This document shows, piece by piece, positions 1 to 64,000 of a DNA stretch of 64,000 nucleotides. The notes under the pieces were generated by a model. It did no database searches and was not told where the DNA came from. It was given only the letters and a program-made list of their open reading frames with translations. The translations under genes were made by a program, and so were the position numbers. The stretch lies in the IMG/VR virus record IMGVR_UViG_3300049855_000348, positions 1 to 64,000 of that record; one strand, 5' to 3'. Position 1 is the first letter of the stretch; each line of letters starts with the position of its first letter.

Positions 1-120
1 TCAAGCTCAAGCTCGTCAAGCTCAAGCTCGTCAAGCTCAAGCTCGTCAAGCTCAAGCTCGTCAAGCTCAAGCTCGTCAAGCTCAAGCTCGTCAAGCTCAA
101 GCTCGTCAAGCTCAAGCTCG
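1..120 (+). repeat. Perfect 15-nt tandem repeat TCAAGCTCAAGCTCG x8, degenerate to 168, encoding poly-Ser
   Basis: Direct reading of the sequence. Confidence 0.95.
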
Positions 121-435
121 TCAAGCTCTTCTTCGTCCTCAAGCTCAAGCTCAAGTTCTTCGTCTTCTGATTGCACCTTGCCTAGTATGATTAGTGATAG
201 TACCGCATATGGTACACAGGGTGTGCCGTTTAGCTTCTTCTTGGTATTCTCACCGGGTCCTATTACTTCTTATTCATACTCACCAATGCCACCGGGTCTT
301 TCCTTGAATAGCTCTACCGGTGAAATCTCTGGTACACCATCAGCTACGACAGTAAGTGCTGGTCTTGCGAGTGCGAATAATAGTTGTGGTAACGGTTATG
401 ACGGACTTACCATTATTATTAGTGGTGGATCCTAA
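1..435 (+). CDS. 5'-partial protein: at least 56 consecutive Ser followed by a putative Ig-like (He_PIG) domain
   Basis: Frame 1 is open from base 1 to TAA at 433-435. LPPGLSLNSSTGEISGTP-type motif (MPPGLSLNSSTGEISGTPS) matches He_PIG repeats. Confidence 0.7.
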   Translation, partial: SSSSSSSSSSSSSSSSSSSSSSSSSSSSSSSSSSSSSSSSSSSSSSSSSSSSSSSSDCTLPSMISDSTAYGTQGVPFSFFLVFSPGPITSYSYSPMPPGLSLNSSTGEISGTPSATTVSAGLASANNSCGNGYDGLTIIISGGS

Positions 436-438
436 CAA

Positions 439-1506
439 CTAATCGCAGCAGTTTACTTCACACTGATATTTGATCATCGGAACACCGCTGAGCAGTCCGC
501 GATTGTTGAACAGTTTGATCCAACCAGAAAGCTGTTCGGTATTCACACGAACGCCAGCAATGGCAATTTCGCTGAGCAGCGAGTTGGTGAGGAAGAGTTC
601 ACCGCACTGCCCCTGAACATGCAGGGCATAGTCCGCATTCTCGAATGAGCAGCGATCGATACAGACGCTGTGGTGAACGGCATCGGTAACGGTGATCAGT
701 GCGGGATTGTTGACTGCGCTGCCAAGCGTCAAACGACGGTAGAGACCGCCGTAATGAATGTTCAGCAATGGCTGACCGTTGATGGCTTTGGTGAAGTTGA
801 TGCGATCGAGCAGGCAGCCGATGCGCTCGAAGTATTGACGGCTCAGACTGCTTGGAGGGTAAGCGGTGGTCTCTTTGTAAGAAACCAGACTGTACTCGAT
901 GTCCAGACATGGAATGCAGTTCGTGATGCTCGCCGGCTTGTTGGTTTCCACGTTTCCAAGACGAGCACGATCAACGATGAGCGACATGCGATTCAGCGTG
1001 GTATCGAGACCGTCAGCGGTATTGGCAGCAGTGAGTTCGTTGCCGCTCATCTCGATATCGAGAGGAACACCCTGAATCTTCTTGAGCGTTACTTGACCAT
1101 TACCACACAGTAAGAGTTTGCCGTAGCCTTCGGTGACGATGCCGTTGAATTCAACGTCATTTTCCGGCGAGCGGAAGAAGATACCCTGTGCCGCAATGGT
1201 GACACCGGCGAAGTAGAATTTGCACTGACCAACCGCACTGAAGTAGAGGAAGTATTGGCTGGTCATCACCAGACGAGCCTGCAACCACCCCTGATCGCTG
1301 GTGGTGATGGTGATAACGCTGTTCACCTGACGCAGGATGCTCAGGAAGATGTTCGCCACTTCATGATCACCGGGTCCGAGTAAAATGCGGTAATTCTCGG
1401 TATCCGAAACGATGTAGTTGTTGAAATCGGAGACGATCTGAAGCAGACACAGATTCAGTGTCGGGAAATCACCAGAGCCATCGACGTTGATGTGGTAGGT
1501 GATCAT
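439..1506 (-). CDS. Hypothetical virion-associated protein
   Basis: 355-aa ORF coupled to the upstream DUF2341 gene (ATGA overlap). Confidence 0.6.
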   Translation of the reverse strand: MITYHINVDGSGDFPTLNLCLLQIVSDFNNYIVSDTENYRILLGPGDHEVANIFLSILRQVNSVITITTSDQGWLQARLVMTSQYFLYFSAVGQCKFYFAGVTIAAQGIFFRSPENDVEFNGIVTEGYGKLLLCGNGQVTLKKIQGVPLDIEMSGNELTAANTADGLDTTLNRMSLIVDRARLGNVETNKPASITNCIPCLDIEYSLVSYKETTAYPPSSLSRQYFERIGCLLDRINFTKAINGQPLLNIHYGGLYRRLTLGSAVNNPALITVTDAVHHSVCIDRCSFENADYALHVQGQCGELFLTNSLLSEIAIAGVRVNTEQLSGWIKLFNNRGLLSGVPMIKYQCEVNCCD

Positions 1507-3110
1507 GGGTAGCTCAGCGGATTGTCTTTGAGGAGGCCGTTCTTATCGCATGGGCCACACCACGTGCGCAGTTGGAACTTGGCTCCCGCCTCGTTGTAAA
1601 CCATCAGGTTCGACCAACCGTCTTCACCGGCCTGACTATGCACGTGCTGGATGAACACTGGCAGCGATGGATCGCAAGTCTCCATACCCAGTGGTTCGAG
1701 GCAGAAGAGGAAGCGAGCGCAGCATGGGCCACCGATCACGTTATTGATGGCGTAGCTGTTGAGGTCGGTGTACTTGGTGACGTTGGCGTAGACATCCGGA
1801 TTCGTCGGATCAGCCAGACGAGAGTGGAGATCTTGACCGAGCTTCTGCCACTCGCTGAGCGTCATGTACTCTGGCATTCCAAATGGACCACTGATCCAGT
1901 GGACAACCGGCTGTGAAGCGAGTTGATAGAAGACGTTGTAGTCAGAGTAGACGTGGTTGAGGTCGATCTGACCGACGATGGTGATCGGTACTTCATAGTT
2001 CTCGACGACAACGGGAACCACCGCTGGAATCGTCACGAGAGCGCCGGCAGCGACCATCGACGAAGGGTTGAGGAACACCAGACGCTCAAGTGCGATGTCG
2101 GCGAGTTCCTTTTTCGAGTTGGCGAAACGGAACAGTGAGAAACGACCGAGCCATTCATAACCGCCTGCGGCAGCATTGGCGAAGGTCATCGGAGTTTCAG
2201 TGTTGAGACCGGAGTTGATGTTGGCGAGATCGGTCGTGGCCAGGACAGAATCGAAGTAGACCTTCAAACCGTCAGCAGCCAGAACGATTCCGATGTGATG
2301 CCAGCCGAGATCACCAAGTGCTGGAACCAGGGTGTCTGTTACGAGAGCCCCGTTGACGACACGAAGCGTGAGTGGACCGAAACTGTCTTGGCTGATCAGT
2401 ACCTGAAATTTCTGTGGGCTGGTCAGATCAATCGACGAAATCAACGCAGAGAAACCGGAACCAGGGTTGGCTGCATGTTTGATCCAACCAGTGATGGAGA
2501 ACGAGTCCTCCATGCGTACCTGTGGGAAGTTGATCTTGGTCGCAATTGTGATCTTGCCGCATGGCAGACCGTTGAGTCCAGCCTCTTCGGTAACTGCTCC
2601 CAGGATGATCACGCCATCGTTGTTGGCGGGGGTCAGGTCATGAACGTAGGAGCCATCAACTTCGCCGAGAGTAACGATGTCTTCATCGATCGCCCAGGTA
2701 GCACTTGGTTCGGGCTGGGCGGGGTCACTTTGGGTACGACCGCAGTACAGGTAGATCAGGGTGTCTGCTACGCTGCTGATGACTGGGATCTTCACCCATA
2801 CCATCAGGTGACCGGTGACCGGATCGTAGACTTGGACCTTGCAGGGGATGTGGTCGATCTGATTGGAGTCGGTGAAGGCGATATCACTGCCATCACTGTT
2901 GACGACGTTGCCGCCATTGGCGATCGTCCGTAGACCGGCGTCGGTGATATCCACCAAGATGACGTAGTTGGTGCGATCAACTAAGAAATTCACCGAATCG
3001 ATGGTGATCGGCATACGGTGGGTGTAGCCACCGAGCAGATACCCTGCGGGGTTCGAGATCGTCTTCCTGTGGGGGAGGAAGGCGTGGTTCTTGATCGTTA
3101 CGTCGGGCAC
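1503..3110 (-). CDS. DUF2341 plus LamG/concanavalin-A-like protein (tail or adhesin-like)
   Basis: N-terminal SDIAFTD...WVKIP...IYLYCG (DUF2341). FSITGWIK...WHHIGIV...VYFD (LamG). Late TAGATA motif upstream. Confidence 0.75.
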   Translation of the reverse strand: MPDVTIKNHAFLPHRKTISNPAGYLLGGYTHRMPITIDSVNFLVDRTNYVILVDITDAGLRTIANGGNVVNSDGSDIAFTDSNQIDHIPCKVQVYDPVTGHLMVWVKIPVISSVADTLIYLYCGRTQSDPAQPEPSATWAIDEDIVTLGEVDGSYVHDLTPANNDGVIILGAVTEEAGLNGLPCGKITIATKINFPQVRMEDSFSITGWIKHAANPGSGFSALISSIDLTSPQKFQVLISQDSFGPLTLRVVNGALVTDTLVPALGDLGWHHIGIVLAADGLKVYFDSVLATTDLANINSGLNTETPMTFANAAAGGYEWLGRFSLFRFANSKKELADIALERLVFLNPSSMVAAGALVTIPAVVPVVVENYEVPITIVGQIDLNHVYSDYNVFYQLASQPVVHWISGPFGMPEYMTLSEWQKLGQDLHSRLADPTNPDVYANVTKYTDLNSYAINNVIGGPCCARFLFCLEPLGMETCDPSLPVFIQHVHSQAGEDGWSNLMVYNEAGAKFQLRTWCGPCDKNGLLKDNPLSYP

Positions 3111-3128
3111 GCCTTATCTAGCAGTCAA

Positions 3129-3698
3129 TCAACCAAAACGGCAAACGGGAGTCAGTTCACAGGAGCTTTGCGTGGTGGCCTTACGAGCCTGTTCCTGGGT
3201 ATGCAGTGCCTGAGAGACCTCTTCGGCTTGCAAACGCTGGTTGTTGACCAGTGAATGGGTAGACACCCGAGCGACGAAGTCGGCCAGATCAAGCTCAATA
3301 CGGTTGAAGACTTCGGCCTTGATGTGAGCCTTGTCCAGGCACTCCTGCGCACCGGCAGGATCCTGGGTGTAGACGGTCAGGAAGGCAGAGGGGTCGAGGT
3401 CGGTGATGTTCAGCAGGAGGTTGAGGGCGGTACCATCCATCTCAACCCGGTCGATCATCTCCAGGTATTTGTACTCGTTCGATTCCGGATCAGTCGTCCA
3501 CCAGGAGGTCACGACGATGCGCGGGCGGATGCCAGCCTTGAAGAGACGCCAGTAGAGTCCGATAGCTTCGACTTGTGAGTCAGAGGTGTGTACCGTGGCT
3601 CCAAGCCCTTCAAACATTCGTGTGAGGGCTTTGGAGGTTCTTTTATCACTCATCAACAGCAGGACATGAGCATCATGCAGGATAGAGATGGTATTCAT
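3129..3698 (-). CDS. CheY-like pseudo-receiver domain protein
   Basis: Receiver secondary-structure pattern (HVLLL..TRMFEGLGATV..EAI..PRIVVT..DG..LL..I..LDP), but the acidic active-site residues are replaced. Confidence 0.55.
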   Translation of the reverse strand: MNTISILHDAHVLLLMSDKRTSKALTRMFEGLGATVHTSDSQVEAIGLYWRLFKAGIRPRIVVTSWWTTDPESNEYKYLEMIDRVEMDGTALNLLLNITDLDPSAFLTVYTQDPAGAQECLDKAHIKAEVFNRIELDLADFVARVSTHSLVNNQRLQAEEVSQALHTQEQARKATTQSSCELTPVCRFG

Positions 3699-3704
3699 GA
3701 GGTT

Positions 3705-4262
3705 TCACCTTGGCCGTTTTTGGAAATGCGAAACTTCAGCTTCGAGTCTGGCGATGTCTTGCAGAGCGCCATCGTTTTTATCAACGAGGTTCTGCAATGT
3801 ACTCTTCAGGTTCGAGATCTCATTGGTGGTTGTGGCCTCACTGCGTAAAAGACTGCGAACATCGTCTCTCAACGTGTCCCAGTCTTGACGCTGTGTTTGC
3901 AAACCAGAGATGAGAATCTGAAGACGTGATTCAAGATTCTGTTGCTGTGCGAAATGATTCTGTTGTTCAATGGCACGATCATCAAGACGTTGGTGGATAC
4001 GAGTGATCGCAGCATTGAATTCATTACGAATTATTTCTGAAACATCATCATTACTCTCATTCAGATCGACCTTCACCTGATTGAGATGTTCTTTGACGAT
4101 AGAAGAGATCTTCTCTTCGTGTGGATTTGCTTCCTGATATTTCAGGATCTGTTCGAGCTTGGTGTTGACCTCGCCTTTCCAGATGCCGGCCTGAAAGATC
4201 CAGACAACACATCCACCGCCAGTGATCAGGGCGATGATCGAGATAACGAGGTTCCAGTCCAT
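3705..4262 (-). CDS. Single N-terminal TM plus coiled-coil protein (holin-like or membrane anchor)
   Basis: Hydrophobic residues 4-24 followed by heptad-rich sequence. Confidence 0.55.
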   Translation of the reverse strand: MDWNLVISIIALITGGGCVVWIFQAGIWKGEVNTKLEQILKYQEANPHEEKISSIVKEHLNQVKVDLNESNDDVSEIIRNEFNAAITRIHQRLDDRAIEQQNHFAQQQNLESRLQILISGLQTQRQDWDTLRDDVRSLLRSEATTTNEISNLKSTLQNLVDKNDGALQDIARLEAEVSHFQKRPR

Positions 4263-4272
4263 GACCTATGTA

Positions 4273-5031
4273 TCAGATCACTGTGTCGAATCTGGTGACA
4301 TATGCGACCCATCCGGTCGACAGAGCAGTGAGGACCAATGTGAAGTTGGGAGCGTTGTAGACCACAGAAGCAGACACATCAAAAGTGCCACCGGAATCCG
4401 GATGATTGAGGTAATCACTGATCAGGTATGAGAACTGATTGGCCGCACGCATGATGAGGGTCAGTTTGTAGCTTTCCATCACGCCATCTTTTCGCAGGAT
4501 GATGTCGTAGACGGTCTTGTGCAGGGTTCCTTCGGCGATCGAATCGATGTAATTTTCACCAACAGAAAGCGGTACTGGTGCCGGTGTCGCATTTCCGATC
4601 GGCAACACAGACCGCTCTGTCAGTACCTTGATTCCAGTGCCGATGAGCGGGTAGATCATCCCGCCTTCGCCAATCACGTAGAAGTGTAGATCGCTAGATC
4701 CATTGGGGGTGAACGGCAACACCGCCTCATAGACTCGGCCCACCACGAAGCCAGCAGGCATGACCTCTCTACTGCCAGACTTCCTTGGCAGGACGATGCA
4801 CTGACCGATAGCACGGATGGCGACGATCTTCACAGCGTCGTAGCGCAGTGGGTAGATCATCCCAGCTTCGCCGACCACGTAGAAGTGCAGGTCGCTGGAG
4901 CCGTTTGGGGTGAATGATCCGACGATCGGGTAACGGGTACCAATCTTGAAACCAGCCGGCAGCACCGTCCGTGTCCCCGACTTCCGGGGCAGTACCATAC
5001 AGAGCCCGCTGATTGTCGTGTTTACATCCAC
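4273..5031 (-). CDS. Hypothetical protein with an internal duplication of about 67 aa
   Basis: C.VLPRKSG.R.V.PAGF..G..Y....FTPNGSSDLHFYV.GE.GMIYPL occurs twice. TAGATA motif upstream. Confidence 0.7.
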   Translation of the reverse strand: MDVNTTISGLCMVLPRKSGTRTVLPAGFKIGTRYPIVGSFTPNGSSDLHFYVVGEAGMIYPLRYDAVKIVAIRAIGQCIVLPRKSGSREVMPAGFVVGRVYEAVLPFTPNGSSDLHFYVIGEGGMIYPLIGTGIKVLTERSVLPIGNATPAPVPLSVGENYIDSIAEGTLHKTVYDIILRKDGVMESYKLTLIMRAANQFSYLISDYLNHPDSGGTFDVSASVVYNAPNFTLVLTALSTGWVAYVTRFDTVI

Positions 5032-5034
5032 GAT

Positions 5035-5310
5035 CTATCTAGCTTTCAATTTGCCACAGCCGCAGGACTTGGAACGACCAGAATAGAGATTTCCCGACAA
5101 AATCAGCACTTCTTTTCCGCAGTCACACCGGCATGCCCAGGCGCGGGAACGTGGGTGGTGCATCGTCACTGGAGCCAGGGCGACCAGCTTTCCGAAGCGT
5201 TGGCCTGTCACATCTTTGGCTCTCACACAACTATGTATGTTGGTTCCGTAGATAAGAATCCCAAGCCTCCACATCCTCCTGAAGGAAAGTCCCATGACCG
5301 AAACCACCAA
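5035..5310 (-). pseudogene. Fragment like the N-terminus of phage HNH/AP2 homing endonucleases (start uncertain)
   Basis: DVTGQRFGKL...WACRCDCG...L.SG.SKSCGC with no nuclease domain following. Confidence 0.5.
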
Positions 5311-5722
5311 TGCCTACTACACCGACAAGACGCCGCCGCTCATCAAGATGACGGCGTTCACGGATCTGAGCGAGCAGGAAGTCGCCAAGATGCGCTCCTT
5401 CCGCACGGTGTCCGACCCCCTGATCCAGCCCGGTGAAGTGTTCTTCTACATGCCCAACAGTGGCGGTGCGAAGAACATCGAGGGTGATGATCGCTTCTGG
5501 GAGTCGAACAAGCGCATCAGCGCGGCCTTCCTCAACGAAGCGAATCCGATGAACCGTCGTAAGGTCGAAACCCTCCAGTCCAACGGTTCTTCGGTCACCG
5601 AGTTCCGTGAACTCGCTGCCACTGCCGCCCATGCCAACGATCAGCGTTGCATCAAGGTCATGTGGCTCAACCCGGTCACCAGCCCGGACTCCTTTGTCCA
5701 GGTCCGTGTCAACCTGAAGTGA
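5294..5722 (+). CDS. Hypothetical late protein
   Basis: 142 aa, SD GAAGGA, TAGATA at 5249-5254, GC3-biased codons. Confidence 0.75.
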   Translation: MTETTNAYYTDKTPPLIKMTAFTDLSEQEVAKMRSFRTVSDPLIQPGEVFFYMPNSGGAKNIEGDDRFWESNKRISAAFLNEANPMNRRKVETLQSNGSSVTEFRELAATAAHANDQRCIKVMWLNPVTSPDSFVQVRVNLK

Positions 5723-5773
5723 TCCCTGTCTCGGGCGGTGGTTCTAACAGCCACCGCCCGAGGTAGATAAACC

Positions 5774-6520
5774 ATGCCGATTTTCCCACGCGACAACGCC
5801 CGTTACGGTGATCCTGTGCGTCTCAACGCACAGTTCTTCAGTGGCGGTGTCTTGTTTGATCCGCCCATTCTTGAACGGGTCGAGATCTATCGTGGCGGAG
5901 ACGGTACCGAGAATGGTGGTGTCCTGGTCGATACGGTCGACAGCGCCAACATTTTCCAGACCGATGTGGGTCTCTACTACATCATCCTCGATCTGCTCTA
6001 CCATGCGTCGCCTTCGCCGGCACCGCTCTCGCCTGAAGATCCCGCTGCCATCATTCCGCAGATGCGGTACTATGATCGCTGGATCTACCGTGAAGAGGTT
6101 GACGGTCCCGAAGTCCACAGCGTTGGTCTGAGCTTCTACCTCTATCCGAGTGGTTCATTCGTCTGTGATGACACCTCGAAGTGGCGCTTCGAGATGAAGC
6201 CCGATCGCAAGCGTATCGTCAAGGGCGAGAACCTGGACATTCGTTTGCAGATCATCCCGGTACCGCTCTACCGCAGCCGCCGCGAGCCGATCGTCGACTA
6301 CCTGATGCCCATCAGCACGATGCGGTACCGGCTGATTGACGTTCAGAACAATCAACTGGTCGACTGGACCACGATTGCATTCACTGGCAAGGAAGGCATC
6401 CTGCCAACCAACATCTTCGCCGCCCTGCAACTCGGCGAGTACCACGTCATTGCCGAACTCACCCTTCCAAACGGTCAGTCAGTCAGATACCCACGTCTCC
6501 CCGTGATGCTTGTCGACTGA
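5774..6520 (+). CDS. Hypothetical late (structural?) protein
   Basis: 248 aa, TAGATA 4 nt upstream of ATG. Confidence 0.75.
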   Translation: MPIFPRDNARYGDPVRLNAQFFSGGVLFDPPILERVEIYRGGDGTENGGVLVDTVDSANIFQTDVGLYYIILDLLYHASPSPAPLSPEDPAAIIPQMRYYDRWIYREEVDGPEVHSVGLSFYLYPSGSFVCDDTSKWRFEMKPDRKRIVKGENLDIRLQIIPVPLYRSRREPIVDYLMPISTMRYRLIDVQNNQLVDWTTIAFTGKEGILPTNIFAALQLGEYHVIAELTLPNGQSVRYPRLPVMLVD

Positions 6521-6552
6521 CACCCTAGATAAAACATCGAGAGGCCAAAGCC

Positions 6553-7596
6553 ATGCCGACCAAATCTATCATCCACGAGAGCGTCGTCAGCGTCCTGAAG
6601 GAAGCTGGTGTCAAGCCCAAGGGAAGCGGCATCGCCCCCTCGAACCATCGCGGTCTGCTCGCTGAGAGCGGTCGTGCGGAACTGCTCGACAAGAAGTCGG
6701 TGGCAGTCATCAAGATGCAGTCGCATCCGAAGCTGTCGGACTGCTCTTGGGAAGCCAAGACCGTCGCCGAAGCCAAGACCCAGGCGTTCGCCGCCTGCAA
6801 GAAGGCTGGCGGGTTCGCCATCTTCGAGTCGTGCAAGGACGGCGTGCTGACCTGCCGCTTCACCCGCGACGCCGCCAAGGCGACCGTCAAGGATGAGGCC
6901 ACCCTGGCTGCCAGCATCAAGGAAGACGACGAGACCGACGGCACCGGTGAACCGACCGGCGACACCAAGACCGATGTCGAAGCCAAGAACGACAAGGGCG
7001 TCTCCCTCAAGACCGATGTCCAGGTCGACAACAAGGGCGAGAATCTGGCCGAAGGCGAGAACGAAGTCGAGACCAAGAAGATCTTCGTGAACAAAGAGAA
7101 GCTGGCCAAATACAAGGAACTGATGGCCAAGAAGGCGGAAGCCGCCAAGAAGAAGCCGGCCACTGCCGAAGAGAAGAAGGAAGTCGCCGAGCAGATCGCC
7201 GCCATCGACGCCGAACTCGATCAGATCAGCGAAGAGTTCTACAGCACCCGCTCGAAGACCATCACCTTCGTACTCTACGAAGGTGGCGTTGCTGAAGTCC
7301 ACGGCCTCAACGAAGATGAACTGGCTCCGTTCGGCGGCACCGCCCCGGCGATGCCCGTCCGCTACGCCAAGAAGGCCAAGGATGCTGGTCCGAACAGCAA
7401 GGTCGACATGGGCGTGTTCTCGCTCCAGAAGATCGAAGGCATGGCCGCCCAGTCGGCGACCATCCTCACCGGCAAGGACTTCAAGGCCAATGGCTGGGGA
7501 ACCCCGGGCAAGGGCACCGGCAAGCAGGGCAAGTGGTCGGATACGGGCAAGCACCCGCTCGACTCGGCCAAGAAGCTCAAAGCCGGCCAGGAGTGA
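6553..7596 (+). CDS. Lys/Ala/Glu-rich late protein, probable head or internal protein
   Basis: 347 aa, strong codon bias, TAGATA upstream, [IL]xE motifs near the N-terminus, own terminator. Confidence 0.75.
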   Translation: MPTKSIIHESVVSVLKEAGVKPKGSGIAPSNHRGLLAESGRAELLDKKSVAVIKMQSHPKLSDCSWEAKTVAEAKTQAFAACKKAGGFAIFESCKDGVLTCRFTRDAAKATVKDEATLAASIKEDDETDGTGEPTGDTKTDVEAKNDKGVSLKTDVQVDNKGENLAEGENEVETKKIFVNKEKLAKYKELMAKKAEAAKKKPATAEEKKEVAEQIAAIDAELDQISEEFYSTRSKTITFVLYEGGVAEVHGLNEDELAPFGGTAPAMPVRYAKKAKDAGPNSKVDMGVFSLQKIEGMAAQSATILTGKDFKANGWGTPGKGTGKQGKWSDTGKHPLDSAKKLKAGQE

Positions 7597-7603
7597 GCCG
7601 ATC

Positions 7604-7630
7604 AAACCCCGGGTTGCCCCGGGGTTTTTT
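7604..7630 (+). terminator. Rho-independent terminator
   Basis: AAACCCCGGG-TTGC-CCCGGGGTTT followed by a T tract. Confidence 0.85.
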
Positions 7631-7650
7631 CATGCCTATCGATAAGGGTG

Positions 7651-7678
7651 TTGACTTAGACTAAAGTGTCGCTATACT
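7651..7678 (+). promoter_or_regulatory. Early promoter (conserved class I)
   Basis: TTGACT-N16-TATACT with TAGAC and GTCGC in the spacer. Confidence 0.85.
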
Positions 7679-7702
7679 GTGCTCATCAACCAAGGAGCAC
7701 TT

Positions 7703-8575
7703 ATGGCCGTCACCGTCAAAGCCTCGTCCGACCTCCAACTCTCGCTGCGCCTGGACAGCAAGCTCGGAGCCGAGAATCCCGCCGCCTTCGGCGTGAAGCG
7801 CGGCTATGACGGTGCCGATCGCTTCTTCCTCAAGCCGGGTGAGACCTACTTCGCCGGTCGCGTGGTACGGGTTCGCAGTCATACGGTGCAGGTGATGTCT
7901 GACGTGTGGGCTGATGAGACCTTGGTTGAGGTGGCTCTGCCCAACGGTCAGGTCGAAGAGATCATCCTCGGCTACAGCGGTGATGCTGAGGTCACGGTTG
8001 ACGCCACTCCAGCGGTGCTCTCGAAGGTCGAGACCTACAAGAACGTCGCCATGAAGCTCGAACAGGCGCTCTCCAAAGCCCAGGCCGAAGTCGACCGTTT
8101 GAAGCCGGCCCTGCGCAAGGGTGGCAAGGCGCTGGCCTTCAAGGGTCGCAAGGTGAAGGTCGGTACCGAGGTCGAGATCTTCTGGTCCGGCACCGTCCGC
8201 AACAAGTTCAACGGCTGCAACGAGCACCGTCTGGGTGTGATCCTGCCCAACGGAGACAAGACCTGGGTCTCGGCTGACAACTTCGAGCCCCTGCCCACCC
8301 CGGCAGAAGTCGCCGCCTACGGGTACGCCCTGAAGTTCCTGGATCTCGCCACGGTCGCCTCCCTGGAAGGTCCGAAGGATGTTGGCGACCTGGGCAACTA
8401 CGAGGAGGCCAAGCTCGCCAACCGTGAAGCTGAAGAGGACCTGCGTCGTCTGATGCCGGCCCGGGTCCGGGCTCGGGAGTTCGTCCGTGGGCAGGATGGC
8501 GATGAGGCTGCAAGCGAGCACGAGCGCCTGTACGCAGCCGAAAGCCGTCAGGAGGTGCAGATGGGGGACTACTGA
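7703..8575 (+). CDS. Hypothetical early protein
   Basis: SD AAGGAG before ATG 7703, downstream of a class I promoter. Confidence 0.75.
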   Translation: MAVTVKASSDLQLSLRLDSKLGAENPAAFGVKRGYDGADRFFLKPGETYFAGRVVRVRSHTVQVMSDVWADETLVEVALPNGQVEEIILGYSGDAEVTVDATPAVLSKVETYKNVAMKLEQALSKAQAEVDRLKPALRKGGKALAFKGRKVKVGTEVEIFWSGTVRNKFNGCNEHRLGVILPNGDKTWVSADNFEPLPTPAEVAAYGYALKFLDLATVASLEGPKDVGDLGNYEEAKLANREAEEDLRRLMPARVRAREFVRGQDGDEAASEHERLYAAESRQEVQMGDY

Positions 8576-8615
8576 GAAAGTCCCGCAAATCGACCGCAAA
8601 GGGGGTTGGCGCTGC

Positions 8616-8621
8616 TAGATA
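8616..8621 (+). promoter_or_regulatory. Late promoter motif TAGATA (class II). Other copies: 3115-3120(-), 5036-5041(-), 5249, 5764, 6526, 50163, 54171, 59792; variants at 35243(-), 49784, 57148
   Basis: (G/C)TAGATA recurs mostly 4-8 nt upstream of structural-gene start codons. Confidence 0.7.
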
Positions 8622-8625
8622 AGCC

Positions 8626-9813
8626 GTGCCAACCCAGTTCGCATCCAATGTCAAAATCGGCCAGGACATCTTCGTCAACGATCTGGCGGTGTTGTATCTG
8701 TCGTACCGGATGCTCTGGGATAAGGGCAGCCGGCTCGATCTGTTGATCTTCGACCCTGACTGCAAGTTCCACCGGAGCCTGGAAGGCTTGGGTGGGGCAC
8801 CGTCGCCGGCAGTCGAGTTCCAGCTTGAGTACGAACCGTCTGAGGGGGCGCTCTACAAGAACAAGGGCACCAAGCACACCCTCTACCTGATCAAAGCTGG
8901 TCAGGTGCTGACCCCGCTCGGTCTCTGCCTGCGGCTGAAGGCCGTCGACAAGGCCAGCATGCTCCTGCGTGGCACTTCGCTCAACCACAACGCCAACGGG
9001 GTGAAGGCCGGCAAGTTCGTCGAGGCTCTGGCCGGTCGTGTCGGCATCACCGCCAAGATCCCCGACACCGGGGACAACGCCGGCTCTCACCGGGCGGTAC
9101 GTGCCAAGCCGATTGACGCCATCCGCTACGAACTGGACCGAGTGCTCTCCGGTGGTGGCAAGCCCATCAGTCTTCAGTTCGACGACCGTACCGATCAGCA
9201 GGTCCTGACCGGTTTCGAGGAACTGTACGACGCTCAGACTCAGCTACTCACCGACTCTCTCACCGGTGGCACCTACAGCTACGGCGTTGGCATCAAAGAG
9301 AACAATGGAGATTCGGTTTCTTACGGTAACGCCATCTACCATTGGGAACTCGATCAAGACTATCGTCCGGCCATCTGGGGTCACAAGGTCAGCATCGACC
9401 ACCTGAACTCGAAGGGCGAGCAGGTCACCGGTGAGATCTCGGCGAAGCTCTCGAAGAAGCTCGGCATCCAGGGTGACATCCTCGATGCTGGTTCGTCTCG
9501 CCTGCACCTGCCGATGAATGGTCCGGACTCAGCCACCTCAGACGACTACTACGCCAAGGCGGTGATGGTGAACTCAGTCTTCCAGACTGAGATGGCAGTG
9601 ACCAGTGGATGGATGCTGATCGACTCGGATTACAAAGCCTACGACGATCCTACTATTCTGAACCGGAAGCATGTAGTCGTTGCTCTAACAGGCGGAACCA
9701 ACGAGAAGAGTGGGAATGCGATCATTCCCAAGCAGGCGGTGATCATGGGCTTCGAGCATCGTATGACACGCAAGTCGGCCTATACCAGGGTCCACCTGCG
9801 TCGGGGTAGCTAA
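8626..9813 (+). CDS. Baseplate hub protein (T4 gp27 / late control D-like)
   Basis: 395 aa immediately before the tape measure gene; C-terminal VIMGFEHRMT...YTRVHL pattern; synteny. Confidence 0.55.
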   Translation: MPTQFASNVKIGQDIFVNDLAVLYLSYRMLWDKGSRLDLLIFDPDCKFHRSLEGLGGAPSPAVEFQLEYEPSEGALYKNKGTKHTLYLIKAGQVLTPLGLCLRLKAVDKASMLLRGTSLNHNANGVKAGKFVEALAGRVGITAKIPDTGDNAGSHRAVRAKPIDAIRYELDRVLSGGGKPISLQFDDRTDQQVLTGFEELYDAQTQLLTDSLTGGTYSYGVGIKENNGDSVSYGNAIYHWELDQDYRPAIWGHKVSIDHLNSKGEQVTGEISAKLSKKLGIQGDILDAGSSRLHLPMNGPDSATSDDYYAKAVMVNSVFQTEMAVTSGWMLIDSDYKAYDDPTILNRKHVVVALTGGTNEKSGNAIIPKQAVIMGFEHRMTRKSAYTRVHLRRGS

Positions 9814-9816
9814 GCC

Positions 9817-12360
9817 ATGGCCGAACCGATCATGCAGGAGGATGTTCTCGTCAACTTCATGGTTGGCGATGAAAAGGTTGTTGCCATGGCCAAGCGGCTG
9901 GCTGAGAACATCAATGGCGTCCGTGGTGCCTCTGAGCAACTGTCCAGTGGTCGTCATTTCATGAAGATGGCTGATGAAATCTTACACCTGGGAAAGGTGA
10001 TGGAGGCCATCAACTTCAACAAAATTCTCGACACCGCCTCCAGTGCGACCAACGATATGTTGAAGAACATGAGGGCTATCAGTGCCAGTGCCGGCATGAC
10101 GAGTAAACAGTTCGCAGAGTTGAATTCTGGCATCGTTGATGCGGCAGCACAGACCGGTGCAGAATTCGGGAACATCGCAGCGAGTGCTCGTGATCTTTTC
10201 GGCAGCACCGGTCTGAAAGAAGGTCTTGGTAAGTCCGTACTCGACGCTGAGCGTCTTGGTATGGTCTTCGACACGAGTTCTGGTTCTTTCGCCAAACTCA
10301 CTGCCAGCATGATCCAGTTCGGTGATGGCGCTGTTGATGCCAACGATGTGATGAAGTCGTTCGACAAGGTTACCGGCATCACCGGTAAGCGTATGGACGA
10401 TCTGTTGGAGTCGGTCACTGACATCAGCAAGACCATGCGGAATGCTGTCGGTAGTGGTAAGCAGTTCGGTGAAAACATGAAAGCCGTTTTGACTAATACG
10501 GCTCAGATCTCAGCACAGTTTACCGAGATGGGTGGCAGCGGTGCCTCTCTCAACGAACTGATGCAGGGTGTGATGGATCCCAACAAGTGGGGTGATATCG
10601 CACAGAAAATGCCGGGCATGGCTGGTCACTTGTTTGAGATGCAGCAGGCGATGGCGGCAGGAAACATGGATGCCTTCAACGCTGCGTTGAAGCAGGGTGC
10701 TGAAGATACCGCTGCGATGGGTGCCAACATGCCGGCCATCGCTCGTGTGGCATCAGGTATTGATTTCACCTCAGCAGAAATTCTTGGAAAGATTGATTTC
10801 AAGAAGGTCGGTACAGAGGCCGAGGGTACGAACGATGTGATGACTCGTTTTGCTGAGTTGTCACATGACCTTGGCACACGATGGGCTCAGTTCTCAAACA
10901 CGCTCTCGAAGAATCTGATGCCGGTTCTGAACATGATCATCGGTGGTATTTCCAAGCTGATGGGTTGGATCAACTTTGCCATGGATAGCCTTGGTCCAGT
11001 TGGTGGCCAGTTCCTTGCTTGGGGAATCGTCATCACAGGTGCAATGGTCAGCCTTCTTGCCGCAACGAAGATGTTCGCCAAGGGAGCGATCAAAGCAGTT
11101 TCCGAGACCGCTGCTGAAGCTGGTCATGGTGTTGGTAAAGCTGCCGGTTCAGTGGTTGGTGGCTTCATGGAAGCGATTGGCAAGGCTGCCTCATCGATTG
11201 CCAAGTATGCCGTTCCGATGTTGGTTATCTCTGCCGCCCTGCTCGTCTTCGCCGCAGCGGTCTACGTGCTCGCCAAGTCCTTCCAGGTCCTCGATAGTGT
11301 TGATCTCGGTCACGTTGCTCTGGGTCTGTTGTTGGTCATTGGTGCCTTCGCCGTATTCGCTATCGCAGCAGTCCTATTGGCACCGGTAGCGCCGGCTCTG
11401 ATCGTGGTTGGCTTGGCCTTCCTGGTCTTCGCCGCAAGCGTCTATGTGATGGCAGCCGCCTCGACCATCCTGGTGGCCTCCGCCATGGCTATGGGTGAAG
11501 TCCCATGGTCGGTACTCGCCGCTGGCTTCATGGAACTGGCACCAGCCCTGCTGGCTCTGTTCATCGCTGCTATGCCATGGGCGTCGCCGGTTGGCTGGCT
11601 GGTCTCTGCCGGTCTGGCTCTTCTCGGTACGTCGCTGGAAGGCGTCGCTGCATCCGCTCAGCAACTCGGCATGGGCTCGCTCAATGCAGCCAAGGGTCTC
11701 AAGGGAATCACTGACTCAGCAGACAAGATCAGTGCTCTGTCGGGGCTGGACTTCACTGGCCTGGAGAAGCTGGGCAACGCCGTCTCTGCCTACAACGTTC
11801 AGGTCACCACCAGCATCAGTGGCAAGACCACCGGTGGCAATGCTGTGCTCAAGGGTATCCAAGAGTCGATCGCCTCGGTGGTCAACACCGTCAAGTCGAT
11901 GCAGGACTTCTCGGTCGATGGTACCCAGGCCATCCTCGATCCGATTCGTGAGATGACTGCCATGGGTACACTGTTCGCCTCCGGCAAGGACAAAGATCTG
12001 CTCTACTTCGCTGCTACGCTCACTGCCTTCATGGGCATGATGCACAATGCCGCTGGCTCCTTCAGCGAAGGTGACTTCGACAAGCTCGGCATCGCAGCTA
12101 GCAAGCTGGAGAACGTGCAGGCAGCTATCAGTCATGACGTGAAGATCAGCACCAAAACTGGCGCTGAGTTGGCTCTCGAAGACCACACCGCTGCTACCGC
12201 TGAACACCAGAAGAACGTCGAGACCCTGTTGGCTGATATCCGTGATGGCATTGATCGCATCAATGGTGGCCCTGGCTCTAAGCAGGTTGCTGAGTACAAC
12301 GGAGGAACCCCAAGCTGGCGTCCTGAAAGTCTGTTCTCGTCTGAGGGAGAGAGCTTCTAA
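9817..12360 (+). CDS. Tail tape measure protein
   Basis: 847 aa, Ala/Gly/Met-rich helical sequence with a central hydrophobic stretch. Confidence 0.8.
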   Translation: MAEPIMQEDVLVNFMVGDEKVVAMAKRLAENINGVRGASEQLSSGRHFMKMADEILHLGKVMEAINFNKILDTASSATNDMLKNMRAISASAGMTSKQFAELNSGIVDAAAQTGAEFGNIAASARDLFGSTGLKEGLGKSVLDAERLGMVFDTSSGSFAKLTASMIQFGDGAVDANDVMKSFDKVTGITGKRMDDLLESVTDISKTMRNAVGSGKQFGENMKAVLTNTAQISAQFTEMGGSGASLNELMQGVMDPNKWGDIAQKMPGMAGHLFEMQQAMAAGNMDAFNAALKQGAEDTAAMGANMPAIARVASGIDFTSAEILGKIDFKKVGTEAEGTNDVMTRFAELSHDLGTRWAQFSNTLSKNLMPVLNMIIGGISKLMGWINFAMDSLGPVGGQFLAWGIVITGAMVSLLAATKMFAKGAIKAVSETAAEAGHGVGKAAGSVVGGFMEAIGKAASSIAKYAVPMLVISAALLVFAAAVYVLAKSFQVLDSVDLGHVALGLLLVIGAFAVFAIAAVLLAPVAPALIVVGLAFLVFAASVYVMAAASTILVASAMAMGEVPWSVLAAGFMELAPALLALFIAAMPWASPVGWLVSAGLALLGTSLEGVAASAQQLGMGSLNAAKGLKGITDSADKISALSGLDFTGLEKLGNAVSAYNVQVTTSISGKTTGGNAVLKGIQESIASVVNTVKSMQDFSVDGTQAILDPIREMTAMGTLFASGKDKDLLYFAATLTAFMGMMHNAAGSFSEGDFDKLGIAASKLENVQAAISHDVKISTKTGAELALEDHTAATAEHQKNVETLLADIRDGIDRINGGPGSKQVAEYNGGTPSWRPESLFSSEGESF

Positions 12361-13733
12361 TGGCTAAAGAAAAAATTGGTGCAGCCGGCATGACCCGTGG
12401 CCCCGTTCAGGGTGCTGACGTTGGTGCCACTCGTAATTCTCCTCCGCTATCGGCACAGGAGCAGGAGGCGAATCGTCAGAGTGATGAAGTCAACATCGCT
12501 GACGCCAAGACCAACATTGCCAACAACAACATGCCGGCAGCCAACCAGAATGTGGCCAATATCCATGATCCGCAGAAACGCATTGAAATGCACAATCAGT
12601 TGGCTGCTGCTGGTGGTGCCGAGTCTCCGCCCGCGAGCCTGTTCAAAGATGGTAGCGGCGGACTCTCTGATCCGCTAGCTCTCTTCTTTATGATGGTGTT
12701 TTACCTCGACAAGGCTTCGCCGACATTCAACTGGAATGATGTGCTGAAGACCGCCAGCGATAATGGCGGGGACAACGTCAAATTCGGAACCATCAAGGTC
12801 GAGGATGGTTTCCTCCCACAACGCCGCTTCAGCGATTCCAACGTTCAGACACCACCAGTGGTTTCATCGAGTGCTGGAAACACCAGTCCAGAAACCACAC
12901 GTGAACTCAACACAAAGCAGACCGAGGTCGGTGCGCAGAAAGATGCCAACCCCAACCCGACAGCCGTCAGTCAGGGTCAGGGCACGTCTGAAAAGAAGGC
13001 CGGTAACGTCATTGTCTGGCCAACCCAGACTATGCCGATCATCTCTGGTGGTATGAACAAGAGTGTTGATTGGCCAAGTCAATCAGTGGCGACTTTGGCT
13101 GAACCAGTTCTCTCGCTCAACAAGGGTGCTTCACCTATCGAGATCGACATCGAGTTCGTCTATGCCGTTGGTACCTTCGGCATCGGTGATGGTGAGATCA
13201 GCGGCTACAGCAGTGTTGGTGACAAGGACCGTGGAGGTGAACCAGCCAGCACATCAGAGCCGCCTCTGACGAACCGCCAGAAGGGCTGGTGGACTGTTGA
13301 GGAGATCATGGGTGCGATGTATCTCGCCACCTCCCTAGTCTATCCATTCAAGAGCAGTCAGGTAGTATCCAAGGGAGTGAAGGACAAGGAGAGTGCTGGT
13401 GCTCAAGCGCAGTTCCCTGTGATCTTCATGCGGCATTACAGCCTCTTCCCCTTCCTGACGCCGTTCGTCGTCAAGGCGGTCAAGATCGAGCCAGATGAGG
13501 AACAGCCGCTCATCGTGACGGAACCACTCAACCTCAACAAGACCATGAAGTCTCACCTGACCTTCCCAGCCGTGCGTCAGGTCGTGAAGATCACCCTATC
13601 GATGATCTCGGCTCACTACTACCTGCCGGTCTTTGGTGGTAAGGACGAAGGCAATCAGATTCAGATTCAAACTTCAGGTGAGACCTATCTTGCCCTGGCT
13701 CAAAGTCTCTTGGGTAAAAGGTTAGAAAAATAA
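12360..13733 (+). CDS. Probable tail-tube initiator or baseplate protein
   Basis: Position between the tape measure and LysM-like genes. Confidence 0.45.
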   Translation: MAKEKIGAAGMTRGPVQGADVGATRNSPPLSAQEQEANRQSDEVNIADAKTNIANNNMPAANQNVANIHDPQKRIEMHNQLAAAGGAESPPASLFKDGSGGLSDPLALFFMMVFYLDKASPTFNWNDVLKTASDNGGDNVKFGTIKVEDGFLPQRRFSDSNVQTPPVVSSSAGNTSPETTRELNTKQTEVGAQKDANPNPTAVSQGQGTSEKKAGNVIVWPTQTMPIISGGMNKSVDWPSQSVATLAEPVLSLNKGASPIEIDIEFVYAVGTFGIGDGEISGYSSVGDKDRGGEPASTSEPPLTNRQKGWWTVEEIMGAMYLATSLVYPFKSSQVVSKGVKDKESAGAQAQFPVIFMRHYSLFPFLTPFVVKAVKIEPDEEQPLIVTEPLNLNKTMKSHLTFPAVRQVVKITLSMISAHYYLPVFGGKDEGNQIQIQTSGETYLALAQSLLGKRLEK

Positions 13734-13738
13734 ACCAT

Positions 13739-14059
13739 ATGCCTGACTATGGAAGTAACAGCCGTTTCAGCACAGACGACGAATTCAAGGTCGTCACCCG
13801 TAAAGGCGTGACCCTTGGTACAGTCACCATCATGCCAGTCCCCAACCGTGGGCCGGACGACTCGCAGTACATCGTACCGCTGAACTTCCAATACCGGTGG
13901 GATCTCCTGGCCAACGCATTGCTGGGTGATCCAAACGACAAGTGGATCCTGATGCGCCACAATCGCATTGAGGACCCGTTTACCGGTCCTTTGGCCGGTG
14001 ATCGTCTGCTGGTGCCTACGGCTGATCAGATCGCTTATTACAGGGGTCAGCAGAGCTAA
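13739..14059 (+). CDS. LysM / T4 gp53 / P2 gpX-like baseplate protein
   Basis: RWDLLANALLGDPNDKWILMRHNRIEDPF...GDRLLVP. Confidence 0.8.
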   Translation: MPDYGSNSRFSTDDEFKVVTRKGVTLGTVTIMPVPNRGPDDSQYIVPLNFQYRWDLLANALLGDPNDKWILMRHNRIEDPFTGPLAGDRLLVPTADQIAYYRGQQS

Positions 14060-14081
14060 GTGTTCGGTCCAGAGTGAACGG

Positions 14082-14109
14082 TTGACATAGATTGTGGTGT
14101 CGCTAATAA
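14082..14109 (+). promoter_or_regulatory. Class I promoter
   Basis: TTGACA-N16-TAATAA, ATG 6 nt downstream. Confidence 0.7.
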
Positions 14110-14134
14110 ATTGGCATGCGCCCACAACCAGTCG

Positions 14135-14162
14135 TTGACTTCGACCCTTTTGTCGCTATACT
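14135..14162 (+). promoter_or_regulatory. Class I promoter
   Basis: TTGACT-N16-TATACT, ATG at 14169. Confidence 0.85.
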
Positions 14163-14168
14163 GTGAGC

Positions 14169-14510
14169 ATGCAAAAGAAACTCATCACCCTGGAACTCGA
14201 AACTGAAGTCGGTGGCCCGGCGCGGATGCCCCGTGCGCCCCAACTGCCAGTCCCCGAAACCTACTTCGATACCCTGTGGATGGCGATCGAAGGGTGGTAC
14301 AACTACCTCAGCTTCAAAGGTGCGCAGAAGGGCTGGGGTGAGCCCGCGACCTTCCTGTCTGATCTGGATGTCAAGGTGATGTACGCCGGACAGACCCAGC
14401 AGTTCCTGATCCCCTACGTCAACGGCAAGGGCAGCCACGCCATGCTGATCACCATCTACAAGCGCGACGAAGGTCAGCGCGTGTACGAGGTCACCGCTTA
14501 CAACTCCTGA
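14169..14510 (+). CDS. Hypothetical early protein (leaderless)
   Basis: ATG 6 nt after the -10 box. Confidence 0.75.
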   Translation: MQKKLITLELETEVGGPARMPRAPQLPVPETYFDTLWMAIEGWYNYLSFKGAQKGWGEPATFLSDLDVKVMYAGQTQQFLIPYVNGKGSHAMLITIYKRDEGQRVYEVTAYNS

Positions 14511-14516
14511 GGATTC

Positions 14517-15059
14517 ATGAGCCCACAAGAGATCATGCGAGCCTACCCAGTAGGCCGCATCCTTGAACTGTCACCTGAGGCGAAGCATCGCATCAAGTTC
14601 CTGGCAGTGTGCCTTGATAACATCGACCTCTGCCAGCGTAAATTGCAAGACAAGCTCGGTGGAATGCATGCAATCGGCCAGCCCGTCACCGGCGAGCAGA
14701 TCACCGAGGTGATCGACAACATGCTCGATGCCCAACCGTTCGAGGGGATGATCTCGCTCACCCTCGGCGAGGGATGGAATGGTCCGGAAGCGATCATCCA
14801 CGCCAAGAATTCGGCTCGATGCCTGCGCAAGGTCATCTGGTCGGTGATCTACGACGATGTCGTCGCCACCTACAGCATCACGTTCTCGGTCTGGAAGAAA
14901 CTCAAGTGCTCGCTGCTGGAGAATCCACCCGGTGGTGGCGTTCTCATTCGTGGCTACGAGTTCGCCGAGAAGGAACTCGGACACGAGGGTAAGTCGAACC
15001 GCCCTGATGTCTGTCCCGACTTCCCACCGATGGGTCTCATGGATGAGGATGAGGAATGA
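14517..15059 (+). CDS. Hypothetical protein
   Basis: 180 aa, SD GAGGA. Confidence 0.7.
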   Translation: MSPQEIMRAYPVGRILELSPEAKHRIKFLAVCLDNIDLCQRKLQDKLGGMHAIGQPVTGEQITEVIDNMLDAQPFEGMISLTLGEGWNGPEAIIHAKNSARCLRKVIWSVIYDDVVATYSITFSVWKKLKCSLLENPPGGGVLIRGYEFAEKELGHEGKSNRPDVCPDFPPMGLMDEDEE

Positions 15060-16957
15060 GCAACCTCAACCAAATCATGGAAGCGATCATGTGCTCGGAC
15101 ACCGGCGAGGAGGTCGACACCGACCCGATCGTTGGCCAGCTTGCCGGTGGAAACGCCGTCAGTTGGAAACCGTCTGACCAGATGCTTCAGGCTGCTGCCT
15201 CCCTCGGTTACGGCCAAGGCGTCTCACAGTTGAAGCCGATGATGACCCCCAAGGGTCGTCTGATCGGCTTCCCCTTCCCGACCCCACGTCCCTTTCAACT
15301 TGAAGCTGTGGATGCCGTGCTCGAAGAGTTCAAGGCCGGCAACAACGTTCTATTCGAGGCTGGTACCGGGTTCGGTAAGTCACCACTGGAGATCGGTGTC
15401 GTCTCGGCCTTCCAGTCCGCCTACCTGCTCATCGGTCGCAATGATCTGGTCGACCAATGGGAGCGTGACTTCGATCACTTCAGCAAGATCGGCTTCTACA
15501 AAGCTCGTGCTCGCTTCGACTGCACAGAGATCTCCGGCGATCGTGGCCCTCTCAACTGTTCCCAGGCCAAGACCCCCTGCGGCAAGAAGCGCCAGAGCAA
15601 AGACAACGACTGCCAAGCCTGCCCCTACGCCGTGAATCGTGATGTGGCGCTCGCCAAGCCCTACACCGTGATGACGCTGTCCCTGGGGATGACCATCTTC
15701 AAACACCTCCAGATGCACCCTGGCGTGACCAAGCGTGACGTGATGGTGATCGACGAGTGCTCAGAGCTTGAGTCTGAGATCATGAAGTTCTTCGAGTTCC
15801 AGGTGTCGACCAAGACGCTCTTCCGGGCAATTCAGAAGACGATCACCATGGGTCAGTTCTTCAGCGAAGGGGATGATTTCTATAGCCGCTGGCCGAACGT
15901 CACGCCCAGCACCAACTTCGCCATCGCCATCAACCAAATGCGCCCGATTTCAGACACCTCCGCCTGCTTCCGTTGGGCGATCGAGATCTCAGGCATTGCC
16001 CAGCAACGCATGAACTGGCTTGGTGCCGGCCAGAAGTCCGAGGAGGCTGAGAAGATCGCCGAAGCCTGCGAACAGATCATCCGCATGTGCAAGCAGGTGA
16101 TCGACGCCATCGGCGACAACGTGCCCTACTTCGGGGAGATGGTCCCAGATGAGGTTGATGGCACCTACAAGGTCCGCGTCTCCCCCCTGGAGGCTAAGGG
16201 CATGCTGAGGCGTCTCCTGGCCCCGTACGCGAAACATCTCCTGTTCGTGAGTGCTACGACCGGGTCAGCCGAGATGTTCGCTAGAACGCACTCCCTGCCC
16301 AAGGAAGCGCCTGTCGTCAAGGTGACCGCCCCGTCCGGCTTCCCGGTGGCCAATCGTATGGTCTACAACCTGCGTGCCGGCAACATGAGTAACAAGACCC
16401 AGGTGGCCGACTCCCCCTTGGTCCTGAAGATGCTGGTCGACCTCGCCACCCAACGCCAGTCAGAGCAGCCCCGGTTCGATCACATCAACCAGAAGGGCAT
16501 CATCCACACCTACAACAACAAGATCACGGACATGGTCCTGGAAGCCTTCCGGTCGGCTGGCCTTGGTCACCGGGTGATCCCTCTCAAGGGGTCTGGCAAG
16601 GCTCGTGAGCAGGCCATGGAGATCTTCACCAAGACCACCCAGCCGCTGATCCTGGTCAGTCCCTCGGCGATGCTCGGCCTGTCTCTGAATGACGATCTGG
16701 CCCGCTGGCAGGCCATCGTGAAGGTACCGTACCCGTACCTCGGGGATCAGAGCATTGCCCATCGCAAGGAGACAATCGCAGGCTGGTACGAGTGGCAGAC
16801 CGCCAAGGATCTGATCCAGACCTTCGGTCGCATCGTGCGCTCAGACAGCGACTGGGGATCCACCTACATCCTCGACGACGCCTTCACCGGGTTCTACTCC
16901 CGCAACAGTGATCTCTTTCCTGCGTTCATCCGCGAAGCCATCTGGCAGAAGCCGTGA
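15056..16957 (+). CDS. dinG: DinG/XPD-family SF2 helicase
   Basis: AGTGFGKS Walker A, IDEC, SAT, IVKVPYP, LIQTFGRIVRS.SDWG..YILD; Cys cluster. Confidence 0.9.
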   Translation: MSNLNQIMEAIMCSDTGEEVDTDPIVGQLAGGNAVSWKPSDQMLQAAASLGYGQGVSQLKPMMTPKGRLIGFPFPTPRPFQLEAVDAVLEEFKAGNNVLFEAGTGFGKSPLEIGVVSAFQSAYLLIGRNDLVDQWERDFDHFSKIGFYKARARFDCTEISGDRGPLNCSQAKTPCGKKRQSKDNDCQACPYAVNRDVALAKPYTVMTLSLGMTIFKHLQMHPGVTKRDVMVIDECSELESEIMKFFEFQVSTKTLFRAIQKTITMGQFFSEGDDFYSRWPNVTPSTNFAIAINQMRPISDTSACFRWAIEISGIAQQRMNWLGAGQKSEEAEKIAEACEQIIRMCKQVIDAIGDNVPYFGEMVPDEVDGTYKVRVSPLEAKGMLRRLLAPYAKHLLFVSATTGSAEMFARTHSLPKEAPVVKVTAPSGFPVANRMVYNLRAGNMSNKTQVADSPLVLKMLVDLATQRQSEQPRFDHINQKGIIHTYNNKITDMVLEAFRSAGLGHRVIPLKGSGKAREQAMEIFTKTTQPLILVSPSAMLGLSLNDDLARWQAIVKVPYPYLGDQSIAHRKETIAGWYEWQTAKDLIQTFGRIVRSDSDWGSTYILDDAFTGFYSRNSDLFPAFIREAIWQKP

Positions 16958-17145
16958 TCGAGATCCACATCGACGAAGTTACGTGGATGAGTGCTGATCC
17001 TGAAACACAGGAAGCAGCGAAACGTTCATGGCCTCCTGGCTATTTTCTTTTTCTACACGTGGTCGACCCAACGGGCCAGAAGCTCGGTCGCCATCGCTGG
17101 GATCGCCACTACCCATCTCTACCAAAGGAATCTTCATGTCCCTGA
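16954..17145 (+). CDS. Hypothetical protein
   Basis: 63 aa, coupled overlap with dinG. Confidence 0.45.
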   Translation: MIEIHIDEVTWMSADPETQEAAKRSWPPGYFLFLHVVDPTGQKLGRHRWDRHYPSLPKESSCP

Positions 17146-17612
17146 CCAATCTCACTGAACACGCTCAGCGTGTTCTCTCCTTCATGCTCCGTGCGAAACA
17201 GAATTGCCCGGTTGTGCCGACCTTGCCTGATGAAAAGACGCGGATTCTACGGGCGAAGTTGATCTTTGAGGAGGCGATGGAACTCATCAAGGATGGTCTG
17301 GGAATCGATGTCAGCATCGAGACCGACAAGGAAGGGAATGCTGAGTACGCTTTCAAAATCGTCGGCCCTGGTGATCTCGTGCAGATCGCCGATGGCTTCG
17401 CTGATCTCTCGGTGGTGAACACCGGCACGGCGCTCGCCTGCGGCATGGAAGATGTTCGTCTGTTGGAGATCGTCGACCGCAACAACCTCGCCAAGTTCCG
17501 CCCTGGTCATTCATTCCGCGAGGATGGCAAGTTGATCAAGCCACCTGACCACCAGAAGCCGGACTTCAAATCTGAACTCATGCTTCAGGAACACGCAGCG
17601 AAACATGCCTGA
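17136..17612 (+). CDS. MazG-like / PRA-PH NTP pyrophosphohydrolase
   Basis: LRAKLIFEEAMEL, IADGFADL, N.AK, REDGKLIKP; SD AAGGA. Confidence 0.85.
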   Translation: MSLTNLTEHAQRVLSFMLRAKQNCPVVPTLPDEKTRILRAKLIFEEAMELIKDGLGIDVSIETDKEGNAEYAFKIVGPGDLVQIADGFADLSVVNTGTALACGMEDVRLLEIVDRNNLAKFRPGHSFREDGKLIKPPDHQKPDFKSELMLQEHAAKHA

Positions 17613-17859
17613 AAAAGTTCCATTCGTCCAAGAACCAGACACGTTCATCACTGCAAAACCAGTCGAGAAAAAGGCTGGGAAGCAATGGGTCGTGAAGAAA
17701 GTTCACACCACTATCAAAATCATGGATCAAGATATTCCAATGAAAGATCCAGAAAGTGGTGTGGTTGGTTTTCTGCCAGTTCTGGATGATTATGAGAAAG
17801 CACTTCGTTTCGTAGATGGTGATAGAAGTCTTCTAGCCGGTATCGAACCGGTCACTTGA
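17605..17859 (+). CDS. Hypothetical protein
   Basis: 84 aa, coupled overlap. Confidence 0.55.
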   Translation: MPEKVPFVQEPDTFITAKPVEKKAGKQWVVKKVHTTIKIMDQDIPMKDPESGVVGFLPVLDDYEKALRFVDGDRSLLAGIEPVT

Positions 17860-18008
17860 CTCCTATGGTAGCCGTGAAAGCGCAAGGTGTAAAACCCCCA
17901 GGCGAGTAGAACGGAAGGAATCCGAAGTGGGTAGTTGACCAAGCTGTGGCCACAGCCGTCAGCGAGAGCGGAGGAGATAGGTGGGTTCGATTCCTGCCGG
18001 AGTCACCA
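17858..18008 (+). ncRNA. 151-nt tRNA-like RNA (acceptor stem, T-arm and CCA around a large insert)
   Basis: GACTCC pairs with GGAGTC-A-CCA; GTGGG-TTCGATT-CCTGC; carries the GYAA/CCCAR module. Confidence 0.65.
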
Positions 18009-18015
18009 AATGCTG

Positions 18016-18056
18016 TGTCCGTGATGGTTATTTTCTTCGGAAACCCATCACGGACA
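18016..18056 (+). terminator. 12-bp perfect hairpin (terminator or processing stem)
   Basis: TGTCCGTGATGG / CCATCACGGACA. Confidence 0.6.
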
Positions 18057-18086
18057 AGAACCTACGACACACTTGCCAAATTGTTC

Positions 18087-18114
18087 TTGCAACTGAAATC
18101 AGTCTTGCTACACC
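18087..18114 (+). promoter_or_regulatory. Candidate promoter of the + tRNA-array leader
   Basis: TTGCAA-N16-TACACC. Shares AGTCTYGCTA with the site upstream of the - leader (40952-40979). Confidence 0.4.
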
Positions 18115-18128
18115 TCCACGTACCAGCC

Positions 18129-18278
18129 ATGAGACCTCTCACCTCCATACCAGCCGTTCGCGCCACCAAGTGGCAAGCGAAGCCCATGACCAAAACGGTC
18201 AATGGCGCACAGGGTTGCTTTGGAGTGACAACTGAACGCAATCAGGCCGATCACATTCCGGAACCAGGGTTCATGTAG
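18129..18278 (+). CDS. Attenuator leader peptide of the + tRNA array (49 aa; alternative start 18186)
   Basis: MRPLTSIPAVRATKWQAKPMTKTVNGAQGCFGVTTERNQADHIPEPGFM. Its 3' end is complementary to the terminator 5' arm. Confidence 0.8.
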   Translation: MRPLTSIPAVRATKWQAKPMTKTVNGAQGCFGVTTERNQADHIPEPGFM

Positions 18279-18307
18279 CAGACAAGGGTAAAACCTCCAA
18301 GCCACAT

Positions 18308-18345
18308 GAACCCCGGGACCAAAAAGTCTCGGGGTTCTTCTTTTT
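18308..18345 (+). terminator. Attenuator terminator before the + tRNA array
   Basis: GAACCCCGGGAC-CAAAAA-GTCTCGGGGTTC-TTCTTTTT. Confidence 0.9.
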
Positions 18346-18490
18346 CTGATCCTCACGGATCTTGACAACTTTATAATCGTGGAAGCCAATGAGGGGAGAA
18401 ATCCCTTCATTCTTGGACCTACCATCCTGTTCTACTAGACAGGGAAGCCTGTGGGGAGAAATCCTCTAGCCGTGGTGGTGGTCCTGGTAT

Positions 18491-18565
18491 CGTCGAGTAT
18501 TTCAGCGGAAGAATATCTGCATGACATGCAGAAGGTCGGTGGTTCGATCCCACCCTCGACGACCA
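18491..18565 (+). tRNA. tRNA-Val(GAC)
   Basis: Cloverleaf, loop ATGACAT, encoded CCA. Confidence 0.9.
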
Positions 18566-18570
18566 AACAA

Positions 18571-18648
18571 TGCGGAGTAACTGGAGATGGAACCAGCCCA
18601 GCCTCATAAGCTGAACAAACGTGTGTTCGAGTCACACCTCCGCAACCA
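18571..18648 (+). tRNA. tRNA-Met(CAT); Met versus Ile2 not resolvable
   Basis: Cloverleaf, loop CTCATAA, CCA. Confidence 0.88.
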
Positions 18649-18649
18649 T

Positions 18650-18839
18650 TTGCAAGGACCTCTCTGCCCACCATCTCGATCCTAAGAAGAAAGAAGACAA
18701 CATCGGTACGATGGTCAGAAGAAGAGTGGCTATCAAAACTTTGGAAATCGAACTGCAAAAGTGTCTCTGCGTGTGTGAGAACTGTCATCGCAAGATCCAT
18801 GCAGGTATCATCAAACCTTTTCTCAGTGCTGGATCATGA
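18650..18839 (+). pseudogene. Truncated HNH endonuclease remnant
   Basis: HHLDP.KK...KC.CVCENCHRKIH begins right after the tRNA CCA with no start context. Confidence 0.65.
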
Positions 18840-18886
18840 CCGAACGCCTGTGGTCATTCCCTGGCGGGCACTCGGATTCTTCACAT

Positions 18887-18963
18887 GGTGGTCGTAGCTC
18901 AATGGATAGAGCACTGGACTGTGGCTCCAGCGGCTGTGGGTTCGACTCCCATCGATCACACCA
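18887..18963 (+). tRNA. tRNA-His(GTG)
   Basis: Cloverleaf, loop CTGTGGC, G-1 present, A73. Confidence 0.92.
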
Positions 18964-18970
18964 GTTCATT

Positions 18971-19047
18971 GTGCGGAGTACGCGCCTGACCCAGGCAAGA
19001 GGGTTTGCTCTAACCTCCCAGAGAAGAACGGGAGGTTGCTTCGGCAT
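18971..19047 (+). ncRNA. Putative structured spacer RNA (three hairpins in a closing stem)
   Basis: GCCTG/CAGGC, AGAG/CTCT, AACCTCCC/GGGAGGTT. Confidence 0.4.
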
Positions 19048-19121
19048 GGCTTGGTCGCTCAACGGCAGGGCGCTGGTTTGAAAAACCAGAGACGAAGGTT
19101 CGACTCCTTCTCAAGCCACCA
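19048..19121 (+). tRNA. tRNA-Phe(GAA)
   Basis: Cloverleaf, loop TTGAAAA. Confidence 0.92.
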
Positions 19122-19133
19122 TCTCCTTCTCAC

Positions 19134-19211
19134 GGTCGGTTCACTGCATGGTGCAGTGTGCGCAAGGACAGTCCCCTAAGCACGGCGGTTCGATTCCCCG
19201 GCTGACCACCA
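19134..19211 (+). ncRNA. tRNA-like RNA with no canonical anticodon loop
   Basis: GGTCGGT/GCTGACC-A-CCA, TTCGATT loop, GC-GCAA-GG..CC-CCTAA-GC in place of the anticodon arm. Confidence 0.7.
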
Positions 19212-19221
19212 TTTTTTTCAT

Positions 19222-19294
19222 CGGCTGGAATAGGTGCGCGTAAGGCATCAGATCCCCTCAAGCGATGGAGGTTCGATTCCTCCCTGGCCGACCA
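19222..19294 (+). ncRNA. tRNA-like RNA lacking a D-arm
   Basis: CGGCTGG/CTGGCCG-A-CCA, perfect GGAGG-TTCGATT-CCTCC, module GC-GTAA-GG..CC-CCTCAA-GC. Confidence 0.7.
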
Positions 19295-19296
19295 AG

Positions 19297-19402
19297 TACG
19301 ACTTCTCGGGTTCCGCAAGGAACGATCGTCCTACTGGCTACAACGGTGAAAATCCGGTGGATGCCAGAGGTGGTGGGATGGCTCACCAAATAAACTGAGA
19401 CT
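19297..19402 (+). ncRNA. Structured RNA A (paralog of RNA B)
   Basis: ACGAC start, CTCGG/CTGAG closing stem, GCAA tetraloop, AATAAA before the closing strand. Confidence 0.55.
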
Positions 19403-19407
19403 CATAA

Positions 19408-19484
19408 GCACCGATCGGCTGGTGGAAAAGCTACCTCCCTTTCAAGGAGATTCTTCGCGGGTTCGACTCCCGTTCGGTGTACCA
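19408..19484 (+). tRNA. tRNA-Glu(TTC)
   Basis: Cloverleaf, loop CTTTCAA. Confidence 0.88.
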
Positions 19485-19590
19485 ACGACGGAGCACAGTG
19501 ATCGAAAGATCGACCGGCTAGGCAACTCGCAAGAGTGCTCGAAAGGGCGGAGTCTAGTGGGGTGTAAGCACCTCGAATAAACTGTGAGTT
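19485..19590 (+). ncRNA. Structured RNA B (paralog of RNA A)
   Basis: ACGAC start, CACAG/CTGTG closing stem, GAAA and GCAA tetraloops, AATAAA. Confidence 0.55.
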
Positions 19591-19592
19591 AT

Positions 19593-19666
19593 GGTCCTTT
19601 CTGTCAGTGGCAGGCAGCCTGATTCTCAGTCAGACAACGTCGGTTCGATTCCGACAAGGACTACCA
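19593..19666 (+). tRNA. tRNA-Glu(CTC)
   Basis: Cloverleaf, loop TTCTCAG. Confidence 0.88.
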
Positions 19667-19669
19667 GCA

Positions 19670-19767
19670 AGAGCGGGACACTGGTTCGAGGCCAGTCATC
19701 GCAAGATGTAGCTCAGGGTGAAAACGTAAGGCATCAAACCCCCAAGTAATCCGGAAGAGCACGCTCT
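19670..19767 (+). ncRNA. Permuted (T-AS-D order) tRNA mimic with inserted module
   Basis: AGAGCG/CGCTCT closing; CTGG-TTCGAGG-CCAG; CATC-GCAA-GATG; TA-GCTC...GAGC. Confidence 0.55.
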
Positions 19768-19771
19768 ATTT

Positions 19772-19849
19772 GTTCCTGAGGACTAACGGCTAGGTCACCT
19801 CCCTGTCACGGAGTCATTCAAGTGGGTTCAACTCCCATCAGGAACGCCA
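19772..19849 (+). tRNA. tRNA-Asp(GTC)
   Basis: Cloverleaf, loop CTGTCAC, G73. Confidence 0.9.
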
Positions 19850-19853
19850 ACAT

Positions 19854-19927
19854 CCACGCTTCGTCTAATGGCAGGGCACCGATCTGATACGTCGGATACC
19901 AAGGTTCGATTCCTTGAGCGTGGACCA
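19854..19927 (+). tRNA. tRNA-Ile(GAT)
   Basis: Cloverleaf, loop CTGATAC. Confidence 0.88.
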
Positions 19928-19941
19928 CTTCAGTTTCACAT

Positions 19942-20016
19942 TGTGGGATGGCCTATGTGGTAGGGCACCCGGTTGTTACCCGGACTATACTGGTTCGACT
20001 CCAGTTCCCACAGCCA
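19942..20016 (+). tRNA. tRNA-Asn(GTT)
   Basis: Cloverleaf, loop TTGTTAC. Confidence 0.92.
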
Positions 20017-20021
20017 CTTTT

Positions 20022-20097
20022 GGGGTCGTAGCTCAATTGGCAGAGCACCTGTTTTGCACGCAGGATGTTAGCGGTTCAAGTCCGCTCGATTCCACCA
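20022..20097 (+). tRNA. tRNA-Ala(TGC)
   Basis: Cloverleaf, G3:U70. Confidence 0.95.
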
Positions 20098-20167
20098 CGC
20101 GGGAGTAATCTGAGAAATCAGAGAGAATTACCAGCCTCACAGCCGGCAAGGAGTAGACTGTGGTTTT

Positions 20168-20243
20168 GGGGAGTTAGCTCATCTGGTAGAGCGCGAGCAT
20201 GGCATGTTCGAGGCGAGGAGTTCAAGTCTCCTACTCTCCACCA
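20168..20243 (+). tRNA. tRNA-Ala(GGC)
   Basis: Cloverleaf, G3:U70. Confidence 0.92.
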
Positions 20244-20256
20244 CTTTCAATCATAC

Positions 20257-20340
20257 GGGCGGCGATATCTCAGAAGCGTAAGGATGATCCCCCAAGTTAT
20301 GAGAAAATCCTATGGGGTGAAAGCCCTCAACTGTCCACCA
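20257..20340 (+). ncRNA. tRNA-like RNA with an Ala-type acceptor (G3:U70, A73, CCA) and a TGAAAGC T-loop
   Basis: GGGCGG/CTGTCC-A-CCA; TGGGG-TGAAAGC-CCTCA; module GC-GTAA-GG..CC-CCCAA-GT. Confidence 0.6.
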
Positions 20341-20342
20341 CT

Positions 20343-20432
20343 CGATCGGAACGTCAGTCGCAGCGTAAGGCTTTTATCAAATCCCCAAGCTGTGCAGTAA
20401 CGCAACTGCTGGTGAAAGACCAGCCTGATCAC
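20343..20432 (+). ncRNA. tRNA-like RNA with a TGAAAGA T-loop and no encoded CCA
   Basis: GATCGG/CTGATC; GCTGG-TGAAAGA-CCAGC; module GCAGC-GTAA-GG..CC-CCAA-GCTGT. Confidence 0.55.
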
Positions 20433-20440
20433 TCTTCAAA

Positions 20441-20523
20441 CGAAACCCTGGCGGTGAAAAACCGCTTCCTCGGCGCATCCCCTACGTTGGTCTACCTCTG
20501 AAGTTTATCGACCCAGGGCTTCG
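20441..20523 (+). ncRNA. Structured RNA with a T-loop-like first hairpin
   Basis: CGAAACCCTGG/CCAGGGCTTCG closing; GCGG-TGAAAAA-CCGC. Confidence 0.45.
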
Positions 20524-20602
20524 TGTTTCTGCTAGCTAGATTCATGGGTACCATCAGCGACATCGACGATCAACTCTACGTTCAGCACATCAAGTAACGC
20601 AT

Positions 20603-20677
20603 ACGTCGATAGCTCCAATGTAGAGCGACGGTTTCCAAAACCGTTGGTTGGGGGTTCAAGTCCCTCTCGACGTGCCA
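20603..20677 (+). tRNA. tRNA-Trp(CCA)
   Basis: Cloverleaf, loop TTCCAAA. Confidence 0.92.
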
Positions 20678-20682
20678 TTCAC

Positions 20683-20757
20683 TGAGAGATAGTTCAACGG
20701 TAGAACGCTGCCCTCTGGAGGCAGATGCTAGAGGTTCGAGTCCTCTTCTCTCAACCA
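20683..20757 (+). tRNA. tRNA-Gln(CTG)
   Basis: Cloverleaf. Confidence 0.95.
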
Positions 20758-20760
20758 CAC

Positions 20761-20835
20761 TCAGGAATAGTTCAACGGTAGAACGCTGACCTTTGGAGTC
20801 AGTTGCTCCAGGTTCGAGTCCTGGTTCCTGAACCA
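20761..20835 (+). tRNA. tRNA-Gln(TTG)
   Basis: Cloverleaf. Confidence 0.95.
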
Positions 20836-20843
20836 TTTCACAT

Positions 20844-20922
20844 CTGCGTGTAGCTCAGCCTGGAACAGAGCACTTGCCTTGGGAGCAAGGGGTCGGAGGT
20901 TCAAATCCTCTCACGTAGACCA
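20844..20922 (+). tRNA. tRNA-Pro(TGG)
   Basis: Cloverleaf, loop CTTGGGA. Confidence 0.92.
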
Positions 20923-20927
20923 TTCAT

Positions 20928-21009
20928 GACGGTCGAGTCGAAAGTCGGGCGCTCCGGCATCAGATTGCAACCCTGATGACAGGTGGTTGAACTCCACCGA
21001 TCGTCTCCA
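20928..21009 (+). tRNA. tRNA-Cys(GCA) with an enlarged D-arm
   Basis: Loop TTGCAAC, U73, D region about 8 nt longer than normal. Confidence 0.8.
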
Positions 21010-21014
21010 TTCAC

Positions 21015-21090
21015 GTGTGTGTATCTCAGTGGCTAGAGAGCTTCCTTGCCAAGGAAGAGGTCGCAGGTTCAAGTCCTGTCACACACTCCA
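21015..21090 (+). tRNA. tRNA-Gly(GCC)
   Basis: Cloverleaf, U73. Confidence 0.95.
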
Positions 21091-21093
21091 ACA

Positions 21094-21160
21094 GGGGCAA
21101 ATGCGGGTTCAACTCCCGCTGCGACTTCGGTCGTATCGTCTAACCCGGTAGGACGGCCCC
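21094..21160 (+). ncRNA. Circularly permuted tRNA fold (YrlA/Y-RNA-like T-AS-D order); structure may extend to about 21280
   Basis: GGGGC-AAAT-GCGGG-TTCAACT-CCCGC-TGCGAC-TTCG-GTCGTA-TC-GTCT-AACCCGGT-AGGAC-G-GCCCC. Confidence 0.75.
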
Positions 21161-21282
21161 ACCCCGTGCGGATTGGATACCCGCACGGAATCCGAAGTCC
21201 TCAGGTTCAAGCCAAGGCAACCGCTCGCCGAGCGGAATACAAAATGCGGCTAGAGCAGGGGAGCACGAACGTGGCCCCGTTT

Positions 21283-21356
21283 GCCGATGTAGGTCAATGG
21301 TAGATCTGCTGCCTTCCAAGCAGAGGACGCGGGTTCGATTCCCGCCATCGGCTCCA
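21283..21356 (+). tRNA. tRNA-Gly(TCC)
   Basis: Cloverleaf, U73. Confidence 0.92.
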
Positions 21357-21360
21357 TCAT

Positions 21361-21436
21361 GTGTGCCTAGCTCAATGGATAGAGCATCTGACTACGGATC
21401 AGAAGGTTGAAGGTTCGAGTCCTTCGGTACACGCCA
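21361..21436 (+). tRNA. tRNA-Arg(ACG)
   Basis: Cloverleaf. Confidence 0.95.
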
Positions 21437-21469
21437 TTGCATAGCGATCTTTTTGGCTAGCATGTAACC

Positions 21470-21997
21470 ATGTCACTCAAAGATGCCCTCTTTCACTTTC
21501 GTGATCTTGGTTACTACGTTGATGATCAAGGAAATGTATTCAACCCAAGAGGAAAGATTCTTCGGTGTTCAACAAACAAAGATGGTTACAAAAGAATTAC
21601 CACAAGAATGAGAAATCATCCAGTTCATGGGGATTGGTGCCCTAAGGTTGAGGTTCACCGTCTTGCCGGTTATCAGAAGTTCGGAGACAAAATCTTCACC
21701 GAAGGACTTGAGATCTGTCACGATGATGGCGATAAGCGAAACAACGCCAAAGACAATCTGCGACTCGATACGCACAAAAGTAATATGATGGATGTTCCTC
21801 AAGAGGTAAGGATCAATAGAGCAAGACGTGCTGGTAGAGAACATGCCAAGCTAACAGATGAGCAGGTTGCTCACATTCGTTCATCTGGCATGACTCTGAA
21901 ACAGATCATGCAAACATACGGTATCAGTAAGTCTGGTGCCTCCTACGTCAGATCAGGAAAGACTTACGCCAGCCCGTGTATCCCCTCGCTTTCCTAA
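21470..21997 (+). mobile_element. HNH homing endonuclease inserted in the tRNA array
   Basis: VHRL...ICHDDGDKRNN..DNL, C-terminal HTH-like segment; AT-richer than its flanks. Confidence 0.85.
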
Positions 21998-22051
21998 AGC
22001 GGTGAAAGGGTAACTGGACACATGCAGGTTCAAATCCTGCCTCGGGTACCA
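21972..22051 (+). tRNA. Non-canonical rewired tRNA-Arg(CCT)-like, 80 nt
   Basis: Acceptor stem, T-arm and CCA; anticodon arm TCGCT-TTCCTAA-AGCGG nested inside CCC/GGG; AACTGG lies 3' of it. Confidence 0.7.
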
Positions 22052-22054
22052 CAT

Positions 22055-22132
22055 CGGGGTCCTAGTACGGGAGTGTCTGCATACCATTCGGTCACTACAG
22101 CCTCGGCGGTTCAATCCCGCCAACCTCGACCA
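22055..22132 (+). ncRNA. tRNA-like RNA lacking a D-arm (G3:U70, A73, CCA)
   Basis: CGGGGT/ACCTCG; GGCGG-TTCAATC-CCGCC; single long bulged arm ending in loop TCTGCATAC. Confidence 0.6.
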
Positions 22133-22135
22133 CAT

Positions 22136-22211
22136 GCGATCGTATTTCAATTGGAAGAACACCACCCTCCGAAGGTGGAAGGTGCAGGTTCGAGTCCTGC
22201 CGATCGCGCCA
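22136..22211 (+). tRNA. tRNA-Arg(CCG)
   Basis: Cloverleaf. Confidence 0.92.
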
Positions 22212-22214
22212 TCT

Positions 22215-22290
22215 GGTGACGTAGCTCAATGGACAGAGCTTCCAGCTTCTACCTGGATGGTTGGAGGTTCGAGTCCTCCCGTCATCGCCA
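22215..22290 (+). tRNA. tRNA-Arg(TCT)
   Basis: Cloverleaf. Confidence 0.95.
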
Positions 22291-22294
22291 TCAT

Positions 22295-22369
22295 GCTGCC
22301 ATAGCCGAGTGGTAAGGCACTTCATTCGTAACGAAGAGACCGGGTGTTCGATTCACCCTGGCAGCACCA
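22295..22369 (+). tRNA. tRNA-Thr(CGT)
   Basis: Cloverleaf. Confidence 0.9.
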
Positions 22370-22373
22370 TCAC

Positions 22374-22449
22374 GCCCCCATAGCTCAGTTGGTAGAGCAA
22401 CAGTTTTGTAAACTGTAGGTCGTCGGTTCGATCCCGACTGGTGGCTCCA
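22374..22449 (+). tRNA. tRNA-Thr(TGT)
   Basis: Cloverleaf. Confidence 0.93.
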
Positions 22450-22456
22450 TTTTCAC

Positions 22457-22530
22457 GCTGCTATAGTTCAGTGGTAAAACACGTCCTTGGTAAGGACGAG
22501 CCCCAGGTTCAATTCCTGGTAGCAGCACCA
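22457..22530 (+). tRNA. tRNA-Thr(GGT)
   Basis: Cloverleaf. Confidence 0.93.
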
Positions 22531-22535
22531 TTCAT

Positions 22536-22611
22536 CCATCAGTAGCGTAATTGGCAGCGCAGCGGGTTTTTACCCCGTGGGTTGTGAGTTCGACTCTCAC
22601 CTGATGGACCA
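22536..22611 (+). tRNA. tRNA-Lys(TTT)
   Basis: Cloverleaf. Confidence 0.92.
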
Positions 22612-22617
22612 TCGCAT

Positions 22618-22693
22618 GCATCCATAGCTCAACTGGCAGAGCACTCGGTTCTTACCCAAGGGGTTGGAGGTTCAAATCCTCCTGGATGCACCA
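22618..22693 (+). tRNA. tRNA-Lys(CTT)
   Basis: Cloverleaf. Confidence 0.92.
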
Positions 22694-22707
22694 TCATTAC
22701 ATAAGTC

Positions 22708-22941
22708 ATGCCAGCATGGAAATGGATGATCCTGAAGTTCTGTACCAGAGCGCATTTCATGCGGCTCATAGCAACCTTGATCATCCTCATCGCAGGCTTT
22801 CAATCTCTCTACTACCAGAAGATTGAAGACACGTGGTTGATCCTGGTTGGTGCAGTGATGAACCACTACTTCAACCACAAAGAAGCTGCGAACGTCACGG
22901 AAGAAGACAAGAATCCGGACGACGAATGCAAGGTCGGTTAG
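22708..22941 (+). CDS. Small two-TM membrane protein embedded in the tRNA array
   Basis: Two hydrophobic segments and an acidic tail; the stop codon lies inside tRNA-Val. Confidence 0.55.
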   Translation: MPAWKWMILKFCTRAHFMRLIATLIILIAGFQSLYYQKIEDTWLILVGAVMNHYFNHKEAANVTEEDKNPDDECKVG

Positions 22942-23006
22942 TTCAGCGGTAGAACGCTTCTCTTACACGGAAGATGTCGGGGGTTCGATCCCCTCACCGA
23001 CTACCA
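22932..23006 (+). tRNA. tRNA-Val(TAC)
   Basis: Cloverleaf. Confidence 0.93.
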
Positions 23007-23011
23007 CTTGC

Positions 23012-23091
23012 CGGTCTGTATCGGCTCGGTCTTATAAGCCGTCGAAACCGTAATTGGTTACATGAGGGTTCGACTCCCTCCAGACCGACCA
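23012..23091 (+). tRNA. Non-canonical rewired tRNA-Ile(TAT)-like, 80 nt
   Basis: Same segment lengths as 21972-22051; loop CTTATAA; CGG/CCG covaries with CCC/GGG. Confidence 0.75.
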
Positions 23092-23126
23092 CAAGGCTTC
23101 CACGATTCCCCTCCAAGGAGAACGCC

Positions 23127-23678
23127 ATGGCACCCGGTGCCTGCATAGTGCTGAACAACTCGTATGCCTTCCTCTCGATCAACAACTGGTTCGAGGCGAT
23201 GCGTCTCGTCGTCCGTGGCCGCGCCGTGCCGCTGGCAAACTACGAGACCAAGATCCGGGCAGAGCGTGAAGAGTTCGACGCACCAGCAGTCGTGATGCTG
23301 AAGCACCACGTGAACCTGGGGCGGAGAAGGCAACCTTTCACCCTGCCATCACATCGCAACATCTGGGTCCGTGATGGTGGGCACTGCGCCTACTGCAATC
23401 ACCCGCTGACGCTGCGGACAGTGACCAAGGAACACGTGATGCCCAGGTCACGCGGTGGAGAAGACAGCCTCTTGAACGTCGTGTCCGCCTGTGGCGACTG
23501 CAACGCCAAGAAGTCGAACCGCACGCCGGCAGAAGCCGGCATGAAGTTCCGTGACGGCATCGAACTGCGTCACCTCAACGATGAGGAGAAGCTGACGGTG
23601 CTGCTCAAGACCTCCCAGAGCCACGAACGGAAGACGTGGCTGGGGTTCCTCAAGAAGCAGGGTCTGACGCTGTTCTGA
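23127..23678 (+). CDS. HNH endonuclease (McrA-like)
   Basis: VLNNSY, RNIWVRDGGHCAYC, T.EHV.PRSRGG, NVV.AC..CN.KK.NRTP; SD AAGGAG. Confidence 0.88.
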   Translation: MAPGACIVLNNSYAFLSINNWFEAMRLVVRGRAVPLANYETKIRAEREEFDAPAVVMLKHHVNLGRRRQPFTLPSHRNIWVRDGGHCAYCNHPLTLRTVTKEHVMPRSRGGEDSLLNVVSACGDCNAKKSNRTPAEAGMKFRDGIELRHLNDEEKLTVLLKTSQSHERKTWLGFLKKQGLTLF

Positions 23679-23844
23679 CGGATGTTGTGCCTCCGGCTCT
23701 GATCGCTTGATCACAGTCGGAGGCGAACCGTCGAACGGACTCCCGATCGTTCCAGTTGAAGGTCCATTCGTGAACCTCTCCGCTGGATGTGGTGATGGTT
23801 CCGATCACGAGTAGAGTGCCGGATGGATAGGGGCGTGCTGGCAT
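23650..23844 (-). CDS. Hypothetical protein
   Basis: 64 aa downstream of the release factor gene. Confidence 0.45.
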   Translation of the reverse strand: MPARPYPSGTLLVIGTITTSSGEVHEWTFNWNDRESVRRFASDCDQAIRAGGTTSVRTASDPAS

Positions 23845-23896
23845 ACCGGTGAAGTCTACAGACTAGCACCGATTGCAAGTCGTCTGGGTGTGAAGT

Positions 23897-24578
23897 TCAC
23901 TCCATCAAGCCGTCCAGGTCCCCCTTCATCCAAGCACGCACCGTGATGGATCGCCCTGTGCGGTGGTCCCTCACGTTGTCGTTCTGCACCTGGATGGTGC
24001 GGATCTTGTCACCACGCTCGCCGGAGCCTATCTGCTGCCGGCGATCGTCGTTTTGATCGGTATGGTGTTGGGTAGCGATGCCCCCCGCCAGACGCTCCTG
24101 TAACAGGGCCATGGCAGCATGCTTGTTCGACAACTGGTGGCGCTCTTTGTCGGCACGGACAGTCATGCCCGTCGGACGATGGGTGATCTGCACACCCGAC
24201 TCAGTCTTGTTGCGGTGCTGACCACCTGGGCCAGATCCACGGACGGTGATGATATCCAGGTCGCGTTCATCCAGCACGAACTTCTGCTGCTGGCTTCCAT
24301 CGATCACCGCCACGGTGACCGTCGAGCTATGGACACGACCCTTGCGCTCAGTGGGTGGAACCCGCTGCCAACGATGGCCGCCTGCTTCTTGGCTGAAGGC
24401 TTCTTTGGCTCCCTTACCAGTAACGGTGAGCCGCAGAAAGCCGTGAGACTCTTGATCCACTACAACTTCAAAGACCCCTCCGCGCTCCCCATTTGCGATA
24501 GATGGTGAGGTGTTCGCGCACGAGCAATCGTGCGTCCTCGCCGCCTTCAGCGGCTCTGATTTCGAGGTGGATAGTCAT
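23897..24578 (-). CDS. Class I peptide chain release factor lacking domain 1 (about 226 aa), needing a +1 programmed frameshift at 24468-24473
   Basis: Frame 0: MTIHLEIRAAEGGEDA...RRGL-TGA. +1 frame: EVVVDQ...EAGGHRWQRVPPTERKGRVHSSTVTVAV...GSGPGGQHRNKTESGV..KIRT. Confidence 0.88.
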
Positions 24579-24619
24579 GACGGGCTTGTAGCAGGTGGGT
24601 GACTAGATTCAACGAGCAC

Positions 24620-24647
24620 TTGACATAGACCTTTTGGTCGCTAATAG
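24620..24647 (+). promoter_or_regulatory. Class I promoter
   Basis: TTGACA-N16-TAATAG, ATG 6 nt downstream. Confidence 0.8.
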
Positions 24648-24653
24648 TAAGCC

Positions 24654-24872
24654 ATGGCAAGCGATCCGCAGCAGATCTCAATCGACAAACAGATCGAGCA
24701 ATCTCGCATCATCAAGAATCTGACTGCCAACAACAATCAGCTTCGCTCGGCGCTCAAGAAGTGCCTCAACGTGTTGAGTGGTGAGGATCTAAATAAGGAT
24801 TGTCTGATCAGGGCTTTAGAAGCCGGTCGAGACGCCTTGCAGAACCAAAAAACACAGAAGAAAAAATCATGA
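24654..24872 (+). CDS. Hypothetical early coiled-coil protein
   Basis: Leaderless start after the promoter. Confidence 0.65.
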   Translation: MASDPQQISIDKQIEQSRIIKNLTANNNQLRSALKKCLNVLSGEDLNKDCLIRALEAGRDALQNQKTQKKKS

Positions 24873-25174
24873 ACGACACCCCCGAGCCCGCTCCTGTTCT
24901 CTTCACCCTCGAAAACATCAAGTCAATCGTCGACTGGCAGTTGGCTGGCTTCGTCCATCCGCTGACCTGTGGGAACGACAGTAGCCACCCCGATCTGTTG
25001 CCGACCATGGGAGAGGTTCTTCCATACGCACCCGGCAATGTGACCATGGCCCTGGTCTGTGTTCAGTGCGGCTACAAGCAGACGCACATCCCTGAAACCT
25101 GCATCACCAGCCCTCGTGACCCGGCGTGGTTGCAGATGCGTGATATGCTCAGCGGGAAGAGCAGTCCGGGATGA
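24869..25174 (+). CDS. Hypothetical protein with Cys pairs (HPLTCG...CVQCG)
   Basis: ATGA overlap chain. Confidence 0.65.
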   Translation: MNDTPEPAPVLFTLENIKSIVDWQLAGFVHPLTCGNDSSHPDLLPTMGEVLPYAPGNVTMALVCVQCGYKQTHIPETCITSPRDPAWLQMRDMLSGKSSPG

Positions 25175-25995
25175 GCACCAAGATCTACAACGGCTACCGG
25201 ATCATGTCCTCGAATATCTTCGAGATCATGAGGCTGCTCGATGATGTTGGCAAAGCCTATGACAAGGCTGCCAAGGTCTACATGGCCACCCTGTCCGCCC
25301 ACGTGATGATCAATGCCTGGGATACGCTGACGTTGGCCGCACCACAGAGGATCGCACAGGATGAGGAGATGGAAGATCTCCTGGAGTATTCGGTCTCAAT
25401 CCACACCTACCAGTTTATCGCCAGTCGGCAGAAGAAGATCAAGGCGACGAACCGTCGTGACCCGGTCTATGACTTTCAACTCGACATCATCATCTTCCCA
25501 GAAGGCGGCTGGAGCGATACGCTGGCCATGGTCTACACTGAGAACGCCACGTTCAAAAAGGCGTTCGAGGAGCATCCGCTGGTGGAGGAGTTCGGCTATT
25601 GGGACAACTCTGATCGCCCCGAAGAAGTACCAGAGCACGCCTGGAACAGTCGTGGTGAGCGGTGGATGGCTCTGGTTGGTGATGATGTTCCGAGCCGCCG
25701 TGGCCTGACCAGACAGTACGAACGGCAGTACGGACCTGAAGTTCTCTACTCCGACATATTGCCGCTTTTCCCACTCATCGAGCATCGTGCTGAGCGGTGG
25801 GCAGAGGAGAGTTTGGTCAGTGAGTATGGCGAGAAAGTTGAGGCACCAGCCAAAGATGGGGTCTACTCATGGCTGACAAGAGCCAGGGCATGGGCCAAGG
25901 AAGGTACCCGGTTGAAAGACCGCATCGCCAAGATCCTGCCCTTGATGAGCAACCCAACCAAAGAACAGATCAGCAAGTTCCCCGAGAAGAAGTGA
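25171..25995 (+). CDS. Hypothetical protein
   Basis: 274 aa, coupled overlap. Confidence 0.75.
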   Translation: MSTKIYNGYRIMSSNIFEIMRLLDDVGKAYDKAAKVYMATLSAHVMINAWDTLTLAAPQRIAQDEEMEDLLEYSVSIHTYQFIASRQKKIKATNRRDPVYDFQLDIIIFPEGGWSDTLAMVYTENATFKKAFEEHPLVEEFGYWDNSDRPEEVPEHAWNSRGERWMALVGDDVPSRRGLTRQYERQYGPEVLYSDILPLFPLIEHRAERWAEESLVSEYGEKVEAPAKDGVYSWLTRARAWAKEGTRLKDRIAKILPLMSNPTKEQISKFPEKK

Positions 25996-26231
25996 TGCCG
26001 AAGCACCACACCTATCTGACCAGTCCACGGCTGGCTTTGCAGGAGATCCGGAAGCTCCGTCATGGTCCGAGTTCAATCGTCGATCCAAGAGGCTCGGATC
26101 CCATTGCCACACTGACACCAGCGCAGCGAGAGCAGATCAAGCGTGACTTCCATCTCTGGTGGGATTCGTGGGTCGCTCCTTGCCTGACCACGCTCGAACG
26201 TCGCCACAGCAAGACCAGGGTGAAGAAGTGA
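25995..26231 (+). CDS. Hypothetical protein
   Basis: TGATG overlap. Confidence 0.6.
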   Translation: MPKHHTYLTSPRLALQEIRKLRHGPSSIVDPRGSDPIATLTPAQREQIKRDFHLWWDSWVAPCLTTLERRHSKTRVKK

Positions 26232-26527
26232 ACAGACACGGCATCAAAACGACAACGAAGGAGGTTTTCTTTTTCTCCTTCAAGGGTGACTCTACCGTCA
26301 GTTCACTCGATCAGATCACCCTTCCCCCAGCAATGGGACTCAGTGATCAGATGTTTCACCGTTTTGGCGAATGGCTCAAGCGTGAGGGTCATGCCTGGGA
26401 ATACCTTTCAGAGGAACGACTCTGTCAGCTATCGATTGAGTTCTTCAACCTTGCTCTCATGCAGCATGAGAAGCCACGTCGCTTCGATCGGATGGCTACC
26501 AAGGAAGAGATCAAAGTAGGGTGTTGA
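26228..26527 (+). CDS. Hypothetical protein
   Basis: GTGA overlap. Confidence 0.55.
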   Translation: MNRHGIKTTTKEVFFFSFKGDSTVSSLDQITLPPAMGLSDQMFHRFGEWLKREGHAWEYLSEERLCQLSIEFFNLALMQHEKPRRFDRMATKEEIKVGC

Positions 26528-26551
26528 CTTAGACTGAATGGTCGCTATACT
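26524..26551 (+). promoter_or_regulatory. Class I promoter
   Basis: TTGACT-N16-TATACT, ATG 6 nt downstream. Confidence 0.88.
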
Positions 26552-26557
26552 CTGGGC

Positions 26558-27085
26558 ATGAGCAAGAACAAAGACGCCACCACTGATCCCGCCAACGCCG
26601 TCGAATCCGCCCGTGGCATCCTGGAAGAGTTGAGGGAAGAGTTGCAGGCGTGGTATGACAACCTCCCCGAGAACTTTCAGAACGGCAGCAAGGGTGAAAC
26701 CCTCCAGTCCGCCATTGATCAGTTGGAGTCGGCTGACGGGTACCTGGAAGAGCCGCCCACCTGCGCTGAACTGCTCACGGTCAACTACAGCTTCTCGACC
26801 AAGCGGAAGCAGTCCCGCGCCGACCGCTGTGCTGATGCGTGCAGTCTCCTGGCCGGCTGTGTCGATGCCGCCCGCGAGAAAGCCACCGAGCTTCAGGAAG
26901 CCCAGGCGCTCTCCTCCGAAGCCAACCAGGACCAGACCGGCCTGGATGAAGCCACCAAAGAGAAGATCGCCAAGGAAGCCAAGCAGGTTGAATCTGACAT
27001 CAGTGAACTGGAATCGTTCGCTGATGCCTGTGAGAGCGCCAAGGATGAAGCCGAAGCCACTGAGTTTCCAGGGATGTTCGGATGA
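26558..27085 (+). CDS. Acidic helical early protein
   Basis: 175 aa, leaderless. Confidence 0.75.
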   Translation: MSKNKDATTDPANAVESARGILEELREELQAWYDNLPENFQNGSKGETLQSAIDQLESADGYLEEPPTCAELLTVNYSFSTKRKQSRADRCADACSLLAGCVDAAREKATELQEAQALSSEANQDQTGLDEATKEKIAKEAKQVESDISELESFADACESAKDEAEATEFPGMFG

Positions 27086-27405
27086 ATGACCTGAACGATC
27101 CAAAACTCACCGGCCCCTGGTTCGCTGCCCGCCTTCAGGTCTACGTGACCGGCAAGTACAATGCCTTCAAGCACTGCGCCTCATCTGGCCTGCGCTGGGC
27201 TTGGGTGATCACCAATGGTGAGGTGGTTGAAGGCTCAGGCGACCCGATTGGCAGCGGGTGCTACTATCGCCGTTACGACACCAAGAAGGACGCAGCCGAA
27301 ATGGCTGCCAAGTACGACCCCAATCGTGGTGTCTACACTCCCAGGATCCTCAACGCTACCTGCCGGCAGCAGGTGGCCAAGTACGCCCCGAAAGGCACCC
27401 CATGA
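27082..27405 (+). CDS. Hypothetical protein
   Basis: ATGA overlap. Confidence 0.65.
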   Translation: MNDLNDPKLTGPWFAARLQVYVTGKYNAFKHCASSGLRWAWVITNGEVVEGSGDPIGSGCYYRRYDTKKDAAEMAAKYDPNRGVYTPRILNATCRQQVAKYAPKGTP

Positions 27406-27623
27406 GCACTCAGACCCAGGTTCGTGTCACCGTCCGCTTCTATGGCCGGCTCTCGGGAGCCTTGGGCATTGGTAGCGAGCATGTCGAGCGTCGCACCATC
27501 ACGGTGCCCAGCCCGTTCACCGAGGAGGAGGCGAAGGAAGCCGCCCGGGTGAATCTCTACGATCGCCAAGGCGACAGCTTGGCCTACGAACACGTCACCG
27601 TCAAATCCATCGCTTTCAACTGA
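27402..27623 (+). CDS. Hypothetical protein
   Basis: ATGA overlap. Confidence 0.6.
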   Translation: MSTQTQVRVTVRFYGRLSGALGIGSEHVERRTITVPSPFTEEEAKEAARVNLYDRQGDSLAYEHVTVKSIAFN

Positions 27624-27630
27624 GCACCCC

Positions 27631-28065
27631 ATGACCATCTCCAAAATGAACTGCATGCACTGCGGCAAACTCTTCACCGAGCAGGAGCCATCCTACCTCG
27701 GCCTGCTGCTGCACAGGATCTGCTACCAAGTGGTCGGTGGTCAGATAGACGAGCAGTTGCCGACCCTGTCATCCCACAGCAGCCACGGAGACCGGCAAAC
27801 CGACCTCCTGGCCCAGAAGGTCGCCTACCCTCCGACTGCCGACCTTCCTGGTCAGCGTGGTACTCACGGCTGCCAGTATCCGGCCCCGCCACTCGATACC
27901 GGCGAGATGTCCCTCAACGAGGTGCTGGTCCGCCTGGGCATCTCGAAGACCAAGATTCCCCTGTCGTTCGACAAGTACGACTTCGAGAAACGGGGTCATC
28001 GGATCTTCACTGGTGACTGCCAAGAGATCTGGGTGTGGCTGCGCGAGCAAAAACTCATCCTCTGA
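27631..28065 (+). CDS. Hypothetical protein with Cys/His motifs
   Basis: CMHCG...HRIC. Confidence 0.6.
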   Translation: MTISKMNCMHCGKLFTEQEPSYLGLLLHRICYQVVGGQIDEQLPTLSSHSSHGDRQTDLLAQKVAYPPTADLPGQRGTHGCQYPAPPLDTGEMSLNEVLVRLGISKTKIPLSFDKYDFEKRGHRIFTGDCQEIWVWLREQKLIL

Positions 28066-28202
28066 CAAGATCAGGAACCCGGTAGTTGAAACCCGTGTTC
28101 CACGTGGAACACTGGGGGCTCTCACAGCCTCGTACAGGCAAGATCTCCCACAAAGTGACCATGGCCAGCCAATGACCATCGTCTTCGCTCTGAGGGGTTT
28201 CT

Positions 28203-28484
28203 ATGACTCGCAAGCGCCTCCCTGGAACCTCGATCATGAGCCACGCCCTCGACATCACTCCGATCCTTGGGATACCAGTTCTTTTTGACCCATCAAAGCT
28301 GGTGATCCCGGTCAATGAGGCTCGGGTGATCACCAACCGGACCTACCACGAGCGGGATACCCGGTGGTCGGTCATCTGGCAGCGGGCCGATGGACGGGTG
28401 ACGGCGACTGGGTTCCTGACCGAGAAGGCTGCGCTGACCTGGGCATGCGCTCGGGCAGCGGTGACCCAGGTGCTGCCGGAATGA
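28203..28484 (+). CDS. Hypothetical protein
   Basis: ORF in the early operon. Confidence 0.5.
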   Translation: MTRKRLPGTSIMSHALDITPILGIPVLFDPSKLVIPVNEARVITNRTYHERDTRWSVIWQRADGRVTATGFLTEKAALTWACARAAVTQVLPE

Positions 28485-28858
28485 ATGAGGTCCAGGTCTA
28501 CGATGGTGATGGTACCATTCCGCTGGTCGACTTCACGACGATTGAACCCATGCGTGGCGGTCAGCAGGTGAAGGTTCTCTTCTTCAACGATGACGACTCC
28601 ATCAAGCGTGCGTACGGGTTGGCAACGGTGAGGAAGCTCGAACACACTCTCTCGCTTGTCATCGGGAGCCGTTTACTGCCGGCCAACGAAGAACTCGGTA
28701 AGAGACTGACGAGTCTTCACGGCTCTTTCGAGAGGTTCAACCTGGAGATCCTTGGCGTCAGGTACGTCGATTGCCTTGTCGCCAACCTCATCTTCAACCC
28801 CAAGACCGAATACAGTTACATCCAGGTCAGATTCGCCAGAACCATTCAGAGGGATTAG
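28481..28858 (+). CDS. Hypothetical protein
   Basis: ATGA overlap. Confidence 0.6.
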   Translation: MNEVQVYDGDGTIPLVDFTTIEPMRGGQQVKVLFFNDDDSIKRAYGLATVRKLEHTLSLVIGSRLLPANEELGKRLTSLHGSFERFNLEILGVRYVDCLVANLIFNPKTEYSYIQVRFARTIQRD

Positions 28859-28861
28859 GTG

Positions 28862-28889
28862 TTGACTTAGACCAAAAGGTCGCTAATAT
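28862..28889 (+). promoter_or_regulatory. Class I promoter
   Basis: TTGACT-N16-TAATAT, ATG 6 nt downstream. Confidence 0.88.
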
Positions 28890-28895
28890 ACCGGC

Positions 28896-29165
28896 ATGAG
28901 CACTACCACTGAAGCCCCTGCCACCCTCATCCCTGCTTACAAGGTCCGCGTCCGTGATGACAAGGGCACCAACGTGGGCTGCCTGGGTCACAACGGCGAT
29001 GTCTGGCGACTGAGGGTCTACCACGGGCACTACACCAAGGAACAGGCCGATCGGTACGCTGCCGAGTTGACCAAGCAGAACCCTGGCTACGTCGCCACCG
29101 CCGAACGCTACGAGAAGGGCGACGGTTTCCTCAACGCCTTGCTCGCCAGCAACAAGAAGACCTGA
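28896..29165 (+). CDS. Hypothetical early protein
   Basis: Leaderless. Confidence 0.7.
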   Translation: MSTTTEAPATLIPAYKVRVRDDKGTNVGCLGHNGDVWRLRVYHGHYTKEQADRYAAELTKQNPGYVATAERYEKGDGFLNALLASNKKT

Positions 29166-29339
29166 CATGGCCCACCAGTGGGTACATCGTCCCCATACCC
29201 TTGAGCACTTCCAGAAGCCGGAACAGCGGACGTGCTCCGTCTGTGGTGCTCAGCAGGAACTGGTTGTTGAACAGGCTTGGATGCGGGTTGTCTCTCGTCG
29301 CTGGCTGCCGCTGGCTGGCCGGTGCAAGATCAAGAAGTC

Positions 29340-29367
29340 TTGACTTAGATCAAAGAGTCGCTATACT
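29340..29367 (+). promoter_or_regulatory. Class I promoter
   Basis: TTGACT-N16-TATACT. Confidence 0.85.
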
Positions 29368-29394
29368 TCCCATGTCACCCAAGGAAGCCTGTCT

Positions 29395-29718
29395 ATGACC
29401 ATGTCTCTCGCCGAAGTCTGCACCTTGGTTCAAGATCTGCACGGTAAGAAGACTGGTAGCCGCGACATCTTTCGTCTGGTGATCAAGGCGCTCGTTGCGA
29501 GTGGGAAAGATACAATCGAGGCCGGTGACACCTTACTCGGTGTCGTGCCGGGTAGCCCACGTGAAAAAACCGCATGGCTCAAAGCCGATGCAGAGGTACT
29601 GGGCGGACGCTGGGTCAAGGGCCGTCAGGTCGTGACCGGACGTGGTCCTTTCGGTCGTTACGGTGGCGGGAGTGCTCGCAGTGGATACTACAGCGGTTAC
29701 TTCACCACCAGAATATAA
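29395..29718 (+). CDS. Hypothetical early protein
   Basis: SD AAGGAAG. Confidence 0.65.
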   Translation: MTMSLAEVCTLVQDLHGKKTGSRDIFRLVIKALVASGKDTIEAGDTLLGVVPGSPREKTAWLKADAEVLGGRWVKGRQVVTGRGPFGRYGGGSARSGYYSGYFTTRI

Positions 29719-29753
29719 TGCTTACTTCAAACCCATCACAAAGGAATCCCTTC

Positions 29754-30350
29754 ATGCGCTTCTTCCTCCTGCTCCTCCTGTCCTTCTCCACTCTGTTCGC
29801 CGGTGATCCTCCGGCTGCCGAGGCCAAGCTGCCTGCCGATGTGCAGAAGGTAGTCGATGAACGTGATGCTGCGGTGGCCAAGGCCAAGGCGGTCTTCGAT
29901 GCGGCTCAGGCCAAGGCGACGACCGAGGCTATCGCCAAGCTGGAGAAGGTGGTTGTCGCCATCACAAAAAAGGGCGATCTCGCCAACGCTACGGCTATCC
30001 AGAAGTTGGTCGACGAGTACAAGGCCGGGCTTCCGGATCTATTGGGTAAGAAACCAGAAACAAAAATCGATCTTGAGGAGGCGATTGTTGGTGTGAAGTG
30101 GAAATTTTACTGGCAAGGTCTTGGTGGTGAAAACAAGATCATGAGATTTGCCCGTAAGGGTGTCATTAGTGAAGGGTCCAACTTCGGTGAAAACAGTTAT
30201 CGCATCAAGGACGGTGTTCTACAACTTCTCAATCAGAATGGTGGAATACACAGCACTCTCACTCTGAGGGCTGATGGGAATCTTGAAAGTGGAGACACTT
30301 CTGAATCAACCTGGAAGGGGAAGTGCTTCTTGATCAAGGCCGAGAAATAA
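29754..30350 (+). CDS. Secreted or periplasmic protein with a signal peptide
   Basis: MRFFLLLLLSFSTLFA signal, Ala/Lys-rich helices, SD AAGGA. Confidence 0.7.
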   Translation: MRFFLLLLLSFSTLFAGDPPAAEAKLPADVQKVVDERDAAVAKAKAVFDAAQAKATTEAIAKLEKVVVAITKKGDLANATAIQKLVDEYKAGLPDLLGKKPETKIDLEEAIVGVKWKFYWQGLGGENKIMRFARKGVISEGSNFGENSYRIKDGVLQLLNQNGGIHSTLTLRADGNLESGDTSESTWKGKCFLIKAEK

Positions 30351-31146
30351 TCCTGATCAGTTCGTTGTTTTTCACGTCCTGACAGAATGATGGGCGATCA
30401 ATAAGAAGGCTGTCGTTTTCAAATACGTCGATCGACAGCCTTTCAACTTCTGCCCATCTATAGAGAAAATGAAAGTGGTAGGAGTAGATCTCGAAGTCTG
30501 ACTCAACCTGAAGAAGTCGACCATCGATGTAGCGAACGGCTGGATGAATGCCTTTGTGATTCTGAAGAGAGTCGCGGCCAACGTGCTTGGCTCCAACTCG
30601 CTTCATCGCTATGGAAAACCACCGCTCATCAAGACAATGATGTTTTTCAGTATCGCAGATCTTTTGCCGAAAGTCCAGATCTTCTGAAAATTCTTTGAAC
30701 CACTTTTCTTGAGTAGAAGAAAAGTAGTCATTTTTGAACCATGTCCAATATCCTCCGATGCGATCATAATGACTGATTATTTCAACATCGTCAGAGATCA
30801 GATTTTTTACTAGATCGTAGTTTCCGTACATGGCATCCATGTCGGTCCACATAAAACAATCGTAATCTTTGATGATGTCGTTGAAGATCCAATAGAAGAG
30901 CGGTCGAAGATCACAAATTTTATAGGCATGCGGAAGACCCTTGAACTCTGGAATTATCTTTCTTACACGCTCGTTGATGTCCTCCATCGACATCTTTACG
31001 AATTCCATGTTAGGATACATCTTGGGAGGAGGTGTATCAGCAATAACGATGTACTTGTCGATTCCCTGCTTCGCACCTGAACGTCCAGTCAGGTGCCAGA
31101 TCTTAGGGTAAGGTCCCTGCCAAACGTTGAGCATGCAAGAACGCAT
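30334..31146 (-). CDS. Glycosyltransferase-like protein (GT-A, DUF6625-like)
   Basis: YKICDLRP...I...YDCFMWTDMDAMYGN, DE..F motif. Confidence 0.75.
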   Translation of the reverse strand: MRSCMLNVWQGPYPKIWHLTGRSGAKQGIDKYIVIADTPPPKMYPNMEFVKMSMEDINERVRKIIPEFKGLPHAYKICDLRPLFYWIFNDIIKDYDCFMWTDMDAMYGNYDLVKNLISDDVEIISHYDRIGGYWTWFKNDYFSSTQEKWFKEFSEDLDFRQKICDTEKHHCLDERWFSIAMKRVGAKHVGRDSLQNHKGIHPAVRYIDGRLLQVESDFEIYSYHFHFLYRWAEVERLSIDVFENDSLLIDRPSFCQDVKNNELIRIISRP

Positions 31147-31147
31147 C

Positions 31148-34009
31148 TTACCACCATGCCTTGAAGAAGCCGATACCGTCGGCGAAATATCTGAATGTAA
31201 CTGACATACCTTTTTTACGCAGGTAGGTAGAAAGACCTTCTATGGTATAATCAGAGATTGAATGACCACTCATCATACTTGCTGAGTATCGATTGTCTCC
31301 TTCCCTGAAGTTATGAAACTCACCGACAATCTTTTTTATTTTAGAAAGTTTTTTGGTGGTGTAGAGGATAGGGAACTCAGATCCTTCACAGTCAATCTTC
31401 AAAAGATCAACTTCATCTAAGATATCGTCTAGACCAATTACAGGGACACTTATTGTTCCACGCTCATAAATCACGTGTGCTCCTCCAAAGTTGTTTCCAA
31501 CGTTGGTGAGACTTGCTATTGATTTACGATATTCGTCTGATCTTCCTATAGCGGCTGTGATGACTTTGATAGATGGATATTTTTTTACATTTTGTGCAAG
31601 TATGAGGAGGTTGTCTAACATCGGCTCACAACATATCACTTCTTTTGCACCAAGTGAGGCGCACATGGCTGAGAATGCACCAATGTTGCCGCCGATGTCC
31701 AACACTGTTTTTCCGCTCACGTCAGATGGTTGTATCTCATACTCGTTTTCAATGACAACAGAGTGAATGACGCCCTGGTCAGTTGTATTTTCACGATAAA
31801 CGAGTTCGTTGGCGATGTTTTTTGCTTTGGCTTTACTGATAGGAAGTTTTGGAATAACTCTTTTGTGTGAATAGTATTCATCAAGCTGTGTTTGAGCAGT
31901 GATAAACTCAACAACATCGCCATGATAAAAACCAAGACCACCACTCTTCTTTATTTTGAAAAGATACAATGGTGTTCCACAACACATAGCCACATGCGCA
32001 ATACCTGAATCAACGGCAAACACAGCACGAGCCGACGAGATTTCGTCAAACAAGGCTTTCATGTCGGTGCCATGGTCTTTGAATGTTGCTAATGGGAAGG
32101 ATGCCTTCATCCATTCATCATGTGGTTGAAGGAAGACTATGTTATAGCCTTGCTCCGTGAATCGAGCGACCAATTGAACGATGTCGTCTTTAGAGATGTC
32201 GTAGTTGTTCGAGTAAGATCCCGACGAATGACCTACAAGGTGAAAAATGACATTGTTCCTTCCGGAATCACCACAAGAATATCCAAGATAGTCATGTGGA
32301 AAATCCAACGCATCAGCCGAACGGTCTTTATTACCGAATTTCATGACCTTGATGAAATTTGAAATAAAGTTAGAGCACTCGAAACTACTCCAGTGCTCGT
32401 GAACACAGTTGTCACTAGGAACTGGGATCCACCCTGTGAAATCCTCAGGTCCACCGTCAACTGGTCGAATCTTTGTTACAGGAATCTGCTCGATCCATTG
32501 ATCAATGTCTTGGTGTTCTATCCTGGCGATGTCTACAAACTCTCGCATCTTTTGATCAATGAGTTTGCTGTTACCGTAAAAGTAAAGTTTCTGCTTTGTA
32601 TGTTTAGCATACCAATAATACAAAGAGACATGCAATATAGCATCACCAAGACCTGACTTCCAGTTGATGTAAAGGAAGGGTTTTTCTTTCACCGCATTCT
32701 CCTTCCTATCAAACCACCGCTCAACCTTGTGTTCATCGTAGTTGAGCGTCCAGTCCCAGAAGGCTTCCTTGCTGCGGTAGACCCACATAGGAACACGCCA
32801 CCCTGCCGCGATGAAGCAGGGTCCGCTCTGGGGGGTGATCAACAGATCGAGCTTGCTGACCATGTCGACTATCCAGGAGATGTCGCCGTTGACCTGTCGC
32901 AGGTCTTCAACGCCCTCAGGAACGATTCTGTTGTCTCGGTTGCCTATCAGGAAGATCCGATGCTTTGGATAGCTTTGACGGGCTTCCTTGAGCATCTGGT
33001 CTAGGACTACAGGGTCGATATCTCCCTGGGTGTTGCTGTGGGTGATCAAACCGATGAGTCCGCCGTTTGGCCTTGGCTTTGGTCTGTTGAAGTGGATGTC
33101 AAAAGACTTTCCTGGAGTCATGGTCGGATCCATGAAACGGTAAAATCTCTTCACACCGTTCATCTGAGGCCATTCGTCTAAAGAAGGGTTACCACCGCAA
33201 TCGATCATGTCGGGAGTGCGTTCAGACCAGATCACCCCATCAAAAAACTCACAGGCAGCTTTGCGTTCTGGTTGAAACCAGACCAACACCGAGTGACCGG
33301 TTTTTATATGATAGAGATGAGCGGCAGCACAGAAACCTAACACATCACCGAGCATCTGGTGACCCATCCAGAATGATTTTTCGGCTTTCTTGACGTTGTG
33401 TGAATCGATAAGGAAATCGTCGTAGACGACCTTTTTCTTGAATCGAACGACTACCTTTTTTTCAATATCAGAGAAGTCATCAAGCTGGAAGGCATATCCC
33501 TCTACGGTGATTTTGACATTTAGATTACTTGCACGATAGAGATAATCGACACCTTCCTGCTTCAAAATCTCAACATTATATTTGAGAAAATCATAGGTCT
33601 TTTTTGGATCATTTACGGCATAAAATTGTGTGCCCCATGGAGCACCACTTTTGATGGTGAATAAGCCTTTTGTATCGAGAGGTAGTGTTGTTTCACTGTG
33701 AAAAAACAAAAGGTCGTAATCGTCACCTTCGTTCATGATACCATCAATATCAGACATGAGTCCACGACGAAAGAGAGCATCATCTTCACAGATGAAGATC
33801 TTCTTATGTCCAGCTTTTATCGCCATTTCTAGGACTTTGATATGACCGAGAGTACAAGCCAGTCGACGATTCTCGTTCACGACTCCGTCTACCACAACGT
33901 AGGTCGTGTTCATCTCTTCCATTTGCTTAGCAAAAATGGCACGTCGATCACTACGGCTGGGGAGACTCAGGACGTAGACCTGATCAACGTAATCATTCAA
34001 CGATGTCAT
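31148..34009 (-). CDS. Multidomain enzyme: GT25-like, two GT9-like domains and a FkbM-like methyltransferase
   Basis: YVLSL..RSDRR..CTLGH..I.EDDA; DLLITPQSGPCFIAA; AVFAVDSG.AHVA...GTP; VLDIGGNIG..LKIDCEGSE. Confidence 0.8.
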   Translation of the reverse strand: MTSLNDYVDQVYVLSLPSRSDRRAIFAKQMEEMNTTYVVVDGVVNENRRLACTLGHIKVLEMAIKAGHKKIFICEDDALFRRGLMSDIDGIMNEGDDYDLLFFHSETTLPLDTKGLFTIKSGAPWGTQFYAVNDPKKTYDFLKYNVEILKQEGVDYLYRASNLNVKITVEGYAFQLDDFSDIEKKVVVRFKKKVVYDDFLIDSHNVKKAEKSFWMGHQMLGDVLGFCAAAHLYHIKTGHSVLVWFQPERKAACEFFDGVIWSERTPDMIDCGGNPSLDEWPQMNGVKRFYRFMDPTMTPGKSFDIHFNRPKPRPNGGLIGLITHSNTQGDIDPVVLDQMLKEARQSYPKHRIFLIGNRDNRIVPEGVEDLRQVNGDISWIVDMVSKLDLLITPQSGPCFIAAGWRVPMWVYRSKEAFWDWTLNYDEHKVERWFDRKENAVKEKPFLYINWKSGLGDAILHVSLYYWYAKHTKQKLYFYGNSKLIDQKMREFVDIARIEHQDIDQWIEQIPVTKIRPVDGGPEDFTGWIPVPSDNCVHEHWSSFECSNFISNFIKVMKFGNKDRSADALDFPHDYLGYSCGDSGRNNVIFHLVGHSSGSYSNNYDISKDDIVQLVARFTEQGYNIVFLQPHDEWMKASFPLATFKDHGTDMKALFDEISSARAVFAVDSGIAHVAMCCGTPLYLFKIKKSGGLGFYHGDVVEFITAQTQLDEYYSHKRVIPKLPISKAKAKNIANELVYRENTTDQGVIHSVVIENEYEIQPSDVSGKTVLDIGGNIGAFSAMCASLGAKEVICCEPMLDNLLILAQNVKKYPSIKVITAAIGRSDEYRKSIASLTNVGNNFGGAHVIYERGTISVPVIGLDDILDEVDLLKIDCEGSEFPILYTTKKLSKIKKIVGEFHNFREGDNRYSASMMSGHSISDYTIEGLSTYLRKKGMSVTFRYFADGIGFFKAWW

Positions 34010-34026
34010 GAGATGGACGCCCTGTC

Positions 34027-34215
34027 TTATTGACGTTGCAGATTCAGTATTTCTAGCTCAAGGTCAATAAGCAAACGCGGAACGTCGCCTCCGTTTGGCT
34101 TACCCTCACGCTTCAGACGTTCATTGATCCAAACGTCGAGGTGTTCCTTCGGGGTATGCTTACGAAGGTGATCAACGACTCGTTGCAGTAGATCGATTTC
34201 ACGATTTTTTGACAA
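34027..34215 (-). CDS. Hypothetical protein
   Basis: 62 aa within the operon. Confidence 0.45.
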   Translation of the reverse strand: MSKNREIDLLQRVVDHLRKHTPKEHLDVWINERLKREGKPNGGDVPRLLIDLELEILNLQRQ

Positions 34216-35050
34216 TGTTGAATCCTTTGATCAAGAGTTCTTTGGCACGCATCAAGTGGACAATAGCCGGACTGTTTTTGTTTTTCTCTCCGCTCATGTA
34301 GTCTTCAAATGTCCAAACCTCTCCCATAGGGAGCTTGTTTACATACTGACCAGTCCAATCAGAAGCCCAGTAGTTGTTGGTGTTTTTGTAGACGTTCAAC
34401 TTCCAGTCATTCACGAAATGACCGATATAGGCTAGAGCAACTTCCTCGGTGATATCAAGTAGGTGTAGCTCGTTACGACCAAACTCATAGAACTCAATGG
34501 CTTTATTGTAAAATTCGTCAATCGACTCACGACGCACAATCCAAAAGCCGGCGTTTGTGTTGTAGACAGGTTGGTCTTGAGGAACACCACGATAGTGTAG
34601 AAGAACCTTGTACCATTTTATCGGTACTCCCCACCAGTCATCACGCTTTACGAACTGACCTTCGCACTTGGATTCAAGCTGGACGAACCATTTGTTGTCG
34701 CGCAGTAGTTTGTCGAATGGACGTGGCTTGCGGACGAAGAAATTGTCAGCATCGAGCCAGACAAAGTAGGCGTAGTCGAGCTTGGAGACCTCTTCCTTCA
34801 GGTACTCGAACTTGAACAGGTAGTGATCGTTGCTCAATTCCTCAATATGGTGGAAGAAGACACCTGGATCGCCAAGGGTATCCCATGGCTCATCAGTCCA
34901 CACATGGAAGTCTTCAGTAACACCAACTCGCCGTGCTGAGATAATGCAGGTCCTGAACATTTTAGCGTGGTCACCGGTGGCAACCGACCAGTAACAGAAC
35001 TCACGATTCGTATTCGGTTGTACGTGGATCAATTCATTTACTTTGTTCAC
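34199..35050 (-). CDS. Nucleotide-diphospho-sugar transferase (GT-A)
   Basis: YFVWLDADNFF (DxD), NAGFWIV, EE.AL, IVHL. Confidence 0.78.
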   Translation of the reverse strand: MNKVNELIHVQPNTNREFCYWSVATGDHAKMFRTCIISARRVGVTEDFHVWTDEPWDTLGDPGVFFHHIEELSNDHYLFKFEYLKEEVSKLDYAYFVWLDADNFFVRKPRPFDKLLRDNKWFVQLESKCEGQFVKRDDWWGVPIKWYKVLLHYRGVPQDQPVYNTNAGFWIVRRESIDEFYNKAIEFYEFGRNELHLLDITEEVALAYIGHFVNDWKLNVYKNTNNYWASDWTGQYVNKLPMGEVWTFEDYMSGEKNKNSPAIVHLMRAKELLIKGFNIVKKS

Positions 35051-35238
35051 GGGTTGTCCTTCGAGTAGGCTGCGTCGTCGATGATGCGATGAAGGCGCTT
35101 GACCTCCATCATCAGAATAACGATGTCCCAGTCGCTTGGTACGACCTGAACGATGTGGGGTAGCTCACACATGGTTTTGTGAGCGTGGTCCATGGCCTCT
35201 TTGAGTGTTCGATCTTTGATGGTCGCGTTCTTGGCCAT
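35047..35238 (-). CDS. Hypothetical protein
   Basis: TAGATT variant upstream; overlap coupling. Confidence 0.5.
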   Translation of the reverse strand: MAKNATIKDRTLKEAMDHAHKTMCELPHIVQVVPSDWDIVILMMEVKRLHRIIDDAAYSKDNP

Positions 35239-35265
35239 GACGAATCTACCCAGGGGAAAGGTGAA

Positions 35266-35472
35266 TCAGGACGGGTCAGCCGGTGTGTAGCGGATGACCC
35301 CGCGACCCTTGGCAATCAGGGCAGCACTTTCGGCATCCCAGCCATCGGCGGTGTAGGTCACGAGGTGCTTCTCGTGGGAGTTGAACGCCAGGGACACCCA
35401 GTATTTGCCGGGCTCCTCAGGCTTCTTTCCCTTGATCCAGGGGCAGCGGTAGCCGTTGGGGGTGATGGTCAT
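35266..35472 (-). CDS. Hypothetical protein
   Basis: ATGA overlap chain. Confidence 0.55.
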   Translation of the reverse strand: MTITPNGYRCPWIKGKKPEEPGKYWVSLAFNSHEKHLVTYTADGWDAESAALIAKGRGVIRYTPADPS

Positions 35473-35753
35473 GTTGGCCTCGGTTTGAACTGGCCGATGT
35501 CGTCGGCGAACTTGGCCCAGCGCAGGAGAGCTTTGGTGGCATCCTCCATGTTCCAGATCAGATCTCGGCCATTCTCTTTTCGAGTGGCTTCGCTGATGGC
35601 TGTGTAAAGCGGAAGGTTGCCTCTGATCAGATCCTCAGCGAAGAACTTCCGGCTCTCCTCCTCTTGCGAGTGTTTGCAGATGATCTCGACAGCGTCTGGG
35701 ACATTGTCTGGTGAGTCTGGTGGAGTGAGACCGCTGCCGACCTGGATGCTCAC
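35469..35753 (-). CDS. Hypothetical protein
   Basis: Overlap chain. Confidence 0.55.
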   Translation of the reverse strand: MSIQVGSGLTPPDSPDNVPDAVEIICKHSQEEESRKFFAEDLIRGNLPLYTAISEATRKENGRDLIWNMEDATKALLRWAKFADDIGQFKPRPT

Positions 35754-36337
35754 AGGCGACTCGCTGTGTTCCCGATTTGTTCGAGCTTGTCGAGGCGAGT
35801 ACCGAGTTGATATTTGGCATGCTCGGTGATGAGTTGGCCGAGGATTCTACCCTTCAACTGGTAGTCTGACAGGTTGTAGGCGATGGTGTTGAAATGCTGA
35901 TCTCCGCGCACACTATTGACGATGTCTCGGATGATCTCGCAGATGTTCTTGAGGGCGTTTTTCGCATCGTACTCACCACTGAAACCGGGCAAACTCTGAT
36001 CGTTGTCTTTGAGTAGCTGTTGTTCGATCTCGTTTAGCCTAACACTGAGAGATTCGACGAGCTTGGTAAAGTCGTTTTGATTGACGCTGTGAATAGCATT
36101 CAAAACCTTATTACCCTCATCGATGAGTTTTTTCAGGTCAGCAGCTTTGGCTTCGATATCGACGTAAACCTTCTTCGCCGCGACATCGATGATCGTCTCA
36201 ATCTCTTTCTTTGTGCTCTCTGAGATCTTGAGGCTTACTACCTTGATGGCCTCATCGATCGCACGCTGACGCATCTCTGGCGATGGCCAGAGAAAGGCTT
36301 CGTCCATCTGAACTGGCTCAGGAGCATCAACCATCAC
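35750..36337 (-). CDS. Coiled-coil hypothetical protein
   Basis: Overlap chain. Confidence 0.6.
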   Translation of the reverse strand: MMVDAPEPVQMDEAFLWPSPEMRQRAIDEAIKVVSLKISESTKKEIETIIDVAAKKVYVDIEAKAADLKKLIDEGNKVLNAIHSVNQNDFTKLVESLSVRLNEIEQQLLKDNDQSLPGFSGEYDAKNALKNICEIIRDIVNSVRGDQHFNTIAYNLSDYQLKGRILGQLITEHAKYQLGTRLDKLEQIGNTASRL

Positions 36338-36732
36338 TTCGACTCGACGCGGGCACCACTCAGGGCGAGTGTACGGGCTAGGACGACCGCATCAGCCTCG
36401 GAGGAGCAGGGGATCCAGACGCCGAATTGCAGCGGTGGATTCATCGGAGGAACAGCCAGTTCCTTCTCGACCGGTTTGACACGGAAGCGGTTGATGATTT
36501 CAGTCAACTCTTGGAAGAGGACCTTGGAACGATCCTGGATCTCGACGCAGACCAGAACGGTACCTTTTTTGACATCTTCGCCGATAGGATACCGGGAGAC
36601 TCGGTGGTACTTTTTCTTCTTCAGACCGGAGTTGATCTTGTCGGTTCTCTTGTTGAAAGCGACGATTACTTTCGAGAACTCATTGAACCGATCGTGCTTG
36701 ATGGTGGCTTTGAGATCGTGTCCGCTGCTCAT
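36334..36732 (-). CDS. Hypothetical early protein
   Basis: Leaderless start after the promoter. Confidence 0.7.
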   Translation of the reverse strand: MSSGHDLKATIKHDRFNEFSKVIVAFNKRTDKINSGLKKKKYHRVSRYPIGEDVKKGTVLVCVEIQDRSKVLFQELTEIINRFRVKPVEKELAVPPMNPPLQFGVWIPCSSEADAVVLARTLALSGARVESK

Positions 36733-36738
36733 GCCGGA

Positions 36739-36766
36739 AGTATAGCGACCTTTTGGTAGCTGTCAA
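36739..36766 (-). promoter_or_regulatory. Class I promoter
   Basis: TTGACA-N16-TATACT, ATG 6 nt downstream. Confidence 0.85.
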
Positions 36767-37077
36767 CCGTGATCCATGTCTGGTCTGCTGTTGACGAGAC
36801 GGATCTCGACGAACTCGGTGATCTCAACCTCCAACTTCAGGAAGTCCTCACTGTGGATGCTCCTGGACCCACCAGATGGCACCAGGATCCTGCCGGCGAC
36901 AGCCTCGTAGAGGATCTGTTCGAGAACCTGCACCGAGAGCCGTTTGTCCTTGATGGTGAATGACCAGCACCGTGGAGTGGAGACCAAGGAGGTCATGCCG
37001 GCGTTCTCACCCGACCTGATCATCCAGAGCACACCATCGCCATCCTGGTGAACATCGATCAGGTCGAGGAGCTTCAT
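36763..37077 (-). CDS. Hypothetical protein
   Basis: 104 aa. Confidence 0.6.
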   Translation of the reverse strand: MKLLDLIDVHQDGDGVLWMIRSGENAGMTSLVSTPRCWSFTIKDKRLSVQVLEQILYEAVAGRILVPSGGSRSIHSEDFLKLEVEITEFVEIRLVNSRPDMDHG

Positions 37078-37084
37078 GGCTTAG

Positions 37085-37411
37085 TTAGGCTTCGCCGTTG
37101 TTGGTGTCTTTCCATTTATTCCAATCCAATCCCATCATCACCTTTGTGGGATCGGTGTCTCTACCAGTGTGATAGGTATCACCTTCATCTTCTTCCATCG
37201 GTTGTGAGAGTAGACGATTGATGCCGTTGAATTTATCCCATAGAAATTCGTTTTGTTTACGAAGATCGGCTATGTCTGAATTTTTATATTCAGATTCTCT
37301 TTCAAGCTCTATGATACGTTGGCGTAGCCGTTCATTCTCCTCAATCAGCTTCTGAAGCTCTGGAGGAATCACGCCATCACCATCAAACACCTGCACTTCA
37401 GACAAGCCCAT
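37085..37411 (-). CDS. Hypothetical coiled-coil protein
   Basis: 108 aa. Confidence 0.55.
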   Translation of the reverse strand: MGLSEVQVFDGDGVIPPELQKLIEENERLRQRIIELERESEYKNSDIADLRKQNEFLWDKFNGINRLLSQPMEEDEGDTYHTGRDTDPTKVMMGLDWNKWKDTNNGEA

Positions 37412-38261
37412 CGGTCACCATGTCCTCTCTGTCGACATCTTCTCCGAGGTACTTCTTCTCGAAACGTTTTTCAGCGATCTCACAGTTTCTGATGAAGCAC
37501 TCCTGCTGTTTGGTGGTCCACTTTGCGGTGGTCACCTTGTAGGGCTGCTGGCCTTTGTTCGTCATCTGCGTCCGGTCACGAGTGTTACGAAGGCAGATGT
37601 AGAAGGCTTCCGAATCGTACTGTGACTGAACGATCCACATCACGGTCGTGTCTTTGAAAATGATGCGACGAGAGCCGACTACCACTATCAATGATTTCAG
37701 CTTGAATGGGTCGATGATGCCGATGAAGTTTTCTCTTGTCTCGTCGGTGATCTTCTTCACCTCAAGGACGATCGTATGTTGCGATCGAAAGAGATTGGCT
37801 TCGAGAGAACCGCATACGATGGTGTGTGAAGTCTGGTTCATCGCATTCTCGTACAGACAGCGATGCTTCTGACGAAGGGCGTCTATGTCGATCCGCAATC
37901 CAATGTTGGCCAGGAAAGCGCAGAGGTAGCCGTTGATGCGAACGAAGACATCTTCGTGTTTCTTATCTTCCCCTGTGAACTGGTAGAGACGCAGAGCCAG
38001 CACGTGCTCATCGAGCAGCAACTGTTGGAGCGACAACTGGTCACGGTCCTTCTCCGTGATGTTGTGATAGTCCATGACCTGACCTTTGCCGGAGATCAGG
38101 AAGCAGTAGAGCAGTCGACGGCAGGCGACGCCGACCCGGTCAGCGTAGCCGGCACGCTCCAGGATGAAGTTCCGGCAATCGCCTGGGATGTAACCCCAGT
38201 TGATCGGGTTCTCCCACTCAAGGGGGCCGCCAATGCCGTCACCGACCTGGATCGATCTCAC
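37398..38261 (-). CDS. Hypothetical protein
   Basis: 287 aa, GTGA overlap. Confidence 0.6.
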   Translation of the reverse strand: MRSIQVGDGIGGPLEWENPINWGYIPGDCRNFILERAGYADRVGVACRRLLYCFLISGKGQVMDYHNITEKDRDQLSLQQLLLDEHVLALRLYQFTGEDKKHEDVFVRINGYLCAFLANIGLRIDIDALRQKHRCLYENAMNQTSHTIVCGSLEANLFRSQHTIVLEVKKITDETRENFIGIIDPFKLKSLIVVVGSRRIIFKDTTVMWIVQSQYDSEAFYICLRNTRDRTQMTNKGQQPYKVTTAKWTTKQQECFIRNCEIAEKRFEKKYLGEDVDREDMVTDGLV

Positions 38262-39211
38262 TTGGCAGCTTTCGCCAGCTTGAGCTTTTCCTTGGCGTCC
38301 TTCACCGCTTGGCGGGTCTCTTTGACCATGACCTTGGCGCTGGCCAGGGTCGGCAGGAACTGAACCTCGGGGTTGTTGCCGAGCTTGGCCCAGTTCTTCT
38401 GGACGCTTTCCAGGTTGCCATTGGCCAGCACCCCGCCGTTGTACTTGGCGCAGTAGCTCAGGGTGCCGTAGAGGTCATCCCAGCAGCGTTTCCGGCGCTC
38501 CAGAGCCTCGATCTCGGTCTGAAGGGTCTCCAGGTGCGTCTTGCGATCAACCTTCGCCTGAGCGACCGCACGGTCGATCTCTGCCTGCCGGGCGACCACA
38601 TCGAAGCCCTCAGCCGACTCAACCAGGGTGGGCACCTGACGGTAGACGGTCATCTGACCATCGGCAGCGTTCTCGCCGTAGCGGTAGTTGGTCTTGAGGC
38701 TGGTTCTGAGGACCAGCTTCTTGTCGCCCAGGACCACAGTGCAGTAGCCGACCAGTTCCGAGTCCAGGCTGACGTTCAGGGTCACCTCACCATCACCACC
38801 GATCAGATCGGCCTTCTCGCCGACACGGGCGGCGAAGAACGCCTTGTTGTCTTCCCACTGCTGATCAGCCGCCTTCTCGATCGCGGCTTCATCCAAGGTC
38901 CAGCCGGCGATTTCCTTCTGGAGGTTGCGGAAGCGGAGGTCCTGATTCTGGTAGGTGGGGGTGGCCGGAGCGGCTTCCTTGTTCTTGTTGACCCAGGCGT
39001 GGCGGATGCGGCTGGCCGGGAAGCTCTTGTAGTCGTCCATGGAGCGGACGTGGACCGGCAGGCGCTCGCTGGGCACCCAAGCGGCGACCTCCTTCTGGGT
39101 GATCGCCAGCAGGCGCTTGGCCCAGTCCAGCATGTTGGCGCGGATCTTGTCGCGCACGACATCGAAGGCCGGGGTGTTCAGGGCAGCGAGGATGGCGGTG
39201 CTGTTGCTCAT
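38258..39211 (-). CDS. Hypothetical early protein
   Basis: Leaderless ATG 39211, 6 nt after the -10 box. Confidence 0.75.
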   Translation of the reverse strand: MSNSTAILAALNTPAFDVVRDKIRANMLDWAKRLLAITQKEVAAWVPSERLPVHVRSMDDYKSFPASRIRHAWVNKNKEAAPATPTYQNQDLRFRNLQKEIAGWTLDEAAIEKAADQQWEDNKAFFAARVGEKADLIGGDGEVTLNVSLDSELVGYCTVVLGDKKLVLRTSLKTNYRYGENAADGQMTVYRQVPTLVESAEGFDVVARQAEIDRAVAQAKVDRKTHLETLQTEIEALERRKRCWDDLYGTLSYCAKYNGGVLANGNLESVQKNWAKLGNNPEVQFLPTLASAKVMVKETRQAVKDAKEKLKLAKAAK

Positions 39212-39217
39212 GCCCAT

Positions 39218-39245
39218 ATATTAGCGATCTTTTGGTCTAAGTCAA
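39218..39245 (-). promoter_or_regulatory. Class I promoter
   Basis: TTGACT-N16-TAATAT. Confidence 0.88.
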
Positions 39246-39253
39246 CACCTATC

Positions 39254-39841
39254 CTAGAACTTCCATCCAATCCCGAAGCTCACGTCCGACAGGTAGACGG
39301 AAAGCATGCCTAGAAACGGCCCGTTTTCCAACTCGGCCACCACCCCAACGTGGTCGCTGCGGCTGACGATGCTGTTCATGCAGTCAGAAAGCTGATCCCC
39401 ATACCAGTAGCGGTACCGGAGGATGAGGGAGCCACCGAAGGTCGGATCTCGCAAGGCTGGACCACCGAAGATCCAACCACCCTCAGCCCAGGATCTGGAC
39501 TCAAGGTCGAACCAGGGGTGATCGTAGTCAATGCCGATGAAAGGACGAACGGTCGTGTGCTCCTCTTCCCGAAGATTATACCTTTGGCTGCCGAAGGTGT
39601 CGTGAACGCTGTTCTGGATCTGCTTGCCATTGAGATCGCCGGAAAGCAACACACCAGCCCTGATGAATTCGTAGCGAACCGAAGTTGCCAGGATGTCTAC
39701 CCGGGAGTCGCCGTAGATGCGATCGGTGTAGAGTCGTCCGTCGATGGTCAGTTCTGTGGTCGCTTGTCGGAGTGTGAGAACAAGACCACCGGTCATGTAA
39801 TCATCACCACCGTCGTTGAGAAGGAGCAGTAGGAAATCCAT
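39254..39841 (-). CDS. Possible outer-membrane beta-barrel-like protein
   Basis: Alternating beta-strand pattern, terminal aromatic residues (..GIGWKF). Confidence 0.45.
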   Translation of the reverse strand: MDFLLLLLNDGGDDYMTGGLVLTLRQATTELTIDGRLYTDRIYGDSRVDILATSVRYEFIRAGVLLSGDLNGKQIQNSVHDTFGSQRYNLREEEHTTVRPFIGIDYDHPWFDLESRSWAEGGWIFGGPALRDPTFGGSLILRYRYWYGDQLSDCMNSIVSRSDHVGVVAELENGPFLGMLSVYLSDVSFGIGWKF

Positions 39842-39847
39842 CTTTCA

Positions 39848-39875
39848 AATATAGCGACTTTTTTATCTAAGTCAA
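39848..39875 (-). promoter_or_regulatory. Class I promoter
   Basis: TTGACT-N16-TATATT, ATG 6 nt downstream. Confidence 0.82.
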
Positions 39876-39878
39876 GAA

Positions 39879-39967
39879 TGGCGGAAGTGGCACGAATCGA
39901 ACGTGCAAGACCCGTGAAGGTCTGTTGAGGTTCAAGCTCAGTCCCCTCGCCTATAGGGAGCACTTCC
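39879..39967 (-). tRNA. tRNA-Ser(TGA)
   Basis: Long variable arm, G73, CCA. Confidence 0.9.
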
Positions 39968-39972
39968 ATGAA

Positions 39973-40064
39973 TGGCGGATACGGCAGGATTTGAACCTGC
40001 GGGTGACTTGCGCCACCTCCTAGTTTCGAGCTAGGTGCGATAAGCCGGGCTCTGCCACGTATCC
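39973..40064 (-). tRNA. tRNA-Ser(CGA)
   Basis: Long variable arm, G73. Confidence 0.92.
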
Positions 40065-40069
40065 ATGAA

Positions 40070-40162
40070 TGGCGGATTGCTAGGGAGTCGGACCCTCAAC
40101 GTGTTTCCACGTTTCATCGCTTTCCAGGCGAGTACGGTTAGCCACCACCGTCAACACAATCC
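40070..40162 (-). tRNA. tRNA-Ser(GGA)
   Basis: Long variable arm, G73. Confidence 0.88.
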
Positions 40163-40167
40163 ATGAA

Positions 40168-40259
40168 TGGCGGAACGGGTGAGATTTGAACTCACGGGTG
40201 ACTTTCGCCACCTCTTCCTTAGCAAGGAAGTGCAATAGGCCAGACTCTGCCACCGTTCC
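40168..40259 (-). tRNA. tRNA-Ser(GCT)
   Basis: Long variable arm, G73. Confidence 0.93.
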
Positions 40260-40263
40260 ATGA

Positions 40264-40347
40264 TGGTCTCTGAGGTGGGACTCGAACCCACAAAGCTGCG
40301 ATGTTTAGGACCGCAAGGTGTGCCATTCCCTATGAAGCCACTCAGAG
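40264..40347 (-). tRNA. Atypical tRNA-Leu(TAA)-like
   Basis: GCGGT-CCTAAAC-ATCGC (C33), expanded D region, short variable loop. Confidence 0.65.
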
Positions 40348-40351
40348 AAGT

Positions 40352-40429
40352 TGGTGTCCCATGCAGGAGTCGAACCTGCAAAGATCTGCATTTTGAATGC
40401 AGCGCGTCTGCCAATTGCGCCAATGGGAC
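40352..40429 (-). tRNA. tRNA-Leu(CAA), short variable loop
   Basis: Cloverleaf, A73. Confidence 0.9.
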
Positions 40430-40430
40430 G

Positions 40431-40507
40431 TGGTATCCACGAAGAGATTTGAACTCTTACTGTTCGGTGCCTAAGACCGATGCCTCTGCCGGTTGGGCTA
40501 CGTGGAC
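40431..40507 (-). tRNA. tRNA-Leu(TAG), short variable loop
   Basis: Cloverleaf, A73. Confidence 0.9.
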
Positions 40508-40513
40508 GTGAAA

Positions 40514-40599
40514 TGGTGGGATAGGCTGGAGTCGAACCAACAGTGGCGGTGAAGCGTCACGTTTACAGCGTGGTGAGCCTTCCAATGCTCAACTATCCC
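40514..40599 (-). tRNA. tRNA-Tyr(GTA)
   Basis: Long variable arm, loop CTGTAAA. Confidence 0.9.
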
Positions 40600-40609
40600 A
40601 GATGAAAAA

Positions 40610-40688
40610 TGGTACCCGTGACAGGAGTCGAACCTGCAATTTTACTACCACCTCAAGGTAGCGCGTCTGCCAATTTCGCCACACGGGC
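40610..40688 (-). tRNA. tRNA-Leu(GAG), short variable loop
   Basis: Cloverleaf, A73. Confidence 0.9.
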
Positions 40689-40691
40689 ATG

Positions 40692-40769
40692 TGGTACCGG
40701 GGGCGGGAGTCGAACCCGCAAAGAACATGGACCTGAACCATGCGCGTCTGCCTGTTTCGCCACCCCGGC
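40692..40769 (-). tRNA. tRNA-Leu(CAG), short variable loop
   Basis: Cloverleaf, A73. Confidence 0.9.
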
Positions 40770-40800
40770 GTGTATGAAGCGACCACGATCAGAAAGTTGT

Positions 40801-40835
40801 AAAAGAAAGAACCCCGGCTTTTTGGGCCGGGGTTC
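40801..40835 (-). terminator. Attenuator terminator before the Ser/Leu/Tyr tRNA array
   Basis: GAACCCCGGC-CCAAAAA-GCCGGGGTTC-TTTCTTTT. Confidence 0.9.
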
Positions 40836-40860
40836 GAGAGTTCGCTTTGGGCTTTTGTGC

Positions 40861-40941
40861 CTACTCCAGCGTGCTCCGAATCCCGGTCTCCGAATAGGAG
40901 AGGGACAACGACAGCAGACTGAGTGAGAGAGAACGGCGCAT
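40861..40941 (-). CDS. Attenuator leader peptide (26 aa) of the Ser/Leu/Tyr tRNA array
   Basis: MRRSLSLSLLSLSLSYSETGIRSTLE, SD GAGGAG; too short to appear in the ORF track. Confidence 0.88.
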   Translation of the reverse strand: MRRSLSLSLLSLSLSYSETGIRSTLE

Positions 40942-40982
40942 TGCGCTGCTCCTCATAGCGAGACTACTCCAGGTGGCAAGAA

Positions 40983-41564
40983 CTATTTCTTGTGGGTGCC
41001 CTCCACGCCACGAGCGACACGGTCCATGGTGCGCTTGTGCAGCCAGAGGCGAGCAGTGTCGAGATGGTTCAGTGCGACAGCATTGTCACGGCAGGAAAAT
41101 TCTCCCTTCATGAAGCCCTCCAAACGATCGATGAGGATGGCGAGCAGGGCTTCGTGGCTGTTGCCGTTGTAGCCGGCTTCTTTCACTGGGCCGTTCTGGA
41201 AGGTGATGCGCTGGACTTTGAAGGGGGTTTTGACTTTGAACCCAAGGGAACCCATGATTGGGATCTTCGCAAAGTTGAAATCGTCCAGAATAGTGAGGGT
41301 GGTTTCTTCGTTGATGTCGAATTCGGTTCGACTCGGGCCATCCTCTTCGTTGGAATCCAACAGAGCTACAACATCTTCCCATTCTTTGTGTTGTTTCCGA
41401 ATCACCGGATCTTCAGAATCCGGTTCAGGTTCGCCATAGGGGATCAACACGACATAGTCGTGGCAGGCACCACCACTTCCCGGCTTGTCCAACACGAAGA
41501 TGCGCAAAGCCTCGTTGAGGCCGTTGACGCGGTGGGCGGTGAGTTCACGGATATTAGGACGCAT
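40983..41564 (-). CDS. tad1: Tad1-like cyclic-nucleotide sponge (anti-Thoeris) with an acidic insertion
   Basis: GSGGACHDY, ITFQNG, LL.I..DRL..F..G.FS.R.NA.AL.H...A..W...R..DR..R.V.GT match Bacillus phage Tad1 as I recall it. Confidence 0.8.
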   Translation of the reverse strand: MRPNIRELTAHRVNGLNEALRIFVLDKPGSGGACHDYVVLIPYGEPEPDSEDPVIRKQHKEWEDVVALLDSNEEDGPSRTEFDINEETTLTILDDFNFAKIPIMGSLGFKVKTPFKVQRITFQNGPVKEAGYNGNSHEALLAILIDRLEGFMKGEFSCRDNAVALNHLDTARLWLHKRTMDRVARGVEGTHKK

Positions 41565-41755
41565 GGCGTTCTCCAGACACGCCGCAGGCCGGGTGGGAAC
41601 AGAGTGTCCCCGGTGCCGTCGGCCACATATGGGCTTCAGGCGTGATGGATCGACCTGCGATCACTGTCGACCTCTGTCTACCTGCCGGCTAAATACGTCA
41701 AGCCCAGGCTTGACTTGGTCATGATAGCGACTACTATGTCGCCAACGAGGAAACG

Positions 41756-42262
41756 ATGGCCTATCCTAACCGTGAACTCTACCTGCCGATCCTCCTAGAG
41801 GTCGAGGAGGCTGTCACCCGTCGCGGCGAGAACCGTCCACTGATCGTCGAGGCGGCCTACAAGAAGATCATCGCCGAGTGGGGTGCCAACCTCACCGAAG
41901 AGGAGCAGACCTCGCTGGGTGCCTTCCGCCTGATCATGGAGCAGTTCGCCCTGCGGAACCAGATCCAGGCCGAGGCGGCTGCGCAGATCGTCACCAAGTC
42001 GGCGGTACAGCGTTGGGGCGTCGACAACGTCCCGAACTGGGCCAACCTCACTACCATCCAGCAGACCGCTGCCCTCTTCACTCGTCTTAGCTCGAAGGCG
42101 AAAGAGATCGTCTACGAGGACATCATCTCGAAGGACGGCAAGCCACAGCCCGGCAGCACGCTGAAGTGGGATTTCCCCGATGTCGATGAGACACGGGCGA
42201 AGATCGCCAAGGTCTTCCTCGACGACATCATCGCTCAGGGTCAGGGTGCGGAGCAGCAGTGA
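41756..42262 (+). CDS. Hypothetical late protein
   Basis: 168 aa, SD GAGGA. Confidence 0.7.
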   Translation: MAYPNRELYLPILLEVEEAVTRRGENRPLIVEAAYKKIIAEWGANLTEEEQTSLGAFRLIMEQFALRNQIQAEAAAQIVTKSAVQRWGVDNVPNWANLTTIQQTAALFTRLSSKAKEIVYEDIISKDGKPQPGSTLKWDFPDVDETRAKIAKVFLDDIIAQGQGAEQQ

Positions 42263-43059
42263 AGAAGCCGATCAATCAATCCGTTGCCAAGATCATCACT
42301 GAAAACGACTGGGGTTCTTACCTCAAGTTGCCAGTTTCTGAAGATGATCTCCTGAACGAATCGCAGAATGATCGGCTCAAGCGGCTGCAACGCATTCTGA
42401 CCGCACGGCATTTCGGCATCATGAGCCCGCATCGTTCCTTCGCACATCATCAAGACATTCCTCAGAAGGGAATGCGTCCTGAAGGTGATCCTGCGATCTA
42501 TCGTGGTGATCAATCCGCCCTTCGCTTTGTCGGCGCTGACTTTCGTGGCGGCAAACAGGCGATGAAGATGACGCACAACGCCGCTGCATGGAGTCAACTC
42601 CGTCAGACCGTATCGCATCTTGGTTTCAAGCCGCTGCCGGTAACCGGAGCCTTCAAAGAGAAGGGGGGTGAACTGGGGGCGGAGGCTGCGCTGGTGATCC
42701 CAGGGACAGGTCACGGGAAAGTCCAACTTTCTCAAGCCGTCCTGGTCAACCTCGCTCGTCGCTACAACCAGGACAGCTTCATCTACGCCGGTCCCGAAAC
42801 GCAGGGCAAAGTACACCTGTTCGAGGTGTCGGCGCGAGGGAAGAGTGGCCTTCCAACCGCCTATGATCATCACTTCCCAATCGGCTCAGCAGAGACACCA
42901 TCTGATATCCGATCGCTAGTGCAGCGACTCTACAAAGCCGAAGACGATCCTCAGAAGATCCAAGGCTTGGCACAGCCACGTCGTCATGGTGAACAGCCAG
43001 TGAAACGTCCGACGTTTGGCACCCAACTCGGAAAGGGTAAGGGAATAACATTTACATGA
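42259..43059 (+). CDS. Probable internal head protein (DUF3293-like region)
   Basis: FGIMSPHR...G.F.E...E..L.IP...LA.RYNQDS. Confidence 0.6.
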   Translation: MKKPINQSVAKIITENDWGSYLKLPVSEDDLLNESQNDRLKRLQRILTARHFGIMSPHRSFAHHQDIPQKGMRPEGDPAIYRGDQSALRFVGADFRGGKQAMKMTHNAAAWSQLRQTVSHLGFKPLPVTGAFKEKGGELGAEAALVIPGTGHGKVQLSQAVLVNLARRYNQDSFIYAGPETQGKVHLFEVSARGKSGLPTAYDHHFPIGSAETPSDIRSLVQRLYKAEDDPQKIQGLAQPRRHGEQPVKRPTFGTQLGKGKGITFT

Positions 43060-43589
43060 GCGAGATCCAGGTTCTTGACGGCATGCTCGACACCTCCCTG
43101 CACGATGAGCAGGGGAGAAAACATGGTGTTTTCAGACTGGTCGGGGATCCGTATAACTGGAACAAGGGCAACTGGACCTTGTTGGTTGAGTACGTTCGTG
43201 GAGTTCAACAGTTCCCGGTCAAATGGGAGTCTCCATCTGGTCGCATCGAACGCCGATCGAGAAGCTACTGGGTTGATGAGAAGGGTCTCGTTGGTCCTGA
43301 TGGATGGACTCGATACTACAGCACCAATCCAGATGCGATTCTTGAGGAAGGCTTCGCCGGCCCATCAACACCTGCCGAGCACATCTACTACAACAAGGAT
43401 GGCACAGAGGTTCTGTACCATAAGCGTTGGACGGCAAAACAGACACGTAAACGGAAGACCGAACCACCATCGCCGAACAAGTGGCCGAAGGTCTGGCCTG
43501 CCGAGAGTGTCAAGAAGCCCCGTCACCCCCGTTACATCGAGATCTCTGAATCAAACAACGTCACGCCAACCGATGTGATCTATAAGTAA
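43056..43589 (+). CDS. Hypothetical protein
   Basis: ATGA overlap. Confidence 0.6.
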   Translation: MSEIQVLDGMLDTSLHDEQGRKHGVFRLVGDPYNWNKGNWTLLVEYVRGVQQFPVKWESPSGRIERRSRSYWVDEKGLVGPDGWTRYYSTNPDAILEEGFAGPSTPAEHIYYNKDGTEVLYHKRWTAKQTRKRKTEPPSPNKWPKVWPAESVKKPRHPRYIEISESNNVTPTDVIYK

Positions 43590-43592
43590 GTC

Positions 43593-44246
43593 ATGGACTT
43601 CATCGGCTTCGTCAATCGTCTGAACGAAGGTTTCGTCAGCGTCCCCAAGCAGCCATGGAAGACCAAGGAAGAAGCCCTGGCCCTGGCTGAGAAGGCGCTG
43701 CCGGCCTTCCGTCGTATCCTGATGAAGGCTGCGCCGGCTGATTCCGTGGTGAAGTACGCCATCAAGCCATCAGAGTCGATTGATGACAAACTCCAACGCT
43801 GGAAGCCTGCCGGTCGTGGTATCGACACCATGTTCGACATGCTGCGTGGTGCCATCCTGGTCCGTGACGGTGAGGAGATCCAGGACACCATTCATCGCCT
43901 GAGCCGTGGGCCAGTGGTCGCCAAGTTCGAGCACAAGGATGAGCCGAAGGATGCTCTGGGCTACTACGGCAGCTACCACATCGACCTGTACCTGCCTGAG
44001 TTCAAGGTGGTGGCTGAGGTCCAGGTGATGACCAAGAAACTCTGGGCGTACAAGAAAGAGGCGCACCGGATCTACAAGGAGCAGCGCGGTAAACCTCAGA
44101 TCGACCCTGCTGCTGCGAGCAAGTCACGGGAACTCTACCGTGTCGGCAACACGCCGAAGAAACTTACTGCGCAGAAGCCTGAGAAAGCCGATCGCGCAAT
44201 GCTGCAAGCTGCCCGTAGAGGCGAGCACCCGGACCTATCTGATTGA
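43593..44246 (+). CDS. RelA/SpoT-like nucleotidyltransferase (small alarmone synthetase fold)
   Basis: K..ESI.DK..R, D..R..I, GYYGSYH, AEVQVMT. Confidence 0.75.
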   Translation: MDFIGFVNRLNEGFVSVPKQPWKTKEEALALAEKALPAFRRILMKAAPADSVVKYAIKPSESIDDKLQRWKPAGRGIDTMFDMLRGAILVRDGEEIQDTIHRLSRGPVVAKFEHKDEPKDALGYYGSYHIDLYLPEFKVVAEVQVMTKKLWAYKKEAHRIYKEQRGKPQIDPAAASKSRELYRVGNTPKKLTAQKPEKADRAMLQAARRGEHPDLSD

Positions 44247-44757
44247 TGCCAGCCTTGCGGGATGCCAGCAGCAAAGCCTCGGCACCTTGAAGGTAGTTCT
44301 TCACCCATTCTGGCTTCATGGTCTTCGACCCGTCCAGTAGGTTGTCGTAGCGATCGGCGAGCTTGATCAGCACCGCATCCAACGACTTGCCCGAGAAGCC
44401 AGCGATGTAGGCGTTCTTGTCCTTGGTCCCCGGAGGCTTGGTCAGTTCACGCACCAGCTTTTGCACCCGTTCAGGGAACTCGGAGATGTCAGCCTTGGTG
44501 TCTTCGAGCACGTCGTGGAGGTAAGCCGCTGCCAGCACCTCTTTGTCCACCACACCAGCGTTCTGGAGGATCTTCACTACCCGTTCAGGGTGGACGATGT
44601 AGGGGTTCTTCCCATCCTTCCGGATCTGACCTTCGTGGGCGATGGTGGCGAATGAGCGAGCGTGTTCCAGCAGGTCGCGTTGACCATTGCCAGCGATGTG
44701 GTCCATCACATCGTGGTCATCGTTCGAGAGGGCTTCGCAGAGGATCTTCTTTTTCAT
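44164..44757 (-). CDS. Mesh1/SAH-like HD hydrolase
   Basis: AH.GQ.RK.G..PY..HP, AAYLHDVLEDT, V.ELT, IKLADR.DNL. Confidence 0.88.
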   Translation of the reverse strand: MKKKILCEALSNDDHDVMDHIAGNGQRDLLEHARSFATIAHEGQIRKDGKNPYIVHPERVVKILQNAGVVDKEVLAAAYLHDVLEDTKADISEFPERVQKLVRELTKPPGTKDKNAYIAGFSGKSLDAVLIKLADRYDNLLDGSKTMKPEWVKNYLQGAEALLLASRKAGINQIGPGARLYGQLAALRDRLSQASAQ

Positions 44758-44766
44758 GTTGTCCTT

Positions 44767-44794
44767 ATGATAGCGTTAGTTTTGTCTAAGTCAA
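44767..44794 (-). promoter_or_regulatory. Class I promoter
   Basis: TTGACT-N16-TATCAT. Confidence 0.8.
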
Positions 44795-44836
44795 CCTTTT
44801 GATCGACGTTCTTGCGTCTACCAAAATAGCGATAGA

Positions 44837-47800
44837 GTGATCGCCATGCCGACCCTTTCCTTGCATTCCCATACTGTCTACTCCCAACGTGACTCGATCG
44901 TAAAGCCTGATGCAATAGCTACCAAGATCAAAGCCAACGGCGGGACGCACTACGCCGTTACCGACCACGGCACTGCCCAGGGCTGGCTGGCCGTCCGTGA
45001 TGCCTGCAAGAAGGCCAAGTTGATCCCGATCTATGGGGTCGAGCTTTACGTCAACGACTTCATCCTCGTTTTCAAGGAGATCCAACGACTCCGTGATGCC
45101 GCCCCCAAGAAGGAAGCCCCACAGGTCGTATTGCAGGCGATCAGGGACAAGATCCTGCCTCTGATGTCCCCAGCACAGGCCACCTACTTCACGTCGAACC
45201 TGGACGATCCCAAGGACCCTGTCGCAACCGCCAAGCAACTGATGATGCGCCTGGGCTACGGCTACGAGCATCTGGTGGCTGTGGCCGTCACCGCCCAAGG
45301 CCGGGAGAACTTGATCCGCCTACACAACAAGGGGCAGACCGACGGCAACTACTTCAAGCCGCAGGTGACCACCGACCAATGCCTTGCCGCTGCTGAGGGC
45401 ATCATTTGGACGACCGCCTGCATGGGTGGTCCGATCGCCAAACGTTTCCGCTACGACCCGACTGGCCAGGAGGCGCTGAATTACCTCAACCGCTGGCAGG
45501 CACACAAGGCGAACTTCTACCTGGAGGTCCAGCCGCTCGACCTACTCGACCAACGCCGGAACAACAAGCGCCTGATCGCTGTCTCCAAGGTGACCGGCTT
45601 CCCGCTGGTCCTGTCACAGGACAACCACCACCTGAACGAAGAGGACTGGGTTGCTCACCGTGCGCTGATGCTCTCTCAGAACGACCGTACGATCGAACAG
45701 ATCGAAGAGACCTATGCCTACCAGGGGAGCCTTTTCACCTTCACCGAACTGAAGCGCAAGCTCGGCGTCTCCACCACGTGGCAAGCGCAGGAGATCATCG
45801 AGAACGAAAAGATCGAAGTGAGGATCCCGGCTGGTCACCACTACGGGGATGTGAAGCTCCACTGGCGTACCAATGACGATGTCCGCAAACAGTGTGAGAC
45901 CACCAACCCTGAGTTGATGCCGATCATCGACGAATGCTTCGCCACCACCGATCGACTCTGCCAGGAGATCAAAGAGATCCCCTGGTCAACCAAGCATCGC
46001 CTGACGCACTATGACGACGCCAGGGCACAAGCGTTGGCAATCTGCCATCAGCGTCTGAAGGACCTTGGCTTCGATCGTGAGACCGTCAACGATGGTACTG
46101 TGGTTGTCACTGAAGGTGAAAAGCCGTCAGAGATCAAGGCCAAGTATCTCGCTTGGTTGGAGAAGGAAGACAAGGTTATCACCGCCTGTGGATTCTGGGA
46201 TTACATCTGGACGCTCTATCGAGTGACCAAGGCTGTGCAGGACGAAGGTATCCCAGTCGGCTACGCTCGTGGCTCTGGCGGTGGTTGTCTCGTGATGTTC
46301 CTCCTTGGTATCATCCGTGTGAACCCAGTGAAGTATGGTCTGTACTTCGAGCGATTCCTGAACCCGGCTCGTCTCGGTTTGGATCCGAAAACCTTGAAGC
46401 GTGTGAAGGAGATGGCGTCCTGCCCTGACGCTGACCTGGACTTCTCATCGATCAGTCGCAAGCGGGTCATCGAGATCACCGAACAGATGTTCGGCAAGGA
46501 GTTCGTGGTTCCTGTTGGAACCGTCGGCGAAGCGAAACTCAAGACCGCCATGGCCGATCTGTGCCGCGTACTCAAGATCACGCAGGCTACCTACATGCCG
46601 GTCTCGAAGGAACTGCCTGAAGACATCAATGGCGTCATGACCTTCGAGGATGCGATGAAGGTGCCGGCATTCGCCGAGTTCATCGCCAAGCATGAACTCC
46701 TGTCCAAGCTGTTGGCTCCGCTCATCGGTGTGATCCGTTCTACTGGTCAACACGCTGGCGGTGTCTGCATCGCCGACGTTCCGGTTGCCAATGCTGTGCC
46801 GGTGATCCGTGCTGGTGCCAAGGATGGTGGCAACATTGTCACCGGCTTCGGTGAGTCTGGTGCTGAGCGTGCTCTTGAATCCATCGGCTTCGTGAAGTTC
46901 GACTTCTTGGCTACTGATACTGTCGACCATGTCTCTTTGTGTGCCCGTTCGCTCTACGAAGAACATCTGGCCAACGGCGGTCAGCCGTGGGTGAAGCCTG
47001 GGGAAATTCTGCTCTACCCTGAGCAAATCCCACACTTCACCGAGAACGATCCCAACGTGATGAAGGCGATCTTCCATACCGGCAACACCGACGGCATCTT
47101 CCAGATGGAAGAACAGATCGGTAAGCAGATGGTGCAGTTGGTGAAGCCAGACACCGTCGATGAAATCTCCGACATCAGCACCATGATCCGTCCTGGTTGT
47201 TTGCAGGCGCATTGTACGTGGTTCACCAATGCCACCGGTGCGGTTGAGAACAAAGTCGGCAGTGGTCTCCACTTCGCTTACGCTGCTCGTAAGTTCGAGC
47301 GTGAACTCAACCCACCACCAGATCTACCTCAGGAAATCTTGGAGGTCTTGAAGCCAACGCACTACTGCTGCATCTACCAGGAACAGATGATGTTCCTGAT
47401 TGAGATCGTCACTGGTGGCAAGATGTCACTCGGTGAAGGTGACATCTACCGTCGTGCCGTCGAGCACTCGGCGAAGGGTGTTCCGGCAGCAATCGAGACG
47501 CTGGCCAAGATGGAAGGCGAGATGAAGGCTGCCGGTGCCTACTCACCGGACATCGTCGAGACTGTCTGCACGATCATCAAGGGTGGTGCGGCCTACTCAT
47601 TCAATAAAGCACACTCGCTGTCCTACTCGCTCTTCAGCTACGGTCAGGCGTGGTTCAAGCATTACTACCCGCACATCTTCCTGGCCAGTCACGTGAGTCT
47701 GCTCGCAGCGAAGAACAAGCTGGAGAAGGCTCACAAGATCATCAACAACGGTCGCTCGATGGGTATCGAGATCAAAGCACCACACGTCCTCCACTCGAAA

Positions 47801-48601
47801 GAGAAGGCAACGTGGGGCGCAGACAAGAAGACAATCTTCCTTCCGTTCACCACCGTCAAAGGTGTGAAGGATGAAACCGCTCTGGCAATCCCTAGACTCG
47901 CTCAGGGCTGCACCACCGTTCTCGATTTCATGCTCAAGGCTCGGAAGGATCCGGCGATCAAGAAGAATCATCTGATCGACCTCGCTCGCATCGGCGGCTT
48001 CGATGGTATGGACAATGTTCCGCGCCTCAAAACGGTTGCTGCGATCACTTACTGTCTTGCTCGTGTGACGGCTAAACAAAGCGATCAGATCTTCACCGAG
48101 TTCTGGAATCAGGCTCTGGCATTCACGTGCCTTGGCGAGATCACCAACGAACGAAAGTCACAGATCGAAGTGGAGGTGTTCGGTTCGTTCATCAACGAGT
48201 CACCACTCGACCGTATGCTGCCATGGCTCCACGAGAACGGCTGGCAACCCATGTCCCAGATCGTGCCAGAGAAGGATCAGGAATTCCCGGTGTTCTTCCT
48301 CACCACCGGTGTGACGAAGAAGGTCCACAAGACCGGCAACAGCAAGGGTAAGGAATGGCTCAAGCTGACATGCTGGGATGGTGAGGGCGTCTGCGAACTC
48401 AACATCTGGGCTCATGACCTCCAGGGAACTCCCGAGGAGGGCATCGTCGGCTACCACGGAATCATCAAGCCGAACCAAGTCTATTTGGCCATCATCCAAG
48501 CCGACGGGGAGCGCCCGGTCTCCTTGGCTCGACGCAAGGTCTACAACGCACGGGTTCCTGAGATCCGGACGACATTGGCGATCAAAAACCTGGGTAGCTA
48601 G
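44837..48601 (+). CDS. dnaE: DNA polymerase III alpha subunit
   Basis: PHP domain (LHSHT.YS..D, TDHG, GVE), RGSG, FERFLNP.R, PD.D.DF, HAGG, KFDFL, FNKAH. Confidence 0.95.
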   Translation: MIAMPTLSLHSHTVYSQRDSIVKPDAIATKIKANGGTHYAVTDHGTAQGWLAVRDACKKAKLIPIYGVELYVNDFILVFKEIQRLRDAAPKKEAPQVVLQAIRDKILPLMSPAQATYFTSNLDDPKDPVATAKQLMMRLGYGYEHLVAVAVTAQGRENLIRLHNKGQTDGNYFKPQVTTDQCLAAAEGIIWTTACMGGPIAKRFRYDPTGQEALNYLNRWQAHKANFYLEVQPLDLLDQRRNNKRLIAVSKVTGFPLVLSQDNHHLNEEDWVAHRALMLSQNDRTIEQIEETYAYQGSLFTFTELKRKLGVSTTWQAQEIIENEKIEVRIPAGHHYGDVKLHWRTNDDVRKQCETTNPELMPIIDECFATTDRLCQEIKEIPWSTKHRLTHYDDARAQALAICHQRLKDLGFDRETVNDGTVVVTEGEKPSEIKAKYLAWLEKEDKVITACGFWDYIWTLYRVTKAVQDEGIPVGYARGSGGGCLVMFLLGIIRVNPVKYGLYFERFLNPARLGLDPKTLKRVKEMASCPDADLDFSSISRKRVIEITEQMFGKEFVVPVGTVGEAKLKTAMADLCRVLKITQATYMPVSKELPEDINGVMTFEDAMKVPAFAEFIAKHELLSKLLAPLIGVIRSTGQHAGGVCIADVPVANAVPVIRAGAKDGGNIVTGFGESGAERALESIGFVKFDFLATDTVDHVSLCARSLYEEHLANGGQPWVKPGEILLYPEQIPHFTENDPNVMKAIFHTGNTDGIFQMEEQIGKQMVQLVKPDTVDEISDISTMIRPGCLQAHCTWFTNATGAVENKVGSGLHFAYAARKFERELNPPPDLPQEILEVLKPTHYCCIYQEQMMFLIEIVTGGKMSLGEGDIYRRAVEHSAKGVPAAIETLAKMEGEMKAAGAYSPDIVETVCTIIKGGAAYSFNKAHSLSYSLFSYGQAWFKHYYPHIFLASHVSLLAAKNKLEKAHKIINNGRSMGIEIKAPHVLHSKEKATWGADKKTIFLPFTTVKGVKDETALAIPRLAQGCTTVLDFMLKARKDPAIKKNHLIDLARIGGFDGMDNVPRLKTVAAITYCLARVTAKQSDQIFTEFWNQALAFTCLGEITNERKSQIEVEVFGSFINESPLDRMLPWLHENGWQPMSQIVPEKDQEFPVFFLTTGVTKKVHKTGNSKGKEWLKLTCWDGEGVCELNIWAHDLQGTPEEGIVGYHGIIKPNQVYLAIIQADGERPVSLARRKVYNARVPEIRTTLAIKNLGS

Positions 48602-48604
48602 GCC

Positions 48605-48877
48605 ATGGGATTACCAGCCGCTCGCATCGGTGACACCTACGCCATGCACACCGACATGATCCTCACCGGATCACCGAACGTGTTGGTCAACGGCAGGGGT
48701 ATTCACCGGGTGATGGACATCTTCATGTGTCCGATCGTTGGCATCGGCATGACCGTTATGGGTTCGCAGACGGTCAAAGTGAACAACCAGTTTGCCGCCC
48801 GGGTGATGGGGGTCGGTATCTGTGCCGGCCAAAACCTCATTGCTACAGGGAGCCAAGACGTATCAATCGGAGGTTGA
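48605..48877 (+). CDS. PAAR-repeat tail spike tip protein
   Basis: PAARIGD, GSPNV.VNG, AARV, GSQDV.IGG. Confidence 0.85.
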   Translation: MGLPAARIGDTYAMHTDMILTGSPNVLVNGRGIHRVMDIFMCPIVGIGMTVMGSQTVKVNNQFAARVMGVGICAGQNLIATGSQDVSIGG

Positions 48878-48901
48878 CTTAGACCAGTTGGTCGCTATAC
48901 T
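48874..48901 (+). promoter_or_regulatory. Class I promoter
   Basis: TTGACT-N16-TATACT, GTG 6 nt downstream. Confidence 0.88.
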
Positions 48902-48907
48902 CTGGGC

Positions 48908-49423
48908 GTGCTAAGATTCCACCCCATGATTGATCGAGCCATCGATCGCTTCGCCTTGGATGAGGAGTCCATTCATGGTCCTGCCCACTGGGCACGGGTC
49001 CTTGAAAACGGGATGCGAATCGCCCCCTTCACCGGTGGCGACAAGATTGTGGTGGGACTCTTCGCCATCTTCCATGACTGCTGCCGCCAGAATGACGGCA
49101 CAGACATCTACCACGGTCCCCGGGCTGCCAAGTGGGTAGCCGACATGGAGGACCTGGGTCTCGACCGGCATCAGAAGCTCGACCTGATCAAGGCGCTGGC
49201 AGGGCACACCAACAGCCTGCACACGCCCAATGTGACGGTTGCCACCTGCTGGGATGCGGATCGCCTGGACATCAGTCGCTGCGGCTTTCAGATCAACCCC
49301 ATGTTCCTGACCACGGATGCAGCCAAGAATCCCGACGTGATCGCCTGGGCTCAGAAGCGGGGCGAGTACGGTGAGGTCCCCAAGTTCGCCAACCCCTACG
49401 TTTTCAAAGGGAGCACCCCATGA
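48908..49423 (+). CDS. HD-domain phosphohydrolase
   Basis: HG..HW.RV, FHD..R, HG.R.A, H, CWDADRLD. Confidence 0.85.
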   Translation: MLRFHPMIDRAIDRFALDEESIHGPAHWARVLENGMRIAPFTGGDKIVVGLFAIFHDCCRQNDGTDIYHGPRAAKWVADMEDLGLDRHQKLDLIKALAGHTNSLHTPNVTVATCWDADRLDISRCGFQINPMFLTTDAAKNPDVIAWAQKRGEYGEVPKFANPYVFKGSTP

Positions 49424-49779
49424 GCTATAGCAACACCAACAGCGAGGGTACCAATTCGCTGGGCAACCTGCTGACCTACCTGATCACCGGCGTGGTGCTG
49501 GTCTACATCTGGAACGGCTTGGTCTGGCTCTTCTTCCGCCACTTCGGCTGGGGTTACGTGCCGATCAACCTCTGGACGCCCTTCCTCGGCTGGGTGATGC
49601 TGGTGGCCTTCGCTGCCCCCTCCCTCTTCGCCTTCCATGCCACCCTGATGCCCGATGCCATCGTAGGCTCCAGCAACCCTGCGACCTACTACGCTCACCC
49701 CAATGCATGGCTCTGGTCCTTCCTGACGGTACCCCTGATGCTGCTCTTCCTGCGGGCGTTTCCTAAAACCGATGAATGA
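49420..49779 (+). CDS. Membrane protein (three TM)
   Basis: Three hydrophobic segments. Confidence 0.7.
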   Translation: MSYSNTNSEGTNSLGNLLTYLITGVVLVYIWNGLVWLFFRHFGWGYVPINLWTPFLGWVMLVAFAAPSLFAFHATLMPDAIVGSSNPATYYAHPNAWLWSFLTVPLMLLFLRAFPKTDE

Positions 49780-49794
49780 CCACTAGATCAGGGT

Positions 49795-50148
49795 ATGAAT
49801 AACCAAGAGACCCTTCGTCACGACCCCAGCCTGGGTGAAGTCGATCCCCGCACCTATCATCTGGTTGGGTGCGTTCGCTTTGTCTGTGAGAAGATCGGCA
49901 GCAACGACCGCATCGCCCAGGCCAACCGGCTCATCTACGCCGTCGACAAGGCATGCGAGGCGTCAGGGGAGACCCGGGTAAGGGTCCACCTGACTTCGAC
50001 CCCTGGAATCGATCCCAAGGTCTCTGTGGAGGTCCGGATCCAGCCTCTGACCACCTCCGAGAAGGATGAGAAAGCCCTGTTCGAGAAGGTGGCCAAATTG
50101 TGGCCCGAGGTGCTGGCCAAGGGTGTTGGCCGTTGGGTAGCCGCCTAA
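49795..50148 (+). CDS. Hypothetical protein
   Basis: TAGATC variant upstream. Confidence 0.6.
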   Translation: MNNQETLRHDPSLGEVDPRTYHLVGCVRFVCEKIGSNDRIAQANRLIYAVDKACEASGETRVRVHLTSTPGIDPKVSVEVRIQPLTTSEKDEKALFEKVAKLWPEVLAKGVGRWVAA

Positions 50149-50173
50149 GCCTCTGCCGGCGCTAGATAAGCGC

Positions 50174-51796
50174 ATGGCTCTGGAAAACCCTCTCCACCGG
50201 ATCGACACGGCGAATATCGAGACCGAAGCCCCTGCCATCCCGTGGCAGAAGAGGGACTTCGACGGATATTCCCTCCGAAACGTACACGAACGGGCATTGG
50301 CAGATCGTGATGTGTGGTTGCTCGGTCTGATCAAGACCGTCAAGGATCACGGCGGGGCAAATGTCAGCCCACAGTTCCCGTTCACCGAGACGGCCACCAT
50401 GAAGCCGTCGCAGGCGGTGGCGCTCGACAACGTCGGCGACGTGATGGCCGGCTTCACCGTTGACCCGGCACCCCTCAAGCTCAGTACCAGCTTCCTGGCT
50501 GATCTCAAGTTGATCCTCAGCAACGAGTTCCGTGAGCCTTACATCTCAACGATGGTGCTGCGCAAGGCACTCGACACGAACACCTCCCTGGTGCAGATCT
50601 TCGTCGATCTGGAGATCAGCGCACGCTACACCGGTGACCAGCAGGACCACGTGATCCTGGCTCTCACCGGCAAAGCCTTCAACGACGTGCAGGACAACAC
50701 GAATCCGTCCTCCCGTGATGACATCGCTCTGACGTTGACCCCGCAGACCGTTGATGGTCGTGAATGGCTCAACTCCGGCGTCGTCCGCTTCGCCTTCATC
50801 GGCTCGGTTCAGAGTTCGCTCTCCACCTCATGGTCGGTTGGTCTCTACAACAACGCCATGGTCGAAGGCTTCTCGACGCTGCCGACGCTGGAACGCATCA
50901 CCTTCGCCTTCACCCGCCCGGCGACCGAACTGACGGAACTGGCCTACAACCTTCTCGGCGATCTTCAGAGCGCGGTGCCGTTCCTCGACAAGATCAAGAA
51001 CTACCCGTTCGACATCGGTGCGACGGCAGGTCAGATCCTCGCCAAGTACATCCTCGACATCAATGTCTCCGGCCCACCGGTTGCGCCGGTCTACATCAAG
51101 CGCATTCGTATCGATGGCAGCAATTACATTTTCCTGCTGGCCTACAACGAATACGATTCGCTCGGCAACTACCTCGGCACGGTGAACATCGGTGTCGCCA
51201 CGCTGACACCAACCTCGGCCAACAAGATCACTGTGTCGTCTCTGGGCTCGAACCGTGTTGCCGGCGTCTCGCCGACATGGCTCGATGAAGTCCCCACCAC
51301 CGGCACGACTGACAACTACGGCAACGGCACGCTGAAGGTAAAGTCGTACGCCGACATGGCATCGCTCTTTGCCGAACTCATCTCTGCGCCGGTGACCGTC
51401 GGAAGTCCAAGCCCAATCGATGTGAGCCCAGTCTCCCCTGAGCCGATCGTCGGTCTCTATGCTGATCCGACCATGATCGAAATGGTTGAGAGCAACAGCT
51501 ACCTCGACTCGTTGGCGCTCGACATCCAGGGAACACCAGTGTCGGTTTACAACCGGCCACTCAGTTCTTCCCATACGTCACCGAACGTTCAGGTCTCCAT
51601 CGGCGGTGTGCTGGTCAATCGCCGCACTTGCTACGGTCAAGAAGCCCTGATGCGTGACTTCTATGGCATCGCCTCGTCTGAGTCGCTGATCGACAACCCG
51701 AAGATCCCGTTGGAAGATCAATGGTATGACACCACATCAGCAACGCTGAAGGTGTACCAGTTCATCCAAGGTAAGCGTCGGTGGAGGACCCTGTGA
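50174..51796 (+). CDS. Virion structural protein (tail or fibre-associated?)
   Basis: 540 aa, TAGATA upstream, Thr/Ser-rich. Confidence 0.65.
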   Translation: MALENPLHRIDTANIETEAPAIPWQKRDFDGYSLRNVHERALADRDVWLLGLIKTVKDHGGANVSPQFPFTETATMKPSQAVALDNVGDVMAGFTVDPAPLKLSTSFLADLKLILSNEFREPYISTMVLRKALDTNTSLVQIFVDLEISARYTGDQQDHVILALTGKAFNDVQDNTNPSSRDDIALTLTPQTVDGREWLNSGVVRFAFIGSVQSSLSTSWSVGLYNNAMVEGFSTLPTLERITFAFTRPATELTELAYNLLGDLQSAVPFLDKIKNYPFDIGATAGQILAKYILDINVSGPPVAPVYIKRIRIDGSNYIFLLAYNEYDSLGNYLGTVNIGVATLTPTSANKITVSSLGSNRVAGVSPTWLDEVPTTGTTDNYGNGTLKVKSYADMASLFAELISAPVTVGSPSPIDVSPVSPEPIVGLYADPTMIEMVESNSYLDSLALDIQGTPVSVYNRPLSSSHTSPNVQVSIGGVLVNRRTCYGQEALMRDFYGIASSESLIDNPKIPLEDQWYDTTSATLKVYQFIQGKRRWRTL

Positions 51797-52761
51797 GCGA
51801 TCTGAGTTCCCTACCGGAAGTCACCCCGCTGTCTTGTCAGCGGGAACTGTCTTTCACCGAGTTCAACCGCGTCATCAGTGAACTGATGGAGCGTGACCGT
51901 GTTCTCGAAGAAGCCGTGCTCGCCTTCACTGACGAGGCATTCCTTCAGAACACCGTCAAGATGCTTCAGGCCACCGAGATCATCCTTGGATCAGATCTGA
52001 TGCAGTCTGTCATCACTGCTGGCATTCTGCCGGTGGGTGTCGACAGCTACGAGAACTTCCAGGCCGATGTGAAGCAGCGTCTGGCCAATCTCGAATTGGA
52101 GACCACGGTCACCACCGGTGATCAGGCTCCACGTTCACTGAAGAGTGTGGTCGACGGACTGGTTACTACCACACAAGCCTTTGCCACTGAGCTTGCCACC
52201 TTCGCCACTCAGCTTGAAGAGATCAAGTCGCTGACTTCTGACATCGCCGAAGTGAAGGCGACGATGGACAGTCTGGATCGTCGTGTCACCGATCTCGAAT
52301 CGTTGACGGCTGATATCGCTGACGAACTTCGCAACGCTCGCAAGGAACTGGCTACCGATCCGAGCAAGCGTCTGGTCGACAAGATCGACGCCATGGATTC
52401 GGTCAGCCGTGCTCTGCGGCAGCGTGTGGATTCTCTCACCAAGGAGATCACCGACGCCCGTTCAGCAGATCGCTACGACACCCTAGCCCAACACATCGGT
52501 GCCATCGAGTCGAACGTCGAAGCACTCCAGGAAACCCTGGAGCGCATCAAGGGCAAGGGTGCGGTCTCCGGCATCAAGGCTGGCCGCTCGATCCTGCATG
52601 GTGATGTTGAACTCATCCCAGGCAGCAACATCAGCATCACCCGTGAGCGCAATGGATTCCGCTTCGATGTCGTTGAGATCGGCACTGTGGTCGACCTCGG
52701 TGCTCCAAGCATCGACCCGAACAACTGCTGTGGACCGGGCCGCCCGACCTTCGGGAACTGA
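51793..52761 (+). CDS. Long coiled-coil structural protein
   Basis: Heptad repeats, SD GGAGG. Confidence 0.65.
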   Translation: MSDLSSLPEVTPLSCQRELSFTEFNRVISELMERDRVLEEAVLAFTDEAFLQNTVKMLQATEIILGSDLMQSVITAGILPVGVDSYENFQADVKQRLANLELETTVTTGDQAPRSLKSVVDGLVTTTQAFATELATFATQLEEIKSLTSDIAEVKATMDSLDRRVTDLESLTADIADELRNARKELATDPSKRLVDKIDAMDSVSRALRQRVDSLTKEITDARSADRYDTLAQHIGAIESNVEALQETLERIKGKGAVSGIKAGRSILHGDVELIPGSNISITRERNGFRFDVVEIGTVVDLGAPSIDPNNCCGPGRPTFGN

Positions 52762-52764
52762 TCT

Positions 52765-53856
52765 GTGCGCTTCCATCCGCAGGTGGCCAGGATCCTGAAG
52801 GAAGCCGTCGGTGAGACCAAACTCCCCGTCAAGGTCTACGCACCGAATCCAACCAGTGCTCGTGGCTTCTTCCCTGAACGCAATCACCCCAACCTGAGCA
52901 TCGAGTTCAAGCCGGTTGGCGGTGGTAAGCACATCGAGCTTGGTTCCGGTCGTGCCACCCACGTGCAGTATTCTGGTGAGCACTTCGGAGGCACTTCCAA
53001 CCAAGCCGAGTACGCCACCAAGAAGCGGTGCTTGATCATCTCAGCCATCGGCTCGAACTCTGGTGGCCGATACACGGCTGTGGCCCTCGATTACATCTCC
53101 AAGAACGGCGGCAAGCTGATGGGCGAAGGGTACTTCTCCTGGCAGGGCCAGCGGGCCAGCGGTGGTACCAACGACGAGATCATCGACCGCTTCTTCGCTA
53201 AGATGAACAGCCTGTTCGGGCTGCTCAACCATCGCATCCCAAATCGTAAGGCGGATGCTGACCTGTTCCGTGCTGCCGGTCTGGAGGTCGAGGAACAGCC
53301 CGCAGAGGCGATTCCAGACATCATCAAGGATCACCCCACCCTACTGCCAGCCACGAAGGTCCTGACGGCTCTGGGAGCCAAGCTGGACACTCCTCCTGGT
53401 ATCACCTTCGAGATCACCAAGATCCCGACTGACTTGGGCCACCAGCACGTCATCCAGAAGGCTCTGGATGACCTGAAGGATGCCAAGCTGCTCGACTACG
53501 ATCTGGCCTACCAGGGGCCGAAGATCTCGAAGATCACGATCATGAGGGAAGGTGTTGACTTAGACCGTAAGGTCGCTATAATCGAGAGCATGAGAAACCG
53601 CGACATTATCGCCACCGCCAACAAGGGAAAATACGGTAACGGTCTCAGGATCGTCTGTCAGGGCATCACCTTCGTGACGATCGAGGCGACCGATGGTAGC
53701 GGCTCGATCGCGGTGGCCGAGGGTGAGAAGGAGTTCTCGCTCTGCGACTACGAGAAGGGCGAGTTGGTCGACAAGATCCGCACGTTGGCCGGCAAGGTCA
53801 CTCGTCAGGGTATCACCGAGACTATCCGCGAGTACGCCAAGCCCATCAACGGGTGA
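52765..53856 (+). CDS. Hypothetical protein containing an internal promoter and an in-frame internal start at 53590
   Basis: Open frame through the class I promoter at 53555-53582. Confidence 0.65.
   Translation: MRFHPQVARILKEAVGETKLPVKVYAPNPTSARGFFPERNHPNLSIEFKPVGGGKHIELGSGRATHVQYSGEHFGGTSNQAEYATKKRCLIISAIGSNSGGRYTAVALDYISKNGGKLMGEGYFSWQGQRASGGTNDEIIDRFFAKMNSLFGLLNHRIPNRKADADLFRAAGLEVEEQPAEAIPDIIKDHPTLLPATKVLTALGAKLDTPPGITFEITKIPTDLGHQHVIQKALDDLKDAKLLDYDLAYQGPKISKITIMREGVDLDRKVAIIESMRNRDIIATANKGKYGNGLRIVCQGITFVTIEATDGSGSIAVAEGEKEFSLCDYEKGELVDKIRTLAGKVTRQGITETIREYAKPING
53555..53582 (+). promoter_or_regulatory. Class I promoter inside a coding frame
   Basis: TTGACT-N16-TATAAT, ATG 7 nt downstream. 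Confidence 0.85.
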
Positions 53857-53859
53857 GCC

Positions 53860-54177
53860 ATGCAACAGGTCGTCGAAGTTCTTCCAGACGAGTCGATCCC
53901 GGTGACCGAGTGGGAGAGGGCGTTGGAAGGTTTCAACAGCTACCAGCAGGCTGAGATCCGAAATGCCATGGCCTACCATTCGCGGCTTGGCTGGTCACCC
54001 AAGTTGATCCAGCGTGACCGTCCAGGCAAGCCGAGCACCTTCGCGCTTCGTTCTGGCAGTTCGGCGACGCCAACAGACAAGCCTTTCGAGGTGCCGTTCG
54101 AGTTCTCGATCTGCAACGTCTGCCATACCGCTACCTGCGAGCACAAGGAAGGAAGACCGGACTGGCCTGCTAGATAA
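53860..54177 (+). CDS. Hypothetical protein with a C-terminal Cys/His cluster
   Basis: 105 aa. Confidence 0.55.
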   Translation: MQQVVEVLPDESIPVTEWERALEGFNSYQQAEIRNAMAYHSRLGWSPKLIQRDRPGKPSTFALRSGSSATPTDKPFEVPFEFSICNVCHTATCEHKEGRPDWPAR

Positions 54178-54180
54178 GCC

Positions 54181-55956
54181 ATGATCAGGGATCTCTACCA
54201 AAAGCTCACCGAAGAGGACAAGAAGGACTCTCCGAAGAAGAAGACTGATCGTCCTGAGAAGGAAGAGCCAGTTCTCATCATCAAGTTGGTTGATGGCAAG
54301 AAGATCCGTGACGGTGTCTGTGTCGATTTCATCGGTGGTGGTCACAACCTCGCCTATCCCGACATCATCCCCAAGGGTGAGATCTGGATCGAACAGGATC
54401 TGTCACCGGAAGAGCAGACCGACATCCTGGTGCATGAACTCGTCGAATTCGCGCTCATGTCGAAGGCCGACATGACCTACACGCCGGCCCACACCTTCGC
54501 CAACAAGATGGAGAAGGTGTTCCGTGGCTTCGAGGGTCGCTGGAAGATCCGTGGTGCTCCGGAGGCCGGTGAGGCGATCGTCAAGGGCAAGGAGAAGGCG
54601 GAGGTAGAAGAGAAGGAGAAGAAGGTCGCCGAGTCTCTGATCAACGAGACCTACACCAATGGTCTGATCTACTTTCTCAAGTACCTCGAAGCCGGCATCG
54701 ACGTGTACGACTTCGCTCATGAACTTGAAGCCTTCTTCGAGTCCAAGGGAATGGACCATCCGGAAACCTATGATCCCGATGAGCCATTCGAGTTCTTGGA
54801 GTCGAAAGAGTTTGAGTCATTGAAACCGAAGTTCCAGAAATACCTCGAAGAGAACATTCGTGCTGATGATGCTGCGTTGCCGACTTACCTCTACCTCGAC
54901 AGCGCCAAGCTGGTCCCACGCAACACGTGGTTGGTCCACTTCTCTGATGACGCTGATGACATTGCCACCAGTGGCTTCACCTATGGTGCTGAAGACTACA
55001 CCAAGATCGGCCTGACTACTCACTTCAGCGACAAGGTCCGCAAGAAGGGTCCTGGTTGGAACTTCGCCTTCAAGCTGGACAGTCGGTATTCAACTCGTGC
55101 AGCGGACAGTGGAAAATACGGCAAGCATGCCGTTCTCTTCCAGTGCGCTGGCGTTGAAGCTCATCATAGTGGTGACAGCGAAGATCAAGTCGTCTTCTGG
55201 GGTCCTGCTGCACACAATCGTTACCTGCTGATGAAGGATGGCGAAGGTAATTGGTGCGTTCGTCATGCACGCACGCACCGTGTTCTCTTTCAATCGGAAG
55301 AGTTCGATGATGTCGCTGTCTGGGTAACAAAGAACGAACATCAGTACCGCAAGGTCATCACCAACGACCTGCCGCAGAAACCAATCTTCCCGACGCCGGT
55401 CAAAGACCGTGCTCGGATGCAAGCCAAGCCTTCGGTACCGATGCCGAAGTCGATTCAAGAAGCCAAGAAGTGGGACACCAAAGGTGGACGCTTCATCACT
55501 CCAGAAGAAAAGAATGACAAAAAGAAAAAGCGCCCGTCCTACAAAATCTACAAGGGCATCCCGACCAATCCGCCGCAGGCTATTCAAGTAGCACAGGGCA
55601 TCTCCGAGAGCGAAGAGAACCAGTCACTGCTGGTGATCGTCAACAAGTATGCCTCGAACAAGCATCCTGATGACCATGTGCCAGAGGACTACGACTGGGC
55701 TCGTGACAAGGCGTTCAACGTCAGCAGCCTGGAGCACATGATGCCCGGTGGCATAGCTGGCTGGAAGTCTTGGCTCGCCGATGAGGTGAAAGGTGTTCCA
55801 GGTCAGTGGGACAAGCTCGCCACGACAAAGAAGATCGATGACCCAGTCATCATCTCCCCAGGCCACATCTGGGATGGCTGGCATCGCATCGCTGCTGCCA
55901 TCGTCAATGGACACGCAACCATTCCGGCGATCGTAGGAAGACTCCATGCTCGGTAA
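54181..55956 (+). CDS. Polyvalent probable head protein: zincin-like, possible ART-like and ParB-N-like domains
   Basis: EIWIE...ILVHELVE; WLVHFS..A..I...GF; PVII....IWDGWHRIAAA. Confidence 0.6.
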   Translation: MIRDLYQKLTEEDKKDSPKKKTDRPEKEEPVLIIKLVDGKKIRDGVCVDFIGGGHNLAYPDIIPKGEIWIEQDLSPEEQTDILVHELVEFALMSKADMTYTPAHTFANKMEKVFRGFEGRWKIRGAPEAGEAIVKGKEKAEVEEKEKKVAESLINETYTNGLIYFLKYLEAGIDVYDFAHELEAFFESKGMDHPETYDPDEPFEFLESKEFESLKPKFQKYLEENIRADDAALPTYLYLDSAKLVPRNTWLVHFSDDADDIATSGFTYGAEDYTKIGLTTHFSDKVRKKGPGWNFAFKLDSRYSTRAADSGKYGKHAVLFQCAGVEAHHSGDSEDQVVFWGPAAHNRYLLMKDGEGNWCVRHARTHRVLFQSEEFDDVAVWVTKNEHQYRKVITNDLPQKPIFPTPVKDRARMQAKPSVPMPKSIQEAKKWDTKGGRFITPEEKNDKKKKRPSYKIYKGIPTNPPQAIQVAQGISESEENQSLLVIVNKYASNKHPDDHVPEDYDWARDKAFNVSSLEHMMPGGIAGWKSWLADEVKGVPGQWDKLATTKKIDDPVIISPGHIWDGWHRIAAAIVNGHATIPAIVGRLHAR

Positions 55957-56683
55957 GCCATGGCTGGAGATCTTGACGGAGTCGCACGATCCAGAACCCG
56001 AGGTGACTTGGGTACCATGCGAAGCCTGGGAAGATGACTGCCTCGTCTTGCCGGCTGTCGCCGATGAACAGATCATCACCGAGGGCAATGCTGCCGACGT
56101 GCTCAAGAAGCTGCGTGCTGACGGTTGGTCAACCTCTGGTCGTTCCCTGTCCAGAATCCTCAAGGAAGTCGACCCACGCTTCATCAACCACGCTGAGCAC
56201 TTGAAACGCCTCACGCAGGGCGGTGTGCGCCCCGATGGGACACCTTTCCCTGGTGGTGGTGGTCTGCGGTGGGGTGGACTGCTGATCTCGGCCAAGGAAG
56301 CCCTGCTGCGCGTCCTGGGCTCGTATGAATACAACGACACTCAGGAGCAGTACCAGCAGACCATCCGCTTCGCCAACTTCCACAAGATCGCCAAGGCTCG
56401 TGGAGTGAACTGGACCGAGAAGGCTCGGATGCTGATGAACGACCGGATCAAGGTCCACTGCGACTGCCCGGCCTTCCGGTACTTCTACGCCTACACCGCC
56501 ACCAAGAAGGGCTTCGGCCTGTACCCGGAACTGCGACCCAGCGAGAAGACCAACAAGCAGAAGAACGGCGGTATCTGCAAGCACCTGAATCTGGTCTTGG
56601 CCCACCTGCCTTCCCAGGCACAGAGCATCGCCGGTGAGATGAAGAGCCACTTCGGGGTGAAGATCAAGAAGAAGACCAAGTAG
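55946..56683 (+). CDS. SWIM zinc-finger protein
   Basis: VHCDCPAF...ICKHL. Confidence 0.75.
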   Translation: MLGKPWLEILTESHDPEPEVTWVPCEAWEDDCLVLPAVADEQIITEGNAADVLKKLRADGWSTSGRSLSRILKEVDPRFINHAEHLKRLTQGGVRPDGTPFPGGGGLRWGGLLISAKEALLRVLGSYEYNDTQEQYQQTIRFANFHKIAKARGVNWTEKARMLMNDRIKVHCDCPAFRYFYAYTATKKGFGLYPELRPSEKTNKQKNGGICKHLNLVLAHLPSQAQSIAGEMKSHFGVKIKKKTK

Positions 56684-56686
56684 GTG

Positions 56687-56714
56687 TTGACTTAGACTGA
56701 AAGGTCGCTATAAT
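56687..56714 (+). promoter_or_regulatory. Class I promoter
   Basis: TTGACT-N16-TATAAT, ATG 6 nt downstream. Confidence 0.88.
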
Positions 56715-56720
56715 CTGGGC

Positions 56721-56894
56721 ATGAACGAAGCGAAGAAAATCACCTTCCTGCCCATCCGCACGACGCTCTCTGGTCGTGACTCGACCTGCGGCAAGATCCG
56801 CGAGTGGTTGGTCCTCGAAGGTGGTGTGCAGATCAGCCGCCGCTACTCTCTCAAGGACTGCAAGCGTGACTACCCGACGGGAGTGAAGGCATGA
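56721..56894 (+). CDS. Small early protein (57 aa, not in the ORF track)
   Basis: Leaderless ATG; ATGA overlap with the next gene. Confidence 0.7.
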   Translation: MNEAKKITFLPIRTTLSGRDSTCGKIREWLVLEGGVQISRRYSLKDCKRDYPTGVKA

Positions 56895-57139
56895 CCAACT
56901 CCGAGACCATCGCTCAAGCCCTCCGTGAGTTCGCCAATTTACTGGGCGAGGAGGTCAAGAAGTCCGAAACTCCTGAAGATCAGGAGAAATGGATGGAACT
57001 GAGCGTCCTGATGCGTCGTTTCGCTCGCTTGGCGGCTGCGATGCCGTTCGAGGCGGCCAAGGAACTGGTCAAAGAGTTCGAGGAAGAGGACCGCAGCATC
57101 ATCATGGACTTGCTGGGTAAGAAGGGGATCTTCTTCTAA
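56891..57139 (+). CDS. Hypothetical protein
   Basis: 82 aa. Confidence 0.65.
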   Translation: MTNSETIAQALREFANLLGEEVKKSETPEDQEKWMELSVLMRRFARLAAAMPFEAAKELVKEFEEEDRSIIMDLLGKKGIFF

Positions 57140-57158
57140 GTCCCGTCTAAATAGGTGC

Positions 57159-58070
57159 ATGCCTGATGGACCTGGACGTGCAACACGCCGAGATGTAGCC
57201 AGCCACAACAGCAACCCGCTGGGTTTTCAGGGGTTGTGGAGTGGTGTTGTCGTTGACGATCTCGATCCGCTGAAAATTGGTCGTGTTCGTCTGCGCATCT
57301 TCGACCTGCACGATGAAGAGACCCCGGTGGCAGAACTGCCCTGGGCGTTGCCGTGCTTCCCCTCAGCCTTCATGAACGCCACCGATCCGACCAAGTCGGG
57401 TGGTTTCTTCCAGGTGCCGCCGATCGACGCCATGGTCCACGTGATGTTCCAGAAGGGAGATCCAGAGTTCCCTGTTTGGATGGGTGGCTGGTTCCCCAAG
57501 GAACCCGGCATCATCGGTCGTGAGAAGTACACCTCGAACGACAATCGCAAGGCGCTCTACAACGGCGAAGGTCGACCAGCTTGCCCATCGTGGCGGTCAT
57601 TGCGTGGTCACGTCATCGAACTCGATGATGAGGTTCCCGAACTTCGCATCACCTCCACCAATGGTCACAAGATCACGATGTCGGATGGTGCTGGTGAGCA
57701 GGGCGACTGCATCAAGCTCGAAGATCATGCCGGCAATTACATCTGGATGGATACCGGTCGCGGTCTCTTGTCGATTCGTTGGGACGGTGATGTGAAGGAA
57801 CACATCACTGGCAATAAACAAATCATCATCGACGGCAATCTTCAGATGACCGTCGGTGGTAACCACGAGACATCAGCCGACGGTAACATCACGCACCTCG
57901 CTTCTGGTCAGATGTCTCTCGACTCGCCAATGATCAATCTCAACGGAGGCATTGCTCAAGAGCCTTCCATCAGCGAAGCTGCGCAGGGTGCGGAATCCGC
58001 TGGCGACTCTGTCGGCGAAGTTCTGAAACGCCTCGGCAACACCATCCGCAAGATCCTGACAGGAAAGTAA
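57159..58070 (+). CDS. Baseplate central spike (T4 gp5-like OB-fold plus beta-helix)
   Basis: GVVVDD.DP...GRVR.R...LPWA...P.....V.V.F..GD...PV..G; C-terminal beta-repeat. Confidence 0.88.
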   Translation: MPDGPGRATRRDVASHNSNPLGFQGLWSGVVVDDLDPLKIGRVRLRIFDLHDEETPVAELPWALPCFPSAFMNATDPTKSGGFFQVPPIDAMVHVMFQKGDPEFPVWMGGWFPKEPGIIGREKYTSNDNRKALYNGEGRPACPSWRSLRGHVIELDDEVPELRITSTNGHKITMSDGAGEQGDCIKLEDHAGNYIWMDTGRGLLSIRWDGDVKEHITGNKQIIIDGNLQMTVGGNHETSADGNITHLASGQMSLDSPMINLNGGIAQEPSISEAAQGAESAGDSVGEVLKRLGNTIRKILTGK

Positions 58071-58071
58071 C

Positions 58072-59787
58072 ATGGCCATCTGCACCGATCCGGTTGATCT
58101 CTGCGGCGTAAAGATCCCTCACGCTGGCTGCAACATCGACTCGTATGAGAACGGCCTTGGACCCGGCATGCAGCACATCATCCAGTTGAACTGGATCACT
58201 GTGCCTAGCGAAGAGGCGACGATCCCCGAGGTGTGGGTGTTCGTCGATGGCTACAAGCCGCTCCGCCTCGGCAATTTCGCTGATGGTCAATACTACTCCA
58301 TTTCGTGGGATCTTCGTAAGACGATGCAATCAGGCACCGTCCGTATTGGTCTCCAGTTCCCGCCGACGGAAGATGAGAAGATCCAGGGCAAGCAAGGTGC
58401 GCTGGTCTTCAGCACGGTCACCAACTACTTCGAGAACCGCATCGAACTGACCTTCGATCACAACGTCAGCGGTGCGGCATCTGAGACCTTCGCTGAAGTC
58501 CAGGCTGTTCCCGGTTCTCAAGAGGTCTGCGGTACCGACAGCAGCTATGGTGTCTGCATCTTCGATTGCTGCCCTCAGAACTGCACGAAGCCCTACGACA
58601 ACAACGTCTTCTGCTGGGAGACTCACAACGAGTCAGCCTTCGCCGTTCGTGATGCCATCGATCCCGGTCTCGCCAAGCAGGTCTTCGTTGCTTCCGAATC
58701 TGGTGTCATGCCCATCCGTGGTGTGGCTCTGACACGTTCCGGTGACGCCTACGACCAGGACACGAAGCTCCTCTACGCCAGCCAGCAATGGGTCATGGTG
58801 TGGGACTTTGAGCAGGGTCGCTTGATGGATTTCTTCCCCAAGGAATGGCTGCGCTACGGCGCTGCGTTCTATTATCAGAACCAGACCCTACGGAAGGAGA
58901 TCAAGGCCGGCTTCTCGAACCGCAAGCCGTACTACATCGAGATCGTCGATCTCGGCTTGGTGAACAACCCTCAGGGTGCCTACAACCTCGACCTCGACTC
59001 CAGCGGTCAGCATGCGCAGAACTGGGATGTCCCATCCCGCATCCTGGCTCTGCACCGTGAAGGTCAGCAGCGTCCCGCTCCCGGCTGGGGCAAGCCGAAA
59101 CCAGTGGGCGCTGAAGCCCTCTACACCGAGTTCAATCACCTCAGTGTCGACACTTACCGTCAGGTCTCGAATGAGGCTGCGCCGGCCCTGCGTCAGCGTT
59201 TCTTCGAGGACCGTAAGCTGTTCCTCGAACACACCACCAAGCAGCGCCACCACGATCAGATCATGTTCCTGACCAAGGAGGTCGCCGAGCGTACCCTTCG
59301 TGCCTTGCAGGATGTGGTGGAGAATGGTCGCCATCTGGTCGATACGTTGAACCCCGAAAGCCAGAACGGCTTCGGCTATTACATGATCACCATCCTGAAC
59401 ATCATCAGCCAGAAGATGCTGAAGGCGAAGGCTGACATCAAGATGCAGCAGTTTGGTGACTTCAAGCTCGAAGCCGATGAAGAGACGGCTGCTGACTGGT
59501 CTCGTTACATCTACGGCGAGCTACGCCGTCTGGTGGAGATCACCAAGATCGAGAAGAAGGACTTCCAGGCCACCATGCTGGAAGCTCTGAAGACGGCTGA
59601 TCCGGCTGACCCGACCAGCCTGCTCAAGAAGATCCAGGAACTGATCGACCCGGCCCTGCTCAAGCAGCAGTACGACATCGCCGCCAACGGTCGAATCAAT
59701 GCCGGTGGTGGTCTCAACGATCCGGATACCGCCACTGAAAATCAGATCCGTGGCATCCCAACTGCGAAGACCATCAAGTCGACGTAA
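58072..59787 (+). CDS. Hypothetical baseplate-region protein
   Basis: 571 aa between the gp5-like and gp25-like genes. Confidence 0.65.
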   Translation: MAICTDPVDLCGVKIPHAGCNIDSYENGLGPGMQHIIQLNWITVPSEEATIPEVWVFVDGYKPLRLGNFADGQYYSISWDLRKTMQSGTVRIGLQFPPTEDEKIQGKQGALVFSTVTNYFENRIELTFDHNVSGAASETFAEVQAVPGSQEVCGTDSSYGVCIFDCCPQNCTKPYDNNVFCWETHNESAFAVRDAIDPGLAKQVFVASESGVMPIRGVALTRSGDAYDQDTKLLYASQQWVMVWDFEQGRLMDFFPKEWLRYGAAFYYQNQTLRKEIKAGFSNRKPYYIEIVDLGLVNNPQGAYNLDLDSSGQHAQNWDVPSRILALHREGQQRPAPGWGKPKPVGAEALYTEFNHLSVDTYRQVSNEAAPALRQRFFEDRKLFLEHTTKQRHHDQIMFLTKEVAERTLRALQDVVENGRHLVDTLNPESQNGFGYYMITILNIISQKMLKAKADIKMQQFGDFKLEADEETAADWSRYIYGELRRLVEITKIEKKDFQATMLEALKTADPADPTSLLKKIQELIDPALLKQQYDIAANGRINAGGGLNDPDTATENQIRGIPTAKTIKST

Positions 59788-59805
59788 CTGCTAGATAGGA
59801 ACACC

Positions 59806-60642
59806 ATGAGCGCACCATCTGGAGCAGGAATCAGCGACCCACGAGCCAAGCACCGTCCGGTGAATTATGGCCGTCCGTCGACCAATCAGCCGCTGCGCCT
59901 GCCACGTGATACTAACTCACCGGTGGCACGCATCTCCTCGAACCCGCTGTCACGTTCGGCTAGCCAGAGTTCGACCTTCAGCAGCAATGCCATTCAGGTC
60001 GGCCAGCCCGTCGATACCTCGAACAGCACTGCCCGTATGGTGGCGTTCACGGTGGACAACCAGACCAATGCCGGCGCATCACAACTGACGGCTGCTGAAC
60101 AGGCTCGCAACCTGGAAGCTGTCAACGCTCGCAAGTCGGGCGTGCTTGGTTGCATCGGTAAGAGCCCGTCGAATCCGAACCCTGGCTGTGCCACGCCGTG
60201 CGACACGATCGACTGCTTGGAGAAGATGCTGGTGGGCAACCTGCTCGACCTGGATGCCAAGAAGCTCCTGTGCGATGCAGTCACTGCCACCGAGCGTGCC
60301 ATCAAGCGTGATGTCGACTCGGCTGGTGATCAGCTTCTCGGAGCCGCCAAGGCACTGACCGACATCAGCGTCATCAATGCCCCGCTGCGTGTGGTGAACA
60401 ACTTCATCGGCAAGATCGACCCTGGTCAGGTGGCCAACTGCTTGGGTGCCCAAGCGGTGAAGGACAACATCCAGGGCAAGCTGCGCAAAGCTCAGAACAC
60501 GGTCAAGAAGTTCCAGAAGGGCTACCAAGACAAGATCGCCAAGAAATTCAACGATGGCACGGCTGCCCTCCAGCAGTTCAGCCTTGCACCTGATCAGTGC
60601 AACCGCCCGAAACCAGCTAGCCTCAGTGGAATCCTGGTGTGA
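59806..60642 (+). CDS. Hypothetical baseplate-region protein
   Basis: 278 aa, TAGATA upstream. Confidence 0.65.
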   Translation: MSAPSGAGISDPRAKHRPVNYGRPSTNQPLRLPRDTNSPVARISSNPLSRSASQSSTFSSNAIQVGQPVDTSNSTARMVAFTVDNQTNAGASQLTAAEQARNLEAVNARKSGVLGCIGKSPSNPNPGCATPCDTIDCLEKMLVGNLLDLDAKKLLCDAVTATERAIKRDVDSAGDQLLGAAKALTDISVINAPLRVVNNFIGKIDPGQVANCLGAQAVKDNIQGKLRKAQNTVKKFQKGYQDKIAKKFNDGTAALQQFSLAPDQCNRPKPASLSGILV

Positions 60643-61085
60643 TCGACATCGTCAAACCGGTGCGGCCTCCGAATGTGACGGGAAGTTCAATCTTCTCGTC
60701 CGGGTTCGGTTTCAACACCTTCACACCGCAGCGTAAACAGTTCGCGTTGCTGGCCAACTTCGATTCGATCAGGGACAATATCCGTAACATCATCTTCTTC
60801 CGCAAGGGTGACTACCCGGACAATCCTGACTTCGGCATCGGCCTGCAAGACTATCTCTTCGAGCAAGCTGACGAAGTCATGCGTATCGCTCTGAATCAAG
60901 AGACACGCCGTCAGATCTCTCGCTACGAGCCACGTGTCGTCATTCGCTCCATCAGCGTCAGCACCCCATCGTGGGCTGATGATGCGGTGGTGCTGGATAT
61001 CGATCTGCTGGTGAACAACATCCAACTCTCAGGCGCGGCATCTGCCAGTGGCGGCTTCTCCATCAACCCAACAGGTTCAGCATGA
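60639..61085 (+). CDS. Baseplate wedge gp25-like protein
   Basis: SIRDNIRNI...KG..P..PDFG..L..YLFE...I..YEPRV. Confidence 0.9.
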   Translation: MIDIVKPVRPPNVTGSSIFSSGFGFNTFTPQRKQFALLANFDSIRDNIRNIIFFRKGDYPDNPDFGIGLQDYLFEQADEVMRIALNQETRRQISRYEPRVVIRSISVSTPSWADDAVVLDIDLLVNNIQLSGAASASGGFSINPTGSA

Positions 61086-63040
61086 GCACAGAAGTCGAAG
61101 TCGGCCTCATCCCACGTGGACGCAAGTCCTACTCCCAGGTCGAATACTCGTCACTGGACCGTGAGACCATCGAACAGTCGTTGATCGACTACGTTCGTGC
61201 CACGTTCCCTGAGCAGCGCGACTACGTCGAGTCGGCTGGCTTCCGCATCGTCACTCGTGAGATCTCCTACGTTGCTGACCTGCTCAGCTACCGCGCCGAC
61301 TACCTCGCCAACAACAACTACCTGCCGACTGCCACCAACCTGCGTGCGCTCGACAACCTGTTGGCTTTGATCGGCTACCGTCGCTCCTCGGTGCAGCCTG
61401 CTGCTACCGACGTGATCATCGTTCCGCAGCAGACCATCGGCAATCCAGACATTCCGGCTGAAGCTGCCAACACTGTCCGCATCCCGGCCAAGACCGTCAT
61501 CACCGGCGTCGGCAAGATGGGCAACCCGGTCAGCTTCGAGTTGTTCGCTGGCCCCACCAACATCTTCGACGACATTGAGATCCCAGCCGGTCAGGCGAAC
61601 GTCGCCGCCTATGCTGTTGAAGGCATCAGCAAGACCATCGTCGTCAAGAGTAACGGCGAACGCTTCCAGCAGATCTACCTGTCGGACATCAGCATCATCC
61701 AGGATACCATCCGCATCAATGCCGGTGTCTACGACTCCACTGATCCCAGCGTCGGCACGACCTACAATCCGAACCTCCCACAATGGGAGCGTGTCGACTA
61801 CATCGTCACCCATCGTGCTGAGAACGTCTTCGAGGCTCGCCTTCGTCCTGATGGTCTGACGCTGATCAGCTTCGGTGATGGCACCTTCGGCAATACCATC
61901 CCCCTCGGCCAAGACATCATCATCAACTACCGTCAAGGCGGTGGTGAGAACGGTAACGTCCTGCCCGGTGGTCTGACCGGCAATGGCAACTTCCCGATCT
62001 ACAACGGTGGTCTGCGTACGCCGAACTCGGTCGGCTGCGCCATGACCAACGTCGCTCGTGGCGTGGGTGGCCGCGACGAGGAAGGCATCGAAGAGGCCAA
62101 GTTCCTCGCTCCGCTGGTCTACCAAGCCCAGAGCCGTGCCGTCAAGGATATCGACTTCACCGCCCTGGCGCTGAAGCACCCCAAGGTCAGCAAGTGCGTT
62201 GCGGTGTCCCGTCAGGACATCGTCGTCGACAGCTTTGAGGATCCTGCCGAGTGGACCTTCCCATTGGCCGCCACTCAGCCGTACACCATCAACATCAACG
62301 TTCACCGTCTCGACCTGCGTACCTCGCAGAACTACACCGCCAACGTTCGCCCATCGAAAACCGTCTACACCGACATCAACGAGTTGGTGATCGAGTTGAA
62401 TGCGCTGCTCGGCTGGTCGTACGATGAAGCCTCGTTGAGTTTCTATCCGACGGTACTCAACAAACAGTTCATCGGTCGCTTCGATGTCTCCATCCAGGGC
62501 TACATCGAGTTCTGGGTCACCCCAGGCAGCTACCAAGCACGCCTGAGCATCAACACCGGTGGCAATGCCTTGCTGCCGCGCCTGTTCATCCCGGCTGGTG
62601 ATTACGGTCGTGTCGATGCCAACTACGTCGACCTGCACATCCTCACCTACGCCGATGACGGCAACGTGGCAGTCCCCAATGTCGCCCTGGTCAACGATCT
62701 GCGCACCTACTTCGACAAATACCGTGAGATCCAGACCGAGATCGTCATCCGTCGTGGCTTCATCCAGCGTGTCGACATCGACGGCAACGTCTACATCGAC
62801 AAGACCGCAGATCCCATCCAGATCCGCAACAAGGTCGATCAAGCCATCAAGGATCTGTTCTCTGCCAGCAAGCGTGAACTGGGTGAGCCGTTCTACGTCT
62901 CGAAGCTCTTCGAGGCCATCGAAGCTATCAGCGGTGTCGCCTACGTTGACGAGTTCAAGCCCGCACAGAATGTCTTCCCAGACTCCCGCACGCTTCTTCA
63001 ACTGGGCACGGTCAACGTCGTGTTCTATGAGGCCAAGTAA
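61082..63040 (+). CDS. Baseplate wedge gp6 / baseplate J-like protein
   Basis: FGDG.FG..., Y..GGG..GN, GG.DEE.IEE, RAV...DF..LA. Confidence 0.9.
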   Translation: MSTEVEVGLIPRGRKSYSQVEYSSLDRETIEQSLIDYVRATFPEQRDYVESAGFRIVTREISYVADLLSYRADYLANNNYLPTATNLRALDNLLALIGYRRSSVQPAATDVIIVPQQTIGNPDIPAEAANTVRIPAKTVITGVGKMGNPVSFELFAGPTNIFDDIEIPAGQANVAAYAVEGISKTIVVKSNGERFQQIYLSDISIIQDTIRINAGVYDSTDPSVGTTYNPNLPQWERVDYIVTHRAENVFEARLRPDGLTLISFGDGTFGNTIPLGQDIIINYRQGGGENGNVLPGGLTGNGNFPIYNGGLRTPNSVGCAMTNVARGVGGRDEEGIEEAKFLAPLVYQAQSRAVKDIDFTALALKHPKVSKCVAVSRQDIVVDSFEDPAEWTFPLAATQPYTININVHRLDLRTSQNYTANVRPSKTVYTDINELVIELNALLGWSYDEASLSFYPTVLNKQFIGRFDVSIQGYIEFWVTPGSYQARLSINTGGNALLPRLFIPAGDYGRVDANYVDLHILTYADDGNVAVPNVALVNDLRTYFDKYREIQTEIVIRRGFIQRVDIDGNVYIDKTADPIQIRNKVDQAIKDLFSASKRELGEPFYVSKLFEAIEAISGVAYVDEFKPAQNVFPDSRTLLQLGTVNVVFYEAK

Positions 63041-64000
63041 TGTCTCTTCAGGCGAACATCAATGTCCCTGGCCTGATCACGCTGAACTACCCCTACCAAG
63101 GGCAGTCCATCACCAGCCACGTTCGCTTGGCCGGCAACGTCATCATCCCGGACAAGGACAGCCTGCCCGCTGGTACCGATTACCTGATGGAGCAGTTGTC
63201 TCCTGGTGATCAATTGTTGGTCCTGCCGAGCCACGCTCTCTACGGCAAGACCTACAACATCAAGGACATCACCTACTACATGGACGGTGTTGCGGTTCGT
63301 CAGGTGGACTACACCGAAGACGAGATCCGCACCTACCGTTTCAACGATGACTACCTCTCGGTGTTCTACGGTGATGAGATCTCTGAAGGCAATCACGTCT
63401 ACACCATCGTGGTGACGGCCTACTCATCGCAGAACCCTGGCATCATCATCTACGACAGCCTCGAATTGAATTTCGTCTACGATCTGGCCAGCAACAGCAT
63501 CAAGACGATGCTCGATGCCATCACGCCTCAGCCATTCCTTGGTGCTGATGATCACCAGACGATCATGTACGCTTTGGACTACGTCCTCACGAAGCGCACT
63601 GAAGGCTCGCTGAAGACTGACATCGACTTCCTCGGCAGTCTCTACGATCTCGACAAAATCCCCGACTACCTGATCCCGTTCCTCGCCAAGACCATCGGCT
63701 ACGACTACTTCGCTGGTCTCCTCGGCAACGGTGACAGCATTCGTGAAGAACTGCGTTTCCTGCCTGACTGGCAGAAGTCTGTCGGTACCAAGGAAAGCAT
63801 CCTGGTCCTACTGCGTGCCCTGGCCATCTCAGGTAACATCGTTCCGCTCTACCTTGATCTCCAGAACAAGACTTTGGTCACTGGTGCCAAGCAGCGGTAC
63901 TTGCAGACCGACAGCACCAGCTTCCCAGCACAGACCAAACAAGCTCGTTGGACCATTCCACTCGTCCAACAGAACTTCGTCACCACGTCGATCAATCACA
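63040..64000 (+). CDS. Baseplate wedge gp7 / P2 gpI-like protein (3'-partial)
   Basis: Open to the window end; LYDLD.IP..LIPFLA..IG...W.K.VGT..SI..LL. Confidence 0.75.
   Translation, partial: MSLQANINVPGLITLNYPYQGQSITSHVRLAGNVIIPDKDSLPAGTDYLMEQLSPGDQLLVLPSHALYGKTYNIKDITYYMDGVAVRQVDYTEDEIRTYRFNDDYLSVFYGDEISEGNHVYTIVVTAYSSQNPGIIIYDSLELNFVYDLASNSIKTMLDAITPQPFLGADDHQTIMYALDYVLTKRTEGSLKTDIDFLGSLYDLDKIPDYLIPFLAKTIGYDYFAGLLGNGDSIREELRFLPDWQKSVGTKESILVLLRALAISGNIVPLYLDLQNKTLVTGAKQRYLQTDSTSFPAQTKQARWTIPLVQQNFVTTSINH

What the first reader, a model, noticed from the sequence alone, without database searches (positions are those of the whole stretch)
21091..21280. Circularly permuted tRNA (YrlA / Y-RNA-like) directly after tRNA-Gly
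The 3' half of a Glu/Asp-like tRNA (stem GGGGC, T-arm, acceptor 3' strand) precedes the 5' half (GGTCGTA, D-arm, GCCCC), and the acceptor stem is closed by a TTCG tetraloop. Established: T-AS-D order with a closed acceptor is the hallmark of bacterial and phage YrlA RNAs that partner Ro60/Rsr. No Ro60 gene lies in this window and no long Ro-binding stem is evident. About 120 nt of further hairpins follow. 19670-19767 shows the same order.
Basis: partly seen in the sequence, partly recalled or inferred. Interest (0 to 1): 0.66.

Follow-up and report, generated by a model that had tools for sequence, protein, structure and literature searches.

The report
Sealed, permuted tRNA mimic in phage
A 220-kb sediment phage carries, inside its tRNA gene array, a conserved and highly expressed small RNA whose first 70 bases are a tRNA with its halves swapped and its amino-acid end sealed shut; it looks like the tRNA-like part of bacterial Y RNAs, but the phage has neither the Ro60 protein nor the Ro60-binding part.

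Summary
Window 21094-21160 reads stem strand, T-arm, acceptor stem closed by cUUCGg, D-arm, complementary stem strand. ARAGORN calls the un-permuted version a tRNA. A 122-nt hairpin domain follows, up to tRNA-Gly(TCC). A relative with 59% helicase identity has the same element at the same place between the two tRNA-Gly genes. All 20 pairs are kept and 10 changed on both sides. Its acceptor is 7 bp and its loop still reads A-CCA-U. Two more relatives appear in soil and rhizosphere contigs, and one lacks the 3' domain. A sediment metatranscriptome holds a contig identical to 21102-21275 at word depth 385, while the phage flanks have depth 0. So it is a discrete, abundant RNA that is not cut at the sealed acceptor. 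The complete genome has no TROVE/Ro60, RtcB, RNA ligase or CCA-adding enzyme, and the RNA has no room for a 5' Ro-binding strand. The Rfam YrlA model matches only its tRNA-like core (27 bits); the genuine YrlA of mycobacteriophage Bxz1 scores much the same (32.5 bits). The second site, 19670-19767, is also real, with 7 compensatory pairs. Verdict: a new Ro60-less variant of the YrlA-type tRNA mimic, probably a decoy or scaffold for a tRNA-elbow-binding factor. Its function is inferred, not shown.

The parts
21015..21090 (+). tRNA-Gly(GCC) with encoded CCA. Its 3' processing sets the 5' boundary of the element.
   Evidence: ARAGORN; Rfam tRNA 67.3 bits.
21094..21098 (+). S1 5' strand (GGGGC), the counterpart of the 3' strand of a tRNA anticodon stem. 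It pairs with 21156-21160.
   Evidence: Sequence. L003 has GAGGG/CUCUC here: 2 compensatory pairs and 1 wobble. The X4 relative has CCUUC: 2 wobbles and 1 broken pair.
21099..21102 (+). Variable-loop counterpart (AAAU). U21102 is the U48 partner of A15 (A21143), the Levitt pair.
   Evidence: Sequence. L003 has AACU, so A15/U48 is kept.
21103..21119 (+). T-arm: a 5-bp stem with a UUCAACU loop.
   Evidence: Orphan T-arm scan; YrlA and tmRNA T-arm alignments; 2 compensatory pairs against L003; C21104>U gives a wobble in X2, and A21111>G is the usual R57 change in X4.
21120..21135 (+). Sealed acceptor stem: UGCGAC / GUCGUA (6 bp) closed by the UUCG tetraloop at 21126-21129. There is no CCA and no free end.
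   Evidence: Sequence. 5 of 6 pairs are compensatory against L003, whose stem is 7 bp with an A-CCA-U loop. U21134>C turns G.U into G-C in X4. The RNA contig runs through the loop uncut.
21136..21155 (+). U8-N9, the D-arm (GUCU / AACCCGGUA / GGAC, with A14, A15, G18, G19 and A21) and G26.
   Evidence: Sequence; YrlA model alignment; 1 compensatory pair and 1 wobble against L003; the X4 changes fall in the variable D-loop positions, and the GG is kept.
21156..21160 (+). S1 3' strand (GCCCC). This is the end of the tRNA-like module.
   Evidence: In the X2 relative the module ends here, followed by 8 nt and then tRNA-Gly(TCC).
21161..21282 (+). 3' accessory domain, containing:
- hairpin H2, 21164-21171/21181-21188;
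- conserved block AAGUCCU, 21195-21201;
- hairpin H3, 21221-21226/21230-21235;
- A/U-rich linker, 21236-21245;
- conserved GGCUAG, 21248-21253;
- possible terminal hairpin, 21258-21278.
   Evidence: Alignment with L003. H2 has 4 compensatory pairs, read from the sequences. H3 has 1 compensatory pair and 1 wobble, and the same wobble occurs in X4. The domain is absent in X2. It matches no Rfam family.
21102..21275 (+). Stretch covered by an abundant RNA contig in a sediment metatranscriptome.
   Evidence: run X7, a 196-nt contig at word depth 385 with 0 differences, joined to an Illumina adapter after 21275. Depth is 0 at 20693-20847, 20941-21002 and 21437-21500.
21283..21356 (+). tRNA-Gly(UCC). 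RNase P cleavage at its 5' end would set the 3' boundary of the element.
   Evidence: ARAGORN. That RNase P makes tRNA 5' ends is established knowledge.
19670..19767 (+). Second, paralogous permuted tRNA-like RNA, made of:
- closing stem 19670-19675/19762-19767;
- T-arm 19680-19696;
- 4-bp acceptor closed by GCAA, 19697-19708;
- D-stem 19711-19714/19757-19760, with a 42-nt insertion carrying a GUAAGG...CCCCCAAG motif.
   Evidence: Against L004:5726-5833, 19 pairs are all kept and 7 are compensatory on a sequence-only alignment.

Best explanation
The element is a real non-coding RNA gene of a clade of T4-like jumbo phages from sediment and soil.

How it is made:
- It is co-transcribed with the tRNA array. 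A terminator lies before the array, and no promoter or terminator lies at the element.
- It is set free as an RNA of about 175-190 nt by the enzymes that trim the neighbouring tRNA-Gly genes.

What it consists of:
- The first 70 nt fold as a tRNA whose termini lie where the anticodon loop would be and whose acceptor end is closed by a tetraloop.
- All nucleotides that build the tRNA elbow are kept: U8, A14, A15-U48, G18 G19, the T-loop UUCRA and G26. There is no anticodon, no CCA end and no free acceptor.
- The last 122 nt are an accessory hairpin domain that some relatives lack.

Most likely mechanism (inferred): the RNA accumulates to a high level as an inert tRNA look-alike. It cannot be charged, cannot enter translation and cannot be trimmed from the acceptor end. 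It binds a protein or RNA that recognises the tRNA elbow and acceptor/T-arm helix, acting either as a decoy/sponge or as a tether for whatever the 3' domain binds. This is the logic of the tRNA-like module of YrlA, but it is used here without Ro60.

Confidence in each step: real conserved structured RNA gene, about 0.9; released by tRNA processing, about 0.7; elbow-mimic decoy or scaffold, about 0.35.
For: Anatomy:
-. ARAGORN accepts the un-permuted window and L003 modules as tRNAs.
- the MFE of each isolated module is the permuted cloverleaf.

Conservation:
- The homolog lies at the syntenic place between tRNA-Gly(GCC) and tRNA-Gly(UCC) in L003, whose helicase is 59% identical.
- All 20 pairs are paired in both copies, 10 are compensatory and 2 are wobble changes. 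Slid controls give 46-63% paired and at most 3 compensatory.
- The model scores 90 bits on the two true copies and at most 34.5 bits on tRNA junctions over 980 kb.
- Substitutions in the two further relatives, X4 and X2, are mostly loop changes or wobble-preserving.

The module is autonomous:
- X2 keeps the module but lacks the 3' domain.
- A second sealed permuted module (19670-19767) is conserved with 7 compensatory pairs.

Expression:
- A metatranscriptome contig identical to 21102-21275 has word depth 385. The phage flanks have depth 0, an adapter is joined at 21275, and the contig is continuous across the sealed acceptor loop.

Context:
- A terminator lies before the array, and none lies near the element.
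- The phage has no Ro60, RtcB, Rnl-type ligase or CCA-adding enzyme.
Against: - No binding partner is known, the host is unknown, and no experiment bears on function.
- Covariation rests on two full sequences plus two partly reconstructed ones, and the alignment was fitted to the structure.
- The RNA evidence is one assembled contig from one run. Contigs cannot give true ends or strand. The contig starts at 21102, after the S1 5' strand, so S1 may be absent from the mature RNA.
- In X4 the element carries 15 substitutions while the neighbouring tRNA-Gly(GCC) has none, so constraint is weaker than on true tRNAs.
- A decoy without an anticodon loop would not attract the best-known tRNA-targeting defences, the anticodon nucleases.
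Confidence: 0.5

Rival explanations
1. It is a bona fide YrlA-type Y RNA that works with a Ro60/Rsr protein supplied by the host. It would tether Rsr to an exonuclease or gate it, as in Deinococcus and Salmonella.
For: - It has the same V-T-AS-D order with a closed acceptor.
- Its YrlA model score (27.3 bits) is close to that of the genuine Bxz1 YrlA (32.5 bits).
- The window and X4 copies contain UCCGAAG at 21191-21197, which resembles GNCGAAN0-1G.
Against: - The complete phage genome has no TROVE gene. YrlA genes lie within 4 kb of rsr on the same strand, and the phages that carry YrlA encode Ro60 themselves (PMC4201824).
- The Rsr-contact motif should lie near the 5' end. Here only 2-3 nt precede the module.
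- The UCCGAAG look-alike lies 3' of the module and is absent in L003. The whole 3' domain is absent in X2.
- There is no terminal 5'/3' stem such as the 10-bp stem of Bxz1 YrlA.
Confidence: 0.1
2. The functional part is the 3' domain, acting as a regulatory or protein-binding small RNA. The permuted tRNA is only a built-in scaffold that gives the transcript precise processing and resistance to nucleases, like engineered tRNA scaffolds.
For: - Module and 3' domain lie on one abundant RNA.
- The 3' domain has conserved blocks and two hairpins with compensatory changes.
- It has an A/U-rich single-stranded linker typical of small-RNA seed or Hfq sites.
Against: - X2 keeps the module without any cargo.
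- The second module (19670-19767) has no 3' domain.
- The linker is the least conserved part.
- The elbow tertiary nucleotides are kept, which simple stability would not require.
Confidence: 0.2
3. It is an evolutionary relic: the junction of two tandem tRNA genes left after deletions. It still folds and is still transcribed because it sits in the array, but it has no function.
For: - The L003 loop still reads discriminator-CCA plus one spacer base, as at a tRNA-tRNA junction.
- The tandem tRNA-Glu genes of L122 give the best false hit of the model, 34.5 bits, which shows how such a module can arise.
- The element evolves faster than neighbouring tRNAs in X4.
Against: - All four helices are maintained by 10 compensatory changes across a divergence at which the helicase is only 59% identical.
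- The loop was remodelled into a cUUCGg tetraloop in three lineages.
- No parent tRNA is left in the array.
- Two independent paralogous modules are kept, and the RNA is highly abundant.
Confidence: 0.12
4. It is a permuted or split tRNA (or two-piece tmRNA-like) gene whose halves are cut at the acceptor loop and joined or used together, giving a chargeable molecule.
For: - The 3' half precedes the 5' half.
- L003 has a 7-bp acceptor and an encoded ACCA in the loop, like M. smegmatis YrlA, which RNase P cuts and which then bears CCA (PMC4201824).
Against: - In the window, X2 and X4 copies the stem is 6 bp and is closed by UUCG without CCA. The RNA contig is continuous across the loop.
- No anticodon loop can be formed, because the leader is 2-3 nt and there is no U33 or R37.
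- There is no G3:U70, no conserved tag frame, and ARAGORN finds no permuted tmRNA here.
- The phage has a normal tmRNA elsewhere and no RtcB or Rnl ligase.
Confidence: 0.05

Closest known systems
YrlA (Rfam RF02553), the bacterial and mycobacteriophage Y RNA; Chen et al. 2014, PMC4201824
   Same: - It has a tRNA-like domain in the order variable region, T-arm, closed acceptor stem, D-arm, opened where the anticodon loop would be.
- The elbow nucleotides, including an A15:U48 or G15:C48 pair, are kept.
- The acceptor is 6 bp and closed (as in Salmonella) or 7 bp and RNase P-cleavable with CCA (as in M. smegmatis; compare L003).
- The model score is similar to that of the Bxz1 phage YrlA.
   Different: - There is no Ro60 gene in the phage.
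- There is no 5' GNCGAAN0-1G strand and no terminal stem.
- The module sits at the extreme 5' end of the RNA, directly behind a tRNA, inside a tRNA array.
- A different, unrelated 3' domain takes the place of the Ro-binding module.
Phage T4 stable RNAs rnaC and rnaD (species 1 and 2)
   Same: They are small stable RNAs of unknown function encoded in a phage tRNA cluster next to a homing endonuclease gene and processed with the tRNAs. The capsid of this phage is gp23-like.
   Different: T4 rnaC has a normal-order acceptor stem plus T-arm at its 3' end and an open end. It is not permuted or sealed, shares no sequence similarity with the element, and gets no YrlA hit.
Circularly permuted tRNA genes of the red alga Cyanidioschyzon merolae (own knowledge: Soma et al. 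2007)
   Same: The gene order is 3' half then 5' half, with the acceptor strands facing each other across a short intervening loop.
   Different: Those pre-tRNAs are circularised at a bulge-helix-bulge junction and opened at the acceptor to give working tRNAs. Here there is no joinable anticodon loop and no ligase, and the acceptor stays closed in the RNA seen.
Two-piece (permuted) tmRNA
   Same: The T-arm and 3' acceptor strand are encoded ahead of the 5' acceptor strand, followed by a long structured 3' part.
   Different: It has a full D-arm, no G3:U70, no conserved tag reading frame and no pseudoknots detected. The phage has its own one-piece tmRNA.

Membership tests
YrlA / bacterial Y RNA (RF02553) | tRNA-like domain with T-arm, closed acceptor stem and D-arm in that order | tested here: met
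   cmscan aligns 21102-21154 to model positions 30-81 at 27.3 bits. L003:15394-15448 scores 26.1 bits. The genuine Bxz1 YrlA gives 32.5 bits over positions 23-87. tRNA-tRNA junctions reach similar Rfam scores, so my own model was needed to separate them.
YrlA / bacterial Y RNA (RF02553) | Score at or above the Rfam gathering threshold (69 bits) over the full model | tested here: not met
   The score is 27.3 bits, and model positions 1-29 and 82-114 are unmatched. Note that the Bxz1 YrlA fails this threshold as well.
YrlA / bacterial Y RNA (RF02553) | GNCGAAN0-1G motif near the 5' end (Rsr contact), and/or a helix formed by the 5' and 3' ends | tested here: not met
   Only ACA (window) or CC (L003) lies between the upstream tRNA's CCA and the module. 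A UCCGAAG look-alike lies 3' of the module, at 21191-21197. It is not conserved in L003, and the whole region is absent in X2. For contrast, see the Bxz1 YrlA terminal stem.
YrlA / bacterial Y RNA (RF02553) | Encoded within about 4 kb of a Ro60/TROVE gene on the same strand | tested here: not met
   PF05731 finds nothing in the complete 220,489-bp genome, while the controls ring. Whether the host has Rsr cannot be tested, because the host is unknown.
YrlA / bacterial Y RNA (RF02553) | Bound by Rsr in vivo; carries tRNA modifications (pseudouridine 55, dihydrouridine) | not testable with these tools
   This needs immunoprecipitation and modification mapping.
Functional circularly permuted tRNA gene | Halves can be joined to give a 7-nt anticodon loop with U33 and R37, and the acceptor loop is excised to give a CCA end | tested here: not met
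   There is no such loop. The window copy has a UUCG loop and no CCA. The RNA contig is uncut at the loop. The phage has no RtcB or Rnl ligase (the PF09511 search had no working control).
Two-piece tmRNA | G3:U70 in the acceptor, a tag reading frame with a conserved stop, and detection by ARAGORN | tested here: not met
   Pair 3 is C-G in both copies. The frames downstream differ between the window and L003 (read). ARAGORN reports only the one-piece tmRNA at 85462-85837.
Tandem-tRNA junction (false positive) | The T-arm belongs to a complete upstream tRNA and the D-arm to a complete downstream tRNA | tested here: not met
   No tRNA is called by ARAGORN or Rfam in 21091-21282. The module gives 90 bits with my model, against at most 34.5 bits for real junctions.

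The most novel reading that the evidence does not exclude
Sealed, permuted tRNA mimics are a class of phage RNAs that work on their own, without Ro60. They would be highly expressed decoys or adaptors that capture a host factor reading the tRNA elbow, such as a tRNA-directed defence enzyme, RNase P or a translation factor. If so, the tRNA-like module of Y RNAs would be an independent functional unit that phages deploy from their tRNA arrays, and the cleavable L003 form and the sealed window form would be two states of it.
Probability: 0.25. Interest if true: 0.8.

Novelty: new variant of a known kind. Interest (0 to 1): 0.6.

Why it matters
What the tRNA-like module of bacterial Y RNAs binds has remained open since 2014, because it has always been studied together with Ro60. 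Here the same module occurs alone, twice, in a phage lineage without Ro60. Its structure is under selection and it is abundant in an environmental transcriptome. That gives a system in which the module's partner could be sought without Ro60.

It also bears on an older puzzle: the non-tRNA stable RNAs in phage tRNA clusters, such as T4 rnaC and rnaD. And it shows that the 'gaps' in large phage tRNA arrays can be RNA genes that tRNA finders and Rfam thresholds miss.

Tried and rejected
- Near and protein searches of GenBank phages found no close relative; the best helicase identity was 28%.
- IMG/VR held no copy by exact or blocked patterns. It held only relatives with 23-26% helicase identity, and their records lack the module.
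- The three-block pattern gave 46 hits in JGI metagenomes and 35 in GTDB genomes. All were chance matches in unrelated, mostly coding, DNA. GTDB holds no helicase relative.
- Contigs of other helicase or RF-1-domain relatives stop short of the Gly gap or lack the array: L004, L005-L008, L122, L123 and L125.
- RNase P idea: AAGUCC ... ACAAAAUGCGGCU resembles the two P4 strands of RNase P RNA. I rejected it because there is no Rfam RNase P hit even at E 10, the 'ACA' is not kept in X4 or L003, and the candidate pairing shows no covariation.
- A GGUU/AACC hairpin and the MFE pairing of GGCUAG with AGCC are contradicted by the X4 changes at 21206 and 21207 and by L003.
- The whole-element MFE pairs the acceptor loop region with CCGAAGUC at 21192-21199. 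L003 cannot form this pairing, so I rejected it.
- A 5'/3' terminal stem (GGGGC with GCCCC at 21274-21278) is rejected in favour of S1, because X2 has S1 without any 3' domain and S1 covaries.
- No parent tRNA for the module exists in the array.
- RNAalifold on the 3' domain was unreliable, because MAFFT misaligned two sequences that differ by indels.
- L003's record is not held, so Ro60 and RtcB could not be sought in that relative.
- Literature searches found no description of such RNAs in phages without Ro60.

Full report
**Setting.** The window is the first 64 kb of a 220,489-bp IMG/VR phage record with direct terminal repeats. It is rated 100% complete and has 56% G+C. Its capsid is gp23-like, and portal and large terminase genes are recognisable. 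It carries two tRNA arrays, 18491-23006 on the + strand and 39879-40769 on the - strand, and its own tmRNA at 85462-85837. No close relative exists among GenBank phages. The element lies between tRNA-Gly(GCC), 21015-21090, and tRNA-Gly(UCC), 21283-21356.

**Observation.**
- After a 3-nt leader come GGGGC (21094-98) and AAAU.
- Next is a canonical T-arm (21103-19), then UGCGAC-UUCG-GUCGUA (21120-35), UC, and a canonical D-arm with A14, A15, G18, G19 and A21 (21138-54).
- Then come G and GCCCC (21156-60), which pairs with the first stem strand.
- The nucleotides that build the tRNA elbow are all present: U8, A14, A15 with U48, G18 G19, U54 U55 C56 R57 A58, and G26.
- The isolated module folds by MFE into this four-helix shape (54% of the ensemble, z -2.9).
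- If the two halves are put back in tRNA order around any 7-nt loop, ARAGORN calls a tRNA. The same holds for the homolog in L003.
- No tRNA of the array is a recent parent.
- A further 122 nt of hairpins follow, up to the next tRNA.

**Is it a tRNA-junction artefact?** Chen et al. warned that tandem tRNAs mimic YrlA (PMC4201824). Indeed the Rfam YrlA model gives 19-27 bits at several junctions of this array. The element itself gets 27.3 bits over model positions 30-81. I therefore built a model that includes the closing stem.
- From the window copy alone, the model finds L003:15384-15456 at 39.2 bits (E 7e-8). Junctions reach at most 20 bits.
- Rebuilt from both copies, the model scores 90 bits on the two true copies and at most 34.5 bits on junctions. 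This search covered 980 kb of the window, its relatives and 67 distant IMG/VR loci. A search of 30 whole records gave the same result.
- No tRNA is called inside 21091-21282.

**Conservation.**
- A word search with the neighbouring helicase (15056-16957) found relatives. One is a 191-kb JGI contig (L003, 59% identical helicase) with a syntenic tRNA array and the homologous element at the same place between the two tRNA-Gly genes.
- Between the two copies all 20 pairs are paired, 10 changed on both sides and 2 on one side. Slid controls give 46-63% paired and at most 3 double changes. That alignment was fitted to the structure.
- In L003 the acceptor stem is 7 bp and its loop reads A-CCA-U. That is a discriminator, a CCA and one spacer base, as at a tRNA-tRNA junction.
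- Laying public runs on the region showed two more relatives.
  - A rhizosphere contig (X4) is about 92% identical over the element. In the module it has the usual R57 change, a G.U to G-C change in the acceptor, three changes at variable D-loop positions, and GCCCC changed to CCUUC (two wobbles and one broken pair). In the 3' domain it has a loop change and a U-A to U.G change in hairpin H3.
  - A soil contig (X2) keeps the module, with one C-G to U.G change. It then runs after 8 nt straight into tRNA-Gly(UCC), so it lacks the whole 3' domain.
- The module is therefore the unit common to all four copies.
- X4 has no substitution in the adjacent tRNA-Gly(GCC) but 15 in the element, so the element is less constrained in sequence than true tRNAs.

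**Expression.** In a sediment metatranscriptome (X7, a different study from the source sample), one 196-nt contig at word depth 385 lies on 21102-21275 without any difference. It continues after 21275 into an Illumina adapter.
- The phage sequence at 20693-20847, 20941-21002 and 21437-21500 has depth 0. The contigs on the flanking tRNAs are 80-90% matches from other organisms. So this is RNA, not carried-over phage DNA.
- The RNA is discrete, it joins module and 3' domain in one molecule, and it is not cut at the sealed acceptor loop.
- That only the read-2 type adapter follows the + strand suggests a stranded library and a + strand RNA. This is my inference, not a result of the tool.
- The contig starts at 21102, 8 nt after the start of S1. 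This may be the usual loss of 5' ends in such libraries or a real end, and contigs cannot decide.
- A strong terminator precedes the array, and no promoter-like or terminator-like site lies at the element. This fits co-transcription with the array and release by tRNA end-processing.

**The 3' domain (21161-21282).** Two hairpins are supported.
- H2 (21164-71/21181-88) has four compensatory pairs against L003.
- H3 (21221-26/21230-35) has one compensatory pair plus a wobble, and the same wobble occurs in X4.
- The blocks ACCCCG, AAGUCCU, GGCAACC and GGCUAG are identical in the window, L003 and X4.
- A terminal hairpin (GGGG/CCCC in the window, GGCC/GGCC in L003) is possible.
- The domain matches no Rfam family. 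Other candidate pairings failed (see Tried and rejected).

**Is it a YrlA?** What defines YrlA, beyond the tRNA-like domain, is a GNCGAAN0-1G strand near the 5' end that contacts Rsr, and a location within 4 kb of rsr on the same strand. The phages that carry YrlA encode Ro60 themselves (PMC4201824).
- As a benchmark I looked at mycobacteriophage Bxz1. Its YrlA lies 190 nt upstream of the Ro60 gene gp220 and has a 10-bp terminal stem with the motif beside it. It scores only 32.5 bits on Rfam model positions 23-87. So the Rfam score of the present element is what a true phage YrlA core gives, and the gathering threshold cannot decide membership.
- The other features can decide it, and they are not met. 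The complete genome has no TROVE domain. There is no room for a 5' strand, because only 2-3 nt follow the upstream CCA. There is no terminal stem.
- The only motif look-alike (UCCGAAG, 21191-97) lies 3' of the module, is absent in L003, and is deleted with the whole domain in X2.
- The phage also lacks RtcB, an Rnl2-type ligase and a CCA-adding enzyme.
- I therefore file it as working like the tRNA-like module of YrlA, but not as a member of the Ro60-partnered family. A host-encoded Rsr cannot be excluded, because the host is unknown.

**Mechanism.**
- *Shown:* the anatomy, the conservation of the four helices, the autonomy of the module, and abundant uncut RNA.
- *Inferred:* release by the enzymes that trim the neighbouring tRNAs; an L-shaped fold; inertness in translation and charging, because the acceptor is sealed and the anticodon loop is missing; and action by binding something that reads the tRNA elbow and acceptor/T helix.
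- I favour an autonomous decoy or adaptor role over a mere stabilising scaffold for the 3' domain. X2 keeps the module without cargo, and a second sealed module exists without such a domain.
- The L003 form (7 bp with ACCA in the loop) may be cut by RNase P, as M. smegmatis YrlA is. The window form (6 bp with UUCG) is not cut in the RNA seen.

**Second site.** 19670-19767 has the same order: a closing stem, a T-arm, a 4-bp acceptor closed by GCAA, and a D-stem enclosing a 42-nt insertion. Its homolog is L004:5726-5833. On a sequence-only alignment all 19 pairs hold, and 7 changed on both sides.

**Novelty.** The kind is known: a closed, permuted tRNA mimic of YrlA type. The context is new: there is no Ro60, no Ro-binding module, it is embedded in a phage tRNA array, it occurs in two paralogous forms, and it has a new 3' domain. 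Searches of the open literature found no description of this. The T4 stable RNAs rnaC and rnaD are the nearest precedent for non-tRNA RNAs in a phage tRNA cluster, but they are not permuted.

**Limits.** There are only two complete copies and two partial ones. The RNA evidence comes from one RNA run, kept as contigs. There is no host and no experiment.

Noticed in passing
window about 19134-19200 and about 19222-19300; L003 13131-13215 and 14515-14600; L004 about 4897-5072; L122 about 5257-5410: A second class of tRNA-like RNAs. They have a normal-order acceptor stem, a T-arm and an encoded CCA, but the anticodon arm is replaced by a stem enclosing the motif C-GYAAGG-N4-12-CCCC(C/U)AAG-G. They are conserved in four related phages and missed by ARAGORN. 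T4 rnaC has a similar acceptor plus T-arm layout.
   Followed up: partly
genome + strand 17882, 19162, 19240, 19726, 20278, 20365; - strand 86160 and 86043 (just upstream of the tmRNA): The GYAAGG...CCCC(C/U)AAG motif recurs with complementary flanks. It resembles the 11-nt GAAA-tetraloop receptor (UAUGG/CCUAAG; own knowledge). Many GUGAAA or GAAA hairpin loops lie nearby, for example at 19715, 20316, 20408 and 20451. The 359-nt stretch 20244-20602 may be a larger structured RNA. This is unexplained.
   Followed up: partly
window 22056-22135 and L003:15903-15984: An RNA of about 80 nt with a T-arm and a CCA end that neither ARAGORN nor Rfam calls as a tRNA. It is about 90% identical between the two phages, which makes it more conserved than their canonical tRNAs.
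   Followed up: no
window 20923-21014, 21972-22048, 23010-23089, 40260-40351 (-), 40065-40167 (-): Further non-canonical tRNA-like genes fill the 'gaps' of the arrays. They include a Cys(GCA)-like gene where L003 has a normal tRNA-Cys, a Ser(GGA)-like gene, and two with a UCCUAAA loop. Almost no spacer in the arrays is free of RNA-like structure.
   Followed up: partly
window about 18365-18385 (+) and about 40790-40810 (-): A shared motif, ACAACUUU-N-U-N-AUCGUGG (written here as RNA), lies upstream of both tRNA arrays. It is a candidate phage-specific promoter. A strong terminator at 18308-18337 precedes the + array.
   Followed up: no
window 23897-24460 (-): A 187-aa protein with PCRF and RF-1 domains (release-factor-like) lies beside the tRNA array. 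Thousands of short relatives exist in metagenomes, and mycobacteriophage Bxz1 also has an RF-1 domain protein (gp200).
   Followed up: partly
window 21470-21997 (+): An HNH homing-endonuclease ORF sits inside the tRNA array. L003 has HNH ORFs at other places in its array, and T4 has segB in its tRNA cluster.
   Followed up: no
L126:29979-30055 (mycobacteriophage Bxz1): The genuine YrlA next to Ro60 (gp220) scores 32.5 bits against RF02553, whose gathering threshold is 69 bits. Rfam annotation at the curated threshold therefore misses real phage YrlA RNAs.
   Followed up: yes
genome 85462-85837 (-): The phage encodes a one-piece tmRNA with the tag DDHVEYGRIALAA.
   Followed up: no

What the first reader, a model, noticed from the sequence alone, without database searches (positions are those of the whole stretch)
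21972..23091. Two 80-nt rewired tRNAs (Arg-CCT and Ile-TAT) with the anticodon arm nested inside the D-stem
21972-22051 and 23012-23091 align segment for segment: acceptor(7)-TA-TCCC/TCGG-C-anticodon arm(5-7-5)-YGAAA-GGG/CCG-TAAYTGG-N6-T arm-acceptor-A-CCA. CCC:GGG versus CGG:CCG is a compensatory change. The D-loop-like AAYTGG sits 3' of the anticodon arm instead of 5'. Inference: a topological variant that could keep the L-shape. Both would read rare codons (AGG, ATA), and ATA occurs in the + leader. I do not recognise this architecture from described tRNA classes.
Basis: partly seen in the sequence, partly recalled or inferred. Interest (0 to 1): 0.82.

Follow-up and report, generated by a model that had tools for sequence, protein, structure and literature searches.

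The report
Phage tRNAs with a relocated D-loop
Two genes in this jumbo-phage tRNA cluster belong to a widespread, almost entirely unannotated class of phage tRNAs (isoleucine and arginine only) in which half of the D-arm has moved to the other side of the anticodon arm, so a natural tRNA appears to keep its working parts in a different order along the chain.

Summary
21972-22051 (anticodon CCU, Arg) and 23012-23091 (UAU, Ile) share the layout acceptor-UA-U-CNN-C-anticodon arm-NGAAA-NNG-U-AAYUGGNNA-CAU-T arm-acceptor-A-CCA. ARAGORN misses both. Rfam's tRNA model fits them only by deleting the D arm (28.0 and 31.5 bits). One motif scan found over 100 homologues in viral contigs, and cultured Streptomyces, Vibrio and crAss-like phages carry them too. 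Only 18 turned up in 185,579 species' genomes. The 3-bp helix enclosing the anticodon arm pairs in 99-100% of cases and all three pairs covary. A rival hairpin fails. Every anticodon is Ile or Arg. The base after the relocated GG is A in 27/27 Arg members (the ArgRS A20 determinant) and U in 56/58 Ile members, as in canonical phage tRNAs. A divergent subfamily shows A..U/G..C covariation at the 15:48 equivalents. Moving the block back in silico makes ARAGORN, 66 as normal tRNA-Ile/Arg, against 0/66 native. My reading: these are functional tRNAs in which nucleotides 10-21 are transposed into the variable loop. I found no published description. Expression, charging and 3D fold are untested.

The parts
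21972..22051 (+). E1: rearranged tRNA-Arg(CCU), 77 nt plus encoded CCA
   Evidence: R1 86.5 bits; Rfam tRNA 28.0 bits with D arm deleted; ARAGORN negative
21972..21978 (+). E1 acceptor stem 5' strand; pairs with 22041-22047 (one U.U, one G.U)
   Evidence: acceptor helix 96% paired, all 7 pairs covary in the family
21979..21980 (+). E1 U8-A9, invariant in the family
   Evidence: invariant columns T8 A9
21981..21985 (+). E1 U-CCC-C: equivalent to D-stem 3' strand (22-25) plus nt 26, running straight into the anticodon stem
21986..22002 (+). E1 anticodon arm; loop UUCCUAA, anticodon CCU at 21993-21995
22003..22007 (+). E1 linker UGAAA (equivalent to 44-45 plus an AAA connector); NGAAA is near-invariant in the family
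22008..22011 (+). E1 GGG-U: equivalent to D-stem 5' strand (10-13); GGG pairs with CCC at 21982-21984
22012..22020 (+). E1 relocated D-loop AACUGGACA (A14 A15 .. G18 G19 A20 .. A21 equivalents); A20 matches Arg identity
22021..22023 (+). E1 CAU (equivalent to 46-48; the U can pair with A15 as a Levitt pair)
   Evidence: 15:48 covariation in subfamily B
22024..22040 (+). E1 T arm GCAGG-UUCAAAU-CCUGC
22041..22051 (+). E1 acceptor 3' strand, discriminator A (22048), CCA (22049-22051)
23012..23091 (+). E2: rearranged tRNA-Ile(UAU), 77 nt plus encoded CCA
   Evidence: R1 91.6 bits; Rfam tRNA 31.5 bits with D arm deleted; ARAGORN negative
23021..23025 (+). E2 U-CGG-C (22-26 equivalents)
23026..23042 (+). 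E2 anticodon arm; loop CUUAUAA, anticodon UAU at 23033-23035; first stem pair is U.U
23043..23047 (+). E2 linker CGAAA
23048..23051 (+). E2 CCG-U (10-13 equivalents); CCG pairs with CGG at 23022-23024
23052..23063 (+). E2 relocated D-loop AAUUGGUUA plus CAU; U at the position-20 equivalent, as in Ile tRNAs
23064..23091 (+). E2 T arm, acceptor 3' strand, discriminator A, CCA

Best explanation
E1 and E2 are genuine phage tRNA genes, tRNA-Arg(CCU) and tRNA-Ile(UAU). They belong to a large phage-borne family with a rearranged core. Compared with a normal tRNA, the block made of the D-stem 5' strand plus the D-loop (nt 10-21) is missing from its usual place after U8-A9. It sits instead 3' of the anticodon arm, inside what would be the variable loop. 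The order is 1-9 | 22-45 | AAA | 10-21 | 46-76, which amounts to a circular permutation of the internal 10-45 module. The D-stem still forms (3 bp plus a U.U) but now encloses the anticodon arm. Shown: the helix, the family, the restriction to Ile and Arg, and D-loop-like behaviour of the relocated loop. Inferred: the helix stacks on the anticodon stem as in a normal tRNA, and the relocated loop keeps A14, R15, G18-G19, N20 and A21 where they can meet U8, Y48 and the T loop, so the L-shape and the synthetase contacts (A20 for ArgRS; A73 and the anticodon for IleRS) are kept. Also inferred: the RNA is cut out of the array transcript like its neighbours, charged by the host ArgRS or IleRS, and reads AGG or AUA, which completes the phage's otherwise canonical Arg and Ile sets. 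Why phages keep this topology is unknown. The family's ancestry looks like one or a few permutation events followed by switches between Ile and Arg anticodons.
For: Placement and tRNA hallmarks. Family: more than 116 viral contigs from one 18-base motif, about 108 with the full architecture and 74 distinct sequences. R1 gives 75-95 bits for members and under 30 for canonical tRNAs; untrained members Jay2Jay and Kehishuvirus score 85-87 bits. Nested helix: 100% and 98.8% paired, pair types CG/UA/GC/AU at all three positions, slid controls 37-50%; RNAalifold finds it unaided; rival hairpin 46% paired with no covariation. D-loop behaviour: base after GG is A in 27/27 Arg and U in 56/58 Ile members, against 79/85 and 22/26 in canonical tRNAs from the same contigs. 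15:48 equivalents are A..U in four and G..C in two distinct subfamily-B sequences, and L145:4806 also has G..C. Un-permutation test: ARAGORN native 0/66, block moved back 66/66 with the expected isotypes, +3 shift 0/66, reversed 5/66. Decoding logic: the window has canonical Arg ACG/CCG/UCU and Ile GAU, so E1 and E2 supply the missing CCU and UAU. Only 8/110 members share a locus with a canonical tRNA of the same anticodon. Abundant marine contigs carry just canonical Arg(UCU) plus rearranged Ile(UAU). Tolerance: E. coli aaRS, EF-Tu and ribosome accept a D-arm-less tRNA from the start (PMC11551756).
Against: There is no direct evidence of transcription, end processing, aminoacylation or decoding. 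The one metatranscriptome holding this phage has exact contigs on neighbouring parts but no listed piece on E1 or E2, and contigs cannot show absence. The 3D claim rests on conservation and covariation, not on a structure or model. Most tertiary-contact bases are invariant in the core family and some were fixed by my search pattern, so they cannot covary there. The 15:48 covariation rests on few sequences and possibly one event. The -3 shift control was still called in 41/66, so ARAGORN tolerates poor D arms. The first anticodon-stem pair is usually mismatched. AGG and ATA are rare in this phage (28 and 30 codons of 11,881), so demand is small here.
Confidence: 0.78

Rival explanations
1. They are D-arm-less tRNAs of the mitochondrial kind: a flexible molecule with an extended anticodon helix and a long unstructured connector. 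The AAYUGG stretch would not dock on the T loop, and the L-shape would be approximated by flexibility and not by a rebuilt core.
For: Rfam aligns them as D-arm-deleted with a long variable insert. Bacterial machinery can use a D-arm-less tRNA (PMC11551756). No structure is available.
Against: The connector is among the most conserved parts. It keeps the A14, R15, G18G19 and A21 equivalents, its position-20 base tracks amino-acid identity exactly as in canonical tRNAs, and the 15:48 equivalents covary. Mitochondrial D-arm-less tRNAs lack the GG and T-loop motifs (review PMC7609411), whereas these keep a canonical GGUUCRANYCC T arm.
Confidence: 0.1
2. They are tRNA-like decoys or regulators and not adaptors. 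For example they could soak up host tRNA-targeting defence nucleases, or serve as processing or recombination signals in the array, without being charged or used on the ribosome.
For: Phage tRNAs are known to interact with host anti-tRNA defences (eLife 2023, PMC10264068, seen). HNH homing endonuclease genes flank both elements. AGG and ATA are rare in this phage.
Against: Acceptor stem, discriminator (A in all Ile members), CCA, U33, A37 and the ArgRS A20 determinant are all kept. The anticodons fill gaps in the phages' canonical sets instead of duplicating them. Restriction to two isotypes with matching identity elements is what aminoacylation would select for.
Confidence: 0.07
3. They are permuted genes whose transcript is cut and re-joined into an ordinary cloverleaf tRNA, by analogy with the circularly permuted tRNA genes of the red alga Cyanidioschyzon merolae.
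For: Moving the block back in silico gives a perfectly ordinary tRNA in 66/66 cases.
Against: The 5' and 3' ends are already in place, so restoring the order would need excision and re-insertion of an internal block (two cuts, several ligations), for which no mechanism is known to me. I saw no bulge-helix-bulge-like motifs. Bacteria lack the tRNA splicing endonuclease (established knowledge). The junction linkers (NGAAA, CAU) are strongly conserved, as expected if they are part of the mature RNA.
Confidence: 0.03
4. They are decaying tRNA pseudogenes or chance tRNA-like debris in a crowded array.
For: Standard detectors reject them. The same arrays hold other odd tRNA-like pieces.
Against: More than 100 homologues in unrelated phages from marine, freshwater, soil and gut samples share the layout, with compensatory changes in four helices. 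The motif occurs twice against 0.00 expected.
Confidence: 0.01

Closest known systems
Canonical bacterial or phage class I tRNA-Ile and tRNA-Arg (Rfam RF00005)
   Same: 7-bp acceptor stem, discriminator, CCA, 5-bp T stem with GGUUCRANYCC loop, 7-nt anticodon loop with U33 and A37, U8-A9, a D-loop-type sequence with GG, isotype-specific base at position 20, location in phage tRNA arrays.
   Different: The D-stem 5' strand and D-loop lie 3' of the anticodon arm instead of 5', so the D-stem encloses the anticodon arm. The cloverleaf connectivity is broken, detectors fail (ARAGORN 0/66) and RF00005 scores are at or below threshold.
D-arm-lacking mitochondrial tRNAs (e.g. mammalian mt-tRNA-Ser(AGY), nematode mt-tRNA-Ser; review PMC7609411)
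   Same: No hairpin between acceptor and anticodon stems; non-cloverleaf secondary structure that can still serve translation.
   Different: Those have lost the D-loop and usually the G18G19/T-loop motifs and are flexible. Here the D-loop sequence, a D-type helix and a canonical T loop are all kept, only in another order. The setting is bacterial translation, not mitochondria.
Circularly permuted tRNA genes of Cyanidioschyzon merolae
   Same: tRNA parts encoded in a non-standard order.
   Different: There the whole gene is permuted (3' half before 5' half) and processing restores a normal mature tRNA. Here the ends are normal, only an internal module is permuted, and the mature RNA is most likely colinear with the gene. 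This comparison is from my own knowledge and was not tested here.
Viral tRNA-like structures (e.g. tymovirus TLS, RF00233) and the tmRNA tRNA-like domain
   Same: tRNA mimicry achieved with a chain connectivity different from a tRNA; viral origin for the TLS.
   Different: Those are parts of long RNAs, use a pseudoknotted acceptor or lack an anticodon arm, and are not free adaptors. E2 scores only 12.2 bits against RF00233 (threshold 40).
allo-tRNAs and tRNA-Sec/tRNA-Pyl (non-canonical cloverleaves; PMC7609411)
   Same: Naturally occurring non-standard tRNAs, often found through metagenomes and missed or mis-called by detectors.
   Different: They vary stem lengths (8/4, 9/3, 9/4, 6-bp D stem) but keep the order of the arms. 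E2's tRNA-Sec hit is 26.6 bits against a threshold of 47.

Membership tests
tRNA (functional adaptor; Rfam RF00005) | Score at or above the curated RF00005 gathering threshold (29 bits) | tested here: inconclusive
   E1 28.0 bits (below), E2 31.5 bits when searched alone (above), both only with the D arm deleted
tRNA (functional adaptor; Rfam RF00005) | 7-bp acceptor stem with covariation, discriminator base, 3' CCA | tested here: met
   Acceptor helix 96-97% paired, all 7 pairs covary; A73 and encoded CCA in E1 and E2, as in every other tRNA of this array
tRNA (functional adaptor; Rfam RF00005) | T arm: 5-bp stem and 7-nt loop with U54-U55-C56 and A58 | tested here: met
   GCAGG-UUCAAAU-CCUGC and GAGGG-UUCGACU-CCCUC; helix 98-99% paired in the family
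tRNA (functional adaptor; Rfam RF00005) | Anticodon arm: 5-bp stem and 7-nt loop with U33 and purine 37 | tested here: met
   Loops UUCCUAA and CUUAUAA; U33 invariant, A37 in at least 90%. The outermost stem pair is usually a mismatch, so the stem is effectively 4 bp (71/88)
tRNA (functional adaptor; Rfam RF00005) | D arm as a hairpin between nt 9 and nt 26 (cloverleaf connectivity) | tested here: not met
   Only U-CNN-C lies between A9 and the anticodon stem. ARAGORN/66 natives and Rfam deletes the D arm. A D-type helix and loop exist but with different connectivity
tRNA (functional adaptor; Rfam RF00005) | Conserved tertiary-contact nucleotides (U8, A14, R15:Y48, G18, G19, A21) | tested here: met
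   All are present at the equivalent positions of the relocated loop; A..U/G..C covariation at 15:48 in subfamily B. That the contacts actually form was not tested
tRNA (functional adaptor; Rfam RF00005) | Isotype identity elements agree with the anticodon | tested here: met
   A20 equivalent in 27/27 Arg members, U in 56/58 Ile members; A73 in all Ile members of the first set
tRNA (functional adaptor; Rfam RF00005) | Transcribed, processed to about 77-80 nt, aminoacylated, used by the ribosome | not testable with these tools
   Metatranscriptome contigs were uninformative for E1 and E2
D-arm-lacking (mitochondrial-type) tRNA | Loss of the D-loop and of the D-loop/T-loop interaction motifs | tested here: not met
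   A GG-containing D-loop sequence and a canonical T loop are retained and conserved
Permuted tRNA gene (C. merolae type) | 3' half encoded upstream of the 5' half, with the mature ends internal to the gene | tested here: not met
   The acceptor 5' and 3' strands are at the two ends of the gene and CCA is at the 3' end
tRNA-Sec (RF01852) | Score at or above the gathering threshold (47 bits); 8/5 or 9/4 acceptor/T geometry; UCA anticodon | tested here: not met
   26.6 bits; 7/5 geometry; anticodon UAU

The most novel reading that the evidence does not exclude
These are the first natural non-cloverleaf elongator tRNAs that work in bacterial cytoplasmic translation: a phage-specific topological isomer of tRNA that rebuilds the L-shaped core from permuted parts. 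Phages keep it because the altered connectivity makes it invisible or resistant to something that acts on ordinary tRNA-Ile and tRNA-Arg, such as host anti-phage tRNA nucleases, host tRNA quality control, or phage-encoded nucleases that clear host tRNAs.
Probability: 0.2. Interest if true: 0.95.

Novelty: new variant of a known kind. Interest (0 to 1): 0.88.

Why it matters
[quoted passage not shown] If these RNAs are charged and decode, they are a natural, widespread counter-example. They would show that the tRNA core tolerates an internal circular permutation while keeping synthetase identity elements. That bears on how the tRNA fold is specified, on how RNase P, CCA enzymes, modification enzymes, ArgRS/IleRS, EF-Tu and the ribosome read tRNA shape, and on the design of orthogonal tRNAs. 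There is also a practical side. Standard annotation misses these genes (nothing is annotated under nearly all of the matches listed in about 110 deposited phage genomes) or mis-calls them (Mildred21 'tRNA-Phe(gaa)' is really Arg-UCG). Phage tRNA inventories and codon-compensation analyses are therefore systematically short of AUA and AGR decoders. Several carriers are cultured, so the question can be tested directly.

Tried and rejected
1. The ViennaRNA MFE fold of E2 (extended anticodon helix plus an AACCG-UAAU-UGGUU hairpin): the hairpin is only 46% paired and shows no covariation in the family, so I rejected it.
2. Single-sequence folding z-scores are weak (-0.85 for E1, -2.73 for E2) and do not help.
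3. Near-identity search of the region against 50,697 phage records gave only trivial hits. BLAST with the 77-nt E1 or E2 is too insensitive.
4. Looking for close relatives of this phage through the upstream helicase returned only the window's own contig.
5. RNA evidence: one metatranscriptome holds this phage, but no listed contig covers E1 or E2.
6. E3 (22055-22132) as a third member: R1 matches only its T arm (9.5 bits), Rfam finds nothing, and its hairpin recurs only in its own contig. It remains unexplained.
7. Mesorhizobium copy: PHROGs gave nothing and Pfam found only housekeeping neighbours, so a prophage context is not established.
8. Eight literature searches and two papers read found no description of the class. 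One preprint I followed up was irrelevant.
9. The Arg/Ile tree is poorly resolved (72 columns). I use it only to say that identity switched at least twice.
Full report
CONTEXT. The window is the first 64 kb of a 220,489-bp viral contig (IMGVR_UViG_3300049855_000348; window and contig coordinates coincide) from a freshwater sediment metagenome. It encodes a DnaE-type polymerase, helicases and HNH endonucleases and has 55% G+C. ARAGORN finds 33 tRNAs in two arrays, 18491-23006 on the + strand and 39879-40769 on the - strand. Rfam confirms 31 of them (not tRNA-Met 18571-18648 or tRNA-Ser 39879-39967) and adds one that ARAGORN misses, at 19772-19846. The tRNAs whose 3' ends I read in the + strand array (22136-23006) encode CCA and are separated by a few bases. 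Both flagged elements lie inside the + strand array.

THE OBSERVATION. E1 (21972-22051) and E2 (23012-23091) align position for position. The layout is: acceptor 7 nt; UA; U; CNN; C; anticodon stem 5, loop 7, stem 5; NGAAA; NNG; U; AAYUGG-NN-A; CAU; T stem 5, loop 7, stem 5; acceptor 7; A; CCA. The anticodon loops are UUCCUAA (CCU, Arg) and CUUAUAA (UAU, Ile). A 54-nt degenerate version of the shared motif occurs exactly twice in the window, against 0.00 expected from shuffles. ARAGORN calls neither element. Rfam's tRNA model aligns both from end to end, but only by deleting the D arm (15 positions reduced to 4) and opening an 18-nt insertion in the variable region. The scores are 28.0 bits for E1 and 31.5 bits for E2, against a threshold of 29. 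So the acceptor, anticodon and T arms are ordinary, and the region that should hold the D arm is not.

A LARGE FAMILY. In 108 of 117 matches, counting the two in the window, the full 77-nt architecture is present with at least 6 of 7 acceptor pairs. These give 74 distinct sequences. A covariance model built on 55 of them (R1) scores members at 75-95 bits and canonical tRNAs below 30. Two members that were not in the training set, from Streptomyces phage Jay2Jay and the crAss-like Kehishuvirus tikkala, score 85-87 bits. Over 98 loci R1 found 110 matches, and 11 loci have two or three (tally). A motif scan of one genome for each of 185,579 bacterial and archaeal species found only 18 loci. Nearly all are MAG contigs. 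Three of the five I scanned (L125, L132, L135) carry 15-20 tRNAs within 8 kb, which points to mis-binned phage DNA. The one isolate copy (Mesorhizobium sp. Root552) lies among small unannotated ORFs 1.5 kb from a tRNA-Gln. This fits an integrated element but does not show one. The class is therefore essentially phage-borne.

Cultured carriers include about 77 Streptomyces phages of the Jay2Jay/Samisti12 group, Kehishuvirus tikkala, crAss-like cr130_1 and about 24 Vibrio phages, several of them recorded as isolated on V. crassostreae. In those records nothing is annotated under nearly all of the listed matches, or only a 'hypothetical protein'. In Kehishuvirus the element exactly fills the unannotated gap between tRNA-Trp and tRNA-Met. 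The one exception is instructive. Mildred21 annotates 'tRNA-Phe(gaa)' at exactly the member's coordinates, but the real loop is CUUCGAA (UCG, Arg) with an A20 equivalent. That is a shifted, forced cloverleaf call, and ARAGORN does not make it.

SECONDARY STRUCTURE. On alignment A1 (55 distinct sequences), the helix that encloses the anticodon arm (columns 11-13 with 37-39) is paired in 100% of cells. Column 12:38 shows C-G 26, U-A 18, G-C 8 and A-U 3, and column 13:37 shows C-G 45 and G-C 7. The whole structure is 93.3% paired, against 38-50% when the partners are slid. On the wider model-derived alignment A2 (88 distinct rows) the helix is 98.8% paired and all three pairs covary, including the otherwise constant C-G (A-U 8, U-A 2, G-C 1). 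A2 was fitted to the model, so it leans towards this structure. RNAalifold, given only A1, predicts the same nested helix. The alternative that ViennaRNA preferred for E2, an extended anticodon helix plus a separate hairpin, fails: the hairpin is 46% paired and has no covariation. The outermost anticodon-stem pair is usually a mismatch (42/55 and 71/88), so the anticodon stem is effectively 4 bp.

THE RELOCATED LOOP BEHAVES AS A D-LOOP. (a) Identity coupling. Every member has an Ile anticodon (UAU, GAU, CAU) or an Arg anticodon (UCU, CCU, ACG, UCG, GCG). The base just after the GG is A in 17/17 and then 27/27 Arg members, and U in 49/49 and then 56/58 Ile members. Canonical ARAGORN-called tRNAs from the same contigs follow the same rule, with A in 79/85 Arg and U in 22/26 Ile. 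A20 is the classical ArgRS identity determinant (established knowledge). The discriminator is A in all Ile members of the first set. (b) Tertiary covariation. In a divergent Ile(GAU) subfamily (acceptor-UA-ACC-NN-anticodon arm-AC-NNA-GGU-AR..GG..-Y-T arm) with six distinct sequences, the second loop base and the base preceding the T stem are A..U in four and G..C in two. This is the pattern of the R15:Y48 Levitt pair. Another variant, L145:4806, also has G..C. One variant with an extra hairpin (L139:13235) may be an exception, and the two G..C cases in the subfamily may share one origin. (c) Un-permutation test. I read columns 37-49 (NNG-U-AAYUGGNNA) as nt 10-21 and moved that block between column 9 and column 10 in silico. 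ARAGORN then called 66/66 sequences as tRNA-Ile, tRNA-Arg or tRNA-Met(CAU) with the expected anticodons, against 0/66 for the native order. Controls gave 0/66 (block shifted +3), 5/66 (block reversed) and 41/66 (block shifted -3), so the last control is leaky. No sequences were printed or kept for any other use.

READING. Mapped to standard numbering, the order is 1-7, U8, A9 | U22 C23 N24 N25 | C26 | 27-43 | N44 G45 | AAA | N10 N11 G12 U13 | A14 A15 Y16 U17 G18 G19 N20 N A21 | C A U48 | 49-76. In other words nt 10-21 have been transposed into the variable loop, which equals a circular permutation of the internal 10-45 module. Tandem duplication of that module followed by loss of the outer copies would produce this order; that step is my inference. 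The geometry looks plausible. In a normal tRNA, U8 stacks next to the 13:22 layer, so running 9 to 22 is a short step. Nucleotide 43 is stacked next to 10, so a short A-rich linker can bridge them. A21 lies next to the 8:14 and 15:48 layers, so 21 to 46-48 to 49 is also short. This argument comes from textbook knowledge of the yeast tRNA-Phe core and was not modelled here.

FUNCTION. In the window the canonical set has Arg ACG, CCG and UCU and Ile GAU. E1 and E2 add exactly the missing CCU and UAU. Across the family only 8 of 110 members share a fetched locus with a canonical tRNA of the same anticodon. The most abundant marine variant sits on contigs whose only other tRNA is a canonical Arg(UCU), so the rearranged gene is the only AUA reader there. 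AGG and ATA are rare in this phage (28 and 30 of 11,881 codons), so here the two genes complete a nearly full set and do not meet heavy demand. A tree with the anticodon and position 20 masked clusters Arg and Ile (7 changes against 22.5 when shuffled), but well-supported branches force at least two switches. Resolution is weak, with only 72 columns. Further variants have longer linkers (Vibrio phages, 12 nt) or an extra small hairpin before the T stem (L139). All of them are Ile or Arg.

WHAT IS NOT SHOWN. I have no evidence on transcription, processing, charging or decoding. The only metatranscriptome that contains this phage has exact contigs over 21476-21665, 22188-22376 and 23284-23400 but no listed piece on E1 or E2. 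Contigs show presence, not absence, and DNA may be present in such libraries. The 3D fold is inferred.

NOVELTY. Eight full-text searches with different vocabularies found no description of such tRNAs. The 2020 review of naturally occurring non-canonical tRNAs contains no permuted or viral class. [quoted passage not shown] The library does not hold most subscription journals, so absence from it is not proof. I rate this as a new architectural variant of a known kind (tRNA), with high interest.

Noticed in passing
window 22055-22132 (+): E3 is a third tRNA-like gene, missed by ARAGORN and Rfam, lying between E1 and tRNA-Arg(CCG). It has a 7-position acceptor stem (CGGGGUC/AACCUCG, with one C.A and one G.U), a canonical T arm, A73 and CCA. 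Its middle is a long interrupted hairpin (UAGU..ACUA enclosing GAGUG-UCUGCAUAC-CAUUC) with a 9-nt loop and no D-loop-like GG segment. It might be a Cys(GCA) reader, since Cys is the only amino acid without a tRNA here, but A73 argues against CysRS identity. It is not a member of the R1 family.
   Followed up: partly
window 19770-19849 (+): tRNA-Asp(GUC) with an unusual D arm. Rfam finds it (42.9 bits at 19772-19846) but ARAGORN misses it. It has G73 and an encoded CCA.
   Followed up: partly
window ~40071-40163 (-): Probable class II tRNA-Ser(GGA): loop CUGGAAA, variable arm ACGUG/CACGU, G73, CCA, and an atypical T loop UCCGACU. Both ARAGORN and Rfam miss it. I read it by eye.
   Followed up: no
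window 19222-19294 (+) and 40264-40347 (-): Two more elements have perfect acceptor stems, canonical T arms, A73 and CCA, but I could not fold their middles into a cloverleaf. The second has a hairpin with a 9-nt loop (UCCUAAACA), reminiscent of E3.
   Followed up: no
window 19241-19264 and 19724-19746 (+): A repeated motif, CGTAAGGCATCARAYCCCC, occurs inside the odd element at 19222-19294 and again just upstream of tRNA-Asp. Its meaning is unknown.
   Followed up: no
window 21103-21119 (+), within the 21091-21282 gap: An isolated T-arm-like hairpin (GCGGG-UUCAACU-CCCGC) sits in a 190-nt gap between the two tRNA-Gly genes. It gives weak partial hits to tmRNA and YrlA (16-27 bits, well below thresholds).
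   Followed up: no
window 21470-21997 (+) and 23127-23678 (+): HNH homing-endonuclease ORFs flank the two rearranged tRNAs. The stop codon (TAA) of the first ORF lies inside E1's anticodon loop, so the ORF overlaps the tRNA gene by 26 nt. Mildred21 also has an HNH gene directly upstream of its family member.
   Followed up: partly
L147 245-320 (MF155946.1 91367-91442): The deposited annotation 'tRNA-Phe(gaa)' in Streptomyces phage Mildred21 is a mis-call of a rearranged tRNA-Arg(UCG).
   Followed up: yes
L071 8246-8319 and L139 1848-1919: ARAGORN calls CUA-anticodon tRNAs (labelled tRNA-Pyl, which means amber suppressor) in two viral contigs that also carry rearranged tRNAs. This may indicate stop-codon recoding in those phages.
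   Followed up: no
L139 12581-12650, L144 5026-5095, L145 7465-7534: A recurring 70-nt CAU-anticodon tRNA-like gene with a reduced D region, missed by ARAGORN, occurs in several viral contigs.
   Followed up: no

Follow-up and report, generated by a model that had tools for sequence, protein, structure and literature searches.

A jumbo phage carries a shortened RF1-type release factor gene that is interrupted by an internal stop codon, and its full-length product would be made only if the ribosome slips one base forward at that stop. The same slip site is kept in about 90 related phage and bacterial genes, mostly from viral contigs of 50-460 kb, which shows that the break is a built-in control and not a sequencing error, although the occurrence of frameshifting itself is inferred from sequence alone. 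The window analysed is a stretch of 64,000 nucleotides, positions 1 to 64,000 of the 220-kb IMG/VR contig IMGVR_UViG_3300049855_000348. We consider the most likely reading, with a probability of roughly 0.6, to be a domain-1-less, RF3-independent RF1-type release factor whose yield rises when termination at the gate codon is slow.

The gene lies on the minus strand. The first open reading frame, ORF1 (24578-24471), runs from ATG (24578-24576) for 36 sense codons, contains IHLEIRAAEGGEDA and ends with RRGL. Its last codons are CGG (24482-24480), AGG (24479-24477), GGT (24476-24474) and the Leu codon CTT (24473-24471), followed by the stop TGA (24470-24468) and A at the +4 position (24467). A Shine-Dalgarno (SD)-like GGAGG (24481-24477), the proposed frameshift stimulator, therefore lies exactly 3 nt upstream of CTT, and the shift site CTT TGA A occupies 24473-24467. 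The +1 frame, ORF2 (24469-23900), begins with GAA at 24469-24467, is open for 190 sense codons to the stop TGA at 23899-23897, and contains PPT (24358-24350) and the peptidyl-tRNA hydrolysis motif GGQ (24226-24218), the latter invariant in the family alignment. The predicted junction is RRGL-EVVV. The observation made in the initial annotation, which was derived from the sequence alone, is thus confirmed in every detail.

To determine how the two pieces relate to known release factors, they were compared separately with curated profiles; a protein read through the stop was not submitted to any search. The two pieces match RF1 collinearly: on profile NF001859, ORF1 covers positions 106-138 of 347 and ORF2 covers positions 158-335, so that the site falls between positions 138 and 158, in domain 2. 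ORF1 encodes the first strand and helix alpha5 of domain 2, and ORF2 encodes the rest of domain 2, domain 3 (GGQ) and domain 4. RF1 scored 177 bits, RF2 119 bits, PrfH (TIGR03072) 82 bits (81.7 against a cut-off of 166.65) and ArfB 36 bits over residues 61-96 only. Pfam gave PCRF (PF03462) on both pieces and RF-1 (PF00472, 93 bits) on ORF2, and a search of PDB sequences with ORF2 returned RF1 with E = 2e-36. The score is below the NCBIfam RF1 cut-offs of 400 and 423 bits, so the gene is not a full-length RF1 equivalog. Nothing matches RF1 profile positions 1-105, which correspond to domain 1, and the next gene upstream is on the other strand.

Given that a single-base frame break in a metagenomic contig is the commonest artefact, we next tested whether the break is conserved. 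A protein search with ORF2 returned thousands of hits, and nearly all of the top 120 are gene calls of 170-225 residues whose N-termini are out-of-frame readings ending in G-G-V-F-D or similar, which is the +1-frame reading of GGNGG..CTTTGAC. We retrieved DNA for 80 viral loci and 25 close genomic loci, together with two published huge-phage genomes, and located the frame junction in each. Among 89 non-identical frameshift-type loci, the codon before the stop is CTT in 88 and TTT in 1; the stop is TGA in 72, TAG in 14 and TAA in 3; and the +4 base is C in 63, G in 20, A in 5 and T in 1. In 85 loci the stop lies exactly 32 codons after the start of the (L/I/V)-E-I-R motif, and 4 have the cassette at a second site. 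Positions -12 to -7 read CGGAGG in 62-80 of the 89 loci, and Arg at codon -3 is AGG in 51 loci, AGA in 3 and CGN in none, whereas AGG is 7.6% of Arg codons and CTT 17% of Leu codons in the window. This is selection on nucleotides and not only on the protein. However, some relatives lack the GGAGG element altogether, for example CGC CAC TGT CTT TGA, and the A at +4 in the window is rare in the family (5 of 72 TGA gates). Contiguous homologues had been named beforehand in the initial annotation as the finding that would reduce the break to an error or a pseudogene; the comparison came out the other way, since 89 homologues keep the shift site and the few contiguous ones are nested among them. 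A nucleotide search of GenBank phages with the locus found nothing, and a protein search of them found only hits of 43% identity or less, mostly canonical release factors in unannotated records, but one curated huge-phage genome of 485 kb (L161) does carry the cassette.

We then asked whether the two frames encode one protein. None of 85 loci has ATG, GTG or TTG in the first three +1-frame codons, and no later position is conserved as a start. Naturally contiguous homologues exist, namely P0077 (227 residues) and L044/L045 (226 residues). On a maximum-likelihood tree, L044 is sister to a frameshift-type gene with 100/97 support, deep inside the frameshift clade, so contiguity there is a secondary loss. 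An AlphaFold2 model of L044 (pLDDT 88), used for the fold in place of the interrupted gene, superposes over its whole length on ribosome-bound RF1, with TMq of 0.85 for RF1, 0.82 for RF2 and 0.63 for PrfH on a damaged ribosome. Among the window and its two closest relatives (88-90% protein identity), 90 of 131 variable ORF2 sites are third positions of the +1 frame, indicating that this frame is translated and under purifying selection.

The decoding residues were placed by phmmer alignment with T. thermophilus RF1, in which ORF1 residues 5-34 align with RF1 residues 109-138 and ORF2 residue n aligns with RF1 residue n+146. In this register, G12 and D15 of ORF1, within the codons for G12-G13-E14-D15 (24545-24534), correspond to Gly116 and Glu119 at the tip of helix alpha5, where U1 of the stop codon is read. 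In ORF2, Q35 corresponds to Gln181, P38-P39-T40 to the P-x-T 'anticodon' tripeptide at 184-186, H47 to His193, S48 to Thr194, and G82-G83-Q84 to GGQ at 228-230. These RF1 residues read the stop codon in RF1-ribosome structures, apart from GGQ, and they are all in register here, with Ser in place of Thr at the Thr194 equivalent. The stretch around the tripeptide is nearly invariant in the family. ORF2 alone would lack helix alpha5, so only the shifted product has a complete decoding site. Domain 1 is reported to be dispensable for codon recognition and peptide release but needed for RF3 interplay, and truncated RF1 works in vivo (PMC1586002), so its loss is compatible with activity. The specificity for UAA and UAG is inferred, as peptide release was not assayed on any stop codon.

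The gate itself varies across the family. The tree shows the frameshift at the position found in the window (site A) throughout a clade of 81 sequences, which spans about 45-55% protein identity; TAG gates need at least 5 independent origins on well-supported branches, and TAA gates need 3. A second clade holds betaproteobacterial contigs, including a Thiobacillus denitrificans isolate scaffold, in which the cassette (GGGGG-like, 3 nt, CTT TGA C) lies 42-44 codons after the motif start, about 10 codons further downstream (site B). Two sister viral contigs, L059 and L072, have an in-frame stop, TAG in one and TGA in the other, exactly where the others have the shift; it replaces the Asp/Glu codon, so that the downstream reading and length are kept. 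L064 and L067 have an in-frame TGA at site B, and L096 has a similar TGA three codons later, in a different frame from ORF2. An alternative genetic code was considered for the in-frame-stop relatives, but a crude comparison of ORF lengths under three codes did not discriminate among them at these GC contents and leaves the point undecided, and no suppressor tRNA lies in their flanks. The gate stop showed no association with the tripeptide (PPT or PPN; Fisher p = 1.0), with GC content (p = 0.90) or with stop usage in flanking genes (p = 0.82), so neither self-regulation nor codon-usage matching gained support. What persists through all these changes is a stop codon that must be bypassed early in the gene. 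The full set of 357 IMG/VR loci and metagenome contigs was not surveyed in full length, and ancestral-state reconstruction of gate type on a rooted tree including bacterial RF1 was not run.

Taken together, the locus is best explained as encoding one protein of about 226 residues, an RF1-type class-I release factor made of domains 2-4 only, with no domain 1 and hence no RF3 docking part, whose synthesis needs a +1 ribosomal frameshift after codon 36. The mechanism proposed is by analogy with prfB, for which slow termination at the stop, SD:anti-SD pairing and E-site tRNA loss are followed by slippage of the P-site tRNA-Leu from CUU to UUU (PMC12421855). In this view, the ribosome arrives with peptidyl-tRNA-Leu on CUU in the P site and UGA in the A site, termination at UGA-A is slow, the GGAGG element pairs with the 16S rRNA tail, and tRNA-Leu re-pairs on UUU so that GAA is read next. 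Termination at the gate would give a 36-residue stub, and the yield of factor would rise as termination at the gate slows. In this phage the gate is UGA, which is read by host RF2 and, judging by its decoding residues, not by the product itself. The loop would therefore be open here, a cross-sensing of RF2 capacity rather than self-regulation, and could be closed only in the TAG and TAA relatives. The product would add UAA/UAG termination capacity for a phage that also brings more than 30 tRNAs and ends about 44% of its genes in TAA or TAG (TGA 42, TAA 19 and TAG 14 in the window); pooled flanks of relatives give TGA 49%, TAG 25% and TAA 26%. A real demand for RF1-type termination therefore exists, and it is speculation that a UGA gate might report RF2 saturation as phage mRNAs accumulate. 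Our data establish the anatomy of the locus, the family-wide nucleotide-level conservation of the cassette, the collinearity with RF1, the fold of a contiguous homologue (as modelled) and purifying selection in the +1 frame, whereas the occurrence and efficiency of shifting, the codon specificity and what the gate senses are inferences; no expression data exist, and a shifted product was not looked for. The adaptive logic of a UGA gate is unclear, because an RF1-type product does not relieve an RF2 shortage directly, and the variation of the gate stop suggests that its identity may only tune efficiency and not name a particular host factor.

Several features of the site were examined with respect to this mechanism. 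The shift region folds no better than shuffled sequences (z = -0.48), and ORF1 gave z = -1.45; the absence of notable RNA structure is as for a prfB-type site. ORF1 start codons in the family carry SD-like sequences in 56 of 81 loci, indicating that SD pairing is in use in these systems, but no SD precedes the ATG of ORF1 in the window. A strict consensus scan found no minus-strand promoter upstream of ORF1. A tentative promoter can be proposed from weaker matches at 24612-24585 on the minus strand, consisting of TTGAAT (24612-24607), 16 nt, and TACAAG (24590-24585), followed by 6 nt to the ATG, which would give a leaderless or nearly leaderless mRNA; both hexamers are conserved in two relatives, L166 and L167, while the spacer varies. 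The phage also encodes tRNA-Leu(GAG) (40688-40610, minus strand), the isoacceptor expected to read CUU and to slip onto UUU, although its involvement is not proven and its link to the shift site is inferred.

The interpretation given in the initial annotation is partly supported. Its core, a phage gene for an RF1-type factor lacking domain 1 and split by a prfB-style SD-N3-CUU-UGA shift site, holds. Its proposal that the factor is made only when host RF2 termination at UGA is weak is plausible as a stress-sensing scheme but is an untested inference: about 30-50% shifting is reported for the E. coli prfB site (figures quoted in a preprint), and the gate stop is TAG or TAA in 17 of 89 loci, so the logic cannot be RF2 sensing everywhere. 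Its alternative of a rescue factor is less likely than a codon-specific RF1 reading. Nothing here links the gene to the 'tRNA attenuators' beside which it was placed as a second translation-stress sensor; the only link is physical, in that these genes often sit in tRNA arrays.

Of the alternative readings, a fixed-ratio attenuator survives best, although we regard it as only a tentative possibility. In this case the shift would happen at a roughly constant rate, nothing would be sensed, and the dose of a potentially harmful release factor would simply be kept low; the 36-residue peptide may also have its own role. In favor of it, any of the three stops is tolerated at the gate without tracking the tripeptide, GC content or flanking stop usage, and release-factor overexpression reduces fitness in B. 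subtilis (PMC12421855). In addition, ORF1 shows unusually low synonymous change among the window's closest relatives, with 2 of 36 third positions variable against 90 of 190 in ORF2 (p = 5e-7). However, a weak promoter or weak RBS would set a fixed dose more cheaply, and any stop-dependent shift is by its nature sensitive to release-factor activity. The retention of a stop at the gate even after the frameshift was lost, as in L059 and L072, which form a nested clade, points to the stop itself, meaning competition with termination, as the selected feature.

A codon-independent ribosome-rescue factor of the PrfH or ArfB type, which would free ribosomes stalled or damaged during infection or by host defence, seems unlikely. 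The product lacks domain 1, as PrfH does (PMC6514570, PMC1586002), gives a PrfH profile hit and a structural match to PrfH, and some homologues sit near other rescue genes, with PTH2 near L163 and a tmRNA near L042. On the other hand, it scores far better against RF1 than against PrfH or ArfB; P-x-T, the Gln181, His193 and Thr194 equivalents (the last as Ser in the window) and the alpha5 tip are retained in a stretch nearly invariant across the family; and no RtcB was found among the neighbours scanned, which are an HNH endonuclease and unknowns. Unlike ArfB, which has a GGQ domain and a basic C-terminal tail but no codon-recognition domain, it has domains 2 and 4.

True autoregulation, in which the family would read UGA as well as UAA and UAG and terminate at its own gate, is also doubtful. 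The family tripeptides are unusual, comprising PPT, PPN in about 20 of 89, and natural SPT or SPL hybrids of the RF2 and RF1 motifs in 5, and free switching of the gate among TGA, TAG and TAA is what an omnipotent factor would allow. Nevertheless, the decoding residues are RF1-like and not RF2-like, the RF1 profile outscores RF2 by 58 bits, and the tripeptide does not co-vary with the gate stop, although specificity cannot be read from sequence with certainty.

Two separate genes, with ORF2 starting at its own GTG (24460) and using GGAGG as its ribosome-binding site, are very improbable. This GTG lies at +1-frame codon 4, about 14-16 nt after GGAGG, and public gene callers annotate the two ORFs separately, but only 9% of the loci have a start-like codon at codon 4, the model does not explain why CTT is invariant before the stop, and the two pieces are parts of one domain and are fused in natural homologues. 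A sequencing or assembly error or a decaying pseudogene is refuted by the identical break in 89 independent, diverged loci from many samples, including isolate genomes and the curated L161 genome, and by purifying selection on ORF2.

The closest known system is the autoregulatory frameshift of prfB (RF2), which has the same geometry, with an SD-like G-rich hexamer, a 3-nt spacer, CUU, a stop that is mostly UGA and usually C at +4, needs no downstream RNA structure, and likewise governs a class-I release factor. Here, however, the gene is RF1-type; the site lies in domain 2, after helix alpha5 at codon 37, and not at about codon 26 in domain 1, so that it is not positionally homologous; and the product is not expected to read a UGA gate, so that the loop is open in most members. 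A 2025 survey of more than 12,000 genomes found no TAG gate among 8,164 prfB motifs and no programmed shift in prfA (PMC12421855); the absence of a shift in prfA is also stated in a reviewer remark in PMC1586002. For canonical prfA we rely on that survey, since the loci intended as our own control (L106-L160 from the genome scan) proved to be GGQ-only, ArfB-like genes and were unusable. Compared with canonical RF1, which gives the best profile, sequence and fold matches, the product has about 226 residues instead of about 355. PrfH, which pairs with RtcB, is a class-I homologue without domain 1 that keeps a domain-2-like module and GGQ, but it has an atypical SXY motif and not P-x-T (PMC1586002), and the two papers on it that we consulted (PMC6514570, PMC1586002) mention no programmed frameshifting. 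Studies of huge and stop-codon-recoded phages (Al-Shayeb 2020, PMC7162821; Borges 2021 preprint) report phage-borne RF1 or RF2 genes, often next to tRNA genes and proposed to shape termination during infection, without any frameshift or truncation, and the window uses the standard code.

To date, prfB has been the only known bacterial gene family using the CUU-stop +1 shift, and a 2024 paper states that every such entry in RECODE is prfB (PMC10885494). We found no description of the present family in the literature searched, which omits most subscription journals, so prior description elsewhere cannot be excluded. What differs from prfB is that the cassette sits at a non-homologous position in an RF1-type gene, is conserved in hundreds of mostly viral contigs and has a freely varying gate codon. 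This offers a natural experiment on what a stop-codon gate senses, a second, apparently convergent origin of the cassette, a minimal RF1 that should work without RF3, and a candidate mechanism by which tRNA-rich jumbo phages tune termination. A broader reading, which is tentative, is that phages and some Myxococcota and Betaproteobacteria carry a portable termination-capacity sensor, a minimal, RF3-independent RF1 whose synthesis is licensed by failure of the cell's release factors at a gate stop that has been re-tuned many times, switching between UGA, UAG and UAA, moving between two positions and converting from frameshift to in-frame stop. If true, this would imply that phages monitor and rebalance host termination, or counter a host response that limits release factors, and that the SD-CUU-stop cassette arose independently of prfB at least twice. 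Phage release factors of this type are at present mis-annotated, because public gene calls split the gene into a 37-residue ORF plus an ORF2 with a spurious N-terminus, or name the ORF2 call 'peptide chain release factor-like protein'.

Finally, the setting of the gene was examined. The window has phage baseplate, DNA polymerase and helicase genes, 33 tRNA genes with no suppressor among them, and HNH endonucleases in the tRNA array; a Pfam search of 20 further window ORFs gave almost nothing beyond HNH domains. In 30 of 60 related loci the gene sits among same-strand tRNA genes, whereas in the window it is convergent with the array. Cultured carriers of relatives include Thiobacillus denitrificans DSM 12475, Archangium gephyra SDU49, Pyxidicoccus fallax DSM 14698 and Novimethylophilus kurashikiensis La2-4. 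Some 'bacterial' hits are clearly phage-like, such as L095 with 26 tRNAs and L087 with 11, while the chromosomal copy of Archangium gephyra (L084), which has a TAG gate, has non-phage-looking neighbours.

The region upstream of ORF1, the first open reading frame of the split RF1-type gene, was examined for sequence elements. On the minus strand, positions 24585-24612 of the window read TTGAAT, 16 nt, TACAAG and then 6 nt to the ATG of ORF1, and both hexamers are conserved in the two closest relatives, L166 and L167, while the spacer varies. ORF1 has no Shine-Dalgarno sequence here, so the mRNA may be leaderless. In a comparison of the window with L166 and L167, the synonymous change in ORF1 (24471-24578) was set against that in ORF2, the downstream +1-frame reading frame. 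Synonymous change was almost absent across ORF1 (2 of 36 third positions), but common in ORF2 (90 of 190; p = 5e-7). Family-wide, however, the difference was mild, with 0.41 against 0.53 of the synonymous codons differing, and no stable RNA fold was found to explain it (z = -1.45).

The form of the gate also differed in several members of the family. Two sister viral contigs, L059 and L072 (467 and 183 kb), carry an in-frame stop (TAG and TGA, respectively; ~2970-3000 in each locus) at exactly the codon where the relatives frameshift, and the rest of the gene is intact, pointing to readthrough or another bypass. No suppressor tRNA lies within 3 kb. In a second clade (loci L091, L095, L099, and L101), the GGGGG-N3-CTT-TGA-C cassette is located 42-44 codons after the motif start, about 10 codons further downstream than site A, the position of the shift in the main clade. 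The relatives of this second clade, L064 and L067, have an in-frame GGC TGA at that same position, whereas L096 has one three codons later, in a different frame, and also has a further frame break. In addition, the low-GC relatives L075 and L092, one of which is binned as Bacteroidota, have two in-frame TGA codons in the gene, and it is possible that they come from TGA-recoded genomes.

Variation was likewise seen at the tripeptide position. Loci L031, L057, L058, L061, and L076 have natural S-P-T or S-P-L tripeptides, which are hybrids of the RF2 (S-P-F) and RF1 (P-x-T) motifs, and about 20 of 89 members have P-P-N. Codon specificity may differ within the family.

With respect to the tRNA genes, the phage encodes tRNA-Leu(GAG) at 40610-40688 (minus strand), the reader of CUU and the tRNA expected to slip at the shift site. 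The same isoacceptor sits in tRNA arrays beside the gene in loci L016, L029, L033, L053, and L095. Within the window, two HNH endonuclease genes on the plus strand (21470-21997 and 22974-23678) lie inside and at the end of the 25-gene tRNA array (18491-23006), and the second, as an ORF call, overlaps the last tRNA-Val by about 30 nt. Other translation-rescue genes lie near homologues: a PTH2 peptidyl-tRNA hydrolase gene (L163:11482-11871) is situated 3 kb downstream in a 199 kb contig, and a tmRNA gene (L042:2106-2464) is situated 0.5 kb upstream in another. Family members are also carried by cultured isolates (L084, L094, L095, and L099). Of these, the copy on the Archangium gephyra SDU49 chromosome (L084) has a TAG gate and non-phage-looking neighbours, a group 1 glycosyltransferase and a DUF1569 protein, so the gene may also live in cellular genomes.

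Finally, the conformation of the AlphaFold2 model of L044 (L044:2851-3528), a naturally contiguous homologue, was considered. The model comes out in the open, ribosome-bound RF1 conformation (TMq 0.85), and its match to the closed crystal forms of free RF1 and RF2 is much weaker (about 0.54).
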